Of a DNA stretch of 64,000 nt, positions 1 to 64,000 are shown piece by piece. The stretch is from Minisyncoccia bacterium (GTDB lineage Bacteria; Patescibacteriota; Minisyncoccia; Phycocordibacterales; JAACPR01). Position 1 is the stretch's first letter. Each line of letters begins with the position of its first letter. The stretch is taken from positions 6,054 to 70,053 of the forward strand of contig JBLINH010000001.1 of assembly GCA_047639165.1 (NCBI GenBank). Reading direction: 5' to 3'. A program made the translations under genes and the position numbers. Below the pieces are notes generated by a model, which saw nothing but the letters and a program-made list of their open reading frames with translations, was not told where the DNA came from and searched no databases.

Positions 1-545
1 TCAATGCTAATGCTACTAATGATTTCAGGAGAGCACTTCGAGAGTTCATGTTGGCAAAGACTGACAAACTAATTCTTGACCTTAGAGGAAACCCAGGAGG
101 ATTCCTGACCGCAGCTATAGATATTTCAAGTTGGTTCCTTCCAGCAGGAAAGATTGTGGTGAAAGAAGACTTTGGAGGTAAAGAGGACGAAGAGGTATTT
201 AGAAGTAGAGGATACAACATATTTAACGACAACTTAAAAATGGCAATACTTGTAAATGGTGGTAGCGCCTCAGCATCTGAAATTGTTGCAGGTGCACTAC
301 AATCACATGGTATTGCAGAGTTAATAGGAACAAACACATATGGTAAAGGGTCTGTTCAAGAGTTGATGGATATTACAGAAGAAACTTCATTGAAGGTTAC
401 TATCGCTAGGTGGTTAACACCAAATGGGAAATCTATATCAGATGGGGGACTTAGTCCTGATATAGAGGTAGAGTTTACAAATGAAGATTTTGAAGCAAAG
501 AAAGATCCACAGTTAGATGCCGCAATCGATTATTTATTAAAGTAA
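1..545 (+). CDS. C-terminal processing peptidase (S41 family), 5' partial
   Basis: The frame is open from the window start. It carries the S41 motif region [10 protein letters not shown] and a C-terminal tail typical of CtpA-like proteases. Confidence 0.75.
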
Positions 546-550
546 GAAAT

Positions 551-994
551 ATGAAAGTTATTCTATTAAAAGATGTAAAGAACGTAGGAAAGAGACTTGA
601 TGTGAAAGAAGTTAGCCAAGGGTATGGAATGAATTTTCTAATAAAAAGAGGTTTAGCCAAAGTCGCAACAAAGAATGAAGAAGCTAAAGTAAAGATTCTT
701 AAGAGGGAAGAGCAGGTCAAAGGAGAGGTAAGTGACAAGCTAACAGAAAAAGTTTTCTCTCAAATTGACGGAAGAGAGATTACTCTAAAAGCTAAAGTAA
801 ATGAGAAAGGACATTTATTTAGTTCTTTAAATGAAAAACATATTGCTTCAGCAATAGGGGAGCAACTAAAGATTGAGATTAATGCTAAATGGATTGTTCT
901 AAAAGAACCTATAAAAGAAGCTACAAAGTTTTCTGTTCCTATTCAATCAGAGAAACATAAAGCTACTGTTATTCTAAATGTAGAAGGAGAGTAG
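551..994 (+). CDS. rplI: 50S ribosomal protein L9
   Basis: N-terminus [14 protein letters not shown]...VKEVSQGY is typical of L9, and the 147-aa length fits. Confidence 0.9.
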
Positions 995-1010
995 ATAGAT
1001 TGATAAAAAA

Positions 1011-1045
1011 AGAGCCAACACATTGTGTTGGCTCTTTTTTTGTTT
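1011..1045. terminator. Bidirectional rho-independent terminator between rplI and rpmA
   Basis: 10-bp stem agagccaaca/tgttggctct with a 5-nt loop, followed by a T7 run. It sits between convergent genes. Confidence 0.7.
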
Positions 1046-1049
1046 TTCT

Positions 1050-1322
1050 TTAAACAACGTTTACAACTTTCTTTACAACAACTCTGTTGTTGTAACTTGT
1101 CTTTCTCTTAGAAGAGAATTCAACCCTTCCTTCCTTTAGAGCAAATAGAGTATGGTCTTTACCTAATCCAACGTTTTCTCCTGGTAGAATTTTTGTACCC
1201 CGCTGTCTTACAATGATTGAACCAATCTTTGTAACTTGACCAGCATAAAGCTTCACACCAAGATATTTTGGGTTTGAGTCTTTAAGGTTTTTTGTTGATC
1301 CTCCGGCTTTGACGTGTGACAT
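1050..1322 (-). CDS. rpmA: 50S ribosomal protein L27
   Basis: [12 protein letters not shown]...[17 protein letters not shown] matches the L27 signature. Confidence 0.9.
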
Positions 1323-1375
1323 GGTTTATGATTTTTTTATATTTCTTTTATCACTAATATGATAAACAATTAGGT

Positions 1376-1723
1376 ATGACTTTACAGTATATATTAAAAA
1401 AAATCAAGGGAAATAAGGGGTTAGTAGAATATTTACTTAATATAGGAATAATTGGTACAGCTCTATCAGTAGCGTATGGATTAGGGTTAGTGGCTACAAT
1501 ACAGGCTAATGAGCCCAAAATTAGCTTTGAACAGAATGATTTGGTGGTATCCATAAAAGGGAACACTGAAAGTATAGGAAGCTTTTTAGCATCAAAAAAC
1601 GGTACGAAGTACTACCCAACAGGTTGTAAGTCGTCTAATCGTATAAAAGAGGGAAATAAGGTCTATTTTTCTTCTGAAGATGAGGCTAAAAAAGCAGGTT
1701 TTGAGCTATCTAAAACATGCTAA
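1376..1723 (+). CDS. Membrane-anchored small protein with a C-terminal Ada-like/sunset-type domain
   Basis: N-terminal TM helix. The C-terminal YYPTGCKSSNRIKEGNKVYFSSEDEAKKAGFELSKTC resembles the small metal-binding YHxPGC...F.S..EA..AG domain. Confidence 0.45.
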   Translation: MTLQYILKKIKGNKGLVEYLLNIGIIGTALSVAYGLGLVATIQANEPKISFEQNDLVVSIKGNTESIGSFLASKNGTKYYPTGCKSSNRIKEGNKVYFSSEDEAKKAGFELSKTC

Positions 1724-1763
1724 AATCCTTACTTTACACTTGTTTATAGCCATATTTAAGCTA

Positions 1764-1793
1764 TTGACTTTTAGGTAGTAAAGATGCTATAAT
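1764..1793 (+). promoter_or_regulatory. Sigma-70-like promoter (TTGACT-18-TATAAT)
   Basis: TTGACT at 1764-1769 and TATAAT at 1788-1793, upstream of the lytic transglycosylase gene. About 100 nt of leader follows. Confidence 0.5.
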
Positions 1794-1896
1794 AGTGTCA
1801 ACTCAGACACGCGCTGGGTTTTTGTTTTACCTCGGTAAAACAATACGTTTCAAGACTTCTATCAAATTTCCTTGAAACCTGCGTTCGAAATTATGG

Positions 1897-2400
1897 TTGC
1901 ATACGCAGATTATCTTTAAGAATTGGCTTATTATACAATTGACAATCAGTCTTGCCATGCTTGTAGCTTCAGTTACTGGTGCAGGACAAGAAGTCGTACT
2001 CAATCGAGTTGGAACACAACCGATTGAGGTAGAAGAGCGAGTACGAGTAGTAGATGAAATTGTAGTTGAAACTACAACTTTGACAACTAAAGAATACGTT
2101 AACGAATACTTCAAGGATACACCTATTCTTGTAGATGTAGCCTACTGTGAGTCTGGTATCAGACAATTCAGTACTAATGGGCAACCATTACGAGGTATAG
2201 TTAACCCACAAGATGTTGGAGTTATGCAGATTAATGAAAAGTATCACTTAGATACTTCAGTTAGACTAGGCATAGACATCTACACACTTGAAGGTAATCT
2301 AGCTTATGGTAAGTATCTATACGAAACGCAAGGTACAGCGCCGTGGGAATATTCTTCTAAGTGTTGGGGTAAAACCCGAGAAGTAGCGTTGTTAAACTAA
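1897..2400 (+). CDS. Secreted lytic transglycosylase (SLT/GH23-like domain)
   Basis: Signal-peptide-like N-terminus. Motifs CESG, VGVMQIN and EGNLAYGKYLY resemble the SLT catalytic-domain motifs (ES...GLMQ...AYN.G). Confidence 0.6.
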   Translation: MHTQIIFKNWLIIQLTISLAMLVASVTGAGQEVVLNRVGTQPIEVEERVRVVDEIVVETTTLTTKEYVNEYFKDTPILVDVAYCESGIRQFSTNGQPLRGIVNPQDVGVMQINEKYHLDTSVRLGIDIYTLEGNLAYGKYLYETQGTAPWEYSSKCWGKTREVALLN

Positions 2401-2409
2401 CAACAAACA

Positions 2410-2445
2410 AAAGCCACTACATACTGTAGTGGCTTTTGTGTTTTA
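2410..2445 (+). terminator. Rho-independent terminator
   Basis: 9-bp stem agccactac/gtagtggct with loop atact, followed by a T-rich tract tttgtgtttt. Confidence 0.65.
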
Positions 2446-2674
2446 TAAAATATTTAAGTTTTCTTATTTAGAGACATAAACGGGGAAGTGCTTCTCTTTA
2501 AAAAAGAACTCTTTTATTTCCTCCGGAAAAGCTCCGACTCTCGGAGCGAACCCCTCCGGTGTCAGATCGTGCGTAAATGAAACGGTATCGGTAAAAAGGG
2601 GATTTTTAAAAAAATAAAAAGCACCTGTGGATAACTTTAATAGTATGTCGCACAATATATCTTTTATCCTGAAA

Positions 2675-2688
2675 CGTTATACGACATA
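2675..2688. repeat. Inverted repeat arm (CGTTATACGACATA), right copy of a 14-bp IR pair flanking the 210-aa gene
   Basis: It is the exact reverse complement of TATGTCGTATAACG at 3379-3392. Confidence 0.8.
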
Positions 2689-2727
2689 TATACATAAGCC
2701 TTTATATATAAGGCTTATGTATAGTGT

Positions 2728-3360
2728 TTATTCTTTTGCCTTCATCTTCTTGCAGAACTCTTTAAAAGAGGATACATCCATCAGGAATTGGTTCTTTGTA
2801 AGCCCCTTCTTTTTATTCTTTAATAAAATATTCATTTCATCTTGGGATGTGTCCTCATTTATTTGTAAAAATATTACAGGGAACTCGTTCATCATTTTAA
2901 GGTCATACTTACGTAGTTTGCTATTCAAACATCCTAATAAGCTACCTTTGTCATTGGCATAAAAAACATCTACAGAAAAATGTTTCTTTTTATAAGAAAT
3001 AAAGAAATCTGACTTAGCTCTATGATCATCAGTGAAAGAAAAGTTTCTGTGTATACTACGAGGCTCAAAATTGGCTTCTAAGAGTTTGTAAATTTTTTTA
3101 ACGTAGTTTTGTTTACGTAGATATATGTCAGAGGCCCTTTTTGAACTATAAGAACCTTCAGCCAAATTATGTTGGCCGGTAAGTTTCAATTCTTTTCTTA
3201 AATTTACCAGTCCCCCAAACCTTCTTTGAATTTGGCGTGAAGATGGGAGGTCCTCATGTTTATCAAATTCTACAGATGTTGGATACCTTTTATTGACTTT
3301 ATAAAAAGAGGTTAGTCCTTTTTTTATTTTCTTTAAGTCCCAAGTAGGTTTTTTTGGCAT
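2728..3360 (-). CDS. Hypothetical protein with a homing-endonuclease-like N-terminal DNA-binding motif
   Basis: A 210-aa ORF. N-terminal YPTSVEFDKHEDLPSSRQIQRRFGGLVNLRKELKL resembles the PS..TI.RRFGSW..AL helix motif of phage HNH/homing-endonuclease proteins. The gene is bracketed by 14-bp inverted repeats. Confidence 0.4.
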   Translation of the reverse strand: MPKKPTWDLKKIKKGLTSFYKVNKRYPTSVEFDKHEDLPSSRQIQRRFGGLVNLRKELKLTGQHNLAEGSYSSKRASDIYLRKQNYVKKIYKLLEANFEPRSIHRNFSFTDDHRAKSDFFISYKKKHFSVDVFYANDKGSLLGCLNSKLRKYDLKMMNEFPVIFLQINEDTSQDEMNILLKNKKKGLTKNQFLMDVSSFKEFCKKMKAKE

Positions 3361-3378
3361 ACAGTATTATATCATACG

Positions 3379-3392
3379 TATGTCGTATAACG
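3379..3392. repeat. Inverted repeat arm (TATGTCGTATAACG), left copy
   Basis: It pairs with 2675-2688. The two arms are 718 bp apart and enclose the 210-aa gene. Confidence 0.8.
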
Positions 3393-3398
3393 GACTTG

Positions 3399-4421
3399 TT
3401 ATTTCATCATCTTTCTTAAAACAAATAGTTTATACCAAATCTTTTTGTTTACAATATCAAAGAAACTAGAATGGTTTAAAGTTTCACCACCAAATCTTTT
3501 TTTATATAAAGTAAGCTTCTTTAGTGACGGAACTTTGTTTTCATTTGAACTAATACCACCAAAATTGTATTTTTCTAAGCCTAAACTTTTAGCATGTTTG
3601 ATACTCTCAAATTGCGCTTTGTGCGAGTAGGGGACTTTCCTATATGAATCTCCTGACGCTCCATACAAATACATAGCTTCTTTCCCATATGTTATGAATA
3701 GGAAAACACCCACCACTTCCCTATCGATTTTTGAAATTGTTAGGAAGCCATTTTTCTTTTCCTCGATACTTTTAAACACTTCCTTATAGTATTCTTCCGG
3801 ATGTAGAGTGAATCCATTTCTTTTGGATGTAGCGTTCATTAATTTAACAAATACATCAAAATACTCTTTGAAGTTTTCAGAGATTATTTCAATTTCTGAA
3901 TTTTTGCGTTCAGCTAACCTAATACTGTACCTAGTCTTTTGGTGAAACTCTTTAGTGATTTTTTCTATAGGTTTAGTCAGGTCTAGTATCCATTCTGCAC
4001 GTGGTTGGAAGTATGATCCTTTGTACGTTGCCCTGGAGGCTTTATTGAAATACTTTTTAAGAACCCCATCATCTAGTGTTGGATTAAAATCTAATCTAAA
4101 GAATATTCCATTTCTATCTTTGAGTAGTTTGGTTAATCCTTCTTTTAGGAAAGGTAGAACTTTTTCAGTATCGTCTATATTTAATACTGGACCATATGGA
4201 GCATAGAAATATTTTTGTCCAAAAGGTAAGCTCACTTCAATGGCTTGTACGTATGCAAGAACTTTCCCATCTTCTTCTACAGAAAATCTACAAACACTCT
4301 TACCAAGATTCTCATGCCAGGAACCATAGAAAGGAGCTTGGATAAAGGATCCTTTGTTTTTTATGATGAAATCATTATACTTCTCACCACTTTCTATTTT
4401 GTTAAAAGTTAATCCGTTCAT
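3399..4421 (-). CDS. FemAB-family peptidoglycan interpeptide-bridge aminoacyltransferase
   Basis: 340 aa. FemX/MurM-like sequence, including the ...AMYLYGASGD... motif, with a length typical of FemAB. Confidence 0.75.
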   Translation of the reverse strand: MNGLTFNKIESGEKYNDFIIKNKGSFIQAPFYGSWHENLGKSVCRFSVEEDGKVLAYVQAIEVSLPFGQKYFYAPYGPVLNIDDTEKVLPFLKEGLTKLLKDRNGIFFRLDFNPTLDDGVLKKYFNKASRATYKGSYFQPRAEWILDLTKPIEKITKEFHQKTRYSIRLAERKNSEIEIISENFKEYFDVFVKLMNATSKRNGFTLHPEEYYKEVFKSIEEKKNGFLTISKIDREVVGVFLFITYGKEAMYLYGASGDSYRKVPYSHKAQFESIKHAKSLGLEKYNFGGISSNENKVPSLKKLTLYKKRFGGETLNHSSFFDIVNKKIWYKLFVLRKMMK

Positions 4422-5725
4422 TATAGTTTTGGTAAGTATTCCATAGGATCAAGATATGAATCAAGAGAAGCTGCTGGGATGGTTACATTGTAAGCACCAC
4501 ATCCATATGAGCTAGGAGCCACCTCTCTATAGTTAATAACATTAACACCTTGGTTAATATATAGAGAAAGGTGAAGGTGTGGACCTGTACTTATACCTGA
4601 AGTTCCACTATATGCGATTACTTGTCCTTGTTCCACTCTTTGTCCTATCTTAGCAGTTACACTTGAAAGGTGAGCATACATAGTTGAAAGTCCATTATCA
4701 TGTTCAACCAGTATCCACTTACCCCATGAATTACATCCTGGATATGCATCAGTATTATCAGTTCCCTTCACTACACCAGAAGAAACTGTTTTAACTGGTG
4801 TTCCGATTGGTACTCCAAAGTCCATACCATTATGAAATGCTCTACCATATATATGAGTGTTTCTTTTAGCAAAAGCTGTACCACCAAATCGTTGTGTGAT
4901 TATGAAGTTAGAAACAGGCCATCCGAATATACCACTTTTAGCTTTTTGAAATCCATCAGGATCAATGATGACTTGAAGTTGTGATTCAAACTCTAGTAAT
5001 TCTTGTTCGAAAGCATCTTTTATCCTTACCTTTTCAGCTAAGACTTTTTTGTATTCGCTTTCTTCATTCTTTGTTTGAGCCAAGAGGGTATCCTTTTGTT
5101 TCTTTGTATGAGCTACTGCCTCCTTCTTTCCACCAAGAGTCACTTTGGTAGTTTCAAGAACTTCTTTTTCTTCTGTCTCTTCTACTTTCTTTTCGGTAAG
5201 TTCCCCGTTTAGAACTTTCAATGTGTATACAGAGTCTCGAACCTTATCTTGGAAGTTTTCAAGATTGTTTAAGGCAATCCAAAAATCAGACATAGACTCA
5301 TGTCCGAAAAGGATTTCAAGTAGTGAAGTAGATTCAAATTCGTCCAGTCTTCGAAGAGCTTCTCCTAATGCTTCACTATTTAAATCAATCTTTTCAGTCT
5401 TGTTATCTATCTCCACAGATATCTTCTGAATAGTTAATTCAGTTTTTATGATATTAGTTTCAGTGTATTTAATGTCGCTACTTAGTTTATTCTCTGTGGC
5501 TTTAAGTGAGTTTACAGTACCTTGCAAGGAATTTGTTCTTTTGTTTGCTTCTTTAACTTTAGCTTCTTGTTTCTGTATATCTTTATTTATTTCCTCTATC
5601 TTGTTGGAAGCTTGATCAATTTTGTTTTCAAGTTCGTCTACACTTTGGGCGTGCAAAAGAAAAGGAATTAGAAGAATTCCCAAAATTAGAAATATACTTT
5701 TATTTTTTAGAAATCTTAAGTGCAT
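4421..5725 (-). CDS. M23-family metallopeptidase with an N-terminal coiled coil (EnvC/LytM-like)
   Basis: Signal peptide, a long coiled-coil region, and a C-terminal M23 domain with GTSGISTGPHLHLSLY. Confidence 0.85.
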   Translation of the reverse strand: MHLRFLKNKSIFLILGILLIPFLLHAQSVDELENKIDQASNKIEEINKDIQKQEAKVKEANKRTNSLQGTVNSLKATENKLSSDIKYTETNIIKTELTIQKISVEIDNKTEKIDLNSEALGEALRRLDEFESTSLLEILFGHESMSDFWIALNNLENFQDKVRDSVYTLKVLNGELTEKKVEETEEKEVLETTKVTLGGKKEAVAHTKKQKDTLLAQTKNEESEYKKVLAEKVRIKDAFEQELLEFESQLQVIIDPDGFQKAKSGIFGWPVSNFIITQRFGGTAFAKRNTHIYGRAFHNGMDFGVPIGTPVKTVSSGVVKGTDNTDAYPGCNSWGKWILVEHDNGLSTMYAHLSSVTAKIGQRVEQGQVIAYSGTSGISTGPHLHLSLYINQGVNVINYREVAPSSYGCGAYNVTIPAASLDSYLDPMEYLPKL

Positions 5726-7049
5726 GATTGATACGGTTTAAGGTTTTTTCTTTTCCTAGTATTCCGGAAATCTCAAAAGGATCGGGAGACCTGTCTCTTC
5801 CTGAAAGAGAGTATCTCAAAGGCCAAAGAACGTCGCCTCTCCCCTCTTCGTTTGCATATGGCCAGATAGATTCTTTAATTTGAGCTTGTGTGAAATTATC
5901 TTTGTCCATTTCACTTATAATTTCTTTCACTTTCTCTAGATGTTTTACTGCCTCTTCAAGGCCTGTGTCTTTCCAAGAAAGTTTTTCTTTGTCGTATTCG
6001 GGCTGTTCATCGAAGTAGTCAAGTTCTCCATTTTTAATCATTTCATCTATGTCACTTATCTTCACTATCCTATCCAATATCACAGGTTTTAGTTTTAGAA
6101 TTGTTTCTCCGTCGAAGTTTAGTTTCATTAGTTTTTCAGAGACACAATGACAAAAATCATCATCAGAAAGAAGTTTTAGATATTCTTTGTTAAACCAATC
6201 TAGTTTTTCTGTATTAAAAATAGCTCCTCCTTTTTGAATTTGATTCAGAGAAAAACTTTCAACTAGTTCATCTAGTGAGAATATCTCCTGATCTGTTCCA
6301 GGGTTCCATCCAAGCATTGCTAGGTGGTTGATGATGGCTTCTTTTATGTACCCTTTCTCTCTGTAGTCTGAAATTGAAGTAGCACCGTCTCTTTTACTCA
6401 TTTTACTCTTATCCTTCCCTAGGATAAGGGGTAGATGGACGTATACTGGCCGTGGTGCACCGATTGCCTCTTGAATGAGTATTTGTCTGGGGGTGTTTGA
6501 AATACCGTCTTCACCTCGAATTACGTGGGTCACACCCATTTCGTAGTCATCCACTACAACAGCTAAGTGATACAAGGGTTCTGTGAACGATTTAGCGAGA
6601 ACAAAGTCTCCCAATTCTTCTGTCTTGAATTCTATCTCACCTCGTATTTCGTCGTTAAAAGAAATTATTTTGTTAGGATTTCTAAACCTAATCACTTCAG
6701 ATCTTGAACCTTCATCTTTTGGTTCTTCTTTTGAAACATATGCTTTATTTGTGTCCACTAAGTCCTTAATATATTTTTCATATATTTCAGTTCTTTCTGA
6801 TTGACGATATATTTCATCATGACAAAGATTCAACCAGTCCATACCTTCCAGTATGTTGGTTTCAAATTCTTTGGTACTTCTTTCCTTGTCAGTGTCTTCA
6901 ACACGAAGGATGAACTTACCACCGTACTTTCTAGCAAAGAGATAATTGAAAAGAGCGGTCCTCGCTGTACCAATGTGTAAATTACCAGTTGGTGATGGAG
7001 CGATTCTAGTAACTATTTGTTGTTTTTTATTTTTGAATATTCCGAACAT
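5700..7049 (-). CDS. gltX: Glutamate--tRNA ligase
   Basis: Class I HIGH motif (RIAPSPTGNLHIGTARTALFNY), KMSKR motif, 449 aa. Confidence 0.9.
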   Translation of the reverse strand: MFGIFKNKKQQIVTRIAPSPTGNLHIGTARTALFNYLFARKYGGKFILRVEDTDKERSTKEFETNILEGMDWLNLCHDEIYRQSERTEIYEKYIKDLVDTNKAYVSKEEPKDEGSRSEVIRFRNPNKIISFNDEIRGEIEFKTEELGDFVLAKSFTEPLYHLAVVVDDYEMGVTHVIRGEDGISNTPRQILIQEAIGAPRPVYVHLPLILGKDKSKMSKRDGATSISDYREKGYIKEAIINHLAMLGWNPGTDQEIFSLDELVESFSLNQIQKGGAIFNTEKLDWFNKEYLKLLSDDDFCHCVSEKLMKLNFDGETILKLKPVILDRIVKISDIDEMIKNGELDYFDEQPEYDKEKLSWKDTGLEEAVKHLEKVKEIISEMDKDNFTQAQIKESIWPYANEEGRGDVLWPLRYSLSGRDRSPDPFEISGILGKEKTLNRINHALKISKK

Positions 7050-8176
7050 TATTCTTCGTGTTTTAATGCAGTTTTTATAATCTCAACAGCTATCTTTCTA
7101 CCAGCATCTGGAACTGCAAACTTTTTAGCATTCTCAATCATATTATTCCTGTAATCTTCGTTTTCAAATATTCTTGTGATTTCTCCCATCAATATTTCAG
7201 GTGTTGCATTGTGCTGTTCGATGACAACTCCTGCTCCACTACGTGCGTAGTTGAAAGCATTTGTTCTTTGATCATGACTAACGTCTTCAGGTATTGGAAT
7301 GATAATACTCGGTTTACCCCAAAGAGCAATTTCAAATAAGGAAGATCCTGCGCGTGTGATTACAAGAGAGCAGGCTCCTGCTGCCATTTTTACCCCAACA
7401 TCATTTAAATATTTCACAGGTTTGTATCGATCTTTGAATTCAGATAACTCTAACTTCATGTCTGATACTTTAGTTACTTGTTCAAAATTGTTCTGTCCTG
7501 TCTGATGTATGACTTGATACTTTTTCACAACATCTGAAAGAATATCAATGATTGCATCGTTGATAGCCCCAGCTCCTTGTGATCCTCCTATTACAAGAAT
7601 TATCGGGACGTCTTCTTCGAGTTCAAAGAATTTTGCACCTCCCTCTGGTGTCGGTATCTGTACAGCTTTTCGAATTGGGTTTCCAGTAAAGGCTACTCTC
7701 TCTTTAATGAAGAATTCTGCTGCTTCAGGATATGATACAGCAATCTTGTTGGCAAACTTACCAGCCCAAAGATTGGCTTTACCTGGCTTACTATCAGATT
7801 CGTGAATAATAATAGGAATATGTAATATTTTTCCTGCAATGACAGTAGGGATACTTCCGTAACCACCTTTGGAAAATATTACATCAGGATATATTCTAAA
7901 AATTACCCAAATGGCTTGGAATATACCGATAATTATTTTGAATAAATCTACAAAGTTTAGTAAAGAAAAATACTTTCTCTTTTTTCCTGATGTCACATAT
8001 CTGTACTCAATATTGTGATCAGACAGTAGACCTGAATTATATTGGCCTGGTGCCACAAAATACATCTTTGGATTTACCAATTTCTTTTCTCTGACTAATT
8101 CTGTCACTGCTTCTGCTACAGCAATGATTGGATAGAAATGTCCGCCTGTTACTCCTCCTGTGAATACTATTTTCAT
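7049..8176 (-). CDS. murG: Undecaprenyldiphospho-muramoylpentapeptide beta-N-acetylglucosaminyltransferase
   Basis: MKIVFTGGVTGGHFYPIIAVAEA is the MurG N-terminus. The likely ATG at 8176 follows a TATAAT; the ORF track extends to a TTG at 8209. Confidence 0.85.
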   Translation of the reverse strand: MKIVFTGGVTGGHFYPIIAVAEAVTELVREKKLVNPKMYFVAPGQYNSGLLSDHNIEYRYVTSGKKRKYFSLLNFVDLFKIIIGIFQAIWVIFRIYPDVIFSKGGYGSIPTVIAGKILHIPIIIHESDSKPGKANLWAGKFANKIAVSYPEAAEFFIKERVAFTGNPIRKAVQIPTPEGGAKFFELEEDVPIILVIGGSQGAGAINDAIIDILSDVVKKYQVIHQTGQNNFEQVTKVSDMKLELSEFKDRYKPVKYLNDVGVKMAAGACSLVITRAGSSLFEIALWGKPSIIIPIPEDVSHDQRTNAFNYARSGAGVVIEQHNATPEILMGEITRIFENEDYRNNMIENAKKFAVPDAGRKIAVEIIKTALKHEE

Positions 8177-8198
8177 AAAGTAGATTATATCATATGAA

Positions 8199-8232
8199 AA
8201 GGGACGCAACTCGCGGGTTGCGTCCCTTTATC
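8199..8232 (-). terminator. Rho-independent terminator between ftsW and murG
   Basis: 10-bp GC-rich stem gggacgcaac/gttgcgtccc, with a T-run on the minus strand. Confidence 0.65.
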
Positions 8233-8315
8233 TTATTCTAACTCTCATCTTCTTTTTTCGTTTCTTTCTAGAACCGGTTCTTTTGTAATTATATACCTCG
8301 TATATACAGAGTCAA

Positions 8316-9440
8316 CTAGACTCTCTGGTATCTAGAAATATTTAACATTATTCCTACAGCAAAGAGAGTAAAGAAAAGTGCTGTACCTCCGTGACTAACA
8401 AACAAAAGAGGTAATCCTGATAGTGGAATTAATCCAAGCATCGCAGATATGTTCATAAAAGATTGAGCTGTAATCATGATTGTTAAACCAATCATCACAA
8501 GACCTGCAAATGCATTACTGGTTCTTGAGGCAATTCGGAGACCGCGAAGTGCAAAGAGGAGATATAGGATTACAAGAGCACTTGCACCTATGAACCCAAA
8601 CTCTTCAGCGGCCACAGCGAAGATAGAATCCCCTATTGGTTCTGGTAGGAAGTTAAACTTTTGAGCACTCTGTCCGAATCCTTTTCCTGCCACACCTCCT
8701 GATCCTATAGCGATCAGAGATTGTTGGATTTGATATCCAGACTCAAGCGGATCAGACGCAGGGTTTATATAAGTCATTACCCTTTCTTTTAAGTATGGTC
8801 TCGCTATTACCAGCCCAGAAAGCCCTATAAGTCCTACAAGCCCTATTATCATAAGGTGTTTCCATTTACCTCCAGCTACTACGAACATTGAAACTGCAGC
8901 CACTAGCATAATTACAAAAGTGTCCGTATCTGGTTGTAGGAGTAGTATGCTCCCAGCTACACCAGAAATAATAGCAAGTGGTATAAGGCCAAACTTAACA
9001 TCTTCAACCTTGTTCTTAATACCTGAAAGCCAAGCTGCACAATACAGAACAAAAGCGATCTTTAGAAACTCTGAAGGTTGAAATGATAGTGGTCCAATTA
9101 GTATCCATCTTTTAGCACCACCGTGCTCAAGACCGATTCCCGGTATGAAAACAAGAAGTGTTAGAACTAGTGAAAATATATAAATCCAGAAAGAGTACTT
9201 CTGCCAGAATGTGTACTTCACTCTTGAAAGTATGAAAGCAAATACTCCCCCCATCATAAGACCAAGAAGTAATTGGTTTAGAACAATGGAAGAGAATTTT
9301 ATATCATCTCTTGCAGTCAATCCTAGTGAAGCTGAGAGAAAAAGAAAAAAACCTGATACGGCAAGAGATATTACTATTATCAAAAAAGGCTTATCAATAC
9401 TTTTTAACTTGGGCATCTGTATATTATGCAACAAGCGCAA
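8316..9440 (-). CDS. ftsW: SEDS-family peptidoglycan glycosyltransferase (FtsW/RodA)
   Basis: Ten-TM profile with SEDS motifs (KRWILIGPLSFQPSEFLK...). Located next to mraY and murG. Confidence 0.85.
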   Translation of the reverse strand: MRLLHNIQMPKLKSIDKPFLIIVISLAVSGFFLFLSASLGLTARDDIKFSSIVLNQLLLGLMMGGVFAFILSRVKYTFWQKYSFWIYIFSLVLTLLVFIPGIGLEHGGAKRWILIGPLSFQPSEFLKIAFVLYCAAWLSGIKNKVEDVKFGLIPLAIISGVAGSILLLQPDTDTFVIMLVAAVSMFVVAGGKWKHLMIIGLVGLIGLSGLVIARPYLKERVMTYINPASDPLESGYQIQQSLIAIGSGGVAGKGFGQSAQKFNFLPEPIGDSIFAVAAEEFGFIGASALVILYLLFALRGLRIASRTSNAFAGLVMIGLTIMITAQSFMNISAMLGLIPLSGLPLLFVSHGGTALFFTLFAVGIMLNISRYQRV

Positions 9441-10497
9441 CTATCACGCCAATTACTGCAAAGATTGTGGATAATACCCAGTATCTCATTGTTACCTTGT
9501 GAGGTGGCCATCCCTTAGCTTCAAAGTGGTGATGGATGGGAGCAGAAAGAAATACTTTCTTCCCGTTTCTAAACTTCTTTGAAAGTACTTGAATGATTAC
9601 AGAAAGAGTTGTTAGTACTAACGGCATTGCGATGATTGGTAGTACAAAAATTCCAAATCCTTCCGCCAGATTATCAGTCATGAAGGCAACAATACCTAGT
9701 GTAACTGTTAGACCCATTGTTCCTGTTTCGGACATATAGAATCTGGCTGGTGGAATATTGAACCAAAGAAAGGCTAGAAGACCACCGACAATCAATGCAC
9801 AAAAAGCTGCGAGATTGACCTGGTCGTATGCAAATGCAATTAGTGCGTACGCACTGAACATAATAGCAAACACACCTCCTGCTAGACCATCAATTCCGTC
9901 GATAACTCCACCAGAGTAAAGAGCTAGGATAACAAGTGTAAAGAACGGAATGATTAACCACCCAAGTGAAAGTGTTTCAATAAAGGGAAAACCGATTGAT
10001 GAAATTCCAAGTTTTGTGTAGAACCAAAAAGAAACTATAAGACCTATGAGTCCAACAACAACTAGTCTTTTCTTTAGAGACAGTCCACCTGCGTGGTGAT
10101 CCCCCGTATCGGATACTTCCATGTAATCGTCTACTAATCCTACAAACCCTCCCAAGAGAAGAGTAGCAAGTGGAATCCATGTTTGGTTTCTACTTAGAAA
10201 ATCTAATTTATCAAAAACATCAAAAGGTAAGAACTTAGCAAGAGACCAAAGACCTGTAATTACAATGAAGGAGCTAATCCAAACTATTACACCACCCATT
10301 CTAGGTGTGTTCATTTCCCTATCTTTGTGGAGACTTGCAAACACAGGAGCCGGACGTCCATCTACTGCCACAGACTTTACTTTCTTCTTCCACATCTTGT
10401 TTCTGTACAAGTAGCCAGAGACTGCTGGAGTTATGAGAATACCTACAAAGAAGGCTAATATTGAAGGTAGTATTACTTTAACTACGTCTATTAACAT
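9424..10497 (-). CDS. mraY: Phospho-N-acetylmuramoyl-pentapeptide-transferase
   Basis: APIHHHFE motif and a multi-TM profile. Confidence 0.9.
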   Translation of the reverse strand: MLIDVVKVILPSILAFFVGILITPAVSGYLYRNKMWKKKVKSVAVDGRPAPVFASLHKDREMNTPRMGGVIVWISSFIVITGLWSLAKFLPFDVFDKLDFLSRNQTWIPLATLLLGGFVGLVDDYMEVSDTGDHHAGGLSLKKRLVVVGLIGLIVSFWFYTKLGISSIGFPFIETLSLGWLIIPFFTLVILALYSGGVIDGIDGLAGGVFAIMFSAYALIAFAYDQVNLAAFCALIVGGLLAFLWFNIPPARFYMSETGTMGLTVTLGIVAFMTDNLAEGFGIFVLPIIAMPLVLTTLSVIIQVLSKKFRNGKKVFLSAPIHHHFEAKGWPPHKVTMRYWVLSTIFAVIGVIVALVA

Positions 10498-10549
10498 AAT
10501 GGAAAGTATAGCGTATTCCTTTTATTTTTACTATTCATATGAAAAAGAT

Positions 10550-11503
10550 TTACTCACTCAAATAGTATTGAAATACAGCTTTGGCTAATCTATCTACATC
10601 ATCAAATCTTCCATCAATGGTTGAACCCAGTACTACTATAGCAACAGGATTGTTCAATCCAGGATTGATAACCACTGCAAGATTTCCTCCAGCAAGATCA
10701 GTATATCCAGTCTTTGATCCAACTATGTTTGGAAGACTCCCTACAATATTATTTGTGTTCGTCACTTCATACTCAAATCCATTAATGCTCGTTGTATTAA
10801 AAGTGGGCTCTACTGTCGCCTCTAGTAGGTATGGGTAGTTATTTAAAATATATTCCATAAGAATTGTCATGTCTTTTGCAGATCCTTTTGCTCCTGGAGT
10901 AGTCTCATCTACATCAAGTCCTGTTTCGTTCTTGAATCTTGTAGCACTCATACCAATTCTTTTTGCAAAGTCATTCATTTGATTAACAGAAGAATTATCG
11001 TCAGTAGGAAGTATAGACCCAATAGCTGAAGCTATGGCAGATGCCCCATCATTTGATGATGATACAAGTGTTAGATCTGTGATGTTTTTTAATTTAAATA
11101 CCTCATTGATATGGAATCCATTATCCCCTTCCATATCAAGATTCTCTTTTCTCACCACTACATCACCTTCTCTACCGAGAACTTCAATAGCAGTTAGTGC
11201 TGTCATCATTTTTGTTAGAGACGCTAATGGAATAGATTCATTAGCCTTCTTTGCGTATAGGATTTTTCCAGACTCTAGTTCTTTTACATATGCAGACATA
11301 GCTTGTATATCTATATCCTCAAAATCCTCCCCAACTTCTAGAGTGTTAACAAAACCCTCATTGATGTTATCCGGAACCTCTTTTTCATCAACCACTATTT
11401 TTGTGAGTATGAAAGCCACAATAAGTACTATAATAGGACCGATTAAGACAAAAGCAGTCATTAGAAAATCCTTATTCCTTTGTATGTTATTACTCTCCAG
11501 CAT
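10550..11503 (-). CDS. Serine-type D-Ala-D-Ala carboxypeptidase (peptidase S11, PBP5-like)
   Basis: SLTK (SxxK), SSN (SxN) and KTG motifs, with an N-terminal membrane anchor. Confidence 0.8.
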   Translation of the reverse strand: MLESNNIQRNKDFLMTAFVLIGPIIVLIVAFILTKIVVDEKEVPDNINEGFVNTLEVGEDFEDIDIQAMSAYVKELESGKILYAKKANESIPLASLTKMMTALTAIEVLGREGDVVVRKENLDMEGDNGFHINEVFKLKNITDLTLVSSSNDGASAIASAIGSILPTDDNSSVNQMNDFAKRIGMSATRFKNETGLDVDETTPGAKGSAKDMTILMEYILNNYPYLLEATVEPTFNTTSINGFEYEVTNTNNIVGSLPNIVGSKTGYTDLAGGNLAVVINPGLNNPVAIVVLGSTIDGRFDDVDRLAKAVFQYYLSE

Positions 11504-12035
11504 CTTGGTTATTTATGAAGTCATCTATATCTTTTTGAATTTGTTCGTACTCGGGCATATCTTCCTTTCTAGATATTCCAAGAAATTGAATAGTTTCAAA
11601 AGTTGGTCTATACAGGAAGGATCTGTCATCCTTTGGATCCGCCTTCTTTTCAATCAGACCCCTAATCAAGAGGGTTCTCAGTATGAACTGTGAACTTACT
11701 CCTCTTATGTAATCTACCTCACTTCGCTTCACAGGTCCACGATATACGATAATCGTCAATGTTTCAAGTGCTGCTTTTGATAATGACTTATTTAAGTCAT
11801 TTTTTCTTAGTTTTTCTATGGTCTCAGAAAGCTCATCATTTGTAACAAGAAGTACACTTCCATCTTTTTCTATCACAGATAATCCTGAATTAGATAACCT
11901 TTCTTTTAGGTCCACTATCCCCTTTCTCGTTTCTTCTACTGAAATATCGAGGATAGTAGAAAGATTCGTTATCTTTACAGGTTCTCCTTTGTAAAAGAGT
12001 ACCGCTTCTATTTTTTTATCAAGTGATGTTTCCAT
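11490..12035 (-). CDS. scpB: Segregation and condensation protein B
   Basis: Winged-helix ScpB signature ETLTIIVYRGPVKRSEVDYIRGV. Confidence 0.85.
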   Translation of the reverse strand: METSLDKKIEAVLFYKGEPVKITNLSTILDISVEETRKGIVDLKERLSNSGLSVIEKDGSVLLVTNDELSETIEKLRKNDLNKSLSKAALETLTIIVYRGPVKRSEVDYIRGVSSQFILRTLLIRGLIEKKADPKDDRSFLYRPTFETIQFLGISRKEDMPEYEQIQKDIDDFINNQDAGE

Positions 12036-12776
12036 TTATGAGTAGTTAGGAGTTGTTACTTCTGTTGTTTCCATTTGTATGTCCGCGTAGTCGGAATGTT
12101 GATTAACATTTATGATTCCTTGTTTTACAAGTTCGAGCATAGCTAGAAAACTAATGATAACATTTACTCTTTCTTCTTTGCTCATCTCTTTTCCAGATCC
12201 TGAGAATTCTCTGAAAGTCATTTGTAAACCATTTCGTATTCTTTTGCTTAGATTCTCGATAACGTCATTGAGACTCAGTACTTTTTGTACTGCAACTTCT
12301 TGAAGTTTTTCAACTTTAGGAAATAGGTTTATAACTACCCTGACCAGTGTTCCTAAGTTAGTTTTAGATATCTGATCGTCTGGAACAAACATAGGTTCAG
12401 TGTTTTTGTAACCACCTCCAGTGAATGAAATATTTTTTCCAAACATTTCACTTGTATGAACCGATACTTCTTGTAGCCTCTTGTATATTTTTAGTCTTGT
12501 TTCTAGGTCCTCGATACTCTGTTCCTCATCTTCCGTTAGTTCAATTGATGGTAACAGTGATTTGGACTTTATCAGTAATAGCGTTGAAGCTGTAAGGATG
12601 AAGTGTGAGGTTTTCTTCAAAGAGACTTTATCCAAGTCATTTATGTAGTTTATATAGTCATCGGTAACTTGAGAAAGAGATATGTCATTGATTAAGAGTT
12701 TCCTCTTTTCAATCAAAGACAGAAGAAGGTCCATAGGACCTTCAAATACTTCGGTTTTTATCTCAAACCCTGTCAT
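12036..12776 (-). CDS. scpA: Segregation and condensation protein A
   Basis: ScpA N-terminus FEGPMDLLLSLIEKRKLLINDISLSQVTDDY. Lies directly upstream of scpB. Confidence 0.85.
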   Translation of the reverse strand: MTGFEIKTEVFEGPMDLLLSLIEKRKLLINDISLSQVTDDYINYINDLDKVSLKKTSHFILTASTLLLIKSKSLLPSIELTEDEEQSIEDLETRLKIYKRLQEVSVHTSEMFGKNISFTGGGYKNTEPMFVPDDQISKTNLGTLVRVVINLFPKVEKLQEVAVQKVLSLNDVIENLSKRIRNGLQMTFREFSGSGKEMSKEERVNVIISFLAMLELVKQGIINVNQHSDYADIQMETTEVTTPNYS

Positions 12777-13369
12777 TATATTTCAGCGCTAAACTTAATT
12801 TGTACCTCATTGTCAGCTAAAATTACATCTAAACCGAATGGTTCTGTATCGATGATGAAGTCAGCTGAAATAATACCCCCTTCTTGAGCTACTGGGAATG
12901 TAACTTCTTTTGGAACTCCTTTAATGGTTAGAACTCCAGTTACGTTTCCTTTTGTCTCTGAAACTCTTTCAGCTTTAGTTAGCTTGAATGTAGATTTAGG
13001 GTATTTCGCACAGTTAAAGAATATCTCTGTACACAGGTCAGTGTTTAGTTTACCTATCCCAGCATCAATTGATGAGTTATCAAATGTGATTGTTCCCCCA
13101 GTGAAATGATCTCCATTGTGTTCTATGTTTTTTATAGACATCTTATGGAAAGTACCTTCATGACTTTTTCCAGGACCGAAACCTATAAATTTGAAATCTA
13201 ATTTACTTAGATCGTAGCTTACTCCAGATTCTTCAATTACTTCCCCTTTGTTTACTTCAACATCCTTGATATCAGCTCTCTCTATATCTTTAGGTGCTCC
13301 ACTTGTGGCTAGAACTATGGCTAGTATCACCGCGATTATGAGTACTATGGTTACAATTACTTTTTTCAT
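12776..13369 (-). CDS. YceI-like family protein
   Basis: Signal peptide or anchor, about 190 aa, with a YceI-like beta-barrel sequence pattern. Confidence 0.5.
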   Translation of the reverse strand: MKKVIVTIVLIIAVILAIVLATSGAPKDIERADIKDVEVNKGEVIEESGVSYDLSKLDFKFIGFGPGKSHEGTFHKMSIKNIEHNGDHFTGGTITFDNSSIDAGIGKLNTDLCTEIFFNCAKYPKSTFKLTKAERVSETKGNVTGVLTIKGVPKEVTFPVAQEGGIISADFIIDTEPFGLDVILADNEVQIKFSAEI

Positions 13370-13522
13370 TTGATTGAAGGTTATTTGTGTAAGTTAGGGG
13401 TATTATATCATTTTTGAATATTTTACTCGAGGTTCAGTGTTTGAGTATAGATATAGATAGAAAGAGGGAGTACTTAACTAAAGATCAAACAAATAAAGAT
13501 TTTGTTAATCCGGAACCTATTA

Positions 13523-13999
13523 TTACGATTCAGTAATAACACTCCACAATCTATCAGCACATTCTCCACTAAAGTTATGATCACAGTTTTCTAGTATCAC
13601 TAATTCCCCACCAACTTTAGTATTTAATTCTTCAGATATTTTATATCCACCATTACGAGCTCCAACAATTAAGATATTTTTTATATCTTTAACTTTCTCA
13701 CTTAAATCAGGAAGTGAATTAAGTTTGTCAGATAGAAACTCGGGATGTCGTGATGGTTCCAGAAAAATAGATCTTTTAACACTACTGTCTATACAGTGCG
13801 CTCCCAAACTATGAGATATTACAAGATCATATTGTTCAAGGTTTTTTATATTAAAATCTTCTTCGGAAACATCTTTTTTATCAAAAGGGAAAATACCTTC
13901 AATTAAGCCACCTTTTTCTTTGTACGAATTAGACAAGAAGATGAATAGATCATCATCTGCGGTTTCTTGTAATCCTCCTATGTATAGAGTTTTATTCAT
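13523..13999 (-). CDS. YdeN/RBBP9-like serine hydrolase (alpha/beta fold)
   Basis: DLVISHSLGAHCI matches the YdeN LVAHSLGC nucleophile elbow, and there is a C-terminal His region. Confidence 0.5.
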   Translation of the reverse strand: MNKTLYIGGLQETADDDLFIFLSNSYKEKGGLIEGIFPFDKKDVSEEDFNIKNLEQYDLVISHSLGAHCIDSSVKRSIFLEPSRHPEFLSDKLNSLPDLSEKVKDIKNILIVGARNGGYKISEELNTKVGGELVILENCDHNFSGECADRLWSVITES

Positions 14000-14880
14000 T
14001 TGGAAGTAATTATCAAAGCTTGGGATGCCTCTCCTTTTTTGTGAATAGTTAAATAATCAAAATGCTCTTGATTTATTTCCATTAACCAATACTCTTCTAA
14101 CGGCCAATAGAAACCAGCCTGTTCGATTAAATTAGTATTTTTTAAAAGAGTATCAGATGTTGGTATAATAACTGGCTCATCTGATTTTTTATTTTTAAAA
14201 ATACGGTCTGCTAAAGCTGTTACTGAATTATGTGTTTTTTCAAAAGCGAACTCAACTTGTTCATATATACCATTAGAATTTCGAGCTCTCATTAATCCTC
14301 TTGACGTGTGTTGTGCGATAGAAACATATTTTTGTCCAAACTCCTCAATTAGAAATTTCCCAACATCTTTCTGTTTCTCTATAACATATTTACCAACATG
14401 CATATTGTGTGCGCTAAAGAAGTGAATAGCATCTTTGCAATAATGTTTTTTTATATTATTAAAAATAATATAACTATGACTCTTTAACATCTTTTCCTGA
14501 TCCATAGATTTTTTCTCATTTGGATTCCTAAAATCAACACCATGGATCTCAATTTGTACCCCATCGTTCATAGATAGTTTAGCGAGTGAGAGAAGAAGGT
14601 TGTAAATTTCCTGTGTTTGCCAAATTTTATACAACTTATTTAAACAGCTTTTAATATTTACTTCTATTAAAGAGTCATTGTTTTTAATCTTCTCGAGTAA
14701 CTCGTGTATTGGATCTTCGTATGCCTCAAGGTAGAAAACAATTTTTTTGTCTTTATTACTTCGTATATGATCAAGAATTAGGTTGTGTTTCCAATTACTC
14801 TCTGTAGATGACCCGTGTGAAGATTCTCCGAGCCCTATGATATTTCCTGGGTTAAATATTTTTTTTGGTAATCTAAACAT
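13996..14880 (-). CDS. Erythromycin-esterase/ChaN-like protein (Tiki/TraB superfamily)
   Basis: N-terminal IIGLGESSHGS resembles the GEATHG/GExH motif. Overlaps the downstream hydrolase gene by 4 nt. Confidence 0.4.
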   Translation of the reverse strand: MFRLPKKIFNPGNIIGLGESSHGSSTESNWKHNLILDHIRSNKDKKIVFYLEAYEDPIHELLEKIKNNDSLIEVNIKSCLNKLYKIWQTQEIYNLLLSLAKLSMNDGVQIEIHGVDFRNPNEKKSMDQEKMLKSHSYIIFNNIKKHYCKDAIHFFSAHNMHVGKYVIEKQKDVGKFLIEEFGQKYVSIAQHTSRGLMRARNSNGIYEQVEFAFEKTHNSVTALADRIFKNKKSDEPVIIPTSDTLLKNTNLIEQAGFYWPLEEYWLMEINQEHFDYLTIHKKGEASQALIITSK

Positions 14881-15113
14881 AAGCAGATTTTATCATAATT
14901 AATTTCCATGTATCCTGTGATATATTATCCGTATGGTCATAGACATAGAACTAACATTAAATAGGTTTGGTTTTGGAAAGATTTCGGAAAATAAGTTTCA
15001 ATTATTTTGTTTCAGATTTTCCAAATGGAATATACCAAACAAGCACTCTATTTCTTTTGAGATAAACTGGAGGACGGGAGGTAAAGCCTAAACATTCATT
15101 CTTTATCCATCCA

Positions 15114-15632
15114 CTAATTCGATACCTCTGAATTTAGTCGCGACTTAGCTTCTTTTAAAATAGCTAAATCCCTCTCAACCATAAATTGCCCTCCATAATT
15201 GTTGGTCTTAATATCAGCTACTAAGACAATGGCTTCATCCAGATCAACCCAGTGTATTTCATAACCACTTTCAATTTCAGATTCTGTGAAATTAGGTTTG
15301 TTCTTGTCTCCAACAACCTTAGCAAAAAAGTTGTGTGATTCTTGGAATAGTTCTTGCTGACCACGATATTCAATAACCATTCCTAACTCTTCACCAATTT
15401 CAATATCACATCCAATTTCCTCTTCCGCTTCTCTTTCTAAGCCTTGCTTAATAGTTTCTCCTCCTTCTACTCCACCACCCGGTAATTTATAGTAGTTATA
15501 TGTTGATACTTTAAGTAATGCAATCTTATCATCAGTATCAAATATAACTGCTCTAGCAGCGACTCGTTTACGAAATTTTGTTACCTCTAAATCTTTAATA
15601 TTTTCTGGATTTATGATTTTAAGTTCTCTCAT
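15114..15632 (-). CDS. NUDIX hydrolase
   Basis: Nudix box GGGVEGGETIKQGLEREAEEEIG. Confidence 0.85.
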   Translation of the reverse strand: MRELKIINPENIKDLEVTKFRKRVAARAVIFDTDDKIALLKVSTYNYYKLPGGGVEGGETIKQGLEREAEEEIGCDIEIGEELGMVIEYRGQQELFQESHNFFAKVVGDKNKPNFTESEIESGYEIHWVDLDEAIVLVADIKTNNYGGQFMVERDLAILKEAKSRLNSEVSN

Positions 15633-16054
15633 ATAGATTTCTTTAATTCTTCAGTAATTTGAATAAGTACTTCTTCTGAGATTTTTTCTACATTCTCTTC
15701 TCCTCTTAAGTAGTGATGTGCGAAATTTGGATCTGAAAAAGTTTTTCCAGCAACATTAACAGGATCTTCGTGTCTTGGTCTTAGATGCCAATGAACTCTT
15801 GGAGTCGGTGGATTATTCTTATATGCGTTATTCATTAAACAAGTCCAATTAAACATTGTTGCATTAAAAGTTTTTTTAAAGAGATCCTCAGTCTTTTTAA
15901 CAATTTTATAAAAATCGTCACTTTCTTCTTTAGATATTTCTGATAGATGACCGCAATCTCTTTTTAATAGGATTAATGATCTTCCTAGATATTTCTGATC
16001 CTGCATTAAATACACTTCCCAGTAGGATGTTTCAAAAATTAACTCTTTTTTCAT
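15629..16054 (-). CDS. HIT-family nucleotide hydrolase/transferase-like protein
   Basis: GRSLILLKRDCGHLSEIS...EE and RVHWHLRPR fit the HIT fold pattern with two of the three His of the triad. Overlaps the NUDIX gene by 4 nt. Confidence 0.5.
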   Translation of the reverse strand: MKKELIFETSYWEVYLMQDQKYLGRSLILLKRDCGHLSEISKEESDDFYKIVKKTEDLFKKTFNATMFNWTCLMNNAYKNNPPTPRVHWHLRPRHEDPVNVAGKTFSDPNFAHHYLRGEENVEKISEEVLIQITEELKKSI

Positions 16055-16085
16055 TTAGTGATTATAGCAGAAATAGATTTGAAGA

Positions 16086-16607
16086 TTATTTATTATATAC
16101 TTCCAATCCTCTTCGAAGAACTTCAAGCTTAAATGGCTTGTCTTCTATGTAATCAGTATATTCTTCAAGGTCAATCCACTTTATACCTGTAATATTTCCA
16201 GCTATGTCTTCTACAAAGTCTCCATCAGGGATAACTTCACAGAGATATAGTGCTCGGTAGTATGTATCACCAGTTGAAGCTTTAATTTTCTGATAAGAAA
16301 TTGGTTTCCAAGATTCAACTATACAGTTTGTTTCTTCCAGAACCTCTCTTTTTAGAGTGTCGATGATATTTTCTCCATCTTCTCGACTTCCACCGGGAAT
16401 ACTCCAAATATTCCATTTTGGATGAAAAACAACAAGTAGTTTGCCATTATGGATACATACAGCATGAGATTTTTCAATGAGATTATCTGGAATATTAGAA
16501 AAATCGTCCACATTTACATGTTTAACGTCACATCTCTCATTTTTGAATGTAATTACTTTCTTGAATAGAATTCCTTTTTTGTTCATGTGTAAAAGATAGT
16601 AACACAT
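16086..16607 (-). CDS. NUDIX hydrolase (second copy)
   Basis: Nudix box GGSREDGENIIDTLKREVLEETN. The ATG at 16586 is an alternative start. Confidence 0.8.
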   Translation of the reverse strand: MCYYLLHMNKKGILFKKVITFKNERCDVKHVNVDDFSNIPDNLIEKSHAVCIHNGKLLVVFHPKWNIWSIPGGSREDGENIIDTLKREVLEETNCIVESWKPISYQKIKASTGDTYYRALYLCEVIPDGDFVEDIAGNITGIKWIDLEEYTDYIEDKPFKLEVLRRGLEVYNK

Positions 16608-16687
16608 TCAATTTAAACCACTACTTTATTTTTTTTTGAATGACTTTTAAGAAAGAATAAAATAGATAAATTTGTTGGTTTCTTATA

Positions 16688-17487
16688 TTAAGTCAATAAT
16701 CCTAATTCTCTTAGTATTGGCTCCCAAACAAAAACATGACTTCTTCCATAAACAATAAATTGGGCATTTCTATCACTGTGTTTTTCTTTTATTTTTTTAA
16801 TAACATAAGCATCTCTAGTTATTGTTATAAATTCTGCTACATCACGAATAGGATTATCCTTATTAGTTGGATCAGCTAGTAAATATGAATTTTTAATTTC
16901 CATATCGTCTAATTTACCGTCAAAAATATTATATTTACCAAGTATTCTCTGTAAATCAGAAATATTAAAAACCATATCAGATAATGAATAACTGTTAAAT
17001 TTATCTAAGAAGTATTGAATGTATTCTGATAATTTTTTTTCTTTTATATTTTCATTAAAATATTGATACATCACATCTCCCATTTGTGACAAAAATGTTT
17101 TTTCAATTCCGTATTTTTGCACCGATTCATATAATAATTTCTTTTTAGAAGGGTCATAACATTCGATGTCAATTCCATCCCTATTAGCTATAAATGTTAA
17201 ATATCCACCTTCGCCACCTTCTTTCTGAAGTGATTCAACAATATTATTTGCAACATTTCTAAAACCACCTTCAACTACTGCTACTTTTTTTCAGAATCAT
17301 TTCTTAAAAATTTAGTCCAATGTTTATCCAGTACCTTTATCTGGTCGTCATCTAAAGAAAAAGTATGTTTCATTCCGATAATTAAAAGATTTTTGTTTTG
17401 TAATATGTACGGAGATTCACCCATGACACCCTTGTCCGAGTAACTATTATTATTTTTTAGATAATTGCGGATTTCTTCTATTTTCAT
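16688..17487 (-). pseudogene. TraB/GumN/PrgY-family protein (Tiki superfamily) disrupted by a frameshift at an A7 homopolymer
   Basis: The N-terminal ORF (to 17281) carries LLIIGMKHTF (GTxH-like). The downstream frame has no canonical start and ends in FIVYGRSHVF (GAGHL-like). The two frames meet at the T7 run 17285-17291, which is A7 in the mRNA. Confidence 0.5.
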
Positions 17488-17504
17488 AAAGTAAAGATTA
17501 GCAT

Positions 17505-17536
17505 AAAAAAGCATCGTGGCCACTACGCCACGATGC
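17505..17536 (-). terminator. Rho-independent terminator downstream of trpS
   Basis: 10-bp stem gcatcgtggc/gccacgatgc with loop cactac, followed by a T6 run on the minus strand. Confidence 0.6.
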
Positions 17537-17724
17537 TGAATATTGAAGTTTAATTTGTTCCATATTGAAGAAAGGATTTCTTATCTTCCCTATGTCCTTA
17601 AAAAAAGACTCTGCCTCTAACTTCACCTTTTCAAAGTTTTTGTCTTCCCAGTTCTCTTTTTGATCAGCTTGTTCCATAAAATAAACATTAATAAATTTAT
17701 GTATATTAGTAAAAATATTTAATT

Positions 17725-18693
17725 CTATCTAAACCCCACTTTCTCTCTAACCTCTTTCATCTTCTTTTCCAACATCTTGTTAGCCTTCTTTCCTCCATTT
17801 TTGAGTATCTTGAGTACTTTTGCAGGGTTTCGGGCAATCTTTTCTCTTCTCTCCCTTAAAGGCGATATAAAGGATATAAGGTCCTCTATAAGCATGTCCT
17901 TAGCTTCTTTGTACCCCATTCCACCTTCTCTGTATCTTTTAGCTAAATCTAGAGTTTCACTCTCGTTTAAAAGCAGTTTATGTATATTATAAATATTGTT
18001 TGTCTCTGGGTCTTTTGACTCCTCTACCCCCTTTGAATCTGTTTCGATCTTCATCACTGCAGATTTGATCTCGTCATCATCAGCAAAGAGTGGAATTGTA
18101 TTCCCATAGCTCTTACTCATCTTTTTTCCATCAATTCCTGGAACAGTTGAAACACTTTCAAGAATTAGTTCCTTTGGAAGTTTGAAAGTTTCTCCATAAA
18201 TTCTGTTGAACTTCTCGGCTATATCTCTCGCTATTTCAACGTGTTGTTTCTGGTCTTTTCCGACTGGTACTATATCAGCACCTGGAAGAAGAATGTCCGC
18301 CGCCATCAGAATTGGATAGTTGAACACTCCAACATTGATTTCTTTGTCTTTAGCCTCTGCATCCTTAAAAGCATGAGCTCTCATTAGGTACGGCATTGTT
18401 GTTAGACAGTCAAAAATCCACGCAAGCTCCGTGACTTGGGGGACATCTGATTGTTTATATATATTTACTTTCTTTGGATCAAGACCTATAGCTAGGTAGT
18501 CAATTACAAGATCAAGAGTTAGTTTCTCCATCTCCTCCTTGTTTTGAATTGATGTCAGTGAGTGAAGATTAGCTATGAATATGTTTGATGTATATTCTCC
18601 TTGTAGTCCTACGAATTGTTTCATTGCACCAAAATAGTTTCCAATATGAGGTCTTCCTGTTGGCTTTACGCCAGAGAGTAGTGTCTTTTTCAT
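17725..18693 (-). CDS. trpS: Tryptophan--tRNA ligase
   Basis: KPTGRPHIGNYFGAM (HIGH-like) and KMSKS motifs, 322 aa. Confidence 0.9.
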   Translation of the reverse strand: MKKTLLSGVKPTGRPHIGNYFGAMKQFVGLQGEYTSNIFIANLHSLTSIQNKEEMEKLTLDLVIDYLAIGLDPKKVNIYKQSDVPQVTELAWIFDCLTTMPYLMRAHAFKDAEAKDKEINVGVFNYPILMAADILLPGADIVPVGKDQKQHVEIARDIAEKFNRIYGETFKLPKELILESVSTVPGIDGKKMSKSYGNTIPLFADDDEIKSAVMKIETDSKGVEESKDPETNNIYNIHKLLLNESETLDLAKRYREGGMGYKEAKDMLIEDLISFISPLRERREKIARNPAKVLKILKNGGKKANKMLEKKMKEVREKVGFR

Positions 18694-18707
18694 TTCCCTA
18701 TTCTACC

Positions 18708-20360
18708 CTATTTCAATGGTAGTTCAATAGTGAATTTAGATCCTTTTCCTTCTCCTCCAGACTCTGCCCATATTCCTCCACAGTGTTCCTCTACAATCTT
18801 TCTCGCAATGTATAGTCCTAGTCCAGTTCCCTTAACTTCTTGTTGGTTAGCATTTGACGCTCTAATGAACTTCTCAAATAGTGATTCCATAGATTCTGCA
18901 GGAATTCCTACACCAGTATCTTCAAGTACAATCCTTACCTTGTTGCCGACCTTCTTTGATGAAAGTTTTATAGTTCCTTCTGATGTGTACTTTAGAGAGT
19001 TATCAATTAGGTTTATGATAACTTGTTTTAGTTTGTTCCTATCACCACTTATTACAAACTTAGAGTCTTTGTGTAGATCTGTTGTGAACTGAAGTCCACT
19101 TTCTGTAATTCCTGGTAGAAGTTCTTGATATGTTGTATTGAGTAATTCATTAATATCTACATCTTCTATATCGTACTTCATCTTACCAAGTTCGATTCTT
19201 GTTACGTCCAGATAGTCTGAAACCAAAAGAACAAGATCTCCTGTAGCTGATTGAACCTTTCCTAATGCTTCTGTTACACCCTTAGATATTTTTCCGTAGT
19301 CACCTTCAAGGATTAGGGATATATATCCTTTCATTGATGTAAGTGGTCCTCTAAGTTGGTGTGATGCAAGAGATACGAACTCTGACTTTTGTTTATCTAG
19401 AACCTTAAGGTTTGAGTTTGCAATCTGAAGATCTTTGGCAAGTTTCTCGATTTCTTCTCGCTGTAGTACTTCCTCTGATACTGATCGAATTAGGAGAACT
19501 CCGAAGATGACTGATATTCCTAGAGAAATTGATACAAGATATATAGCGATAATACTATCTCTAATTCCACCAACAAATAGTAGTGATGCGATGATAATCC
19601 AAAGAGCTACAACAAGAGCTTGAGAACCAAGGATCTTAGCCGAGAAAGATTTGTACTTAACCAGCATGTATGTAAGGAAACCAATGAATAGGGGCATTCC
19701 AAATAGTCCGAACTGAGCTATGTTCCAATTTTCTGTGAGACTACCTATGATGTTTCCAGATACGAAACTTGTTATAAAGATTATAATACCTGATGCAAAC
19801 GCGACAACTTCTCCTCGTTTCCTTCCAGAAGTTTTTCTTTTCTTTAGAGCTAATATTAATATTGATAGTAGATAGAATATTCCAAAGAAGTATACATAAT
19901 ATATTAAGAAATTACTTTCTTCGGCAGCACAACTAGAGAGATCCATCGCTGGAAGTAAATATGTTGTGGGCATTGTTACTATTATTGGAAGTAACAATAG
20001 TGTTAGTAAACCTTTTTGTCTAAAAGGTAGGTCTTTCCCTGTTATGAAGACATACGTTAGATAATATGAAAGCCCATATATTAACATTTCGGATAGAACT
20101 GTTAGTGACCAGAAGAATCTAGAAACATAAGTTGCATTTGTTGCCCATTGAATTACGTCACTAAACACCCAGAATATGAACAATGCTGATATGCTAGCAA
20201 AAAGCATAGTAACTAAATCTCTCCTTCGAGAAAGAATATATATAGTAGCTACCAAAGCAGTAATAATCGCAATACCATGTGAATAGTAAAGCAACGGCGG
20301 TATGTTTTCTGACACAACAATATATGTTGCTGGGTTCCAGGGGCACAAATAATTATCCAT
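18708..20360 (-). CDS. Sensor histidine kinase with an N-terminal multi-TM (7TMR-like) sensor
   Basis: About 7 TM helices, then HisKA (LASHQLRGPLTSMKG) and HATPase_c (GTGLGLYIARKIVEEHCG). Confidence 0.85.
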   Translation of the reverse strand: MDNYLCPWNPATYIVVSENIPPLLYYSHGIAIITALVATIYILSRRRDLVTMLFASISALFIFWVFSDVIQWATNATYVSRFFWSLTVLSEMLIYGLSYYLTYVFITGKDLPFRQKGLLTLLLLPIIVTMPTTYLLPAMDLSSCAAEESNFLIYYVYFFGIFYLLSILILALKKRKTSGRKRGEVVAFASGIIIFITSFVSGNIIGSLTENWNIAQFGLFGMPLFIGFLTYMLVKYKSFSAKILGSQALVVALWIIIASLLFVGGIRDSIIAIYLVSISLGISVIFGVLLIRSVSEEVLQREEIEKLAKDLQIANSNLKVLDKQKSEFVSLASHQLRGPLTSMKGYISLILEGDYGKISKGVTEALGKVQSATGDLVLLVSDYLDVTRIELGKMKYDIEDVDINELLNTTYQELLPGITESGLQFTTDLHKDSKFVISGDRNKLKQVIINLIDNSLKYTSEGTIKLSSKKVGNKVRIVLEDTGVGIPAESMESLFEKFIRASNANQQEVKGTGLGLYIARKIVEEHCGGIWAESGGEGKGSKFTIELPLK

Positions 20361-20440
20361 GTATATGTTTAAATAAGTTTAATACTAAACCTATCGTATC
20401 CACCTCCGAACATATAAGCAATCTTTATTTCCACATATTT

Positions 20441-21349
20441 TTAATTAAAAAGTAATAGAACACCGATGAGTATTATAATGACAGAAATTAATTTCTGTAA
20501 AAAGGATTTAATATCAAGTTTTTCTTTAAATATATTTGGCAATATTGTAGCCAAGACGAAGCTTATAAACAAAGTAAAGAAAGGCTGTAGACCACTTACT
20601 GTCTGAACCATTGCAAGAGGCGCTAGTAAAGTAGCAAAACCAAAAGTAATCATCGATACCATTGCAATAGCTTCATTTAGGGTATTGATAGAGATAGCTT
20701 TTGTTGAATTTGATTTTAGTACACTCATAAAATCTCTTCTGTAGCTATCTTTAAACAAAAATAGTGTCAATCCAACTAATAGAAAACCAATATAGTTCCA
20801 GAATACAGTTGTCCAGAAATCTATCTCAATGGCAACGAATTTGAATAGTAGATCATTGAGTGCTAACAGAAATGAAGAAACAGCCATTAATATGAGTAAC
20901 TCCTTATTTAACTTAAATGTTTTTGTGTTTAGGGATATTAAGAATGCTCCTGTCACTATAAGTAATCCAGCTATAACCTGTTGTACTGATAGTACTTCCC
21001 CAAGAACTATAAAAGCTAAAATCAATCCAAAGAATGGAGTCATCTGTATAAGCGGAGCTACCGTAGAAACCTCATTTTTTTCAAGTGACTTTAAATATGG
21101 AAGTAAAGAAAGGACAAATATTATTCCGTTTAGTATGGATATGAAAATAAAGAAACTTCCTATACTTAATATTTCATCAGCTTTAAATATAAAAATAAAG
21201 GGGGTTACTAATCCCCCAATTAACGATGAAAATATTAACAGTGCTCCATAACCACCTTCTTTAAAATATTTAGAGAGTAAAAACTTATCGATAAAATTAA
21301 TTATAGATTCTAGAAATGGAGAGATTAGGGCAATAAAAAACCAGTTCAT
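20441..21349 (-). CDS. EamA/DMT-family transporter
   Basis: A 10-TM profile with duplicated EamA-like halves. Confidence 0.6.
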   Translation of the reverse strand: MNWFFIALISPFLESIINFIDKFLLSKYFKEGGYGALLIFSSLIGGLVTPFIFIFKADEILSIGSFFIFISILNGIIFVLSLLPYLKSLEKNEVSTVAPLIQMTPFFGLILAFIVLGEVLSVQQVIAGLLIVTGAFLISLNTKTFKLNKELLILMAVSSFLLALNDLLFKFVAIEIDFWTTVFWNYIGFLLVGLTLFLFKDSYRRDFMSVLKSNSTKAISINTLNEAIAMVSMITFGFATLLAPLAMVQTVSGLQPFFTLFISFVLATILPNIFKEKLDIKSFLQKLISVIIILIGVLLLFN

Positions 21350-21376
21350 GAATTACAGAATTTATATTAAACATCG

Positions 21377-21535
21377 TTACAACTCTTCCTCGAGAAGTTC
21401 TTCGTCATAGGGCTCAGATTCAAATACTTCAAAATCTTTATCTATGAAGTTACTTTTGTATGTAAATACTATTGAAATGACAATAAGTATTAATACAATC
21501 AGGAACAATGTTTTGCTTTTTATATCCATAGACAT
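21377..21535 (-). CDS. Small membrane protein with an acidic tail (52 aa)
   Basis: ATG at 21535. One TM helix and the C-terminal tail EPYDEELLEEEL. It falls below the ORF-track length cutoff. Confidence 0.3.
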   Translation of the reverse strand: MSMDIKSKTLFLIVLILIVISIVFTYKSNFIDKDFEVFESEPYDEELLEEEL

Positions 21536-21540
21536 ATATT

Positions 21541-21936
21541 TTAATAAAGGTCGTACTTAGTACCTCTGATTATAAGATGATGTTCAATTTCTTTCAAGTC
21601 GAAAGTTTCTTTGAAGTAGTTCAAGATGAAATCTACATCCATACCATTCTTACAAGTATAGACATCAGCACTCACAAAACCTTTAGCTGGAAATGAATGA
21701 ATACTAATGTGACTTTCAGCAATAGTAACTACTCCTGTCCATCCTCCAGGGTCCTTTTTACCGTTTGGTTCAGCTCTGTAAACAACTGGTTCAGATAACT
21801 TGATCATATCTAGCTTCTCTGGGAGCTCGTTCAAAACCTTCAAGACTGTCTCTTTGTCGTCTAATTTATCGCTATTACCGCCATAACCGTCTATTGTTAC
21901 GTGTTCTCCAAAATGAGTTGGTTCTTTGTCTGTCAT
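21541..21936 (-). CDS. speH: S-adenosylmethionine decarboxylase proenzyme (prokaryotic class 1, SpeH)
   Basis: The ESHISIHSFP self-processing (pyruvoyl) site. About 130 aa. Confidence 0.8.
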   Translation of the reverse strand: MTDKEPTHFGEHVTIDGYGGNSDKLDDKETVLKVLNELPEKLDMIKLSEPVVYRAEPNGKKDPGGWTGVVTIAESHISIHSFPAKGFVSADVYTCKNGMDVDFILNYFKETFDLKEIEHHLIIRGTKYDLY

Positions 21937-22012
21937 TGATTTGTATTATCGCGAAGTCTTGTAAACCTTATAATTCCATTATCATACAATCTATATAAAA
22001 GTCAATAGAAGA

Positions 22013-22050
22013 AGAGTGGGCGTCGTCAATTTTGACGACGCCCACTTATA
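22013..22050. terminator. Rho-independent terminator
   Basis: 12-bp GC-rich stem gtgggcgtcgtc/gacgacgcccac with loop aatttt. Confidence 0.65.
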
Positions 22051-22062
22051 ATAGTTTTTATA

Positions 22063-22311
22063 TCAGAGGGTGAATCTTTTCTTTTTCGATGACTTTTTTG
22101 ATGACTTTCCTAAAATAGGTGATCTGTTAATTTTACGATGTTTCTTGGGATTGTTGTTTTTCCCAACACCATGAGTATTCACATAATCAGGGGAATTATG
22201 AATCCCTGCTATTTTTTCGAGTATACCTAGCTCTTCAGAGCTATCTTCTTTGTAGTTATCACCGTCATCTAAACCGGTGCCTCTATTATTATAGTTTCTA
22301 CTCATATTCAT
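22063..22311 (-). CDS. Hypothetical small basic protein
   Basis: An ORF with a Lys-rich C-terminal tail and no recognisable domain. Confidence 0.3.
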   Translation of the reverse strand: MNMSRNYNNRGTGLDDGDNYKEDSSEELGILEKIAGIHNSPDYVNTHGVGKNNNPKKHRKINRSPILGKSSKKSSKKKRFTL

Positions 22312-22345
22312 AAAAAATACTATCAACCACTCCTATAAAAAGCAA

Positions 22346-22813
22346 CTAGCTATCAGATCTGTTTGTTAGAAGAAAAGATAGTAGTGGTATTGCGATCCAA
22401 ACTCCATATGGAACTTTCGATGTGAAAAATTCACTGAAAGGAAGACTGAAAGAATATATCTGACCAATTGGGAGCACGTGGTAGTACAAAACTAATACTA
22501 TTACTGTAGCTGCAATACTTAAAATAACTCCATCTAGAAACTTTCTTCCTCCAGAGTATAGTTTCTTGGCACCTGTGTTTTTTTCTAGAAGAAAGAAAAG
22601 GATTACAAAGATTAAAGCCCACGCCCCTATCCGAGCATAGATATTTTCCAAAGAAACATATGGAAGATTTTCAAATATTAAAGTAGTTGGATAGAAAAGT
22701 AGAATTAGCCTTGCAAGAACTTTTTTTCCTGCGTACATGGAAAGTGCAAAAAACAAAACAGCGATTGCAATAAGGATGATTACATCCAATGTGAGAAAAG
22801 CTAAATTTGGCAT
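22346..22813 (-). CDS. Hypothetical membrane protein
   Basis: 155 aa with 4-5 predicted TM helices. Confidence 0.45.
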   Translation of the reverse strand: MPNLAFLTLDVIILIAIAVLFFALSMYAGKKVLARLILLFYPTTLIFENLPYVSLENIYARIGAWALIFVILFFLLEKNTGAKKLYSGGRKFLDGVILSIAATVIVLVLYYHVLPIGQIYSFSLPFSEFFTSKVPYGVWIAIPLLSFLLTNRSDS

Positions 22814-22855
22814 GTTTTAATTATACAAAAAGTATTGAAGAAACAATACTATGTT

Positions 22856-23719
22856 TTACAGACCTTCTTTTTTCAAAGCCTCGATTGCGTCCTTTGCTTT
22901 CTTTGAAATATTAGTAGGTGTCTTGATTAGGATAGTAACAAACAGATCTCCATTTCCTCTGTTTGGTACTGGCACTCCCTTCCCTGCAATACGAAGTTGT
23001 TCACCGTGCTTTATTCCAACAGGTATTTTGATCTTCATCTTTCCATCCAATGTTTCAATTTCTTTGTTTATACCCAAAAGAGATTCAGTTAGTTTGATCT
23101 CAATAGTTGTTAGTAGGTGAACTCCTTGTTTTACCAAACTATCATGTGGAGTTACATATATTCGAACATATAGATCTCCAGGCCTACCATTTTGAAACGG
23201 TTCTCCTTTACCAGTTATTCTGATAACTTCTCCGTTATCAATTCCCTGTGGAATTGTAAAAGTAATGTCTTCTATGTCCCCTCTTGTATCTCTTTGAACT
23301 TTTACAGTCTTCTTCGCACCAAAGATAGATTCTTTGAAGTCGAGAGTAAGGTCCACTTGGATATCTCTTCCCTTTTGAACTCGTCCTCTACCTCCACCAA
23401 ACATCTGACCCAGAATGTCATTTATATCAAAGTCTGCTCCTCCTTGAGAGAATCCTGAGAAATCAAAACCTCCAAAGCCTTGTGCTCCTCCTCCCCCACC
23501 TCCACCAGAAAAGGCATTACCGAACTGATCGTACTGAGCTCTTTTCTGATCATCTGAGAGAACTGTGTAAGCTTCGTTTATCTCTTTGAATTTAGCTTCA
23601 TCTCCGGATGGTTTGTCTGGGTGGTACTTTTGAGCAAGCTTTCTGAAAGCTTTTTTAACATCTTCTTTAGATGCTTCCTTGTCTACTCCTAGAGTTTTGT
23701 AGTGATCTTTTGTTGCCAT
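22856..23719 (-). CDS. dnaJ: J-domain co-chaperone (type II DnaJ/CbpA-like, no zinc finger)
   Basis: J-domain with HPD ([15 protein letters not shown]), a Gly-rich linker, and the C-terminal substrate-binding domains. No CxxCxGxG repeats. Confidence 0.85.
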
Positions 23720-23750
23720 GTGAGAGTGATTTTAGCAGAAAATACGGGCG

Positions 23751-23780
23751 TTGACAATATATTAAATATAGTGGTAATGT
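23751..23780 (+). promoter_or_regulatory. Sigma-70-like promoter with an extended -10 (TTGACA-18-TGgTAATGT)
   Basis: TTGACA at 23751-23756, TG at 23772-73, and TAATGT at 23775-80. Confidence 0.4.
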
Positions 23781-23806
23781 TTTGTGGAACTCAACCTGTA
23801 CCATTT

Positions 23807-24115
23807 ATGAAAATACAAAGACTCGTAGTTAATCTCGGCACAAAAAGTTCTTTTGTCCATAAGAATTATCCTGTAGATATACATCCTCAAATTGGTTGGT
23901 GCTACCATTTTTTGGATGATAAAAATTATTCTTTCATAGTTGTAGATATTTATAAAAGTCCAAGTTTTGGAGAAAATAATATACCTAGGTGGCAGGGCGA
24001 TATATCCTGTAGCACTTCTGTTGTTATGGAACTTTGCCAACCGTTTTTTAATGATACGGTAGAGTATTTAACTACAGAGCTTGAAAAGAGAGATTTTAAG
24101 AAGTTACGAAAATAA
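23807..24115 (+). CDS. Hypothetical Cys/His-containing small protein (102 aa), convergent with dnaK
   Basis: An ORF with its own upstream promoter-like element, ending at a bidirectional terminator. The alternative start at 23702 overlaps dnaJ. Confidence 0.4.
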   Translation: MKIQRLVVNLGTKSSFVHKNYPVDIHPQIGWCYHFLDDKNYSFIVVDIYKSPSFGENNIPRWQGDISCSTSVVMELCQPFFNDTVEYLTTELEKRDFKKLRK

Positions 24116-24140
24116 CTTTATCTTCTAAACTTTTATTTAA

Positions 24141-24172
24141 AAAGACCGCCAGTACTGGCGGTCTTCTTTTTT
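24141..24172. terminator. Bidirectional rho-independent terminator (dnaK on minus, small ORF on plus)
   Basis: 10-bp stem agaccgccag/ctggcggtct with loop ta, and T-runs on both sides. Confidence 0.75.
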
Positions 24173-24174
24173 AT

Positions 24175-26076
24175 TTATTTCTCCTCCTTGTCTTTCTTTT
24201 CTTCTTCCCCTTCCTCCTCTACTTCAGCATCTCTCACTCCTTCTTCTTTCTTTTCCTCTCCCTCTTTTGGAGCTTCTTGCTTACTCATGATCTCTCCGAT
24301 CTTTTGCATTTCATTTGAAAGATCTTCAGTAGTTCTTTTCATATCCTCTAGGCTGTCTTTAGCTGGAGCTTCTCGTACCAACTTTATCTTCTCTTCTATA
24401 GATCGTTTCAAGTCTTCCGGCACCTTATCTCCCGCGTCTTTCAGACTTTTCTCTGCAGTGTGAGCTAACTGCTCTCCTAGGTTCTTTGCATCAACAAGTT
24501 CTTTCTTTTTCTTATCCTCCTCTTCGTGCGCCTCAGCATCTTTTGTCATTTTGTTTACCTCATCATCAGATAGACCTGAACTAGCTTCAATCTTTATACT
24601 CTGCTCTTTTCCAGATGCTTTGTCTGATGCCTTTACATTAAGGATTCCGTTAGCATCAATATCAAATGATACTTCGATTTGAGGCATACCACGTTGTGCT
24701 GGTGGAATTCCATCTAGGATAAATCGTCCAAGACTTTTGTTGTCAGCTGCCATAGCTCTTTCTCCTTGTGAGATATGGATTTCAACTTGTGTCTGATTAT
24801 CAGCTGCAGTTGAGAATGTTTGCGACTTGTTAGCTGGAATTGTTGTGTTCTTCTCAATTAGTTTTGTAGCCACACCTCCCATAGTTTCAATACCAAGTGA
24901 AAGTGGAATCACATCAAGTAGAAGAACATCTTTAACATCTCCTTGCATGATACCTCCTTGAAGCGCTGCTCCAAGTGCAACAACCTCATCAGGGTTAATT
25001 GATTTGTTAGGTTCTTTACCAAACAGTTTTTGTACCTCCTGTTGAATCTTAGGCATTCTTGTTTGTCCCCCAACCAAAATGATTTCATCAATGTCTTTTA
25101 TCTCAAATGGAGATGCATCAACTGCTCGCTTTGTAATTTCAATAGCTCTTGAAATATACTCATCTGCAAGCTTCTCAAGTCCAGTTCTTGTTAGCTTAAG
25201 TATAAGGTGTTTTGGACCTTCAGCGTCAGATGTGATAAATGGGATGTTAATCTCACTCTCACTAGCCGTTGAAAGCTCCAATTTGGCCTTCTCAGCCGAT
25301 TCATCTAGTCTTTGTAGTGCTAGAGGGTCTTTTGAGATATCAATGCCAGAATCCTTCTTAAACTCAGTAATTATCCACTTGATGATTTCTTGGTCAATAT
25401 CCTTTCCTCCCATATGAGCATCACCGTCAGTTGATTTAACTTCAACAACGTCGTCTCCCACTTCCAAGACTGAAACATCGAATGTTCCACCTCCAAAGTC
25501 GAATACTACAATCTTCTCTTCTTTGTTCTTATTGAACCCGTAAGCCAAAGCTGCGGCTGTTGGTTCGTTTATAATTCTTTTTACTTCAAGTCCTGCGATC
25601 TTTCCAGCATCTTTAGTAGCTTGTCTTTGCGCATCATTAAAATACGCAGGTACTGTGATTACAGCCTGAGTAACAGGTTCTCCTAGTTTAGCTTCAGCGT
25701 CAGCCTTTAGTTTCTGCAAAATCATGGCTGATATTTCTTCAGGTCTATGACTCTTATCTCCCATCTTTACTAAAACTCCATCGTTGTCTCCTTTTGAGAT
25801 TTCAAATGGTACAATTTTTTGGTCTTTTTCTACAACAGAATCTCCGAACGAGTGTCCAATGAATCTCTTAATACCAAATACAGTATTCTGAGGATTTGTT
25901 ACTGCTTGTCTTTTGGCTAGTTGACCAACAAGTCTTTCACCAGTCTTTGATATAGCGACTATAGAAGGGGTAGTTCTATTTCCCTCTGTGTTTTCAAGTA
26001 TTGTTGGTTCTCCTCCCTCGATTACAGCAACTGCTGAGTTTGTAGTTCCTAGATCTATTCCAATGATTTTTGACAT
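24175..26076 (-). CDS. dnaK: Molecular chaperone DnaK (Hsp70)
   Basis: [14 protein letters not shown], 633 aa, and an EEK-rich C-terminus. Confidence 0.95.
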
Positions 26077-26141
26077 AGTTTTTATATATTTAGTTTATAA
26101 GGTGATGAATATTGTAAGACAAAATGTTTTATTTGTAAATA

Positions 26142-26675
26142 CTATTTTGTACTCCCTACCTTTACGTTCGCTGGTCTGATAAGCTTGTCGTTAAGTTCGT
26201 ATCCTTTCTGTATAACTTCCATGACTTTTCCCTCCTCACCCTCTACATTCTCTATAGAGTTATGAAGGTTTGGATCAAAAGTTTCTCCTAAAGGACTAAG
26301 TATCCTTACCCCGTTGTTTTCTAAGGTGCTTTTCAGTTGTGTGTAGATATATTCAATCCCCACTCTCCAGTTCTCTGGGGCTTTCTCCCAAGCCACCTTA
26401 TCCTTAAATGCCATATCAAAACTATCAAGAACAGGAATAATTTCCAGGATGAAAGATTCTGTAGAATACTTGGCGAAGTCTCTTTTCTCTTGTTCCAATC
26501 TTTTCTTAAGATTGATACTGTCTGCTTGAGCTCTTTGCCACCCATCTAAATATTCTTGTTTCTCCTCCTTACAATTCTTTAGTTCTTTTTTTAGTTTTTC
26601 TATTTTTGAGGTTTCCTCGTCTTCAAAAACAACATCGTCGAAAAACTCTTCTTCTTTTGGTTTCTTTTTTAGCAT
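26142..26675 (-). CDS. grpE: Nucleotide exchange factor GrpE
   Basis: Coiled-coil N-terminus and GrpE core (FDMAFKDK...). Confidence 0.85.
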   Translation of the reverse strand: MLKKKPKEEEFFDDVVFEDEETSKIEKLKKELKNCKEEKQEYLDGWQRAQADSINLKKRLEQEKRDFAKYSTESFILEIIPVLDSFDMAFKDKVAWEKAPENWRVGIEYIYTQLKSTLENNGVRILSPLGETFDPNLHNSIENVEGEEGKVMEVIQKGYELNDKLIRPANVKVGSTK

Positions 26676-26765
26676 ATTGTCCGCGTGATTATATCAGAGA
26701 AAATAAGGTTTGACAATACATTATTCATATGATTATGTTGTACGGAAAGGAACACAACTATAATT

Positions 26766-27146
26766 ATGAAAAAATTTCAAAAGATAATCTGTGATTTACT
26801 TATAGAACGAACAGAGATTGTTTTAGGCGAGAGACTTTCTGTTAGTCCTAAAGCTATAAAAGATTGGGCTAATGGAAAATCATTACCTCAAAGTGCAGAA
26901 TTTTATGGGATACTCTTACGTTTATCTACTATATCAACAATAAGTAAAGAAACTCTCAAAGAAATTTACAACGAAGAAGTTGATGAAAAACTAAAGATTG
27001 ATAAAGAAAATGATTCAAAAGTTTTGGAAGAGAAAATTACCACCGGGGATCTGTATGATATTCACAGAATGTTGGAAGGAGCTGAAATGCAGTCTATAAC
27101 AATCAAAAACCTCTTATCTCTCAGAGACGTTGTCTCAAAATCATAG
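26766..27146 (+). CDS. XRE-family helix-turn-helix transcriptional regulator
   Basis: LGERLSVSPKAIKDWANGKSLPQ resembles HTH_XRE. Divergent from grpE-dnaK. Confidence 0.55.
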   Translation: MKKFQKIICDLLIERTEIVLGERLSVSPKAIKDWANGKSLPQSAEFYGILLRLSTISTISKETLKEIYNEEVDEKLKIDKENDSKVLEEKITTGDLYDIHRMLEGAEMQSITIKNLLSLRDVVSKS

Positions 27147-27157
27147 ACAAAGATCTA

Positions 27158-27192
27158 AAAAACCGCTCATCCAAATGGATGAGCGGTCTTTC
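27158..27192. terminator. Bidirectional rho-independent terminator
   Basis: 11-bp stem accgctcatcc/ggatgagcggt with loop aaat, flanked by A- and T-runs. Confidence 0.7.
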
Positions 27193-27193
27193 G

Positions 27194-27601
27194 TTATCTC
27201 TTACTCCACTGTGCAGCCTTTCGAGCTTTCTTCAATCCGAATTTCTTTCGTTCTACTACTCGAGGGTCTCTCTTCATGTATCCTAGTTTCTTCAATCCTC
27301 CTCTTAGTTCAGCGTTAAATTCAACTAGAGCTCTTGCAGTTCCAAGTCTCAAGCTTTCTGCTTGTGAGTTAGTCCCCCCTCCTTTTATCTTTGCAGTAAC
27401 TGTAAACTTTTGTTCCAGTTCTATATCATTAAAAGCGGCTTGTGCGATATTTTGTAAATTCTCAGTCTTGAAGTACTCATCAAGATTTTTATCGTTGACA
27501 GTTAGAGATGCTTTCTTACTTGGAGTAATTCGAACACGAGCAACAGATTCTTTTCGTCTTCCAATTCCCTCTATGTATTTCTCTGTAGTTTTAGTTGCCA
27601 T
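27194..27601 (-). CDS. rpsI: 30S ribosomal protein S9
   Basis: C-terminus GGGTNSQAESLRLG...KKARKAAQWSKR. Confidence 0.9.
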   Translation of the reverse strand: MATKTTEKYIEGIGRRKESVARVRITPSKKASLTVNDKNLDEYFKTENLQNIAQAAFNDIELEQKFTVTAKIKGGGTNSQAESLRLGTARALVEFNAELRGGLKKLGYMKRDPRVVERKKFGLKKARKAAQWSKR

Positions 27602-27602
27602 A

Positions 27603-27941
27603 TTATTCGGTTACTTTTAAGTTCTTAAGCATACCATCTCTCAACTTGTTAGATGGAAGCATTTTCTTTACTGCTCGTTTAATAACTTCACTATATCCTT
27701 TCTTTGCGATAAGTTCTGTAAGTTTCTCATACTTTAGTCCACCAGGATATCCAGTGTATCTTTTGTATCTCATTTGATTCTCTTTCTTTGGAGCGATAGA
27801 AAGCTTTGAAGCGTTGGTGATGTGAACCTTACCTCCAATTTTGTTTGGAGCGTAGTCAACACTATCTTTTCCAAGAAGTGTTGTGGCAGCTTCTGAAGCG
27901 ATTCTACCTAGTATTTTGTTTTCTGCGTCGATTGTTTTCAT
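27603..27941 (-). CDS. rplM: 50S ribosomal protein L13
   Basis: MKTIDAENKILGRIASEAA. Start chosen at the internal Met just after the rplQ stop. Confidence 0.85.
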   Translation of the reverse strand: MKTIDAENKILGRIASEAATTLLGKDSVDYAPNKIGGKVHITNASKLSIAPKKENQMRYKRYTGYPGGLKYEKLTELIAKKGYSEVIKRAVKKMLPSNKLRDGMLKNLKVTE

Positions 27942-27945
27942 GATT

Positions 27946-28296
27946 TTATACAAATTCAATGTGAGCCATTTTAGCAGCATCCTCAGCTCGTAAAGGTAGC
28001 TTTGTGATCCTTGTGTACCCACCTTCTCTATCTTTATAGATAGGAGCGATTTTAGTAACTAGTTTATTACTAAGATCTTCACTTCTAATTCTAGAGTTGA
28101 TTAATCTTCGTGTAGCAACTGAATCCACCTTAGCCTTAGTCAAAAGCTTCTCAATGTATGGTCGTAGTTCTTTAGCTTTAGCTTCTGTCGTAATGATCTT
28201 TTCATCCCTGATCATGTTACGTGCCAAAGAGCTCATCAATGCTTTATATTGATTAGCTTTTCGTCCAAATTTTCTTTTGGCTTTGTGGTGTTTCAT
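27946..28296 (-). CDS. rplQ: 50S ribosomal protein L17
   Basis: MKHHKAKRKFGRKANQYKALM. Confidence 0.9.
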   Translation of the reverse strand: MKHHKAKRKFGRKANQYKALMSSLARNMIRDEKIITTEAKAKELRPYIEKLLTKAKVDSVATRRLINSRIRSEDLSNKLVTKIAPIYKDREGGYTRITKLPLRAEDAAKMAHIEFV

Positions 28297-28337
28297 GGAT
28301 TTCTAGATTACTACGGTCAGAGGTTTAAGTAAAGGGG

Positions 28338-29294
28338 TTATTTAAGACTAATCTTATTCTTTTTTAATACAGCCTTAATTTCTAGAAGACCTTTATTTCC
28401 TAATCCATCAAGTTCTAGGATATCATCTTCATTCTTTCGAGTAAGACCACCTACTGTTCTTATGTTGGCGTTGATTAGAGAATTGACTGTTCTTGAAGAA
28501 AGATCAAGAGATTCTACTCTAGTCTTTAGGAAGTCGTTCATTTCTTCCTTATCAGTCTCTTCCTCAACAACTTCTTCCTTTGGAGCTTCTATTTCAAATT
28601 CTTCTTTGAATCCAACAACTGCCTTTAGTTGTGAAATCATAATTCCAATTGAGTTTTCAAGAGCTTCCTTTGGAGTAATTGTTCCGTCAGTTTCAATTAT
28701 CATTCGTAATCTATTGAAATCAGTTCTTTCTCCTACTCTCATGTTCTCTGTCTCGTACTGTACTCGTCTAATTGGGGTGAAAATTGCATCAAGAGCGATT
28801 GTACCAACTTCAACCCTGTCTTTGTGTACTAATTCTTTTGAAACAAAACCTAGTCCCTTTTCTACAGTAAATTCGATATCAATATCAGTGTTTTTATCTG
28901 TAACTTCAAATATTGGTTGATTTTTGTTGATTATTTCAATCTGACTTGGAGCTTCAATGTCTTTTGCAGTGATTGATTTAATACCCTTTGATTTGATAGA
29001 CATTTTTAGAGGCTCATTACCTTCTAGTTTTAGTCTTATCTTTTTTACGTTAAGAATGATGTTAATAACATCTTCTTTAACTCCTTCGATTGTAGAAAAT
29101 TCGTGATTTACACCATTTACTTTAATTTGAGTGATAGCAGCACCTGTAAGTGATGATAGGATTATTCGTCTCAATGAGTTACCTAGAGTGTGTCCATATC
29201 CAGGATATAGTCCATCAATCTCGTATGTTCCTTTTGATCCCTCTTCTGAAATAATTTTTGGTTTAGATGGAAGTGTAATATTTTGGTCGGACAT
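28338..29294 (-). CDS. rpoA: DNA-directed RNA polymerase subunit alpha
   Basis: GYGHTLGNSLRRIILSSLTGAA and a C-terminal domain with HhH. Confidence 0.9.
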   Translation of the reverse strand: MSDQNITLPSKPKIISEEGSKGTYEIDGLYPGYGHTLGNSLRRIILSSLTGAAITQIKVNGVNHEFSTIEGVKEDVINIILNVKKIRLKLEGNEPLKMSIKSKGIKSITAKDIEAPSQIEIINKNQPIFEVTDKNTDIDIEFTVEKGLGFVSKELVHKDRVEVGTIALDAIFTPIRRVQYETENMRVGERTDFNRLRMIIETDGTITPKEALENSIGIMISQLKAVVGFKEEFEIEAPKEEVVEEETDKEEMNDFLKTRVESLDLSSRTVNSLINANIRTVGGLTRKNEDDILELDGLGNKGLLEIKAVLKKNKISLK

Positions 29295-29360
29295 AGTAAT
29301 ATTATTTAAATTTTATTTTAGCTTGTAAACTGTACCGTATTTTACGTAATTAAGCAAGAC

Positions 29361-29969
29361 TTATCGCTTGTAGTACTGCAATACTGATGGTAAATCGAAA
29401 TCGCTTTCTGAAGATGAGTATTCTGGCTCTCCTTTAATATTTATTTCCTTCTTGGCTGCGTTTACTAAAACCCACTTTGGAACTGGTCTTAAGTTAGTAT
29501 CTTTATCAGTAAGATCAACCCAAAGTCCTTTTCCAATACTTGCTTCTTTAATGGCTACAACATCACCATCTTTTACTTGATATGATGGAATGTTCATTTT
29601 CTTACCGTTTACAGTGATGTGCCCATGTGACACGGCTTGTCTTGAAGCTTGTCTTGTCTTTACAAAGTTGCTTCTAAACACAACGTTATCTAGTCTTTTC
29701 TCAAGTAGAGCAGATAGTTTTTCACTTGGATTACTCAATTTCTTCTCGATAACAGCTTTAACGTAGTTTGAAAACTGTTTTTCTGTAAGACCGTATGTAA
29801 ATCTAACCTTTTGCTTATCAATCAACTGAATCCCGTAGTTTGATCTTGGTCGTCTAGTTCTTTTTACTCTTCGTGATTGTTCACGTAGTACGAACTTAGG
29901 ATCTTGAGTTTTCTCAAAAACAGTATGTCCAAGTCTTCTTGCTATTTTGTATTTAGGTCCGGTTATCAT
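29361..29969 (-). CDS. rpsD: 30S ribosomal protein S4
   Basis: MITGPKYKIARRLG and an S4 RNA-binding domain. Confidence 0.9.
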   Translation of the reverse strand: MITGPKYKIARRLGHTVFEKTQDPKFVLREQSRRVKRTRRPRSNYGIQLIDKQKVRFTYGLTEKQFSNYVKAVIEKKLSNPSEKLSALLEKRLDNVVFRSNFVKTRQASRQAVSHGHITVNGKKMNIPSYQVKDGDVVAIKEASIGKGLWVDLTDKDTNLRPVPKWVLVNAAKKEINIKGEPEYSSSESDFDLPSVLQYYKR

Positions 29970-29983
29970 GATTATTTAATATA

Positions 29984-30412
29984 TTAAACTCTTCGTGGCT
30001 TACGAATAGTTGGTCCATTATGTGGAACAGGTGTTCGGTCCTTGATAGAACTGATTTGAATACCTTTTGAAACAAATCCTCGAACAGCAGCTTCTCGTCC
30101 AGAACCCACTCCCTTGATGACAACATCAATCTCTTTAAGACCTATTTGTTCTGCTTTTTCAAGAAGTGTCTCTCCTATCTTAGCGGCAGCGAAAGGTGTT
30201 CCTTTCTTTGCTCCTTTGAATCCTAGAGCTCCACTTGAAGATGCGATAATTAGATTACCGTTCATGTCTGTAAGAGCCACCTTGGTGTTATTGTATGTAG
30301 ATTGAACATGCAAAATACCCTTATCTAGTTTTCTCCTAGATAGTTTACGTGATGATGCTCTTTTTGCTATTTCATCACTAGATCCTTTTTTTACAATTCG
30401 TTTCTTTCCCAT
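29984..30412 (-). CDS. rpsK: 30S ribosomal protein S11
   Basis: S11 signature region GFKGAKKGTPFAA. Confidence 0.9.
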   Translation of the reverse strand: MGKKRIVKKGSSDEIAKRASSRKLSRRKLDKGILHVQSTYNNTKVALTDMNGNLIIASSSGALGFKGAKKGTPFAAAKIGETLLEKAEQIGLKEIDVVIKGVGSGREAAVRGFVSKGIQISSIKDRTPVPHNGPTIRKPRRV

Positions 30413-30417
30413 ATATA

Positions 30418-30798
30418 TTATTTCTTATCTACTGATCTTCGTCCTGATCCCATAGTATTTCGAGTGTTACCTCGTACTGTCCTACAGTTTGTTTTTGAAC
30501 GTTGTCCTCGGGCTGGAAGCCTTTTGGCATGTCGAGATCCTCTGTATGATTGAATGTCTTTAAGTCTTTTAACGTTTCCTGCTACATCTCGTTTTAGATC
30601 TCCTTCGATTTTAAACTTTTCGATCTCTGTTCTTATTGTATTTTCTTGCTCAGGAGTTAAATCCTTAGCTTTTGTACCAAAGTCAACCTTAACAGATTCT
30701 AGGATCACATGAGCACGTGGACGACCAACACCGTGAAGTGTTGTTAGTGAGATTTCCAATCTTTTTTGGTCTGGTATTGTTACTCCTTGAATTCGCAT
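30418..30798 (-). CDS. rpsM: 30S ribosomal protein S13
   Basis: MRIQGVTIPDQKRLEISLTTLHGVG. Confidence 0.9.
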   Translation of the reverse strand: MRIQGVTIPDQKRLEISLTTLHGVGRPRAHVILESVKVDFGTKAKDLTPEQENTIRTEIEKFKIEGDLKRDVAGNVKRLKDIQSYRGSRHAKRLPARGQRSKTNCRTVRGNTRNTMGSGRRSVDKK

Positions 30799-30845
30799 AT
30801 TTGAGTTGAGAGTTTAGCAAAAAAGCCTAAAAAAGTAAAGCTTTT

Positions 30846-31061
30846 TTAGAGTCTTTTAAAAATCCTAGCTTTTCCACCGTACGGTTCTGTCGTAAATGCT
30901 ACCTTGTCACCAACGAGAACTCTAATTCTGTGCATTCTCATTTTTCCTGCAAGATAAGACATTATTTCTGTTCCGTCTTCTAGTCTAATTTTAAACATTA
31001 TATTTGGAAGGGCTTCTACTACGATCCCTTCTCCATTTTCTTCTTTTTTCTCTTCTTTCAT
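30846..31061 (-). CDS. infA: Translation initiation factor IF-1
   Basis: S1-like fold, VVEALPNIMFKIRLEDG...RIRVLVGDKV. Start at the internal Met after the upstream gene's stop. Confidence 0.85.
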   Translation of the reverse strand: MKEEKKEENGEGIVVEALPNIMFKIRLEDGTEIMSYLAGKMRMHRIRVLVGDKVAFTTEPYGGKARIFKRL

Positions 31062-31086
31062 TTGTAACGTATATAATAGCAGTGTT

Positions 31087-32490
31087 TTACTCTTCGTCAA
31101 TGTTTTCAAGCTCTATAATCACATCTATCTTTGAAGCGTCTTTAGGAAAACTCTTTTTCCATAGAGGTTTTACAGTAGCCTCTGCTCTTGTAATGCTTGG
31201 AAAATCTTGAAGAACATCCTTCATATCTTTTCTTTGTGATCCGGCAAGACTTTCTTTTAGGGCCTCTATATCTGTCTGCCAAACAAAGTGAACTTGTCCT
31301 TTTACTAAAACGTTTATCTTGTCATCCTCTGAAGGCGTGATCTCAAATGATATGTTATCAGGGTTTTGAATGGCAATATTCTCATTTAGATTTATATTGC
31401 TCAAGGTTTTTGAAGCCAGTATTGTACCAATTGAGTTTGTGTCGAAAACAAAAGCTTCAAGTGTTCCTTTCAAAGTTATTTCTATTACTGTATCACCTTT
31501 GTCTTCTTCTGATGTTATTTCAAATATAAAACTATCATCTGTATAGTGGATCAAGAAGTTATCAGTTACATCTTCATTGATTTTTGATATTAGATCTTCT
31601 TTAATCTTGGATTTTAGTTCTTCTACCACTTTCTCTTTGTCTTCTTCACTAACTATCTTTTTAATTCCAACAAAACCACCAGTCATACCACCTTGTGTCT
31701 TTGCAGAGAACTTATCAAATTGTTTTAGGCCACTAAAACCTGGGATAGTGAAAGTAGTTTCTTTAATATTGTATTCATCTCCAGTGCTATCAGCAAATAC
31801 TTCAACTATTAATTCACCCGGTACTACCTTTCCATCTACTTCTTTGTACCCTGGTACTGAAATTGAATTATCTACTCTGTATATAAGTCCATCTTCATTT
31901 TGAAATCGTGTGTTCTTTATTAAAGGATATGAGTCTTTTGAATATTTGTTGGATACAACTATCTTTCCAGAAGCTTTTGTTTTTACTGAAGCTTCACCAG
32001 AAGCTTTAACAGTTCCACTGCTTGTAGATTCAATATTCAACGGTTTGTATGAAAGTTCCTCGGAAAGTGCAATATCCACATGATTTGCTTCAAGTGTTGT
32101 TTCTATATTAGCTTGCGCTTCTTTTGGAGAAATTCTAACTTCTGTGCCACTTAAGTTTAATAGGAATATCACAAGAACTAATATTCCGACAATACCACTA
32201 CCAATTATTCCGATCTTCTTAAATCGTCCACCACCTCTCTCTTCGAAATCAGCCATTGAAGAAACACGGGTTCTTTTTGTAGGCTGTGGAGGAGTTACTC
32301 CACTGATAGTTCTTCTGACAGTTCTAACAGGTGCTGCGGTAGATACTCTTGGACCAACTTTGTTTATCTTTACAGCAGCAACTAAAGGCTCCTCTTTAGA
32401 GACCTTTTTCCTGTTCTTGGGAATAGGAATATTCCTGATTGATTTTTTCTGTGCTGGTGGCACAACGTCTTGTAGAAAATTTTTGTCCAT
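31087..32490 (-). CDS. Bitopic membrane protein: basic cytoplasmic N-terminus, one TM, large extracytoplasmic domain
   Basis: 467 aa with a single TM around residues 95-115 and no recognisable catalytic motif. It lies downstream of the FtsA/PilM-like gene. Confidence 0.5.
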   Translation of the reverse strand: MDKNFLQDVVPPAQKKSIRNIPIPKNRKKVSKEEPLVAAVKINKVGPRVSTAAPVRTVRRTISGVTPPQPTKRTRVSSMADFEERGGGRFKKIGIIGSGIVGILVLVIFLLNLSGTEVRISPKEAQANIETTLEANHVDIALSEELSYKPLNIESTSSGTVKASGEASVKTKASGKIVVSNKYSKDSYPLIKNTRFQNEDGLIYRVDNSISVPGYKEVDGKVVPGELIVEVFADSTGDEYNIKETTFTIPGFSGLKQFDKFSAKTQGGMTGGFVGIKKIVSEEDKEKVVEELKSKIKEDLISKINEDVTDNFLIHYTDDSFIFEITSEEDKGDTVIEITLKGTLEAFVFDTNSIGTILASKTLSNINLNENIAIQNPDNISFEITPSEDDKINVLVKGQVHFVWQTDIEALKESLAGSQRKDMKDVLQDFPSITRAEATVKPLWKKSFPKDASKIDVIIELENIDEE

Positions 32491-32529
32491 GACTTATTAT
32501 ATTTTATCTTTTAGAGATTATTTATCAAC

Positions 32530-33714
32530 CTACTTAGTAGACTGATTTAAGAATGTTCCTATTAATTCCATAAATACATCATCTACTACGCCCGGATTAA
32601 CTAATATTTCATCTGAGAAAGTAGAGTGATCTAGCAGGAATACATTAGTTTTTTTGTTAATGTCTATACTATTTACACTAAATTCATTACTTTTAAGAAT
32701 ATTAGTAAATAGGTCTTTTAGATCTTTGTCAACACTAACAAAAATAACTTGAGGTAATTCTCTTTTGTTTCCAAATGTTTCAAGAATTTGTTCTAGCATG
32801 TTTAACCATTCTTTTTCTAGTTTAGGTAGTAGTTTGTTAACTTTCTTTTTACAACTAGTATCTATTTCTTTTTTAGAGATTGTTCTTATTGAAGATATGG
32901 CAGAGGCATAGTCTGTTTCACATTCTTCCATAACTTTTCTTATGAAGTAGTGTTTTCCATGAGGCATACTGACTATGTTCACTAACCTATCATTTCTGAC
33001 TAAACCAATGTCAGTAACTTCACCGCCGATATCTATAAACAAGAAATTTGGAGTATTCTTGAAAATGTTTCTCATCGCACTAAAGAAGATTAGTGGATGT
33101 GTCCTGTGGTTTATATGGTCTACTGTTTCAAAATTATGTTTTATCTTTTTTTCAACTTCGTCGATAGATTCATCTGCTACAGAACTTATGTAGAAAGAAA
33201 TATCTAAATTAGTTATTTTCTTATCGAAAGGATTGGTAAGGTTGTACCCGTTTACGTTTACATACGTAATATCTTTCTCAACTATCGTTTGGCCCTTTGT
33301 ATTACTATTTTTACTTTTCAATTCTTCCTTTACAATTTTCCTGAATATCTCCTTTGTAAATTTAAATGGTTTGTCTTTATCTATATAAACATCTTTAGTA
33401 TGTGATACATACCAAGGAGAAGAATATACAACGTATATATCTTTTACTTTACTAAGAACATCATCGATCTTGGTTTCAGGAAGACCTGTTTCTTTGATAT
33501 CTAAAATTACTTTGTCTAATGTTTTCAAAAGAGTTGTAACAAAAGATGATGAAGTCTGTGAATCTTTAAAATATTCAAATATTCTAGTGGTATAAAGAAT
33601 TGTTGGTATTTCACCTGACATATCAATAATACTCCCTCCGATACTAGAACTTCTAATATCGAAAACTATAGATAAAGTTTTATCCTTTCCTTTTTTACTA
33701 AAAAGAGATGACAT
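32530..33714 (-). CDS. Actin-fold ATPase of the FtsA/PilM family
   Basis: N-terminal LSIVFDIRSSSIGGSII and FIDIGGEVTDIGLV are phosphate-binding motifs of FtsA/PilM/MreB-type ASKHA ATPases. Confidence 0.55.
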   Translation of the reverse strand: MSSLFSKKGKDKTLSIVFDIRSSSIGGSIIDMSGEIPTILYTTRIFEYFKDSQTSSSFVTTLLKTLDKVILDIKETGLPETKIDDVLSKVKDIYVVYSSPWYVSHTKDVYIDKDKPFKFTKEIFRKIVKEELKSKNSNTKGQTIVEKDITYVNVNGYNLTNPFDKKITNLDISFYISSVADESIDEVEKKIKHNFETVDHINHRTHPLIFFSAMRNIFKNTPNFLFIDIGGEVTDIGLVRNDRLVNIVSMPHGKHYFIRKVMEECETDYASAISSIRTISKKEIDTSCKKKVNKLLPKLEKEWLNMLEQILETFGNKRELPQVIFVSVDKDLKDLFTNILKSNEFSVNSIDINKKTNVFLLDHSTFSDEILVNPGVVDDVFMELIGTFLNQSTK

Positions 33715-33756
33715 ATATTTATATTATATGTTGAGGTGCAAGTTAAAACAATTTAC

Positions 33757-35505
33757 TTATTCCAGTACAGCTTTTATCCTTCGTACTCCGGAAGAAGAAG
33801 CTTCTTCTTTTTTGATTCTAAATTTACCAAGTACACTTGTATTTTCTACGTGAGGACCACCACAAAGTTCTTTACTAACATCTCCAATTGAATAGACTGA
33901 TACAACTTCTCCGTACTTCTCTCCGAAAAGTGAAATCGCACCTTCCGCTTTAGCAGTGTCTATATCCATGTCTTTTTGTTCTACTGATATGCCTTTTTCA
34001 ATTTTGTCATTCACCCACGCTTCTACTTTTTCTTTTTCTTCGTCTGTCATTTTCTCTCCATGTGAAAAATCAAATCTCAATCGATCGGGTGTAATGTTAC
34101 TTCCTTTTTGCTCAACGTTATCTCCCAGGACTTCTCTTAATGCTGCTTGAAGAAGATGCGTCGCTGTATGGTACTTAACTTCCATCTCACTAGTTCCGGA
34201 TAGTCCACCCTTGAACTTACCAGCTGAAGACGTTCTTGAAAGATCCTGATGTTTTTTAAATTCTTCTTCATACTCCTCTCTGTTCACACTAGTCCCCTTT
34301 TCTTCTGCGAGTGAAACGGTAAGGTCAATTGGTAGTCCGTATGATGAGAATAGTTTGAAAGCATCGATACCACTAATATCTGCACCAGAAATTTTTCCGA
34401 ACTCACGCAATCCTTGTGAAAGTGTTTTTGAGAATTTTATAACCTCTTCTTCTATTGTAGATTTTATCGTTGTAAGATTTTCTTTTAGTTCAGGATATTG
34501 TTTGTCATATGTATCCAAAATAGCATCTACTAGAGATGATATCTGATCTCCATGTAAGTTATGATTGTTTGTATTAAAAGCAGCTCTCCTAATTAGTCTT
34601 CGGAGTATGTACCCTCGGTCTGTGTTTGATGGGAGTATTCCATCACTGATCAAAAACACCGAAGCTTTAATATGATCAGATAGTATTCTAGCTGATCTTT
34701 CTGTTTTGGTAATTTCTCTAGAAATATTCATCAACTCTTCAAATAGATCTGTGTCATAAACAGAATCTTTTCCTTGTACTACTGCGACCAATCTTCCGAA
34801 CCCAGCTCCAGTGTCAACATTCTTGTTAGGCAACTTACCTATAACCTTCCCTTCTTTTTTTTGATATTCCATGAATACATCGTTCCAAATCTCAACAACT
34901 TCTTGTTTTTCATCTGCTTGTATATATTCTTCCTTTGTTAGATTTCCTAATCCTTCTTTTGTTGTGTCATAGAACATCTCAGAATCAGGACCACAAGGAC
35001 CATTGTCTCCTGCACTCCACCAGTTTGAATCTGCTCCCATATAATATATCCTGTCCTCTTTTATATACTTCTTCCAGATGTTGTATGACTCTTCATCTTT
35101 TGGAGCATTATCATCTCCTTCAAATACAGTTACGTATAACCTTTCTTTATCTAGCCCTAGCTCTTCGGTAAGAAATTCAAAACTCCACTGAATAGTTTCT
35201 TCTTTAAAGTAGTCTCCTAAAGACCAGTTCCCAAGCATCTCAAAAAAAGTATTGTGTGTGTTGTCCCCCACTTCATCTATATCAACAGTACGTAAACACT
35301 TTTGGGAGTCTACCAAACGAGTTCCTTTGGGGTGCTCCTCTCCTAGAATAAATGGAATCAGAGGTTGCATACCAGCAGAATTAAATAAAGTGTTATCAGT
35401 AACACCCTTCTCATCTGTAGGAACTAGAGATGCAGATTTAATAATTGCATGCCCTCTTTCTTCAAAGAATTTTAGAAATTTTTCTCTTATCTCGCTTGAT
35501 TTCAT
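33757..35505 (-). CDS. alaS: Alanine--tRNA ligase, compact form without the C-Ala domain
   Basis: AlaRS catalytic N-terminus (FNSAGMQPL, WSLGDYFKEE) and editing-domain His motif (HTATHLLQAALREVLG). Only 582 aa. Confidence 0.85.
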   Translation of the reverse strand: MKSSEIREKFLKFFEERGHAIIKSASLVPTDEKGVTDNTLFNSAGMQPLIPFILGEEHPKGTRLVDSQKCLRTVDIDEVGDNTHNTFFEMLGNWSLGDYFKEETIQWSFEFLTEELGLDKERLYVTVFEGDDNAPKDEESYNIWKKYIKEDRIYYMGADSNWWSAGDNGPCGPDSEMFYDTTKEGLGNLTKEEYIQADEKQEVVEIWNDVFMEYQKKEGKVIGKLPNKNVDTGAGFGRLVAVVQGKDSVYDTDLFEELMNISREITKTERSARILSDHIKASVFLISDGILPSNTDRGYILRRLIRRAAFNTNNHNLHGDQISSLVDAILDTYDKQYPELKENLTTIKSTIEEEVIKFSKTLSQGLREFGKISGADISGIDAFKLFSSYGLPIDLTVSLAEEKGTSVNREEYEEEFKKHQDLSRTSSAGKFKGGLSGTSEMEVKYHTATHLLQAALREVLGDNVEQKGSNITPDRLRFDFSHGEKMTDEEKEKVEAWVNDKIEKGISVEQKDMDIDTAKAEGAISLFGEKYGEVVSVYSIGDVSKELCGGPHVENTSVLGKFRIKKEEASSSGVRRIKAVLE

Positions 35506-35519
35506 ATGATGACTTTAAT

Positions 35520-35738
35520 TTACTTAACGTATATTTGCAAGATAAAACTTACAATCATTAGCGATATTCCTACGACCGCGTATAACTTCTCTTTTTTAAT
35601 AGTAGTGTAAACATCTTTGTCTAGCTTGTGTTCTTTAAGTACGTGAGAATGTACTCTGACAACAGCCATGGCAATTAATATTTCTCCTAAAAGTTCTAGT
35701 GTTAGTGCTAAAGTGTACATAGTAATTAATGTGAGCAA
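35520..35738 (-). CDS. Small 2-TM membrane protein (72 aa)
   Basis: Two hydrophobic helices. Overlaps the 3' end of the ATP-cone/Mrr gene by 13 nt. Confidence 0.45.
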   Translation of the reverse strand: MLTLITMYTLALTLELLGEILIAMAVVRVHSHVLKEHKLDKDVYTTIKKEKLYAVVGISLMIVSFILQIYVK

Positions 35739-36556
35739 ATAATATCAATATTTTCTATAATCTCATCGATCTTTTCATCTGACAATCCTATTTCTTTCAT
35801 AACTTCTCTCTCGTCCCTTAGAGATCTACAATTAACAATTCCTCTGTCAAGAAGTTCATTCTTATTACTCTTTGAGAGCTGAGCTACACAAGTTAATGGG
35901 TGTAGAGTCGTCTCTTCCATAAGATCGTACAGATTCCCTTTTTTGGGGTAGTCCCAACTGATGAGATCATACGTTCCAACACAGTTAACGTATTTTCGAG
36001 CTGTGTGGGTAAACTTGGTGTTTGTAACCATTAGACCCTGAGTCATTTTTCTTTTTTTACCTCCCAAATGAAATTCTTCACTCTGAAGGTCATCAAAACG
36101 AGCTTTTATATACAAAGCTGTTTTTGTATCTGTTTTTATTCCACTTTTGTTATGAAATTTGGCTTCAGTGATGATAAGCTCCTTTTCGTTATACGCAATA
36201 ATATCTACTTCATGATCAGCACAGTGACCTTTAAGGGTAACTCCTACTTCAGTGGTAAAACCTTTTGCACTGAATATTTCAGCGATAAACTTTTCAAATG
36301 GAAATCCTGAAGGACCAAGATCTAAAACAGATCTTCTGATTGAATATCTTAAGGCAGATTTTTTTTCTGTTTTTTTCAAAAGCTCAAATGCTTCTTTGTA
36401 TATGTCTGTAGTTGTTGAACCGTCTTTAATATCTTTTTGGATCTTACTTGTTATGTCGTTTGCGACAAATACAGTTGCCCCTGCACGCTCTAGTGATCCT
36501 TTTAACTTATCAGGATCGAAAGACTCTTTTTCCCCATTGTTCTTAACGATTTTCAT
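35726..36556 (-). CDS. ATP-cone domain fused to an Mrr-type (PD-(D/E)xK) restriction-endonuclease-like domain
   Basis: N-terminal MKIVKNNGEKESFDPDKLKGSLERAG...RYSIRR is a canonical ATP-cone. Then FEKFIAEIF...DHEVDIIAYNEKELIITEAKFH gives a D..(D/E)xK core. Confidence 0.7.
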   Translation of the reverse strand: MKIVKNNGEKESFDPDKLKGSLERAGATVFVANDITSKIQKDIKDGSTTTDIYKEAFELLKKTEKKSALRYSIRRSVLDLGPSGFPFEKFIAEIFSAKGFTTEVGVTLKGHCADHEVDIIAYNEKELIITEAKFHNKSGIKTDTKTALYIKARFDDLQSEEFHLGGKKRKMTQGLMVTNTKFTHTARKYVNCVGTYDLISWDYPKKGNLYDLMEETTLHPLTCVAQLSKSNKNELLDRGIVNCRSLRDEREVMKEIGLSDEKIDEIIENIDIICSH

Positions 36557-36557
36557 A

Positions 36558-37019
36558 TTAGCTTTTGATAAATAGTTTTACGGTATCAATATCTTGATCC
36601 ACTGGTATCTCAAAGATATTCAATGTTACAAGCTCATCATTTAGTGTGGCTGTAAAATTTCTATCCTCTGGTCCAGTGTATGTAACTTTCACATCAGTAG
36701 GAGTAATTACTTGAACACAACCATCACCTCCATCAGGATCGTTTATATTGAACTTAATTTCTGATTTATCATCCACATCTACAACTTCAGCATTAAATGA
36801 ATGACATGGACTTGGAAGATCAAGTGTTGAAACAAAAGCATGTTCACCGTCTTTGTATTGATGCTTTGTGATGATATTTATATTAGGTCGGTTAGAATCT
36901 TCCTGGACTGCTTCCTCACGAGGGGTGTTTTCGTTATCACTTCCAGTTGATGAATAGAAGGTAAAACCTACTATCAGAAGAAGTATTACTAAGATGGAAA
37001 TTATGGTTTTCTTATTCAT
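36558..37019 (-). CDS. Small secreted/anchored protein (153 aa)
   Basis: N-terminal signal/TM segment. Lies 1 nt upstream of the ATP-cone/Mrr gene. Confidence 0.45.
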   Translation of the reverse strand: MNKKTIISILVILLLIVGFTFYSSTGSDNENTPREEAVQEDSNRPNINIITKHQYKDGEHAFVSTLDLPSPCHSFNAEVVDVDDKSEIKFNINDPDGGDGCVQVITPTDVKVTYTGPEDRNFTATLNDELVTLNIFEIPVDQDIDTVKLFIKS

Positions 37020-37059
37020 ATAAATGGTGGTTACCTGTAATTTACTAATTATACCCTAA

Positions 37060-37090
37060 AATAAAGGGCACCCCAATGAGGTGCCCGTGT
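37060..37090 (-). terminator. Rho-independent terminator
   Basis: 7-bp GC stem gggcacc/ggtgccc, with a T-run (ttttatttt) on the minus strand after the coiled-coil gene. Confidence 0.55.
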
Positions 37091-37096
37091 TGTGGT

Positions 37097-37423
37097 TTAC
37101 TTAGCGTCTTTAATAGAAGCAACCTCTTCTTCTAGTTTTCCTAACCTCTTTTCTAAGTTTTCGACTGTCTTATCACACTGGTCATTTTTGACTATAAGTT
37201 CGAACACTTCGATTTTACCCTTCATATTCTTTTCCTTTTTTTGGAGAGTTCCAATTTCAATCTTTGCTTTTGTTAGTTCGCTCTCTAATTTAGTCTTTCG
37301 AGATTCTAGATTTGAAACATCTCCACATCTACTGCGAAGACTTTCACTCAGAGTTTCAAGTTCTTCTTTTAGTTTGGTGTTCTCTCTGATAATATCTTCT
37401 ATACTCTTAGAATCAGTACTCAT
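37097..37423 (-). CDS. Coiled-coil protein (108 aa)
   Basis: Heptad-rich and Lys/Glu-rich, with a downstream terminator. The overlapping plus-strand ORF is judged an antisense artefact. Confidence 0.45.
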   Translation of the reverse strand: MSTDSKSIEDIIRENTKLKEELETLSESLRSRCGDVSNLESRKTKLESELTKAKIEIGTLQKKEKNMKGKIEVFELIVKNDQCDKTVENLEKRLGKLEEEVASIKDAK

Positions 37424-37515
37424 TTAATGTCCTTTGTTAAGTTCATTTAGATTCTATATCTATATATTATAAAAAGAAAGCACCCACCGAAGTAGAGTAC
37501 TTTCAGTGGATGTTA

Positions 37516-37800
37516 CTATTGGTTACCCCTGTTCCTTGTCATATGAGTTTTTGCCCATTTAAACATAAGTTTTGAACTTAATTCCCTGTGCATTTTAAGT
37601 TTATCAGGAGATGAAAACTCTACACATTTACGGCAATACATCGCAAGAAGTAGGCCGTCATCATTGGCGTTGGAGTTGTACCAAGTGAGAGTGCTTCGTT
37701 TTCCACACCTCGAACATTTTCTAAAGAAGGTAGACCAAAGAAAAATCAGTACTAATAGTGCGAGCACAATAAATGAAACAATAATTATGGTTTTCATCAT
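37516..37800 (-). CDS. Membrane-anchored zinc-ribbon protein
   Basis: A TM helix followed by CSRCGKR...CRKC (CxxC...CxxC). Confidence 0.4.
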   Translation of the reverse strand: MMKTIIIVSFIVLALLVLIFLWSTFFRKCSRCGKRSTLTWYNSNANDDGLLLAMYCRKCVEFSSPDKLKMHRELSSKLMFKWAKTHMTRNRGNQ

Positions 37801-37893
37801 AGTATGTATTTGGGTCAGGTGTTCTTTTTTGTAGATGTGAATCACCTACTTTCATAATCACGTTACCATATTAAAGTATTTTAACAATTATAC

Positions 37894-38931
37894 TTACAAT
37901 ATAACCCCTCCACCTAAGCATTCGTCATCTTTATAGAAAACAACAGATTGGCCACTGGCTACTGATTCCTGTGTGTCTTTGAAGATTATTTCATCTTCAT
38001 GGAGTACTGCCTCTTGTAGGGGCTGTCTGTACCTAATTCGAGCTTCTATATCTCCTTGTACAGGATCTTTGACGAAAGAAACATCCTTTAGTAAAACTTT
38101 CTTCTTGGTTCCTTCTCCTTTTTTCTCACTGCTTACAGTTACTGTGTTTTTTTCTATGTCTTTTTCTATAACGTAATATATAGGATCATCAGTTCCCTTT
38201 TTTGTGATAGTAAATCCGTGCCTCTCTCCTATCGTATAGAGTACAGCACCATTGTGTATTCCTATGATATTTCCGTCTGTATCCAGTACATTTCCATCTT
38301 CTGTTTTGATGTGTTCTTTAAGAAATTCTTTCATATCTATATGACCGATGAAGCATAATCCTTGACTATCTTTTTTCTCTGATGTGAAAAGATTAAATTT
38401 CTCTGCTAGCTTTCGAACTTCACTCTTCTTTATGTTTCCAATTGGGAACATGGTTTTTTCTAGCTGTTCTTTTCTTAGGGTCCAAAGAAAATATGTCTGG
38501 TCTTTGTTTTCATCGATCGCCTTGAGTAGTTTTCCGTCTTTGGTTTGAGCATAGTGTCCTGTGGCTACAAAGTCTGCACCACCCTCAATGGCAAAATCAA
38601 AAAACTTACCGAACTTTATATATTTGTTGCACATTACATCAGGATTAGGAGTTCTACCTTCTTTGTATTCAGAGACCATGTGATCTATTACATCTTTTTT
38701 GTAATCGTCTGAGAGATCTATCTTTTTGAAAGGTATATCTAATTTGGCACATATTCTCATAGCATCTCGCATCTCTCTTTTCCAGTTACAATTTAGAAAC
38801 TCTGGGTGCCATATTTTTATAAACACTCCAGTAACATCAAAACCCCTCTCCTTTAGAAGAGCAGCTGAGACTGATGAATCTACTCCACCAGAGAGTCCTA
38901 CGTATACTTTCTTGTTTGGCATATGAGTCAT
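37894..38931 (-). CDS. mnmA: tRNA-specific 2-thiouridylase
   Basis: PP-loop VYVGLSGGVDSSVSA, and MnmA central and C-terminal regions. Confidence 0.9.
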   Translation of the reverse strand: MTHMPNKKVYVGLSGGVDSSVSAALLKERGFDVTGVFIKIWHPEFLNCNWKREMRDAMRICAKLDIPFKKIDLSDDYKKDVIDHMVSEYKEGRTPNPDVMCNKYIKFGKFFDFAIEGGADFVATGHYAQTKDGKLLKAIDENKDQTYFLWTLRKEQLEKTMFPIGNIKKSEVRKLAEKFNLFTSEKKDSQGLCFIGHIDMKEFLKEHIKTEDGNVLDTDGNIIGIHNGAVLYTIGERHGFTITKKGTDDPIYYVIEKDIEKNTVTVSSEKKGEGTKKKVLLKDVSFVKDPVQGDIEARIRYRQPLQEAVLHEDEIIFKDTQESVASGQSVVFYKDDECLGGGVIL

Positions 38932-38971
38932 TTTATAACACCATACTTAGCTGGGAACAACCCAATTACTT

Positions 38972-39973
38972 TTAATACAAGTGGTTTGCTTTGTTTTTCT
39001 TATGTCCTTCAAAAGTTTCAGCGTAGTACATCTCACCATCATGACCTGTAAGGAAATATAGATCATTAGTTTCAAAAGGCGCTGCTGCTGCTTTTAGAGA
39101 ATCAAAACTAGGATTTGAGATGGCAGTAGGTGGTAGTCCTTTGTTTGTGTAGGTATTGTATGGAGAATCTTCCCTTAGGTCAGCATTTGTTAAATCAAAT
39201 GTTCCCTTTCCTCTTTCGTATACAAAAGTTGCATCAACTTGGAGTGCCATATCAATACTCAATCTATGCCACAGTATATTTGATACTTCTTGCTTTGAAT
39301 CAGCACTAGCTTCCTTTTCAATTATAGACGCCATGACTACAATGTCTTGATTAGAATATTTTGAGCCACCTACTTCAAAAAGTGCTTTCTTAAATTTTTC
39401 ATTAAAAGTTTCTTCTAGTGTTTTTAGTACTTCATGTGCTTTTACGTTTTCCGTGAAGGCATAAGTATCTGGGAAAAGTATTCCCTCTTTTCCTTCTGCT
39501 AGTTGATAGAAAGCTTCTTTATCAAATCTTAAAAACTCTTGTTCAAACAATTCACCAATTTGTTTCATTGTAGCTCCTTCAGGAACACGGATATTTTTTG
39601 AGTTTATCCCGTAGTCTCCATTCGTTACTCTTTTTGCTACATCAAATACTGTTGGATTTTTATGGAATAGATATTCTCCTGAAACTGCTCCAGTGTCTCC
39701 TTTTTTAAGAATCACTAGTGTATTAAAGATAGTTCTAGATCTGATGACCCCATCATCTTTAAGTTGTTGAGCTATCTCTTTTAGAGTAGTTCCCTTCTCT
39801 ATTTCAAAAGAAAAAGGAGTTTCGTCTCTAGTTGGTCCTGAAGTTACAAATACCCAATACAGTGAAAAAATTAGTAATAGAAGTACAGTACCAAAAATAA
39901 CCTCTTCCTTATTTTTGTAAGGCGTAAAGTTAGTGAGATATTTCCTAACATCTTTTTTGTTTATTGTAAGCAT
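38972..39973 (-). CDS. mltG: Endolytic murein transglycosylase MltG (YceG-like), copy 1
   Basis: YNTYTNKGLPPTAISNPSFDSLKAAAAP is the YceG signature. N-terminal TM anchor. Confidence 0.8.
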   Translation of the reverse strand: MLTINKKDVRKYLTNFTPYKNKEEVIFGTVLLLLIFSLYWVFVTSGPTRDETPFSFEIEKGTTLKEIAQQLKDDGVIRSRTIFNTLVILKKGDTGAVSGEYLFHKNPTVFDVAKRVTNGDYGINSKNIRVPEGATMKQIGELFEQEFLRFDKEAFYQLAEGKEGILFPDTYAFTENVKAHEVLKTLEETFNEKFKKALFEVGGSKYSNQDIVVMASIIEKEASADSKQEVSNILWHRLSIDMALQVDATFVYERGKGTFDLTNADLREDSPYNTYTNKGLPPTAISNPSFDSLKAAAAPFETNDLYFLTGHDGEMYYAETFEGHKKNKANHLY

Positions 39974-39974
39974 A

Positions 39975-41213
39975 CTAAGTTGGAAGATTTGATGGTGCGA
40001 TACTTTTCTTAGAAGGAACACGCCCAAGAGTAGGAGTTCCTGCAACACTTCCTGGGAAATGGAAAATTGTGGCTAACTCTTCTGTGTTTAGAATAATCTT
40101 CTTTCTTTTATTACCTCTATAGTCGTCCTTCCAGAAATAGTCCCTCATCTTGTACGCCTTTAATATTTCTTTCCTCATTCTTTTAACTTTTCCTCCGAAA
40201 GGATCTTGCCATGGGTAGTTGAAGTCTGTAACCATTATAGGTTTAAAACTATTTAGATCAGGAGATCCATATTGTCTGAAGCTTCCAACTAGTCCTCCGA
40301 TGTTAACACCTTGGAACTCATCTTTCTCAGCTATGTATATTAATCTAACACCGGTATCAAAAGCAGTCTTAGATATACTTCTTTCTAGAGCTGATATCTT
40401 AAACTTCATTCCTTCTGTTTTGTTAGAAATTTTTGTTTTATTATCTCCTTCCCCGATCTCTTGAAGACTTCCTTCCTGAAGTTCTTTGACTAAAGTAGCT
40501 GCAGTATCTTTCCATAGGTCTGTTAGACCAAACCACTTATTAGGATCTCTATCTTCTTTTACATGAGCTCGTACAATGATTTGAATCCAGGCATTCTCAC
40601 CTTTTTTTAAGGACCCAAGAAATTCAATAACTGGAGTTATTGGATCAACCTTGAATTCTTCTTTTGGATCCTTATCTAACCCAAAGTCTACATACGTCTT
40701 AATTGGATATGGATCTGGTTCTGATAATCCCATCTCAATTCCAAACATTGAGTATTTACCTGATTCATCTTCAAACTTCGATGCATAGTCATCAACTTCA
40801 ACAACCTCAACATCCGGAAACTGTCCGTATAACTGTGATTCAATGTATCCTCTTAATGCTTTCCTAGTTTGTATATAGAAATGAACTTTTCCATCTGTTG
40901 ATGCAATCTCTAGAGAGAACCAAGCTCTAACTTTTCCGTGCCAGTACTTATCAATCCAAGTAGTTTCTCCACTTTTTTGTTGAAGAGCCAAAAGGAATAA
41001 TTCCATAGCAACTGGAGACTTCATCATTTCAATAGGAGGTATAACTTCAATAAGTGTCATCTCTTGAGAATTAATATAATCCCTTCTTCTATAGTCTATC
41101 CAAATTGAAATTGCGAAGTACGTGAAAATAATAGGAAGTACTAAAGGCAACAATAGTAATAGAAAGTCTAAGGACTCTAGGAGAATATCTAATAGTTCTT
41201 CTTGCATTTCCAT
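39975..41213 (-). CDS. Hypothetical membrane-anchored protein (412 aa)
   Basis: N-terminal TM and an acidic leader, with no recognisable domain. Confidence 0.45.
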   Translation of the reverse strand: MEMQEELLDILLESLDFLLLLLPLVLPIIFTYFAISIWIDYRRRDYINSQEMTLIEVIPPIEMMKSPVAMELFLLALQQKSGETTWIDKYWHGKVRAWFSLEIASTDGKVHFYIQTRKALRGYIESQLYGQFPDVEVVEVDDYASKFEDESGKYSMFGIEMGLSEPDPYPIKTYVDFGLDKDPKEEFKVDPITPVIEFLGSLKKGENAWIQIIVRAHVKEDRDPNKWFGLTDLWKDTAATLVKELQEGSLQEIGEGDNKTKISNKTEGMKFKISALERSISKTAFDTGVRLIYIAEKDEFQGVNIGGLVGSFRQYGSPDLNSFKPIMVTDFNYPWQDPFGGKVKRMRKEILKAYKMRDYFWKDDYRGNKRKKIILNTEELATIFHFPGSVAGTPTLGRVPSKKSIAPSNLPT

Positions 41214-41281
41214 GTTGAGATAATTTTAACACAAAATAAAAGACCACTGTACCTATACAGTGGTCTTTTATCTTTATAACT

Positions 41282-42310
41282 TTAAGCTATAGAATATTTT
41301 CCTTTTGAATCTTTCTTAAAGAATTTTGGATTTTGGAGGTTTACAATAATTGTATTCTCCTTTACGTATCTTTCTTTTAGAACTTTTCCAATAATCTGAT
41401 CTTTTGTTAGAGATCCGTTTTTGGTGATGACTTCTCCAATAACATCTCTGACTACTCCACTTAAGTATCCCCAATCCTTTAGAGCGTATAGCCCTCGTCC
41501 CACAAGAACAAATCTAGGATCCTTGATTAGTTCGTTATGACATGTTGCAACGTGCGCCTTTTTATCAAATAGTTCAGTGATAGTTTTAGCAACTTCTCTA
41601 AAGTGAATTGGTGATCCATGTCGTCTGATTACAAGGTAAGCGTAATCTCGCATTCCTTTAACATTAATATTTGGTGAATCAGCTCGTCCCCATTCTCCTA
41701 GCGGGTTTTGACTGATGTTCTTTGAAATTCCTAACCATCGACTTAAAATTACTGTATCTTTGTATTTGTCTGAAACTGTCTTTAGGTGTGTTAGGAATGA
41801 CTCCAATAGTTCTGATTCGTTGATGATCTCATCGATGCTTAGACCTTTGTATAGTTTTTCAATTGATTGGTGTACTTGTTCAGCAATCTTTTGATCAATT
41901 GCCCATCGTAGATGGAATCGATCGTTCTCTTTGAATTTCACAAAAGGATCTCCAAGAACTAGAAGAAAATGAACATGATTACGGATACTCTCATTCTTTG
42001 AAAGTTCCTCTAGAAGTTCTTGTTCTGAAACAATAGATCCTAGTGAATCGATAATATCTTTAAGTTCGTTAAAAGTTTCTTCTGATTTTTTGAAATCATC
42101 AGATTTTCTAATGTTTGTAAGAGAGTATTCTTCAATCTGCCTAACTCGCTCTCGAGTTATACCATATGATTGACCGATGGCTTCAAGAGTCATCTTTTTG
42201 ATGTCTTTTCCAAGACCATAACGTTTAATCAATACGTCCTGAGAACGTTTTGAAAGTGTCTCTAACAATTTTTTTGTAACTTGTTTTGGTTTAAAACTTA
42301 AGGTTGCCAT
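41282..42310 (-). CDS. Sigma-70 region-4 HTH domain fused to an uncharacterised C-terminal domain
   Basis: N-terminal LEAIGQSYGITRERVRQIEEYSL is a sigma70_r4-type HTH. The remaining ~270 aa are unassigned. Confidence 0.55.
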   Translation of the reverse strand: MATLSFKPKQVTKKLLETLSKRSQDVLIKRYGLGKDIKKMTLEAIGQSYGITRERVRQIEEYSLTNIRKSDDFKKSEETFNELKDIIDSLGSIVSEQELLEELSKNESIRNHVHFLLVLGDPFVKFKENDRFHLRWAIDQKIAEQVHQSIEKLYKGLSIDEIINESELLESFLTHLKTVSDKYKDTVILSRWLGISKNISQNPLGEWGRADSPNINVKGMRDYAYLVIRRHGSPIHFREVAKTITELFDKKAHVATCHNELIKDPRFVLVGRGLYALKDWGYLSGVVRDVIGEVITKNGSLTKDQIIGKVLKERYVKENTIIVNLQNPKFFKKDSKGKYSIA

Positions 42311-42425
42311 ATGTTGCTACATTTATTTTTCTGATAAGAAAACGAATGCGTCTAAGCAGTGCTCCGAAGATCTTGAATCACAGTTCTACCTAAATTATCA
42401 TTAATATCGTAATAAGTCAAGAGTT

Positions 42426-44783
42426 TTACACAACTAGGTTTATTAGCTTATTTTCTACAAAAATGGTCTTCTTTATTTCTTTGCCTTCAACCCACTTTTG
42501 GATTGAAGTATTGTCATGGATCATTTCTAAAATCTCTGTTTCAGGTGTATTTCTTTCGACAGAAATACTGTCTCTAACTTTACCGTTCACCTGAACAACT
42601 ATAGAAACTATACTATCCTCAATTTTCGATTCGTCAAATGACGGGAAGCTTTCTTTATGGATTGAATTCTTTTCTCCTAAGTTACTCCAGATTTCTTCTG
42701 TAATGTGAGGTGCAAATGGTGCAAGAAGTTTAAGAATTGTTCCATAAGAATCTTTAGAAACATGAGATTCTTTTTCAAAAGCATTTACAGCAATCATTAA
42801 TTGTGAGATTGCTGTGTTGAAATTAACACTCTCTATATCCTCCGTTACTTTCTTAATAGTTCTGTTCAAAAGAATTATATTTTCATCACTATCATTCTCT
42901 TCTTTCACAGACTCTTGAAGTTTCCAAACTTTTTCCAAGAATCTTCTTGGTCCAACAACACCATCTGTACTCCAGATTACGGGCTGGTCAAAAGGTCCCA
43001 TGAACATTTCGTACACCCTGAAAGAATCCGCACCTATTTGTGATATTACATCATCAGGGTTCACAACATTCCCCCATCTCTTACTCATCTTCCTCCCATC
43101 CTCTGCACCTATGAGTCCAACGTGTTGTAGCTTTTTAAAGGGCTCTGAATAGTTAACAACTTTGATGTCATACAAAAACTTATGCCAGAATCTTGCATAT
43201 ATAAGGTGTCTTGTAGCGTGCTCTGCTCCACCAACGTATAAATCAACTGGTGACCAGAACTTTTCCTTATCTATATCAACCAAAGAATCTGTATTATTAG
43301 GATCTATATATCTAAGATAATACCAAGATGATCCTGCCCATTGAGGCATTGTATTTGTCTCTCTCTTGCCTGCTCCATCACATTTTGGACACTTTGTATT
43401 AACCCAATCAGTAATACCAGCTAATGGTGATTCTCCTGTTCCTGTTGGTTCGTATGATTCTACTTCTGGCAGTATAACAGGAAGATCCTCCTCTTTAACT
43501 GGGACAGCTCCGCAAGCTCCGCAATGAACTATTGGAATTGGTTCTCCCCAATATCTTTGACGTGAGAATACCCAATCACGAAGCTTATAATCTGTTTTTA
43601 ATTCTCCACCAGCTTTCTCTGTTATTTTCTTCTTAGCTTCTTCTGAGGTTAAACCATCAAATTCAAAAGAGTTAATTATTTTTTTATTTTCATCTACAAC
43701 CTCTTTAATAGGTAGATTATATTTAATAGCAAATTCTTTATCTCTTTCATCATGTCCTGGAACCGCCATGATTGCTCCTGTTCCATAATGTGCAAGAACA
43801 TAATCTGCAATGTATACAGGAATACTTTCTTTATTTATAGGATTGATTGCAGAAATACCTTCAAGTAGTACTCCTGTTTTTTCTTTACCTTCAGAAGTTC
43901 TTTCTATTTCATTCTTTTTAGAAGTCTCTTCAATATATCCTTTAACTTCTTTTATATTTTCAATCTTACCTTCTAGCGAATGAATTAGAGGATGCTCAGG
44001 TGCAATAACCATATATGTAGCACCAAACAAAGTATCAGCACGTGTGGTGAATACTTCTATTTTTTCTGTAGCATCTTTTATATCAAAAGTAATATTTGAT
44101 CCTTCACTTCTACCAATCCAATTCCTTTGAGATTCTTTTATTGATTTTGGCCAATCCAATTCTTCTATATCATCAAGTAGTCTGTCTGCATATTCTCTAA
44201 TTTTTAGAACCCACTGTCTGATTGGTTTTTGTTCAACTATGGATCCACAACGTTCACATTTTCCATCTACCAAATCTTCATTAGCTAACCCTGTTTTACA
44301 AGAAGGACACCAATTTATTGGTTCATTTGATTCATATGCCAGACCTTTTTCATGTAGCTTAAGGAAGATCCATTGTGTCCATTTGTAGTACTCGGGATCG
44401 GTTGTATTGATTTCTTTGTCCCAGTCGTATGTGAATCCAATAATATCTAACTGTTCCTTGAATCTTTTAATGTTTTTTTCAACGGCAACTCTAGGGTGCA
44501 CTTTATTTTTGATTGCGTAGTTTTCTGCGGGTAAACCAAAAGCATCCCATCCCATTGGATGTAGAACGTTGAAGCCATTCATCGTTTTAAATCTAGAAAT
44601 TACGTCAGTTGCAATGTATCCTTTTGGATGTCCAACATGGAGACCTTCTCCTGATGGATAAGGAAACATGTCCAGAACGTAATATTTGGGCTTCTTAGGG
44701 TCATCAGAAGTTTTGAATGATCCACTTTCTTTCCAGGTATTCTGCCACTTACCTTCTATATTTTTATGATTGTACCTATCCAT
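42426..44783 (-). CDS. leuS: Leucine--tRNA ligase
   Basis: PYPSGEGLHVGHPKGY (HIGH), KMSKR, and a CP1 editing domain. 785 aa. Confidence 0.9.
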   Translation of the reverse strand: MDRYNHKNIEGKWQNTWKESGSFKTSDDPKKPKYYVLDMFPYPSGEGLHVGHPKGYIATDVISRFKTMNGFNVLHPMGWDAFGLPAENYAIKNKVHPRVAVEKNIKRFKEQLDIIGFTYDWDKEINTTDPEYYKWTQWIFLKLHEKGLAYESNEPINWCPSCKTGLANEDLVDGKCERCGSIVEQKPIRQWVLKIREYADRLLDDIEELDWPKSIKESQRNWIGRSEGSNITFDIKDATEKIEVFTTRADTLFGATYMVIAPEHPLIHSLEGKIENIKEVKGYIEETSKKNEIERTSEGKEKTGVLLEGISAINPINKESIPVYIADYVLAHYGTGAIMAVPGHDERDKEFAIKYNLPIKEVVDENKKIINSFEFDGLTSEEAKKKITEKAGGELKTDYKLRDWVFSRQRYWGEPIPIVHCGACGAVPVKEEDLPVILPEVESYEPTGTGESPLAGITDWVNTKCPKCDGAGKRETNTMPQWAGSSWYYLRYIDPNNTDSLVDIDKEKFWSPVDLYVGGAEHATRHLIYARFWHKFLYDIKVVNYSEPFKKLQHVGLIGAEDGRKMSKRWGNVVNPDDVISQIGADSFRVYEMFMGPFDQPVIWSTDGVVGPRRFLEKVWKLQESVKEENDSDENIILLNRTIKKVTEDIESVNFNTAISQLMIAVNAFEKESHVSKDSYGTILKLLAPFAPHITEEIWSNLGEKNSIHKESFPSFDESKIEDSIVSIVVQVNGKVRDSISVERNTPETEILEMIHDNTSIQKWVEGKEIKKTIFVENKLINLVV

Positions 44784-44784
44784 A

Positions 44785-45753
44785 TTAGAATATTGGTCGA
44801 GGCGTCTTTATAGGATTAATTTCACTTTCTAACTTTTCTGGATCAATAGTTCTTTCGAAACAAGTTTCTCCTTTAATATGGTTCCAAATCCAAGCGTCAG
44901 TTCCATAGTAGTCATCATAGTAGTACTCTCTTCTTTTTTCTAAGTAGTCTTGCTTTGAATTGAAATCTGCACAAAGCGTAAAAGTTTCAGTTCCATTAAC
45001 TGAATATTTATACGATTCATCGCTTTCAGGATCAACTGGTGGTTGAAAACCTCTTAATACATCTTCTAACTCATCAATTGATTCGGGTAATCTTTTCTTT
45101 GAAGTATAGAAACCGATAACTTCAGATTGAACAACTCGTAAATCATTTATTCTCTGTTCGTCAATTCTTGCGTCTCTTTGTTCACTTGGAGTTCCAATTG
45201 CGACAAATGCCCCCACAATAGTTCCTATGATTACGACAATCACACCGATCACTAATGACTTGTAGTATGAAGATGTAACATAGTCTCTCTTAAGGTTAGT
45301 AACTAGGTACCAGAAGATTACTAGAGGTATGATGACAAGTACTAAAGATTTAGTAATAAATCTTGTTGTAAGTTCTCCACTTAAGAAGAAGTTAAGAATT
45401 ACAATCATATCTGTAATAACTGTTATTCCAGCAATGAATAGTGTGAAGTATATTACCCACTTTCTTACCCAAACATCTCTTTGAATAGGATTAGCTTTAA
45501 TGTGTTTGTTTACAACGTTGGTAAGGATTAAAAATACAGGTGTGATAATAATCAAGGATGAAAGTGTGAATGTACTCACTGATGTTTCTCCTCTGTACAG
45601 AGCTTCATCTGGGAAGATTGTATTGATAACTTCAAAAATTAATATTATGTAACTAATAGTAAGCCAATAGAGTGAGGCCATCACCCCTACGTTTAAAAAG
45701 AAATCCTTAGGTGTAGCTTCGGGTTTTATCACTACGTTTGTTTCGTTTTCCAT
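44785..45753 (-). CDS. Hypothetical polytopic membrane protein with a C-terminal extracytoplasmic domain
   Basis: About 5 TM helices. Its end is coupled to the leuS start. Confidence 0.45.
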   Translation of the reverse strand: MENETNVVIKPEATPKDFFLNVGVMASLYWLTISYIILIFEVINTIFPDEALYRGETSVSTFTLSSLIIITPVFLILTNVVNKHIKANPIQRDVWVRKWVIYFTLFIAGITVITDMIVILNFFLSGELTTRFITKSLVLVIIPLVIFWYLVTNLKRDYVTSSYYKSLVIGVIVVIIGTIVGAFVAIGTPSEQRDARIDEQRINDLRVVQSEVIGFYTSKKRLPESIDELEDVLRGFQPPVDPESDESYKYSVNGTETFTLCADFNSKQDYLEKRREYYYDDYYGTDAWIWNHIKGETCFERTIDPEKLESEINPIKTPRPIF

Positions 45754-45794
45754 AGATTACATGTTACATCAGTTGTGGAAGAATTCAAATACAA

Positions 45795-45830
45795 TAAGGG
45801 CCCGGAGTTTACCGGACCCTCTTTAAATAT
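45795..45830 (-). terminator. Putative terminator hairpin downstream of ychF
   Basis: Imperfect 8-bp GC stem gggcccgg/ccggaccc with one mismatch. Confidence 0.35.
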
Positions 45831-45912
45831 TTGAAAATGCTTTTAAAACATTGCAAGTGTAATTGACTATTTTTGGAACTGTTTCCATCGTTTATTGTTC
45901 TTTCTGCGACCA

Positions 45913-47010
45913 CTATATTCTAAATTCAATGACATCTCCATCCTTCACTATATATTCCTTTCCTTCAATTCTAATCCATCCTTTTTCTCTCGCCTCAGCT
46001 CTTGATCCAGCTTCTAGTAGTTTCTCCCATTCGATTATCTCAGCACGAATGAACTTGTCTTTGAAATCCGTGTGGATAGCAGTTCCTGCAATTGGAGCTG
46101 GTGAATCTCTTTTTGTAGTCCATGCTCTAGTCTCGTCTTCTCCTGTGGTAAGGAACGTAATTAGATCAAGGAGTATATACCCTTTTTGTATTAAAACATC
46201 CAAACTTCCATCTGGAATACCCATTTCAGTTTTAAACTCTTTTTTCTCTTCTTTATCCATATCTTTCAGATCTTGTTCTGTACCAGCATCGAGTTCTGTG
46301 AAAATAGCAGAGTTTTCTTTAAAGTACATTAAAAGTTCTTGATATCTAGAATCATTCACATCATCTATGTTCTTTGCTCCAGTCTTCTTATTTAGGGCAT
46401 ACATCATTGGTTTTGATGTAAGAAGGTGAAGACTTTTTACAATCTTTTCTTCATCCTCATCCAAATCAAGTGTTGAAGCCAGTTTTCCATCGGATAGGAC
46501 TTTCTCTAACTTAGTAAGAACATCATTCTCTTTAACAGCTTCTTTGTCTCCTCTTTTAAGTTCTTTAGCAATACTGACCAACCTGTTAGCGATAGTTTGG
46601 GCATCAGCCATAATGAGCTCAAGATTGATAACCATAATGTCACTTAATGGATTAATTTCTCCATGGACGTGAGTTACATCATCATCTTCAAAAATTCTAA
46701 CCACTTGTAGTATAGCGTCTGTTTCTCTAATGTGAGAAAGAAACTTGTTTCCAAGACCTTCACCATCAGCAGCACCTTTAACAAGTCCCGCAATATCAGT
46801 GAACTCAACAACTGCTGGGATAGTTTTTTGTGACTTACTAAACTCTGATAGTTTGTCTAATCGAGTATCAGGTACAGGAACAATTCCAACTGATGGATCA
46901 ATTGTACAGAATGGGTAGTTCTCTGAAGGAACTGATTTTTTTGTTAGTGCATTGAACAGAGTGGATTTACCAACGTTTGGTAGACCTACTATTCCGATTG
47001 ATAGTGACAT
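45913..47010 (-). CDS. ychF: Ribosome-binding ATPase YchF
   Basis: GIVGLPNVGKSTLFNALT, and a C-terminal TGS domain. Confidence 0.9.
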   Translation of the reverse strand: MSLSIGIVGLPNVGKSTLFNALTKKSVPSENYPFCTIDPSVGIVPVPDTRLDKLSEFSKSQKTIPAVVEFTDIAGLVKGAADGEGLGNKFLSHIRETDAILQVVRIFEDDDVTHVHGEINPLSDIMVINLELIMADAQTIANRLVSIAKELKRGDKEAVKENDVLTKLEKVLSDGKLASTLDLDEDEEKIVKSLHLLTSKPMMYALNKKTGAKNIDDVNDSRYQELLMYFKENSAIFTELDAGTEQDLKDMDKEEKKEFKTEMGIPDGSLDVLIQKGYILLDLITFLTTGEDETRAWTTKRDSPAPIAGTAIHTDFKDKFIRAEIIEWEKLLEAGSRAEAREKGWIRIEGKEYIVKDGDVIEFRI

Positions 47011-47093
47011 ATGGATAGATGATATCGTATGTAGTTAGATCTAGCAATGATTAAATTGTATTTTAGAGCACATATTTTTTGTATATTATTACA

Positions 47094-47121
47094 AAAACAC
47101 ACAGCGTATGCTGTGTGTTTT
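47094..47121. repeat. Perfect palindrome AAAACACACAGC-gtat-GCTGTGTGTTTT
   Basis: 12-bp arms with a 4-nt loop. An A-run precedes it and a T-run follows. It lies in the divergent ychF/lysozyme intergenic region. Confidence 0.7.
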
Positions 47122-47356
47122 CAAATAGATAGGTTTTAGTTTTTAATTTCCGAACAAATCTTGGAGTTTTGCACGGGTCGCTTGAAACAACAGAATGTTT
47201 CAATTGGAATTTCTGAGTAGCTTGTTCTGTAAGTGAACCGAAATAATTAGTCTCATTACCAACTGAACCAACTCCAGAAGATGCTATCTGTGTATCCGGA
47301 TCACTATTTAGATGTTCTTGACATATACATATAATATATGTATAGTACTGAACGAA

Positions 47357-48067
47357 ATGAAAAAAATAGTGTTTTATCTGTCGGTTGTCATCTTGGTCGT
47401 CTTTTGTTCCAAAAGCGGACTAGTTAGACAAGTAATCAATCATCTGAAATACAATATCATCGGAGATCCTAATGAAATCGTTTTCGGGATCGATGTCTCT
47501 CATTACCAGGGTTACATAGACTGGGACAAGGTAAGTGAAAAACATCCTATTGAATTCGTTATAATCAGGTCAACAATGGGAGACGATAGGAAGGATCGAT
47601 GTTACAAAAAAAACATGGAAAAAGCTAGAGACCGTGGATTCATCGTTGGATCGTATCATTATTACGATCCGAACGAAAATTCCACGAAACAAGCGGAAAA
47701 CTTCTGTAATGTGGCAGAGGTTCGTACTGGAGACTTCAGGCCAGTTCTGGACATTGAAAACATAAGCAGTATTCAATCAGTGACGAAGCTGAGGAAAGGT
47801 CTCATGAATTGGATAAACATCGTTGAAAATAAATACGGTGTAAAACCCATCATCTACACAGGGCTCTCTTTTTACGAGACTCATCTTGAAGGGTACTTCG
47901 ACGATTGTCCTCTGTGGATCGCTGCATACTCAGAGCATCGACGTGATGAGGCCAAAGCTCATACAGACTTTATCCAGTTCACTGAAAGTATCAATGTGTC
48001 TGGTATAAAGGGTCCAGTAGATGGTAATGATATGACCAGAGGGATCATATCATCGCTACTCTACTAG
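47357..48067 (+). CDS. Secreted GH25 muramidase (lysozyme)
   Basis: Signal peptide, then GIDVSHYQGYIDWDKV...GSYHYY, which is the Glyco_hydro_25 signature. Confidence 0.8.
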   Translation: MKKIVFYLSVVILVVFCSKSGLVRQVINHLKYNIIGDPNEIVFGIDVSHYQGYIDWDKVSEKHPIEFVIIRSTMGDDRKDRCYKKNMEKARDRGFIVGSYHYYDPNENSTKQAENFCNVAEVRTGDFRPVLDIENISSIQSVTKLRKGLMNWINIVENKYGVKPIIYTGLSFYETHLEGYFDDCPLWIAAYSEHRRDEAKAHTDFIQFTESINVSGIKGPVDGNDMTRGIISSLLY

Positions 48068-48077
48068 AGAAGATATA

Positions 48078-48122
48078 AAAGCCTCGTTTGCGATAACACC
48101 GCAAACGAGGCTCTTTTTTTTT
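48078..48122. terminator. Bidirectional rho-independent terminator
   Basis: 13-bp stem agcctcgtttgcg/cgcaaacgaggct with loop ataacac, followed by a T10 run. Confidence 0.8.
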
Positions 48123-48339
48123 ACTTCATCAACTCCTGTAATTTCTTCTTGTGCTTCATCATGACAGCCAAAGAAGCTGCTTGTTGGTCTTTTCCTTTCT
48201 TAGTCTCAACCTCTATCTCTTTAGCAAGCTCGGTAAAGAATTTTGGATCTTTCTCAATCATCTTCATAAACTTATCTTGTTGATCAGGTGGTAAACCTTT
48301 CAACTGTCGCTTCATCATTTTCTTCATTAAAAAATTCAT
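48121..48339 (-). CDS. Hypothetical small Lys/Met-rich protein (72 aa)
   Basis: An ORF adjacent to a terminator, with no recognisable domain. Confidence 0.35.
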   Translation of the reverse strand: MNFLMKKMMKRQLKGLPPDQQDKFMKMIEKDPKFFTELAKEIEVETKKGKDQQAASLAVMMKHKKKLQELMK

Positions 48340-48366
48340 AGATTAAAATATTAACATAATTAACTA

Positions 48367-48609
48367 CTAAGGCCTAAACTCGTTCAATAATCTTCTTACA
48401 TCCTCGACTCTGTCCCCAACAAAAGGAACAAATCCCAATATATCCAAAAACCAACTAGCACCAATAATAATCAGAGTTGCTCCAGCAACAGCTCCAGATC
48501 CTTGAAGCATTCCATACCACACAATCTTCCACCATGAGTTAAATCTTTCGCTTAGTCTATTAACTGATTTTTTTAAATCGTCTATGGATCCTTTTAGGTC
48601 ATCATTCAT
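48367..48609 (-). CDS. Hypothetical small membrane protein (80 aa)
   Basis: One or two TM helices. Overlaps the upstream ORF by 4 nt. Confidence 0.4.
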   Translation of the reverse strand: MNDDLKGSIDDLKKSVNRLSERFNSWWKIVWYGMLQGSGAVAGATLIIIGASWFLDILGFVPFVGDRVEDVRRLLNEFRP

Positions 48610-48851
48610 ATTTTTGTTTCTGTATTTATTTCTTTTATTACTTTATTTTTCTTTTTCGCTCTAAACACTGTTGGCATCATAAAAAGAGCTCCTGAGATAA
48701 AACCTGTAACCAAGGTAATGAAAAGAATTACAGCGAGAGGTGCTTCAACTGAAAGATTAAAGAAAGAAACAGAAGTTTGTTCAATGTTCTGAAGAACAAA
48801 GATCATTGCAACTGCTGAAATTATTGTAGCTATTGTTATTAGAAGTCTCAT
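48606..48851 (-). CDS. LapA/DUF1049-like small inner-membrane protein
   Basis: Two-TM topology with a basic C-terminal tail, about 80 aa. Confidence 0.4.
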   Translation of the reverse strand: MRLLITIATIISAVAMIFVLQNIEQTSVSFFNLSVEAPLAVILFITLVTGFISGALFMMPTVFRAKKKNKVIKEINTETKI

Positions 48852-48865
48852 AAAAATATACTAAC

Positions 48866-49813
48866 CTATCTTAAGTAATAATCAATATTTTGTTTATGCC
48901 CATCGTAAGTAGCAGAACAATGAATGTTTCTTCTGGCATCGTGAAGATAGAATAAACAACTAGTATCAATTGGACTAAGTGCCGCTGCTACGGCTGATTT
49001 ACCGGGGTTTGCGATAGCTGTAGGAGGTAATCCTTTGTTTTGATATGTATTGTATGGAGATTCTAAATACTTATCCTTAGGATGGACTCTAGGCCACCAT
49101 AGTTCTTCATCCCCTTTTACATACTGGAGTGTTGCATCTAATTGAAGTGGCATTCCTTGTTCCAATCTATTCCAGATAATTCCAGATATTAATCTCATAT
49201 CATTTTTTCCTCCAGCTTCTCTTTGAATTAGAGATGCAATGGTTACTATCTTATTAACTTCAGAAGGATTATCTTTCCCTGAAACTTCTTCTATATAACT
49301 GTACAGTTCAGCATTCATCTCGTTTTTGATGACATTAACCCCTTCGTCTTTATGGATTGCATACTTACCTGGATGCAAGTATCCTTCACTTCCTATTAGA
49401 GAACAGAATGGAAATATTTTTGAGAATCTATCTACTTTCTCGTCATCCCAACTAAGAAGTTCTCCAACTTCTTTTGCAATTTCTTCTGTTCGAAGCCCTT
49501 CTTCAATATATACATATTTATATACAGGATCGATAAGTCTCGCATGTAGTGCAAGTGCTCCCATGCCTTCTTGAAGCTCAAAACCTCCAAGCGCATAGGT
49601 ATTGTTGAACTTAGCATTCAATGACAACATCCAGTATGAAAGTTTATTTTGAATGAATCCTTCCTCGTATAACTTATTTACAATTTCTTGCGATGTTAAT
49701 TCTTCATCGATAAAAACAACTTTACTAGGTTTGCTTTCATTGTGTGTGTAGAAAACAGAAAAAAATAAAACAAAAAGTAGTACCGGTACAAGAATTCTAG
49801 TTTTCCTATTCAT
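48866..49813 (-). CDS. Endolytic murein transglycosylase MltG (YceG-like), copy 2
   Basis: SPYNTYQNKGLPPTAIANPGKSAVAAALSP, with an N-terminal anchor. Confidence 0.8.
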   Translation of the reverse strand: MNRKTRILVPVLLFVLFFSVFYTHNESKPSKVVFIDEELTSQEIVNKLYEEGFIQNKLSYWMLSLNAKFNNTYALGGFELQEGMGALALHARLIDPVYKYVYIEEGLRTEEIAKEVGELLSWDDEKVDRFSKIFPFCSLIGSEGYLHPGKYAIHKDEGVNVIKNEMNAELYSYIEEVSGKDNPSEVNKIVTIASLIQREAGGKNDMRLISGIIWNRLEQGMPLQLDATLQYVKGDEELWWPRVHPKDKYLESPYNTYQNKGLPPTAIANPGKSAVAAALSPIDTSCLFYLHDARRNIHCSATYDGHKQNIDYYLR

Positions 49814-49817
49814 ACCA

Positions 49818-50222
49818 CTATTCTAGCACCTCTTTTCTTATAAACGAGAGAGTTGTTCCGCGTGGTATATAAAGTAGTGTCATTTCTTCTTCACTGACTT
49901 CTTCTATTGCGTACAAGAATAGTGAACTATCTATGTTTGTATTTAGGAAATATTCGTATTCCTTATTGTAGTTAATCTCTGAATCTTCAGAATCTACACT
50001 TCTTGTAACTGACCATGTACCTTGAGTACTTAGTTCTTTGTATTTTTCAAACACAGACCCATAGTTTGTAAAGGTGACTATATAATCACTATCCTGAGTA
50101 CTTTCCCATGTCCCAATAACGTCCTCTTCTATTTTAATAGTTCCGTATATTATATACGTAATGTAACTAAGTATGAGTAGTATAAAAACTGATACTGTTA
50201 AAATCCAATATGGTTTCTTCAT
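49818..50222 (-). CDS. Hypothetical membrane-anchored protein (134 aa)
   Basis: N-terminal TM. Directly upstream of MltG copy 2. Confidence 0.4.
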   Translation of the reverse strand: MKKPYWILTVSVFILLILSYITYIIYGTIKIEEDVIGTWESTQDSDYIVTFTNYGSVFEKYKELSTQGTWSVTRSVDSEDSEINYNKEYEYFLNTNIDSSLFLYAIEEVSEEEMTLLYIPRGTTLSFIRKEVLE

Positions 50223-50389
50223 AATAAATATAATAACACATTAGATTGGTGAAAATACCAAACCTAAAGTAGAGGCAATCAATCCAACAATTCAACAGTG
50301 GTGGACCTAGGTATATTTGATTTTAACCAGATAGTGAAGGAGTTGAAGGTTTGGGGGAAGTTAAGTTTTTATGTAGACTCTCATATATT

Positions 50390-51532
50390 TTAAAAAGTAA
50401 ATATACTCCACCAAGACTTCGATATTTTTTCAACTTCAAAACTGCCCTTTTCAACAACAATAGTGTGTTTTATCTTCACGGGGATAAAACCAAATAATTT
50501 TGCTTTAGTTTTTCCACTCACAGTAAAGTTATAGTCATTTTCTTTTACGACATTTAAGCCTCTGGAGCTGAACTTTTCTTTCACTTTATCAGTTATGTAT
50601 TCTTTTCTCTCTTCTTCATTATCTGTTTCAAGTATTTTTTCTCTAGTATCTTCGATAAACTCCTTTTTTATATTTTCTATTGAAGGTCTAGTAGTATTAC
50701 TATTTACTTGGTTACTTACCGGTATAATTGGATTTTGATGAGGAGTACTCATACTCTCAACTTTAGTTACCTCAATTGTTTCAGTTTTATCGATACTATC
50801 CAATTCCTTAATTACTTTTACTACTTCCTTCTCTACATCTTCTTTAACATCTATGTCTTTAGAAATACTAACTTTTTCATAAGTAACCTCAACTTGACCA
50901 CAATCAACTGAGAATACCCATTCATTACCTGAGTATGCATCAACAGTTCGCTCGTATGTACCAGTATTGTTAAAAACTTGTGTGTAAGGCGCAGATTCAA
51001 TCTCTATATTTGGAGTTATTGTAAAATCATATAAATCTTTCTTTCCACCAAAATCAACCACCCAATCAACGCTTTCACCTACAAATACATCTCTGCCGGT
51101 TGGGTGACATTCAACCTCCTCCCCAGGCCATGGTTCTGGATCTGGTGTTTGTGCAGGTATGATTTCATACGCACCTATATAAATGTAGTCATCCGAGTAA
51201 GCTTCAATAGTATTACCATCTGATGTTTTTCCTACTATCTTAGTCTTAAACTTCAAACCACCCTCTAGAAAATCAGTGACCTCCCAATGCCAAAACTTAT
51301 ATAGAGCATTATAATCTTTCTTTATTAAATGTAGTTGCCCTGTCTCAACTGACTCTAGGTATATAGATAGAGTCTCTATACCCTCTTGTTCCCAATGTGC
51401 TGTAACATCTTCACCTACCTCAAAAACATCTCTTACTGGAAATATAACTTTTATATAAGGTTCGGCTTCAGCATTAACAAAAGAAACTGGCATTGCCAGT
51501 AATATAATTAAAAACAAAAAGATCTTTTTCAT
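50390..51532 (-). CDS. Hypothetical secreted protein (380 aa)
   Basis: Signal peptide, no recognisable domain. Confidence 0.45.
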   Translation of the reverse strand: MKKIFLFLIILLAMPVSFVNAEAEPYIKVIFPVRDVFEVGEDVTAHWEQEGIETLSIYLESVETGQLHLIKKDYNALYKFWHWEVTDFLEGGLKFKTKIVGKTSDGNTIEAYSDDYIYIGAYEIIPAQTPDPEPWPGEEVECHPTGRDVFVGESVDWVVDFGGKKDLYDFTITPNIEIESAPYTQVFNNTGTYERTVDAYSGNEWVFSVDCGQVEVTYEKVSISKDIDVKEDVEKEVVKVIKELDSIDKTETIEVTKVESMSTPHQNPIIPVSNQVNSNTTRPSIENIKKEFIEDTREKILETDNEEERKEYITDKVKEKFSSRGLNVVKENDYNFTVSGKTKAKLFGFIPVKIKHTIVVEKGSFEVEKISKSWWSIFTF

Positions 51533-51581
51533 AAAATATATTATATATCTAAAGTGATATAAAAAGTAAATGATATTAACA

Positions 51582-51656
51582 GGTGGACCTGACAGGATTT
51601 GAACCCGCTACCTCCTCAGTGCAAATGAGGCGCTCTACCAATTGAGCTACAGGCCC
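51582..51656 (-). tRNA. tRNA-Ala (anticodon UGC)
   Basis: The reverse complement folds as a cloverleaf. Acceptor GGGCCTG/CAGGTCC has a G3:U70 pair, the anticodon loop is TTTGCAC, the T-loop is TTCAAAT, and the discriminator is A with CC encoded. Confidence 0.85.
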
Positions 51657-51676
51657 TTGAATACAAGGACTAGAGT

Positions 51677-51704
51677 ATTATACAATTCTAAGGTAAAAAA
51701 TCAA
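51677..51704 (-). promoter_or_regulatory. Putative promoter for tRNA-Ala (TTGATT-16-TATAAT on the minus strand)
   Basis: The reverse complement of 51677-51682 is TATAAT and of 51699-51704 is TTGATT. Confidence 0.4.
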
Positions 51705-51707
51705 TGA

Positions 51708-52661
51708 TTATCTCCCTGTTAGCTCAATTAGGTGATCTAGAAACTCACTGTAGTTTGAACCAACGGAATCAAGACTTGAAGGATATATTGATTCTTCATG
51801 CAGTGCAGGAAGTGCATTTGTCTCAAGTAGAAAAACTCCTCTGGTCGGATGGACGATGAAATCAGAGTTTGAATAATGTTTTAAGTCTAAAATCTCATGT
51901 GCCAATGAAGCTACTCTTGATAGCTCAGACTTCTCGTCTTCAGTGAATGACCCAGGGCAACTTTTTCTTATATCTCCGGTGTACTTACTTTCATAACTAA
52001 AAACTGCACCAGTTTTTTCAATTTCAACAGGCATTAGAGGATATGTGTCATGTCCTCTAAAACTTTCAATGACTCCTACACTGGCTTCTTTACCTCTAAT
52101 GTATTCTTCAATTATCAATTTATCATTATCAATTAGAAGTTCTTTTATTCCAGTCAGCAACGAATCAAAATCATATGCGAAATGTATTCCAAGTGATGAT
52201 CCACTATTAACTGGTTTTAATATTACAGGAAGAGGCATACTTCTAAACACCTCCACTGCCATTACTTCAGGGTTCATACCTGGGAGGTTGTTTAGCTGCT
52301 TTGCATAGGGAGTTTGAATTCCGTGTTCAGAAAATAGTTTTTTAGATTGAGTCTTATTTAGTGAAAGTCCATTGGCAAGAGCTCCTGATCCTGTGTATCT
52401 TATATCAAAAGACTCCAGAAATCTTTGAATTTTACTACACTCGCCGTGCAGTGCATTGAAAACCATAAGAGCTTCGCTAAAAGCTTCTTTGGCTACTACT
52501 CTGTTTCCATTCTTGAACCAATTCCCTTCTCTATCCAATACAATATCATCCACATGATACTTTTGATCAAGTGCTTTTAGAACATATCCCCCAGATTTGA
52601 GAGATATGTCATGTAAATTATCAGTACCACCCCTGAGTACAGCGATTTTATTACGCAACAT
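51708..52661 (-). CDS. ddl: D-alanine--D-alanine ligase
   Basis: ATP-grasp, with ALHGECSKIQRFLESFDIRYTGSGALANGLSLNK. Start at the internal Met after the uvrC stop. Confidence 0.85.
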   Translation of the reverse strand: MLRNKIAVLRGGTDNLHDISLKSGGYVLKALDQKYHVDDIVLDREGNWFKNGNRVVAKEAFSEALMVFNALHGECSKIQRFLESFDIRYTGSGALANGLSLNKTQSKKLFSEHGIQTPYAKQLNNLPGMNPEVMAVEVFRSMPLPVILKPVNSGSSLGIHFAYDFDSLLTGIKELLIDNDKLIIEEYIRGKEASVGVIESFRGHDTYPLMPVEIEKTGAVFSYESKYTGDIRKSCPGSFTEDEKSELSRVASLAHEILDLKHYSNSDFIVHPTRGVFLLETNALPALHEESIYPSSLDSVGSNYSEFLDHLIELTGR

Positions 52662-52680
52662 ATGAATATATGATACCAGA

Positions 52681-53853
52681 TTATTTAAGTTTCTTCCTGT
52701 GAGTTTTACGATAGAAAGAAATTGCAAACCTATGAGCTTCACTGTTAGCTATTAGGACATCCCTCTCATGCTTCCCTATAACTCCTAAAAACTTCTCAGG
52801 CTTATGTTTATCATTCTTTACAACAGATACAACTGGTATATTAAATTCGTTTTCTTTCAAGACCTTTAGAGCTCTATTTCTTTGACCAACACCACCATCG
52901 ACAACTATTAGGTTAGGATATGGCCATTCCGGATGTTTCAGCCTTCTTCTAAGAATCTCTTCAAGAGCCCCAACATCATCTCCTTTTTTAGCTTTCCTTA
53001 GGATGAACTTCCTGTAGTCGGATTTTTTAACCTCACTATCTTCAACCACGGTCATTACTCCAACGGAACTAGTTCCTTGCAGATGAGCTACATCATAGCT
53101 TTCGATTCTGAAATCAATACTGGCTTTTATATTCTCATCTTTGATTAGGGAGACATCTCTAATGTGGTTTAAGGCAAAGATTTTTCTTTTTAAAGAAGAG
53201 GCTTTTTCAAATTCCTTCTCTTTGGCAAGAGTCATCATTTCTTTTTCAAGACTTTGAATTATCTTTTTCTTTTTACCTTGAAAGAAAAGTTTTATATGTC
53301 GTATATTATTTAAATATTCTTTCTTTGTTATCTCACCTGGCTCGAATCCAATTTGTTCGTACAATTTGGAAGACTTCTTCTCTCCATAGAAAGGAAAAAT
53401 CTTCCTGACAATTTTCAAGGCTTCTTCTAATTGTGTTTTGGAAGAGAAAGGTCCGAAGATTGCTAAATACTTTTTATCTTCAAACTCCATGTTTCTTTCT
53501 CTTTTCACCACAACTTTAGGAAGGTCATCTTTTGTGATGAGAACATAGTTAAAACTTTTGTTGTCTTTCTCTATCGAATTATATTTTGGTTGGTGCTTCT
53601 TTATCAGTTCCGCTTCTAGTATTAAAGCTTCTAGAACAGAATCGGTTTCCTGAACTTCTATATCGTTTGATATTGTAACCATATCTACAATCCTAGAACT
53701 TCTAGTGTTTATGAGGTCATTTGCGAAATAGCTCTTGGTTCTATCCTTAAGAGATGTGGCCTTACCTATGTATAGTATTTCTTTATCTTTTTTAAAGAAA
53801 TACACACCTGGAGAATCAGGTAATTTTTTGTTTTTTAAGTAGGATAGTTCCAT
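52681..53853 (-). CDS. uvrC: Excinuclease ABC subunit C, short form lacking the C-terminal (HhH)2 domain
   Basis: N-terminal GIY-YIG (GVYFFKKDKEILYIGKATSLKDR), a UVR region, and the endonuclease-V-like region (VAHLQGTSSVGVMTV). Only 390 aa. Confidence 0.75.
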   Translation of the reverse strand: MELSYLKNKKLPDSPGVYFFKKDKEILYIGKATSLKDRTKSYFANDLINTRSSRIVDMVTISNDIEVQETDSVLEALILEAELIKKHQPKYNSIEKDNKSFNYVLITKDDLPKVVVKRERNMEFEDKKYLAIFGPFSSKTQLEEALKIVRKIFPFYGEKKSSKLYEQIGFEPGEITKKEYLNNIRHIKLFFQGKKKKIIQSLEKEMMTLAKEKEFEKASSLKRKIFALNHIRDVSLIKDENIKASIDFRIESYDVAHLQGTSSVGVMTVVEDSEVKKSDYRKFILRKAKKGDDVGALEEILRRRLKHPEWPYPNLIVVDGGVGQRNRALKVLKENEFNIPVVSVVKNDKHKPEKFLGVIGKHERDVLIANSEAHRFAISFYRKTHRKKLK

Positions 53854-53883
53854 ATGTTCTTTATATCACAAGAATAGATAATC

Positions 53884-53911
53884 TTGCAATTTTTATATAT
53901 TGTGGTATAGT
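53884..53911 (+). promoter_or_regulatory. Strong sigma-70-like promoter with an extended -10 (TTGCAA-16-TGgTATAGT)
   Basis: TTGCAA at 53884-89, TG at 53903-04, and TATAGT at 53906-11. Confidence 0.5.
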
Positions 53912-53919
53912 ACATACAG

Positions 53920-54138
53920 ATGAAAAGATATCCAGTAATAGTGAGCAAAGGTCAACTTCTTTATAGGAGTCCAGATTGTAACAAGACTGTTGCAGTTTTG
54001 ATCCTACATGCATTAGTGATACTTGCCTTCGTGCCACTATCTTCAAAATTCTCACCAAACCAGAAGGAATTGAAACCAGCTACCCCACCACCCGTCAAGG
54101 TGGTGGAAGAAGCTAAAATAACTTCTGTGTCGAGGTAA
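53920..54138 (+). CDS. Candidate small membrane protein (72 aa); alternatively the body of an sRNA
   Basis: The ORF starts 9 nt after the predicted -10 and has no SD. It contains a TM-like segment. It is followed by three stable hairpins and a T-run. Confidence 0.3.
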   Translation: MKRYPVIVSKGQLLYRSPDCNKTVAVLILHALVILAFVPLSSKFSPNQKELKPATPPPVKVVEEAKITSVSR

Positions 54139-54195
54139 AGATTTATATCTTTACCTAGAAACCACTCGTCACTTTGTGCACGAGTGGTTTTCTCT
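54085..54195. terminator. Triple hairpin cluster with a T-run (terminator for the plus cassette and for uvrA)
   Basis: Hairpins ccaccacc/ggtggtgg at 54085-54106, ggtaaagat/atctttacc at 54134-54155, and accactcgt/acgagtggt at 54161-54188, then tttctcttttatttcttt. Confidence 0.55.
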
Positions 54196-54196
54196 T

Positions 54197-56791
54197 TTAT
54201 TTCTTTAAATACTTCTTCAAGTAATTTCCAGTGTACGACTCCTTAACTTGAGCAACTTGTTCAGGTGTTCCCTTTGCTACGATGTTTCCACCCTTTTCTC
54301 CCCCTTCAGGTCCGATATCTATAACATAATCAGCAGACTTGATAATATCCATACTGTGCTCGATGATAATTACAGTATTTCCCTTATCAACCAGTTTCTG
54401 AAGAATTTCGATAAGTTTAATAACGTCCTCGTAGTGTAAACCAATTGTTGGTTCATCTAAGATATACACTGTTTTTTGTAAGTGAGATCTATACAACTCT
54501 GATGATATTTTAACTCTCTGTGCCTCTCCACCTGAAAGTGTAGTTGCTGATTGTCCAAGCTCCAGATATCCAAGACCCACTTCGTTTAGAGTTTTCAGTC
54601 TGTCTGAGATTGATGGTATATCGATAAAGAATTTAAGTGCGTCTTCAACTGTCATATTCAAAACATCATGAATATTTTTATTTTTGTACTTAACCTCCAA
54701 AGTTTCTTTCATAAATCTCTTTCCCATACAAACTTCACAAGGAACATATACAGTTGGAAGAAAGTGCATTTCAACAGCTATCTGTCCGTTTCCTTGGCAA
54801 GCTTCACATCTTCCACCTTTAACATTGAAAGAGAACCTTCCAGATTTCCATCCTCTGTATCTTGCTTCTTCAGTTTCAGCAAACATATCTCTGATATGTG
54901 TCCACGCTCCAGTATATGTAGCAGGGTTTGATCTAGGAGTTCTACCGATAGCCGATTGATTTATAAGGATTGACCTCCCAGCGTACTCAGTACCGGTAAA
55001 TTCTTTACAGTTATACAGATCATTAGTTCTGTATTTTCTATCGAATCGAGCTCTAAGGTTTTTGTTTAAGATCTCGTATACAAAAGATGACTTTCCAGAT
55101 CCAGATACTCCAGTAACAGCTACCAGTTTACCGAGAGGAATATCAACATTCATATTTTTTATATTAAAAATATTTCCACCCTTAATTCTAATCTTTCCTT
55201 TATTTTCATCCCTTCTTTTCTTTGGGATAGGGATCACCTTATCACCTCGAAGATAATCTAGTGTTACAGACCCTGAAGGATTTGTTTTTGCTGTAAGGAG
55301 TTTTTCTAATTCCCCAGCCACTACAACTTCCCCGCCATGATTTCCAGCTCCTGGTCCAATATCAACAATATAGTCTGATGCGAAGATAGTATCTTCGTCA
55401 TGTTCCACTACTATTATAGTATTTCCTAAATCACGAAGCTCAAGAAGAGTTTTGATCAGCCGATCATTATCTCTCGAGTGTAAACCAATTGTTGGTTCAT
55501 CAAGTACATAAAGTGCACCAACCAAACCTGATCCTAGTTGACTAGCTAATCTAATTCTTTGAGCTTCTCCACCAGAGAGAGTGTGAGCCTTTCTGTTTAG
55601 TCCTAGGTATTCAATACCAACATTATCCATGAAGTTAAGTCTGGCTTCTATTTCTTTTATAACAACTTTTGCAATTTCTTTCTCCACTTTAGAAAGTTTT
55701 AGTTTTGAGAAAAACATAAGAGCCTTACTAATAGACATAGCCGAAAGAAGTACTATATTGATCTTCTCTTTAGAATCTCCTAAATACACACTAAGTGCTT
55801 CAGCTCTTAATCTATCTCCATTACACTTCTTACAAACTTCATCCCCAAAGAAATGTCTTGTTCCAAGACCATTACATTCATCACATGCTCCGTGAGGTGA
55901 GTTAAATGAGAACAGTCTTGGTTCTATTTCTGGAAATGAGAACCCATCGTATGGACACATGAATTTAGATGACATTAGTTTCTCTTCCTCAAAAGCTACT
56001 ATCTTAATCAAGCCTTCTGTTTCATCAAGGGTTTTTTCGATAGCTTCACTCAGTCTTTCTTTTGTATCATCACTTCCTGATTTTACCTCACTAACAAAAA
56101 ACTCATCGATGAGGATATCAATATCGTGTTTTTTATTCTTAGCAAGTTCTATCCTGTCCCGTAGTTTTATTTCTTTTCCATCAATTCTTGCTTTCTCATA
56201 TCCTTTTCCAAGATAGTCGTATAGTAACTGATAGTATTCCCCCTTTCTTCCAACAACTACAGGAGCAAATATTTTTACTTTCAAATCGTTTATCTTTACA
56301 CCCATAACATCCTTATCAATTTTTTTTGTATCAATATCCTTCACTGCCTTTATGACAGTCCGCAGAATTTCCTCATTAGATAGTTTTTTTATCTCTCTCC
56401 CGCACTCTAAACAGTGAGGCTTACCAACTCTGGCAAAAAGTATTCGAAGGTAATCATATATTTCTGTAATAGTGGCAACTGTTGATCTAGGGTTATTTGA
56501 TCTTGATTTCTGATCTATTGAAATGGCAGGGGAAAGACCTGTGATCTCATCAACATCAGGTTTTTGCATTTGTTTAAGGAATTGTCTGGCATATGCAGAA
56601 AGAGATTCAACATATCTTCTTTGTCCTTCAGCGAAGATAGTATCAAAAGCTAATGATGATTTTCCAGATCCAGATAGACCAGTGAAAACTACCATTTTGT
56701 CTCGTGGCATTTCTAAGTCTATATTCTTTAGATTATGGGTTCTTGCGCCCTTAACCACTATTTTGTCTTTGTCTTCTTTTTTACTTTCCAT
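54197..56791 (-). CDS. uvrA: Excinuclease ABC subunit A
   Basis: Two ABC cassettes ([23 protein letters not shown]), zinc-finger Cys clusters, and [11 protein letters not shown] near the N-terminus. Confidence 0.9.
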
Positions 56792-56861
56792 AGAGTATTC
56801 CCTATGCATGGTGGCACAGAGTTTAATTATCTTATATGTAGAGGACATCTTAGCAGAAAAG

Positions 56862-56895
56862 TCAAAGCCCCGCCACTAATGTGACGGGGCTGAAA
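56862..56895 (-). terminator. Putative terminator hairpin after adk
   Basis: 7-bp GC stem agccccg/cggggct with a 12-nt loop, then a T-rich tract on the minus strand. Confidence 0.4.
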
Positions 56896-56915
56896 TATTA
56901 TCGTGTAACTAACCT

Positions 56916-57539
56916 TTAGGCAGCTACATCTGTTTTAAAACCAAGAACTTTTTTTGCTTGAAGAAAAGTCTCGTCTGCTTTTCCCTCAGAAGAAATTTGA
57001 AAAATCTTATAACCTATTTTTCTTAAATTTTCTCTAATTCCTTTAATCTCTTCTTTGTAGAATGTGAGAGCTTTTGTAGTCGCTTCTACAGAAAGATCAT
57101 TTCTTCTTTTTCTGCTGCGATCATTCATAATTCGATCGAAACATTCTTTTTCATTCAAAGCCACCTCGATGATAGCCACATTCGAACATCCAAGCTCTTC
57201 TTCACCAAAACTAATATGTTTAAGTAAATTTGTCAGCTCTGAGGCTTGATTCTCATTTCTCGGAAAACCTTCTAGAGCAAGTCCTCCGTATTTTGCATCT
57301 CTAACTTTTGTCAGAATATCATCTTTAGTGATTTTCATGGTGACATTATCCGGGATGAGAATCCTTTTGGATAATCCTTCTGAATATTCATCCCTAAATT
57401 TTTCGCATTTTTTTAACTTTTCTCTGCAAATATCACCCACACCTGCGTGGTAGAAACTAGAAAGAGAAGCTATCTTTTTAGCAAGGCTACTCTTACCAGA
57501 ACCTACAGGTCCAATCACTACAATCCCACTATACTTCAT
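56916..57539 (-). CDS. adk: Adenylate kinase
   Basis: P-loop GPVGSGKSS and LEGFPRN (the GFPR signature). Confidence 0.75.
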   Translation of the reverse strand: MKYSGIVVIGPVGSGKSSLAKKIASLSSFYHAGVGDICREKLKKCEKFRDEYSEGLSKRILIPDNVTMKITKDDILTKVRDAKYGGLALEGFPRNENQASELTNLLKHISFGEEELGCSNVAIIEVALNEKECFDRIMNDRSRKRRNDLSVEATTKALTFYKEEIKGIRENLRKIGYKIFQISSEGKADETFLQAKKVLGFKTDVAA

Positions 57540-57626
57540 TGTGTTTTCTCCTTTATTTTTGGTTTTTATCTAAATGAACTAACGATCAATCAACTCATAA
57601 TATATACCTCTCACAAAAAAATTCAA

Positions 57627-59639
57627 CTATTTCTTTCTCATCTCCTCCAGAATCTTTATCTCATCACGAAGTATAGCTGCTGTTTCAAAATCTAATATCT
57701 TCACAGATCCCTCCATTTGTTTTTCTTTTTGTCGTATTAATTTATCTGGATTCTTTTTAAGTAGTTTAGCGTCTATCTTTAATAGCCTACTAACAGTCTT
57801 CTCATGATCTGTTTGCATTGTTTCAGTAATATCTCTAATCGCTTTTGAAATAGTTTTAGGAGTAATTCCATGTTTCTCATTATATTCCATCTGAATACCT
57901 CGTCTTCTATTTGTTTCGTCTATCGCGTACTCCATTGCTTTTGTCATTCCATCCGCATACAGAATTACACGCCCTTCAACGTTTCTAGCAGCTCTACCGA
58001 TTGTTTGTATAAGTGCGGTTTCTGATCTAAGAAAACCTGCTTTGTCTGCATCTAGTATTCCAATCAATGTAACTTCTGGCATATCTAAACCTTCTCGGAG
58101 TAAGTTAACTCCTACTAATATATCAAACTCTCCTTTTCTAAAAGCTGAAATTATTTCAACTCTTTCAATGGTTTTAATATCACTGTGTATATATTTTGCT
58201 TTTATTCCTTTCTCATCCAAATATTCAGAAAGATCCTCTGCCATTTTCTTTGTAAGTGTCGTCGCAAGTACTCGACCACCTTTTTTGATCTCCTTTAGAG
58301 ACTGTGTTATGAAATCATTTACTTGTCCTTTGTAACTACCTTTTTCAGTTATTGGTTTTACCTCGAGTTTTGGATCAAGTAATCCTGTTGGTCTGATAAT
58401 TTGTCGCGCGATACTTGTACTAACTTCCCCTTCGTATTTACCTGGTGTAGCTGATGTATATATTGTTTGACCAATTCTTTTTTGAAACTCATCAAATTTC
58501 AGAGGTCTGTTGTCTTTAGCACTTGGAAGTCTGAAGCCGTGTTCAACCAAAGTTTGTTTTCTTGAAGCATCTCCTGCATACATTCCGTTTAATTGTGGAA
58601 CTGTTACGTGAGATTCATCTATTACGGTAAGAAAATCAGGTGACCCATCCTTCTTATGTGGAAAATATTCTAAAAGTGTACTTGGGGCTTCTCCAGCTTT
58701 TGCTCTAGAGAAATGTCTTGAGTAGTTCTCAATTCCATTACAATATCCAACCTCTTTTATTAGAGCTAGATCATAACTTGTTCTTCTTTTCAGTCTTTCT
58801 GCTTCCAAAAGCTTTCCTTCCTTTTCAAAAGTCTTCAATTGTTCTTTCAATTCACTTTGGATTGTTTTTACAGCTGCCTTCTTATCTTCCTCATCAGTGA
58901 TGAAATGCTTAGCTGGGAATATGAAAGTAGTTTCCAATTCCTCTATAATTGTTCTATTAACTGCATCTATCTTTGTGATACTTGAAATTGTATCTCCTTC
59001 AAAGATAAAACGAAGGATAAATCTTTCAGACACAGGCATTACTTCAATTGAATTTCCAATAGCTCTCAATGTCCCTGGATTTAGATCAGCATTAGTTCTT
59101 TGGAAGTGGATCCTAACAAGACTTCTAACAAACTCGCTTCGTGAAATCTTTTCTCCTTTCTTTACCTTTAGGTTTACCTTCTCGTATTGCTCTGGTGAAC
59201 CAAGACCATATATACAAGAAACAGAAGCGACGATAATAACATCCTTTCTTGAGAGAAGAGCTTGAGTTGAAGCATGTCTTAATCTGTCTATTTCTTCATT
59301 GATCTGTGCCTCTTTCTCTATATATGTATCAGTCACAGGCATATATGCCTCTGGTTGATAGTAATCATAGTATGAGACAAAGTAATGCACGGCATTATCA
59401 GGAAAAAATTCCGTATACTCTTGAGCTAGCTGAGCAGCTAAAGTTTTGTTGTGTGCGATGACAAGTGTTGGTTTTCCAACCTTTTCTATTATATTCGCCG
59501 CTGTATATGTCTTACCACTCCCGGTAACACCTAAAAGGGTGACATGGTCTTCACCATTCTCAATACCTTTCATCAGGGTTTTGATGGCCGTTGGCTGATC
59601 TCCAGAAGGAGAATATGGGGCTTTTAGTTTGAATTTCAT
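57627..59639 (-). CDS. uvrB: Excinuclease ABC subunit B
   Basis: GVTGSGKTYT, the helicase motifs, the beta-hairpin region YYDYYQPEAY, and a C-terminal UVR domain. Confidence 0.9.
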   Translation of the reverse strand: MKFKLKAPYSPSGDQPTAIKTLMKGIENGEDHVTLLGVTGSGKTYTAANIIEKVGKPTLVIAHNKTLAAQLAQEYTEFFPDNAVHYFVSYYDYYQPEAYMPVTDTYIEKEAQINEEIDRLRHASTQALLSRKDVIIVASVSCIYGLGSPEQYEKVNLKVKKGEKISRSEFVRSLVRIHFQRTNADLNPGTLRAIGNSIEVMPVSERFILRFIFEGDTISSITKIDAVNRTIIEELETTFIFPAKHFITDEEDKKAAVKTIQSELKEQLKTFEKEGKLLEAERLKRRTSYDLALIKEVGYCNGIENYSRHFSRAKAGEAPSTLLEYFPHKKDGSPDFLTVIDESHVTVPQLNGMYAGDASRKQTLVEHGFRLPSAKDNRPLKFDEFQKRIGQTIYTSATPGKYEGEVSTSIARQIIRPTGLLDPKLEVKPITEKGSYKGQVNDFITQSLKEIKKGGRVLATTLTKKMAEDLSEYLDEKGIKAKYIHSDIKTIERVEIISAFRKGEFDILVGVNLLREGLDMPEVTLIGILDADKAGFLRSETALIQTIGRAARNVEGRVILYADGMTKAMEYAIDETNRRRGIQMEYNEKHGITPKTISKAIRDITETMQTDHEKTVSRLLKIDAKLLKKNPDKLIRQKEKQMEGSVKILDFETAAILRDEIKILEEMRKK

Positions 59640-59676
59640 CAGTTTAAAGTACCATTGAAATTACATTATGGAAAGG

Positions 59677-60111
59677 CTAAACTCCTAACTTTTCAAATTT
59701 ACCATCATGTTCTGCTATTTTCTCATGATGGTGAGCCACAAGTTCAGATATTCCTTTTGTGTTATCTCTAAATTCTTCTATTAAGGCACCTGTATGCCTA
59801 TGGAACATTTCTATTACCTCATCGAAACGTTTGTCTACATCACTAAAACATAGATCTATATCGTCAAACTTTTTGTCTACATAATCAAAACGTTTATCTA
59901 CATCACTAAAACGTTTGTCTACATCATCAAAACGTTTGTCTACATCACTAAAACGTAGATCTATATCACTAAAACATAGATCTATATCGTCAAACTTTTT
60001 GTCTACACGTAAAAACTTTCCACCCATGTATCTTTTCAAGTATTCTTTTGTCACATAGTCATTCTTCATTACCCACATCATATCATATGGGCATGAAGTA
60101 CTTTTCAACAT
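59677..60111 (-). CDS. Phe-heptad tandem-repeat protein (144 aa)
   Basis: Residues 33-102 are ten 7-aa repeats F(D/S)x(V/I)D(K/L)(R/C/K), encoded by 21-bp tandem units. The C-terminus is His-rich (HHHEKIAEHDGKFEK). Confidence 0.55.
   Translation of the reverse strand: MLKSTSCPYDMMWVMKNDYVTKEYLKRYMGGKFLRVDKKFDDIDLCFSDIDLRFSDVDKRFDDVDKRFSDVDKRFDYVDKKFDDIDLCFSDVDKRFDEVIEMFHRHTGALIEEFRDNTKGISELVAHHHEKIAEHDGKFEKLGV
59819..60007. repeat. Nine tandem 21-bp repeats, including a perfect 42-bp duplication
   Basis: The units are in phase. 59840-59881 is identical to 59966-60007. Confidence 0.9.
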
Positions 60112-60125
60112 AAAATAAAGGGACC

Positions 60126-61343
60126 TTAAAGATATTCTTTCAAAAATTCATCCCTATACTCCTCAAAACTATCATCTAAGATACTTTGCCTGATATCTTT
60201 CACAAGATTCACTATGAAGTACAAGTTATGTATTGAAGCCAGTGTTCCACTCAACATTTCTTTGGCCTTAAATAAATGATTCAGATATGATTTTGTGTAA
60301 CCCTTACAGGTGTAACATCCACAGTTATCAATCGGGGTGAAATCTTCGATAAACTTCTCATTATTTAAATTAATCTTTCCTTTCTTTGTATACACCTGAC
60401 CGTTCCTAGCAATCCTCGTTGCGGCTACACAATCAAAAAGATCACACCCTCGTTCAATAGCCATGAAGAAATCTTCCGGTTCACCAATCCCTAATAGGTG
60501 TCTTGGTTTTTCTTCAGGTAAAACCTCATTCACCCATTCTACTGCAGTAGACATATCTTCTTTTACAAAACTTCCTCCAATACCGTATCCATCAAAATCC
60601 ATCTCTCCTAAGAATTTAGCACTTTCTTTACGTAAGTCTTCATGGCGTCCTCCTTGAACAACACCGAACAAAGCTTGTCTTTTTGAGTTCTCTTTTGACT
60701 TATGAAAGTCCAAAGATTCTTTAGCCCATCTATGTGTCCTGTCCAATGCTCGTCCTTGATAGTGTTTTGATTCGGCAGGAGATGTACACTCATCAAAAGC
60801 AAATATTATATCAGCTCCAAGGTTGTGTTGAATCTCAATAGATTTAGATGGGGTGAAGTAGTGTGCTGACCCATCAATATGTGATCTGAAGGTTACTCCC
60901 TTCTCATCAATCTTCGCAGGTTTAAAATGCTTTGAAATTTCTCTACCATCTCCGTCATTATTCAGAGGAGCATTTAATTGTAGTTCCACTTCCCCTTTAG
61001 CTATCTTTGTAACTTGATGTCCAAAAGCTGCTCCAAGTGAAAATACTTGAAACCCTCCGGAATCGGTCATTAGTGGTTTGTCCCAATTCATATACTTATG
61101 CAACCCTCCACCTTTAGCTACTACTTCGTCTCCTGGTTGAAGATATAGGTGATATGTATTTGAGAGTGTTACTTCAGCACCAAGACCTTCCAACATTTCC
61201 GGTGTTAAGCCTTTTAGTGTTCCTTTTGTAGCAACAGGAACAAAAGCAGGAGTGTGTATCTTTCCGTGAAGTGTTTCAATTACACCAGCACGCATGAGTT
61301 TGCCTGTCTTCTTTACAATATTAAATTCTATTGGCTTTTCCAT
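60126..61343 (-). CDS. tgt: Queuine tRNA-ribosyltransferase
   Basis: LMTDSGGFQVFSL and the C-terminal zinc site CGCYTC...H. Confidence 0.9.
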   Translation of the reverse strand: MEKPIEFNIVKKTGKLMRAGVIETLHGKIHTPAFVPVATKGTLKGLTPEMLEGLGAEVTLSNTYHLYLQPGDEVVAKGGGLHKYMNWDKPLMTDSGGFQVFSLGAAFGHQVTKIAKGEVELQLNAPLNNDGDGREISKHFKPAKIDEKGVTFRSHIDGSAHYFTPSKSIEIQHNLGADIIFAFDECTSPAESKHYQGRALDRTHRWAKESLDFHKSKENSKRQALFGVVQGGRHEDLRKESAKFLGEMDFDGYGIGGSFVKEDMSTAVEWVNEVLPEEKPRHLLGIGEPEDFFMAIERGCDLFDCVAATRIARNGQVYTKKGKINLNNEKFIEDFTPIDNCGCYTCKGYTKSYLNHLFKAKEMLSGTLASIHNLYFIVNLVKDIRQSILDDSFEEYRDEFLKEYL

Positions 61344-61390
61344 GTAAGTAGCATACTGACTAGTGTATTAAAATCAAGGACTTTGTTACA

Positions 61391-62083
61391 ATGTTCGTAA
61401 TGAAACAAGAAAGACCTCAGAAATATAAACACCCAAAACCTCTAACTTTTAGTGAGTTGGACAAGGATATCCAAGAAAGAGTTGAAAGGATAAACGATGA
61501 GTTCAAAAGAGGTTTTGATTTCTTAAAGAAAAATGAAAGATCCGTAACATTCTTTGGATCAGCAAGAACAAGAGAAACCGAAGAAGACTACATACGCGCA
61601 ATGAGGATAGCTAGGAGAGTATCTAACGAACTTGGCTACGCAGTTGTAACAGGTGGTGGTCCTGGTATCATGCAAGCGGCAAACTGTGGCGCTGCAGATG
61701 GAAAATCTGTTGGACTGACAATAAAGTTACCTAGCGAACAATATACTAACTCATGTGTAACTGATCATATGGACTTTTACTATTTCTTTAGTAGAAAAGT
61801 ATGTCTTTCATTTGCTGCTGAAGCATATGTATATTTCCCAGGAGGTTTTGGAACACTAGATGAGTTGTTCGAAATACTAACTCTAGTTCAAACAAACAAG
61901 ATTGAGCGATTACCTATCATTTTAGTTGGTGAAAAATATTGGAAACCTCTAGACAAGTTTATACGTAAGCAACTACTTAAAGGTGAGAAAATAGATGAAA
62001 AAGATACTGATCTGTACACAATCACTGATGATGAGAACAAGATACTGGAGATGATTAAGTACGCACCTATACGAAGATTTTAA
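61391..62083 (+). CDS. LOG-family protein (TIGR00730 nucleotide 5'-monophosphate nucleosidase-like)
   Basis: VVTGGGPGIMQAAN and YFPGGFGTLDELFE match the LOG motifs. Confidence 0.8.
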   Translation: MFVMKQERPQKYKHPKPLTFSELDKDIQERVERINDEFKRGFDFLKKNERSVTFFGSARTRETEEDYIRAMRIARRVSNELGYAVVTGGGPGIMQAANCGAADGKSVGLTIKLPSEQYTNSCVTDHMDFYYFFSRKVCLSFAAEAYVYFPGGFGTLDELFEILTLVQTNKIERLPIILVGEKYWKPLDKFIRKQLLKGEKIDEKDTDLYTITDDENKILEMIKYAPIRRF

Positions 62084-62111
62084 TTGACTTTTGTGTGTTT
62101 TGTGATATAAT
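62084..62111 (+). promoter_or_regulatory. Near-consensus sigma-70 promoter (TTGACT-16-TGaTATAAT)
   Basis: TTGACT at 62084-89, and an extended -10 TGaTATAAT ending at 62111. Confidence 0.55.
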
Positions 62112-62170
62112 ATATAAAGGAGTGAGACAAAACGTCTTGCGATATAAACTTTAAAAAGGAGAACCGCATT

Positions 62171-62386
62171 ATGAAGAAGAACACCGCCGCATTATTGTTA
62201 TTGATAGGAGCTGGAATCATCTTAGCTATTTCAGGAAATAACGCAGTTCCTGAAATAGATAATGTACTCATGTTCAAGGAATACTCGAACATGAATCAAC
62301 TATCTACATGGTTCTTCAGAGCCATGTCTGCGATGTTAGTACTAGCGTCACTATTAATATTCTTCTCTCCAAAAAGTAGAATATAA
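62171..62386 (+). CDS. Small 2-TM membrane protein (71 aa) with a strong SD
   Basis: AAGGAG sits 9 nt upstream of the ATG, which is rare in this window. Two hydrophobic helices, then a terminator. Confidence 0.55.
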   Translation: MKKNTAALLLLIGAGIILAISGNNAVPEIDNVLMFKEYSNMNQLSTWFFRAMSAMLVLASLLIFFSPKSRI

Positions 62387-62395
62387 CACCCACAG

Positions 62396-62430
62396 AGAAC
62401 ACCCTTCTACCGAGGGTGTTTTTTTATTTT
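62396..62430. terminator. Bidirectional rho-independent terminator
   Basis: 8-bp stem aacaccct/agggtgtt followed by a T-run. It abuts the mscS stop. Confidence 0.7.
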
Positions 62431-63263
62431 TGCTTCACAACAACTTGTGGGAATGGGATCTCAATTCCTTCTTTATCAAAAGCATTCTTTAGTCTCTTTC
62501 TAAGTTCTCCAGACACCTCCCACTGTCTTTGAGGTTTTGTTTCACCTAATATTTTTATCATCACAGAAGAGTCTGCGAGCTCATTAACCCTAAGGAACTT
62601 AGGAGCTTTTGTGATCTTGTCAGAAAACTCTGGGTCTTTGGCAAGCTCTTCTCCTACTTTGTTTACTACTTTCTCCACATGATCTATATCAGCATCATAC
62701 GACACACCAATATCCATATTAACTCTAGAGAAAATCTTTGACTTATTAGAGACAGTACTAATTTCACCGTGAGGTACATAGTGCAGTGTTCCATCTAAGT
62801 CTCGAATTACAGTAACTCGTAAAGATACATCTTCAACTGTTCCACCTTTACCACCAATATCAATTGTATCTCCAACTCTGTATTGATTCTCAAGAATAAT
62901 AAAAAGTCCTGTAACAATATCTCGTATCAAATACTGTGCCCCAAAACCAACAGCAAGACCTATAACCCCAGCTCCAGCTATTAGAGGTGCTATATCTATA
63001 CCGAACTCTGAGATAATCATTAGCGTCACAACTAACCAAAGTATCACACTGAATGTACCGTTGAATATTTGGATAATAGTTTCCTCTCTTTTCTCCTCAG
63101 CTTCTTGTGATATGTGCATGTCAGAACGAATTAACTTTCTGGTTAATTTGTCGATAAAGAAGTTAGCTACTTTCTTTAGAATAATTCCTACCAAAAGTAT
63201 AGCTAGTATTTTAAGTCCATGTTCATTGAACCATGGCTCCAATGTTTTAATGATGTTCTCCAT
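62424..63263 (-). CDS. Small-conductance mechanosensitive channel (MscS family)
   Basis: Three TM helices and an MscS beta domain (GDTIDIGGKGGTVEDVSLRVTVIRDLDGTLHYVPHGEIS). Confidence 0.85.
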   Translation of the reverse strand: MENIIKTLEPWFNEHGLKILAILLVGIILKKVANFFIDKLTRKLIRSDMHISQEAEEKREETIIQIFNGTFSVILWLVVTLMIISEFGIDIAPLIAGAGVIGLAVGFGAQYLIRDIVTGLFIILENQYRVGDTIDIGGKGGTVEDVSLRVTVIRDLDGTLHYVPHGEISTVSNKSKIFSRVNMDIGVSYDADIDHVEKVVNKVGEELAKDPEFSDKITKAPKFLRVNELADSSVMIKILGETKPQRQWEVSGELRKRLKNAFDKEGIEIPFPQVVVKQK

Positions 63264-63388
63264 AAATAATATTTAGTTTAATATCACTACAATATACCAA
63301 TATCTTTAAATATTAAAATAGAACCTTCGTTGTACTAAATTTGCATGTATAGTAAACTTTACATTAATTACTCGTAACTAAAAGACTT

Positions 63389-64000
63389 ATGACAAAGAAA
63401 ATAATTTTAATAATAGTCTTAATACTAGCTATCATGGGAATATCAAAATTAACGGGAGGCAGTGAAGATATAAATGACGGTCCTAATAAAAACTCTCAAC
63501 AAGCTTTTTTGGATATTAATTTGAAAACCAATACTTCAATATCTTCAATACCTCTTGAAGAAGTTTTAGGTGGTGGTCCTCCAAAAGATGGGATCCCTGC
63601 AATCATAGAACCTAAATTTATACCAGTCGCTGATGCAATAGAAGTTGAGGAAGGTGAAAGATTTGGAATTTCTGTAACCGTTGGAGAAACTTCTAGATTC
63701 TATCCATACAGTATTTTAGTTTGGCATGAGATTGTAAACGATGTTATTGAAGAACAAGATGTCTTAGTAACATTCTGTCCTCTTTGTGGATCAGGAATTG
63801 TATTTGATTCTACTGGAAAAACTTTTGGTGTATCAGGAAAACTATGGCAATCAAATCTCCTAATGTACGATCACGAAACAGAAACTCTTTGGTCACAAAG
63901 TATTGGTACAGCAGTGGTTGGTGAAAAGACAGGTGAAAAACTTGATATATTTCCGTCACAACTCATCTCATTCGATGAGTTCAGTGAGAAGCACCCCGAT
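63389..64000 (+). CDS. DUF3179-family secreted protein, 3' partial
   Basis: Signal peptide, then GGPPKDGIPAIIEPKF, which is characteristic of DUF3179. The ORF runs past the window end. Confidence 0.6.
   Translation, partial: MTKKIILIIVLILAIMGISKLTGGSEDINDGPNKNSQQAFLDINLKTNTSISSIPLEEVLGGGPPKDGIPAIIEPKFIPVADAIEVEEGERFGISVTVGETSRFYPYSILVWHEIVNDVIEEQDVLVTFCPLCGSGIVFDSTGKTFGVSGKLWQSNLLMYDHETETLWSQSIGTAVVGEKTGEKLDIFPSQLISFDEFSEKHPD

Follow-up and report, generated by a model that had tools for sequence, protein, structure and literature searches.

A small FDDVDKR heptad-repeat protein from a Paceibacteria bacterium and its prokaryotic relatives

The locus and its repeat array

Nearly all genes of the window analysed here, a stretch of 64,000 nucleotides, lie on the minus strand, and one same-strand gene run holds the gene for a heptad-repeat protein, P0001, separated by 14 nt from tgt upstream and by 37 nt from uvrB downstream (Table 1). 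Its frame runs without a stop through 144 codons in a genome with 35% GC, and it is the only gene with an FDxVDKR-type array within the window. The protein is identical in three NCBI accessions (Candidatus Paceibacteria MAGs) and in one JGI contig, which matches the window with 100% identity over 5761 bp and in which the gene is called between TGT and UvrB.

The surroundings of the gene are conserved while its slot is not. The Tgt proteins of the closest relatives are 76-77% identical to that of the window, and genomes whose Tgt is 72-76% identical keep the order LOG-tgt-...-uvrB-adk. In those genomes the tgt-uvrB slot holds a 248-residue protein, a metallo-β-lactamase-fold protein or an ADP-ribosylglycohydrolase, all unrelated to P0001, and no syntenic orthologue of P0001 was found in them. 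Because the contents of the slot are unrelated across close relatives, the gene is a lineage-specific insertion in a variable slot. The ORF is a true gene and belongs to the accessory, lineage-specific part of the genome of a Paceibacteria (CPR) bacterium.

Where translation begins can be narrowed to two candidates. Gene starts in this genome show no Shine-Dalgarno sites; 18 of 48 carry a -10-like hexamer 4-10 nt upstream, compared with 6% of all ATGs. Such a hexamer, TATGAT, ends 7 nt before the ATG of Met15, and Met1 has no such box. A start at Met15 would yield an N-terminus resembling the short N-termini of the family, which makes it a candidate beside Met1. Promoter-like and terminator-like sites around the gene are no commoner than in shuffled sequence.

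Table 1. Features of the P0001 locus, with positions in the window; heptads are numbered in gene order.
Feature	Position	Strand	Basis or remark
tgt, upstream neighbour (context only)	60126..61343	-	Pfam TGT
P0001, heptad-repeat coiled-coil protein, 144 aa + stop	59677..60111	-	ORF list; same protein in NCBI and JGI
-10-like hexamer TATGAT before Met15	60077..60082	-	Consensus match only
Candidate shorter reading of the P0001 gene from Met15, 130 aa (MKNDYVTKEYL...)	59677..60069	-	TATGAT box; short family N-termini
N-terminal cap motif DYVTKEYL, residues 18-25, β-layer-like	60037..60060	-	AlphaFold2 and motif comparison
Heptad array, residues 33-102, ten 21-bp units	59806..60015	-	Tandem Repeats Finder, repeat search, translation
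Heptad unit 1, FLRVDKK			Degenerate
Heptad unit 2, FDDIDLC
Heptad unit 3, FSDIDLR
Heptad unit 4, FSDVDKR
Heptad unit 5, FDDVDKR
Heptad unit 6, FSDVDKR
Heptad unit 7, FDYVDKK
Heptad unit 8, FDDIDLC
Heptad unit 9, FSDVDKR
Heptad unit 10, FDEVIEM			Degenerate
First copy (gene order) of the exact 43-bp repeat, coding for VDKKFDDIDLCFSD, residues 36-49	59965..60007	-
Second copy (gene order) of the exact 43-bp repeat, residues 78-91	59839..59881	-	Six units (126 bp) away from the first copy
C-terminal helical module, residues 103-144, FHRHTGALIEEFRDN...HHHEKIAEHDGKFEKLGV	59680..59805	-	AlphaFold2, periodicity, homologues
uvrB, downstream neighbour (context only)	57627..59639	-	Pfam UvrB domains

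A preliminary description of this DNA had read residues 33-102 as ten Phe heptads encoded by nine in-phase 21-bp repeats, and both statements were borne out, the first by translation of the ORF and the second by two repeat searches. Tandem Repeats Finder reports a period of 21 with 7.2 copies (59825-59975) and a period of 63 with 3.0 copies (59821-60007), the latter amounting to nine 21-bp units, and a separate repeat search again gave a spacing of 21 bp. The pattern is F-[D/S]-D-[V/I]-D-[K/L]-[R/K/C], with Phe at position a in all ten heptads, Val (7/10) or Ile (3/10) at d and Asp at e in nine. Lys fills position f in six heptads and Leu in three; at g, seven heptads have Arg or Lys and two have Cys. 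Leu at f and Cys at g are unusual for an exposed surface. Of consecutive F-x-x-[VIL]-[DN]-x-[RK] heptads, at least three of which in a small protein define the group treated below, P0001 has nine or ten.

The 21-bp units have a mean pairwise identity of 71%, and at an offset of 21 bp the longest exact match is 19 bp; apart from one pair of stretches, then, the units have diverged. That pair is identical over 43 bp (59839-59881 and 59965-60007), one base pair more than the perfect 42-bp duplication first described, whose identity in both stretches stands. At 71% identity the expected number of exact runs this long in the array is about 7e-4, and the pair is therefore not due to chance. Judged by the letters of the array, it shows a recent duplication or gene conversion, and the recent expansion proposed in the preliminary description is to that extent upheld.

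Relatives of the heptad across bacteria and archaea

The homologue search proposed there for FDxVDKR-type heptads was run and proved rich. While a word-indexed protein search returned 118 matches to P0001, an exhaustive search returned 4079 cluster representatives at E ≤ 1e-3, 273 of them at E ≤ 1e-10. E-values fall to between 1e-23 and 1e-27 against array-bearing proteins and are driven by the array; among the 4079 cluster representatives there is no close full-length relative besides P0001 itself. Over 117 homologues the heptad consensus is F (79%), D (52%), D (33%), V (65%), D (64%), K (58%) and R (73%), figures that are partly circular because the homologues were found by similarity to the query. 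By sequence similarity, FDDVDKR is a widespread prokaryotic module, and P0001 is no orphan but part of a very large uncharacterised group.

The hosts are bacteria and at least one archaeon, with genomes of 35-72% GC. They include Alpha- and Gammaproteobacteria, Solirubrobacterales, Vicinamibacterales, Bryobacteraceae, Bacillota and an Oceanobacillus isolate, as well as Spirochaetia, Bacteroidales, Latescibacterota, Saccharibacteria, Falkowbacteria and a member of the archaeal Thermoprotei. Among viral sequences, a scan of contigs returned a single large phage protein, which is irrelevant here, and a tblastn search of phage genomes found nothing. A full-text literature search for the heptad peptide found no paper.

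About one-third of the 118 homologues have a single hydrophobic anchor, N-terminal in P0022, P0030 and P0031, for example, and C-terminal in P0002, P0010, P0027 and P0038; the rest look soluble. The Latescibacterota homologues are hendecad variants with a C-terminal anchor. Such hydrophobic segments beside a heptad array would suit a molecular ruler by which something at the cell envelope is anchored or spaced, in the case of P0001 through a membrane partner, and a further link to anchored proteins is that VTKEYL, part of the N-terminal motif of P0001, is identical in P0038 and P0076, the former with an N-terminal sub-threshold match to CCDC90-like/DUF1640. However, P0001 itself has no signal peptide or hydrophobic segment, by which it is probably soluble and cytoplasmic, and no membrane-protein gene is consistently adjacent; we consider an envelope role quite improbable.

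The same peptide is written in different codons across the group: AT-rich CPR genomes spell FDDVDKR as TTTGATGATGTTGATAAAAGA, GC-rich ones as TTCGACGACGTCGACAAGCGC. That one peptide is kept with different codons over 35-72% GC indicates selection on the protein, not on the DNA. This bears directly on the idea that the 21-bp repeats act as DNA, as iterons or regulator sites, with the ORF incidental. Nine phased direct repeats between two housekeeping genes would be an apt substrate for such a role, but relatives keep the peptide and not the nucleotides, arrays in other genomes are parts of ORFs at unrelated positions, a search for inverted repeats came up empty, and promoter-like and terminator-like sites are no commoner than in shuffled sequence. 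A DNA-level role is thus extremely unlikely.

Somewhat less remote, and still very unlikely, is a selfishly expanding coding repeat with no specific function, be it a low-complexity ORF that the cell tolerates or an erroneous gene call in a variable intergenic slot. The unrelated genes that fill the slot in the closest relatives would agree with it, as would the unconserved context, the lack of a close full-length homologue among the cluster representatives, and the short frames that also stay open across the array on the opposite strand. Against it, each position of the residue pattern is conserved across codons that differ over the whole GC range, the protein has conserved non-repeat modules at its N- and C-terminal ends, its AlphaFold2 model is confident, and 144 codons stay open at 35% GC.

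Genomic context adds no functional clue, as the gene neighbourhood is not conserved. Clustering of the neighbours of about 48 array loci revealed none shared across lineages. In Saccharibacteria the homologue is part of a GAPDH-RpiB-Rpe-[X]-transketolase-PfkB operon; P0025 has a phoR-like gene on one side and a phoB-like gene on the other, and a PemK toxin is found near P0003. Two array loci adjoin a PemK toxin, and a Bacillota locus is near a split transketolase, as in Saccharibacteria; we read both as coincidence.

Curated models miss the group. With Pfam and NCBIfam, P0001 reaches the threshold of no model and gives generic coiled-coil matches only; scans against PHROGs and PADLOC likewise gave nothing at threshold, the PHROGs matches being only to families of unknown function. 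The best Pfam match, DUF7310 (PF23991), scores 16.8 bits (E = 0.0097), below its gathering threshold of 40 bits, and none of ten scanned homologues reaches 40 bits either. Together with DUF16, DUF7310 recurs most among the sub-threshold matches. For DUF16, DUF1640 and DUF3782 (PF01519, PF07798 and PF12644), P0001 has no match and homologues have sub-threshold matches only. RmuC on one homologue (29.9 against a threshold of 26 bits) is marginal and was read as a coiled-coil false positive, and PF27742, precomputed on many homologues, is "CTXL_M", with faint matches only.

The names carried by these proteins are accordingly of little help. JGI names of homologues are scattered among coiled-coil labels, such as EzrA, MtrG, prefoldin, RmuC and SMC ATPase. 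P0001 itself is named "archaellum component FlaC" in NCBI and JGI, which is almost certainly a coiled-coil false positive: there is no match to FlaC_arch (PF05377) at E ≤ 10, the host is bacterial, and no archaellum genes lie nearby, the neighbours being tgt and uvrB. The name is wrong and should not spread. What the FDDVDKR heptad defines instead is a very large bacterial and archaeal group that curated models have missed.

Predicted fold, array length and a proposed rod model

AlphaFold2, run with an 18-sequence alignment, models P0001 with a mean pLDDT of 87.8, as two short helices (residues 9-17 and 22-29) followed by a single continuous helix from residue 31 to 141, which is kept through residue 141 at pLDDT 97-98. 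Hydrophobic periodicity has a sharp 3.5-residue peak within residues 33-102 and shifts to about 3.6-3.67 in residues 103-144. The initial assignment of Phe to a and Val or Ile to d in a coiled coil therefore holds, with all ten heptads, the 3.5-residue periodicity and the long predicted helix in agreement. Coiled coils rise by about 0.148 nm per residue, at which the modelled 111-residue helix would make a rod roughly 16 nm long.

Both ends of this helix are distinct from the array. At the N-terminus, AlphaFold2 breaks the helix at residues 18-21 and resumes it at K22, within DYVTKEYL. Residues 19-24 (Y-V-T-K-E-Y) have the T-K of β-layer motifs and the Y-V of MPN010, and position 6 is Tyr, not Asp or Glu; the match is thus partial, with Val for Ala and Tyr for Asp/Glu. 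The segment DYVTKEYLKRYMGGKF also aligns without gaps to a motif of the CPR subfamily, K.T.E.LARM...GF, in which T21, E23, L25, M29 and F33 fall on K.T.E.L..M...GF, at low identity.

At the other end, the helical module is conserved in P0332, P0012, P0037, P0297 and P0337; its pattern, RHTG...HH..KI..H..KF..LG, recurs in homologues such as P0332 and P0012. Directly after the array, FHRHTGALIEEFRDN matches YERHTGIILEQMRHDN of P0332, a protein 42% identical to P0001 over residues 35-140, and the C-terminal HHHEKIAEHDGKFEKLG matches HHGKILSNHEERLEDLE of P0012; P0001 ends in KLGV where other homologues end in KLGI or KIGV. The histidines, at positions 104, 106, 127-129 and 135, had been described as a His-rich tail. 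They are indeed present but form no tail, lying as they do inside the predicted helix and in a module shared with homologues. By register assignment, His106, His128 and His135 would occupy core (d) positions.

Whether the array changes in length can be followed in relatives. At the P0001 locus itself there is no difference in repeat number, all NCBI and JGI records being identical, and scans of metagenomes and genomes turned up no further copy of the locus from this species. In Saccharibacteria, by contrast, six contigs from different samples have flanks at least 99.5% identical over several kilobases and differ only in carrying 3, 4, 5 or 6 units of a perfect 21-bp repeat, TTTGACGACGTTGACAAAAGA, counts that short-read metagenome assemblies may get wrong where perfect repeats are longer than the k-mer; unit number in these contigs tracks a flanking SNP (Val/Ile alleles), which argues for real haplotypes. 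Loci L014 and L017 have no mismatch in 1749 bp and differ by one 21-bp indel, L029 and L002 have 2 and 8 units, and at the protein level units differ between P0011 and P0070, P0012 and P0037, P0002 and P0014, and within the P0003 group. The heptad array is thus clearly the most labile feature between near-identical genomes of relatives. The early view of this locus as prone to copy-number change, and the strain comparison suggested with it, consequently find their support in the Saccharibacteria homologues, with 3-6 units, and not in the records of the locus itself.

Since the units of P0001 have diverged, its likeliest rearrangement is recombination between the two 43-bp copies, which would alter the protein by six heptads, or about 6 nm.

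We put forward, with a probability of about 0.6, that P0001 is a homo-oligomeric parallel coiled-coil rod of about 16 nm, possibly a trimer, whose length can be changed by recombination in the array. Residues ~31-141 would form one uninterrupted amphipathic helix with a core of Phe (a) and Val or Ile (d). Neighbouring helices would be linked by pairs of Arg (g) with Asp (e), and each helix would have internal pairs of Asp at b and c with Lys or Arg at f and g, four residues on. Homo-oligomerisation is suggested by the implausibility of a lone 16-nm amphipathic helix as an end state. The N-terminus of the rod would be capped by the β-layer-like DYVTKEYL, the conserved C-terminal module with its core-face histidines may be the functional or interaction end, and the ten heptads would serve as a spacer between the two. 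As the array is coded by in-phase 21-bp repeats, recombination or slippage would add or remove whole heptads, of about 1 nm each, with the register kept. The gene, its repeats, the predicted helix, the breadth of the family and the copy-number polymorphism of relatives are borne out by the data; oligomerisation, the trimeric state, the role of the histidines and the spacer function are all features that we infer.

Among oligomeric states the parallel trimer ranks first, at somewhat less than even odds. Three observations point to it: YVT-K resembles the β-layers of trimeric MPN010 (RYVTHKQL and NFVTKTEF) at the place where AlphaFold2 breaks the helix; many homologues end in an R-hxxhE motif, such as RITRLE, RLEDLE or RIKDLE; and trimeric HA2 stalks, which show an F..V...F pattern, are among the best PDB profile matches ranking below 7O97. 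β-Branched residues at d also disfavour dimers, as seen in GCN4 variants (PMC3653964).

A higher-order bundle or α-helical barrel, that is, a tetramer, pentamer or hexamer, possibly antiparallel, is a rather unlikely but serious competitor. With Phe at every a and a β-branched residue at every d, the core would accommodate it, and the hydrophobic face is widened by Leu at f in three of the ten units; the bulky Phe core would drive such an assembly together with these Leu and the Cys residues at g. Phe-rich cores are known to yield assemblies of four, five or six helices. The strict trimerisation motif is absent from P0001, whose heptads read R-F-x-x-V-D and whose C-terminal copy reads K-F-E-K-L-G. 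Against such assemblies, positions e and g are mostly Asp and Arg, whereas barrels favour small or hydrophobic residues there; designed Phe zippers carry Phe at both a and d; and the β-layer-like cap and the R-hxxhE motifs of homologues point to trimers.

More speculatively, and with a low probability that nevertheless slightly exceeds that of the envelope ruler, the FDDVDKR array may be a dedicated length-tunable rod module of prokaryotes, with an exact surface sequence conserved across phyla for a specific role (in forming a defined trimer, say, or in binding cations or a periodic partner). Its 21-bp repeats would then be a switch with which populations, those with reduced CPR genomes among them, alter rod length in 1-nm steps, and the core-facing histidines of the C-terminal module would make that end sensitive to pH or metals.

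Several uses follow from these data. In relatives the array changes faster than any other feature of genomes that otherwise agree, so that it can conveniently mark strains and provides a natural experiment on the importance of rod length. As a crystal structure of a CPR relative exists (7O97), the FDDVDKR group is open to structural work. Should the oligomeric state and a binding partner be found, coiled-coil design would also gain a natural rule from this heptad, which combines Phe at a with Val at d, Arg at g and Asp at e.

Comparison with known systems

A solved relative is PDB 7O97, an engineered variant of the Candidatus Giovannonibacteria hypothetical protein UY81_C0065G0003, a small CPR coiled-coil protein. 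It is matched by the CPR-subfamily profile at E = 3.5e-6 through a specific N-terminal match, KKPITLEKLVSMVAVGF; P0001 alone, searched against the PDB, retrieved nothing below E = 0.1, 7O97 included, and a literature search found no paper for this entry. KKPITLEKLVSMVAVGF fits K.T.E.LARM...GF, to which the corresponding segment of P0001 aligns without gaps, and a coiled-coil stretch of (D/K)(K/R)ID type comes after this motif. Unlike P0001, 7O97 has no FDxVDKR array and carries ETATIKA-type repeats instead.

Trimeric coiled coils with β-layers offer a second parallel. In MPN010 these layers are formed by RYVTHKQL and NFVTKTEF; for DUF3782/DUF1640 the consensus reads [aliphatic]-A-T-K-[polar]-[DE] (PMC4786415). 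As in the DUF16 protein MPN010 of Mycoplasma pneumoniae (PDB 2BA2), a YVT-K motif in P0001 is followed by a coiled coil with hendecad-like stretches, and the homologues P0023 and P0332 match DUF16 below its cut-off of 40, with 27.6 and 25.5 bits. DUF16 nevertheless has no FDDVDKR tandem array, and P0001 has no DUF16 match. The stalks of DUF1640/CCDC90-like and DUF3782 proteins, too, are long and open with a β-layer motif; Tcar0761, a DUF3782 protein, is a stand-alone prokaryotic coiled coil with 14 MATKDDIAN repeats (Hartmann et al. 2016, eLife). In its way of working P0001 would be comparable to such stand-alone repeat coiled coils. Their repeats are β-layer-forming nonads, whereas those of P0001 are plain heptads, and P0001 has neither the DUF1640 head nor a membrane segment.

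For the core, the obvious comparison is the phenylalanine zipper, a term used in the literature for Phe at both a and d. Designed Phe zippers have this arrangement, whereas P0001 has Phe at a only. The early characterisation of the array as Phe-zipper-like is therefore right about a Phe core at a and falls short of the strict definition, as d is Val or Ile in ten of ten heptads. The trimerisation motif R-hxxhE, that is, Arg(g)-[ILVM](a)-x-x-[LIV](d)-Glu(e) (PMC3653964), shares with P0001 an Arg at g and an acidic e flanking an h-x-x-h core; P0001 differs in having Phe at a and Asp at e.

The closest precedent for the lability of the array comes from the Bdr proteins of Borrelia. These are membrane-anchored and, like the Saccharibacteria relatives of P0001, are small in-frame-repeat proteins whose copy number differs between near-identical strains. 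In bdrT, about 9 and about 6 in-frame repeats occur at 99.4% identity, and bdr genes lie on cp32 prophage plasmids (PMC3303823). The repeat sequence and period differ from those of P0001, and no sequence relationship between the two was detected. Seen against these systems, P0001 is ordinary in kind: it is a member of a widespread class of small prokaryotic coiled-coil proteins with a labile coding repeat.

Variable contents of the tgt-uvrB slot

The slot between tgt and uvrB that holds the heptad-repeat protein (P0001, 144 amino acids) varies in content within this lineage, as seen when it is compared with the loci of three relatives whose Tgt is 72–76% identical. In these relatives the LOG-tgt...uvrB-adk frame is kept around unrelated genes in the slot, namely a 248-residue protein for which no Pfam hit was found, a metallo-beta-lactamase-fold protein, and an ADP-ribosylglycohydrolase with small ORFs.

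Gene starts and organization of the window

No Shine-Dalgarno sites were found in the genome, as surveyed at gene starts across the whole window (n = 48), and at 18 of these 48 starts a hexamer of -10 type (TATAAT, one mismatch allowed) ends 4–10 nt upstream of the ATG, compared with 6% of all ATGs. Together, these sequence features suggest that many transcripts are leaderless or near-leaderless. Across positions 1–64000, almost all ORFs of at least 120 residues lie on the minus strand and, leaving aside the first 4-kb bin, the GC skew is negative throughout, as would fit a single replichore arm. The 108-residue ORF listed below looks like another small coiled-coil protein, apparently with no relation to the heptad array.

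Features of the window, slots of relatives, and loci and proteins with FDDVDKR-type arrays or variants of them
Feature	Location or identifier	Strand	Remark
tgt-uvrB slot	59640-60125		
Slots of relatives	L030:5225-6225; L032:4302-5587; L033:5228-6872		
Gene starts (examples)	3360, 16054, 22813, 32490, 33714, 51532	minus	-10-like box survey
108-aa ORF	37100-37423	minus	Glu/Lys/Leu-rich (MSTDSKSIEDIIRENTKLKEELETL...); matched weakly by 3 homologues
tRNA (one)	51584-51656	minus	
Saccharibacteria contigs with homologue	L004, L010, L015, L020, L021, L037		Rpe-[X]-transketolase operon
Homologue with PemK/MazF-type toxin	L041:3027-4342; L055:3126-4782		
11-residue period, Latescibacterota	L046, L049, L052		
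11-residue period, archaeal type	P0009, P0035, L044		
Giant array-matching proteins	P0239; P0240; P0241		7009 aa; 1734 aa; 1344 aa

Copy number and neighbours of homologues

In Saccharibacteria, the homologue is located within a pentose-phosphate operon and carries 3, 4, 5 or 6 perfect 21-bp units on contigs that are elsewhere at least 99.5% identical, and a Val/Ile SNP in the flank goes with the unit copy number. In two unrelated genomes a PemK/MazF-type toxin gene lies within about 1 kb of the homologue; in one of them (L041) the homologue is also downstream of a split transketolase, as is likewise the case in Saccharibacteria. We judged this proximity to toxin and transketolase to be probably a coincidence.

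Module variants and giant proteins

Array-matching proteins in the representative library include giants with up to 41 separate matching stretches. Some module variants have a period of 11 residues rather than 7 (NRFDDLKRDMD or DKRFDDLKEYV), frequently with a C-terminal membrane anchor, and are hendecad versions of the same motif as the FDDVDKR heptad.
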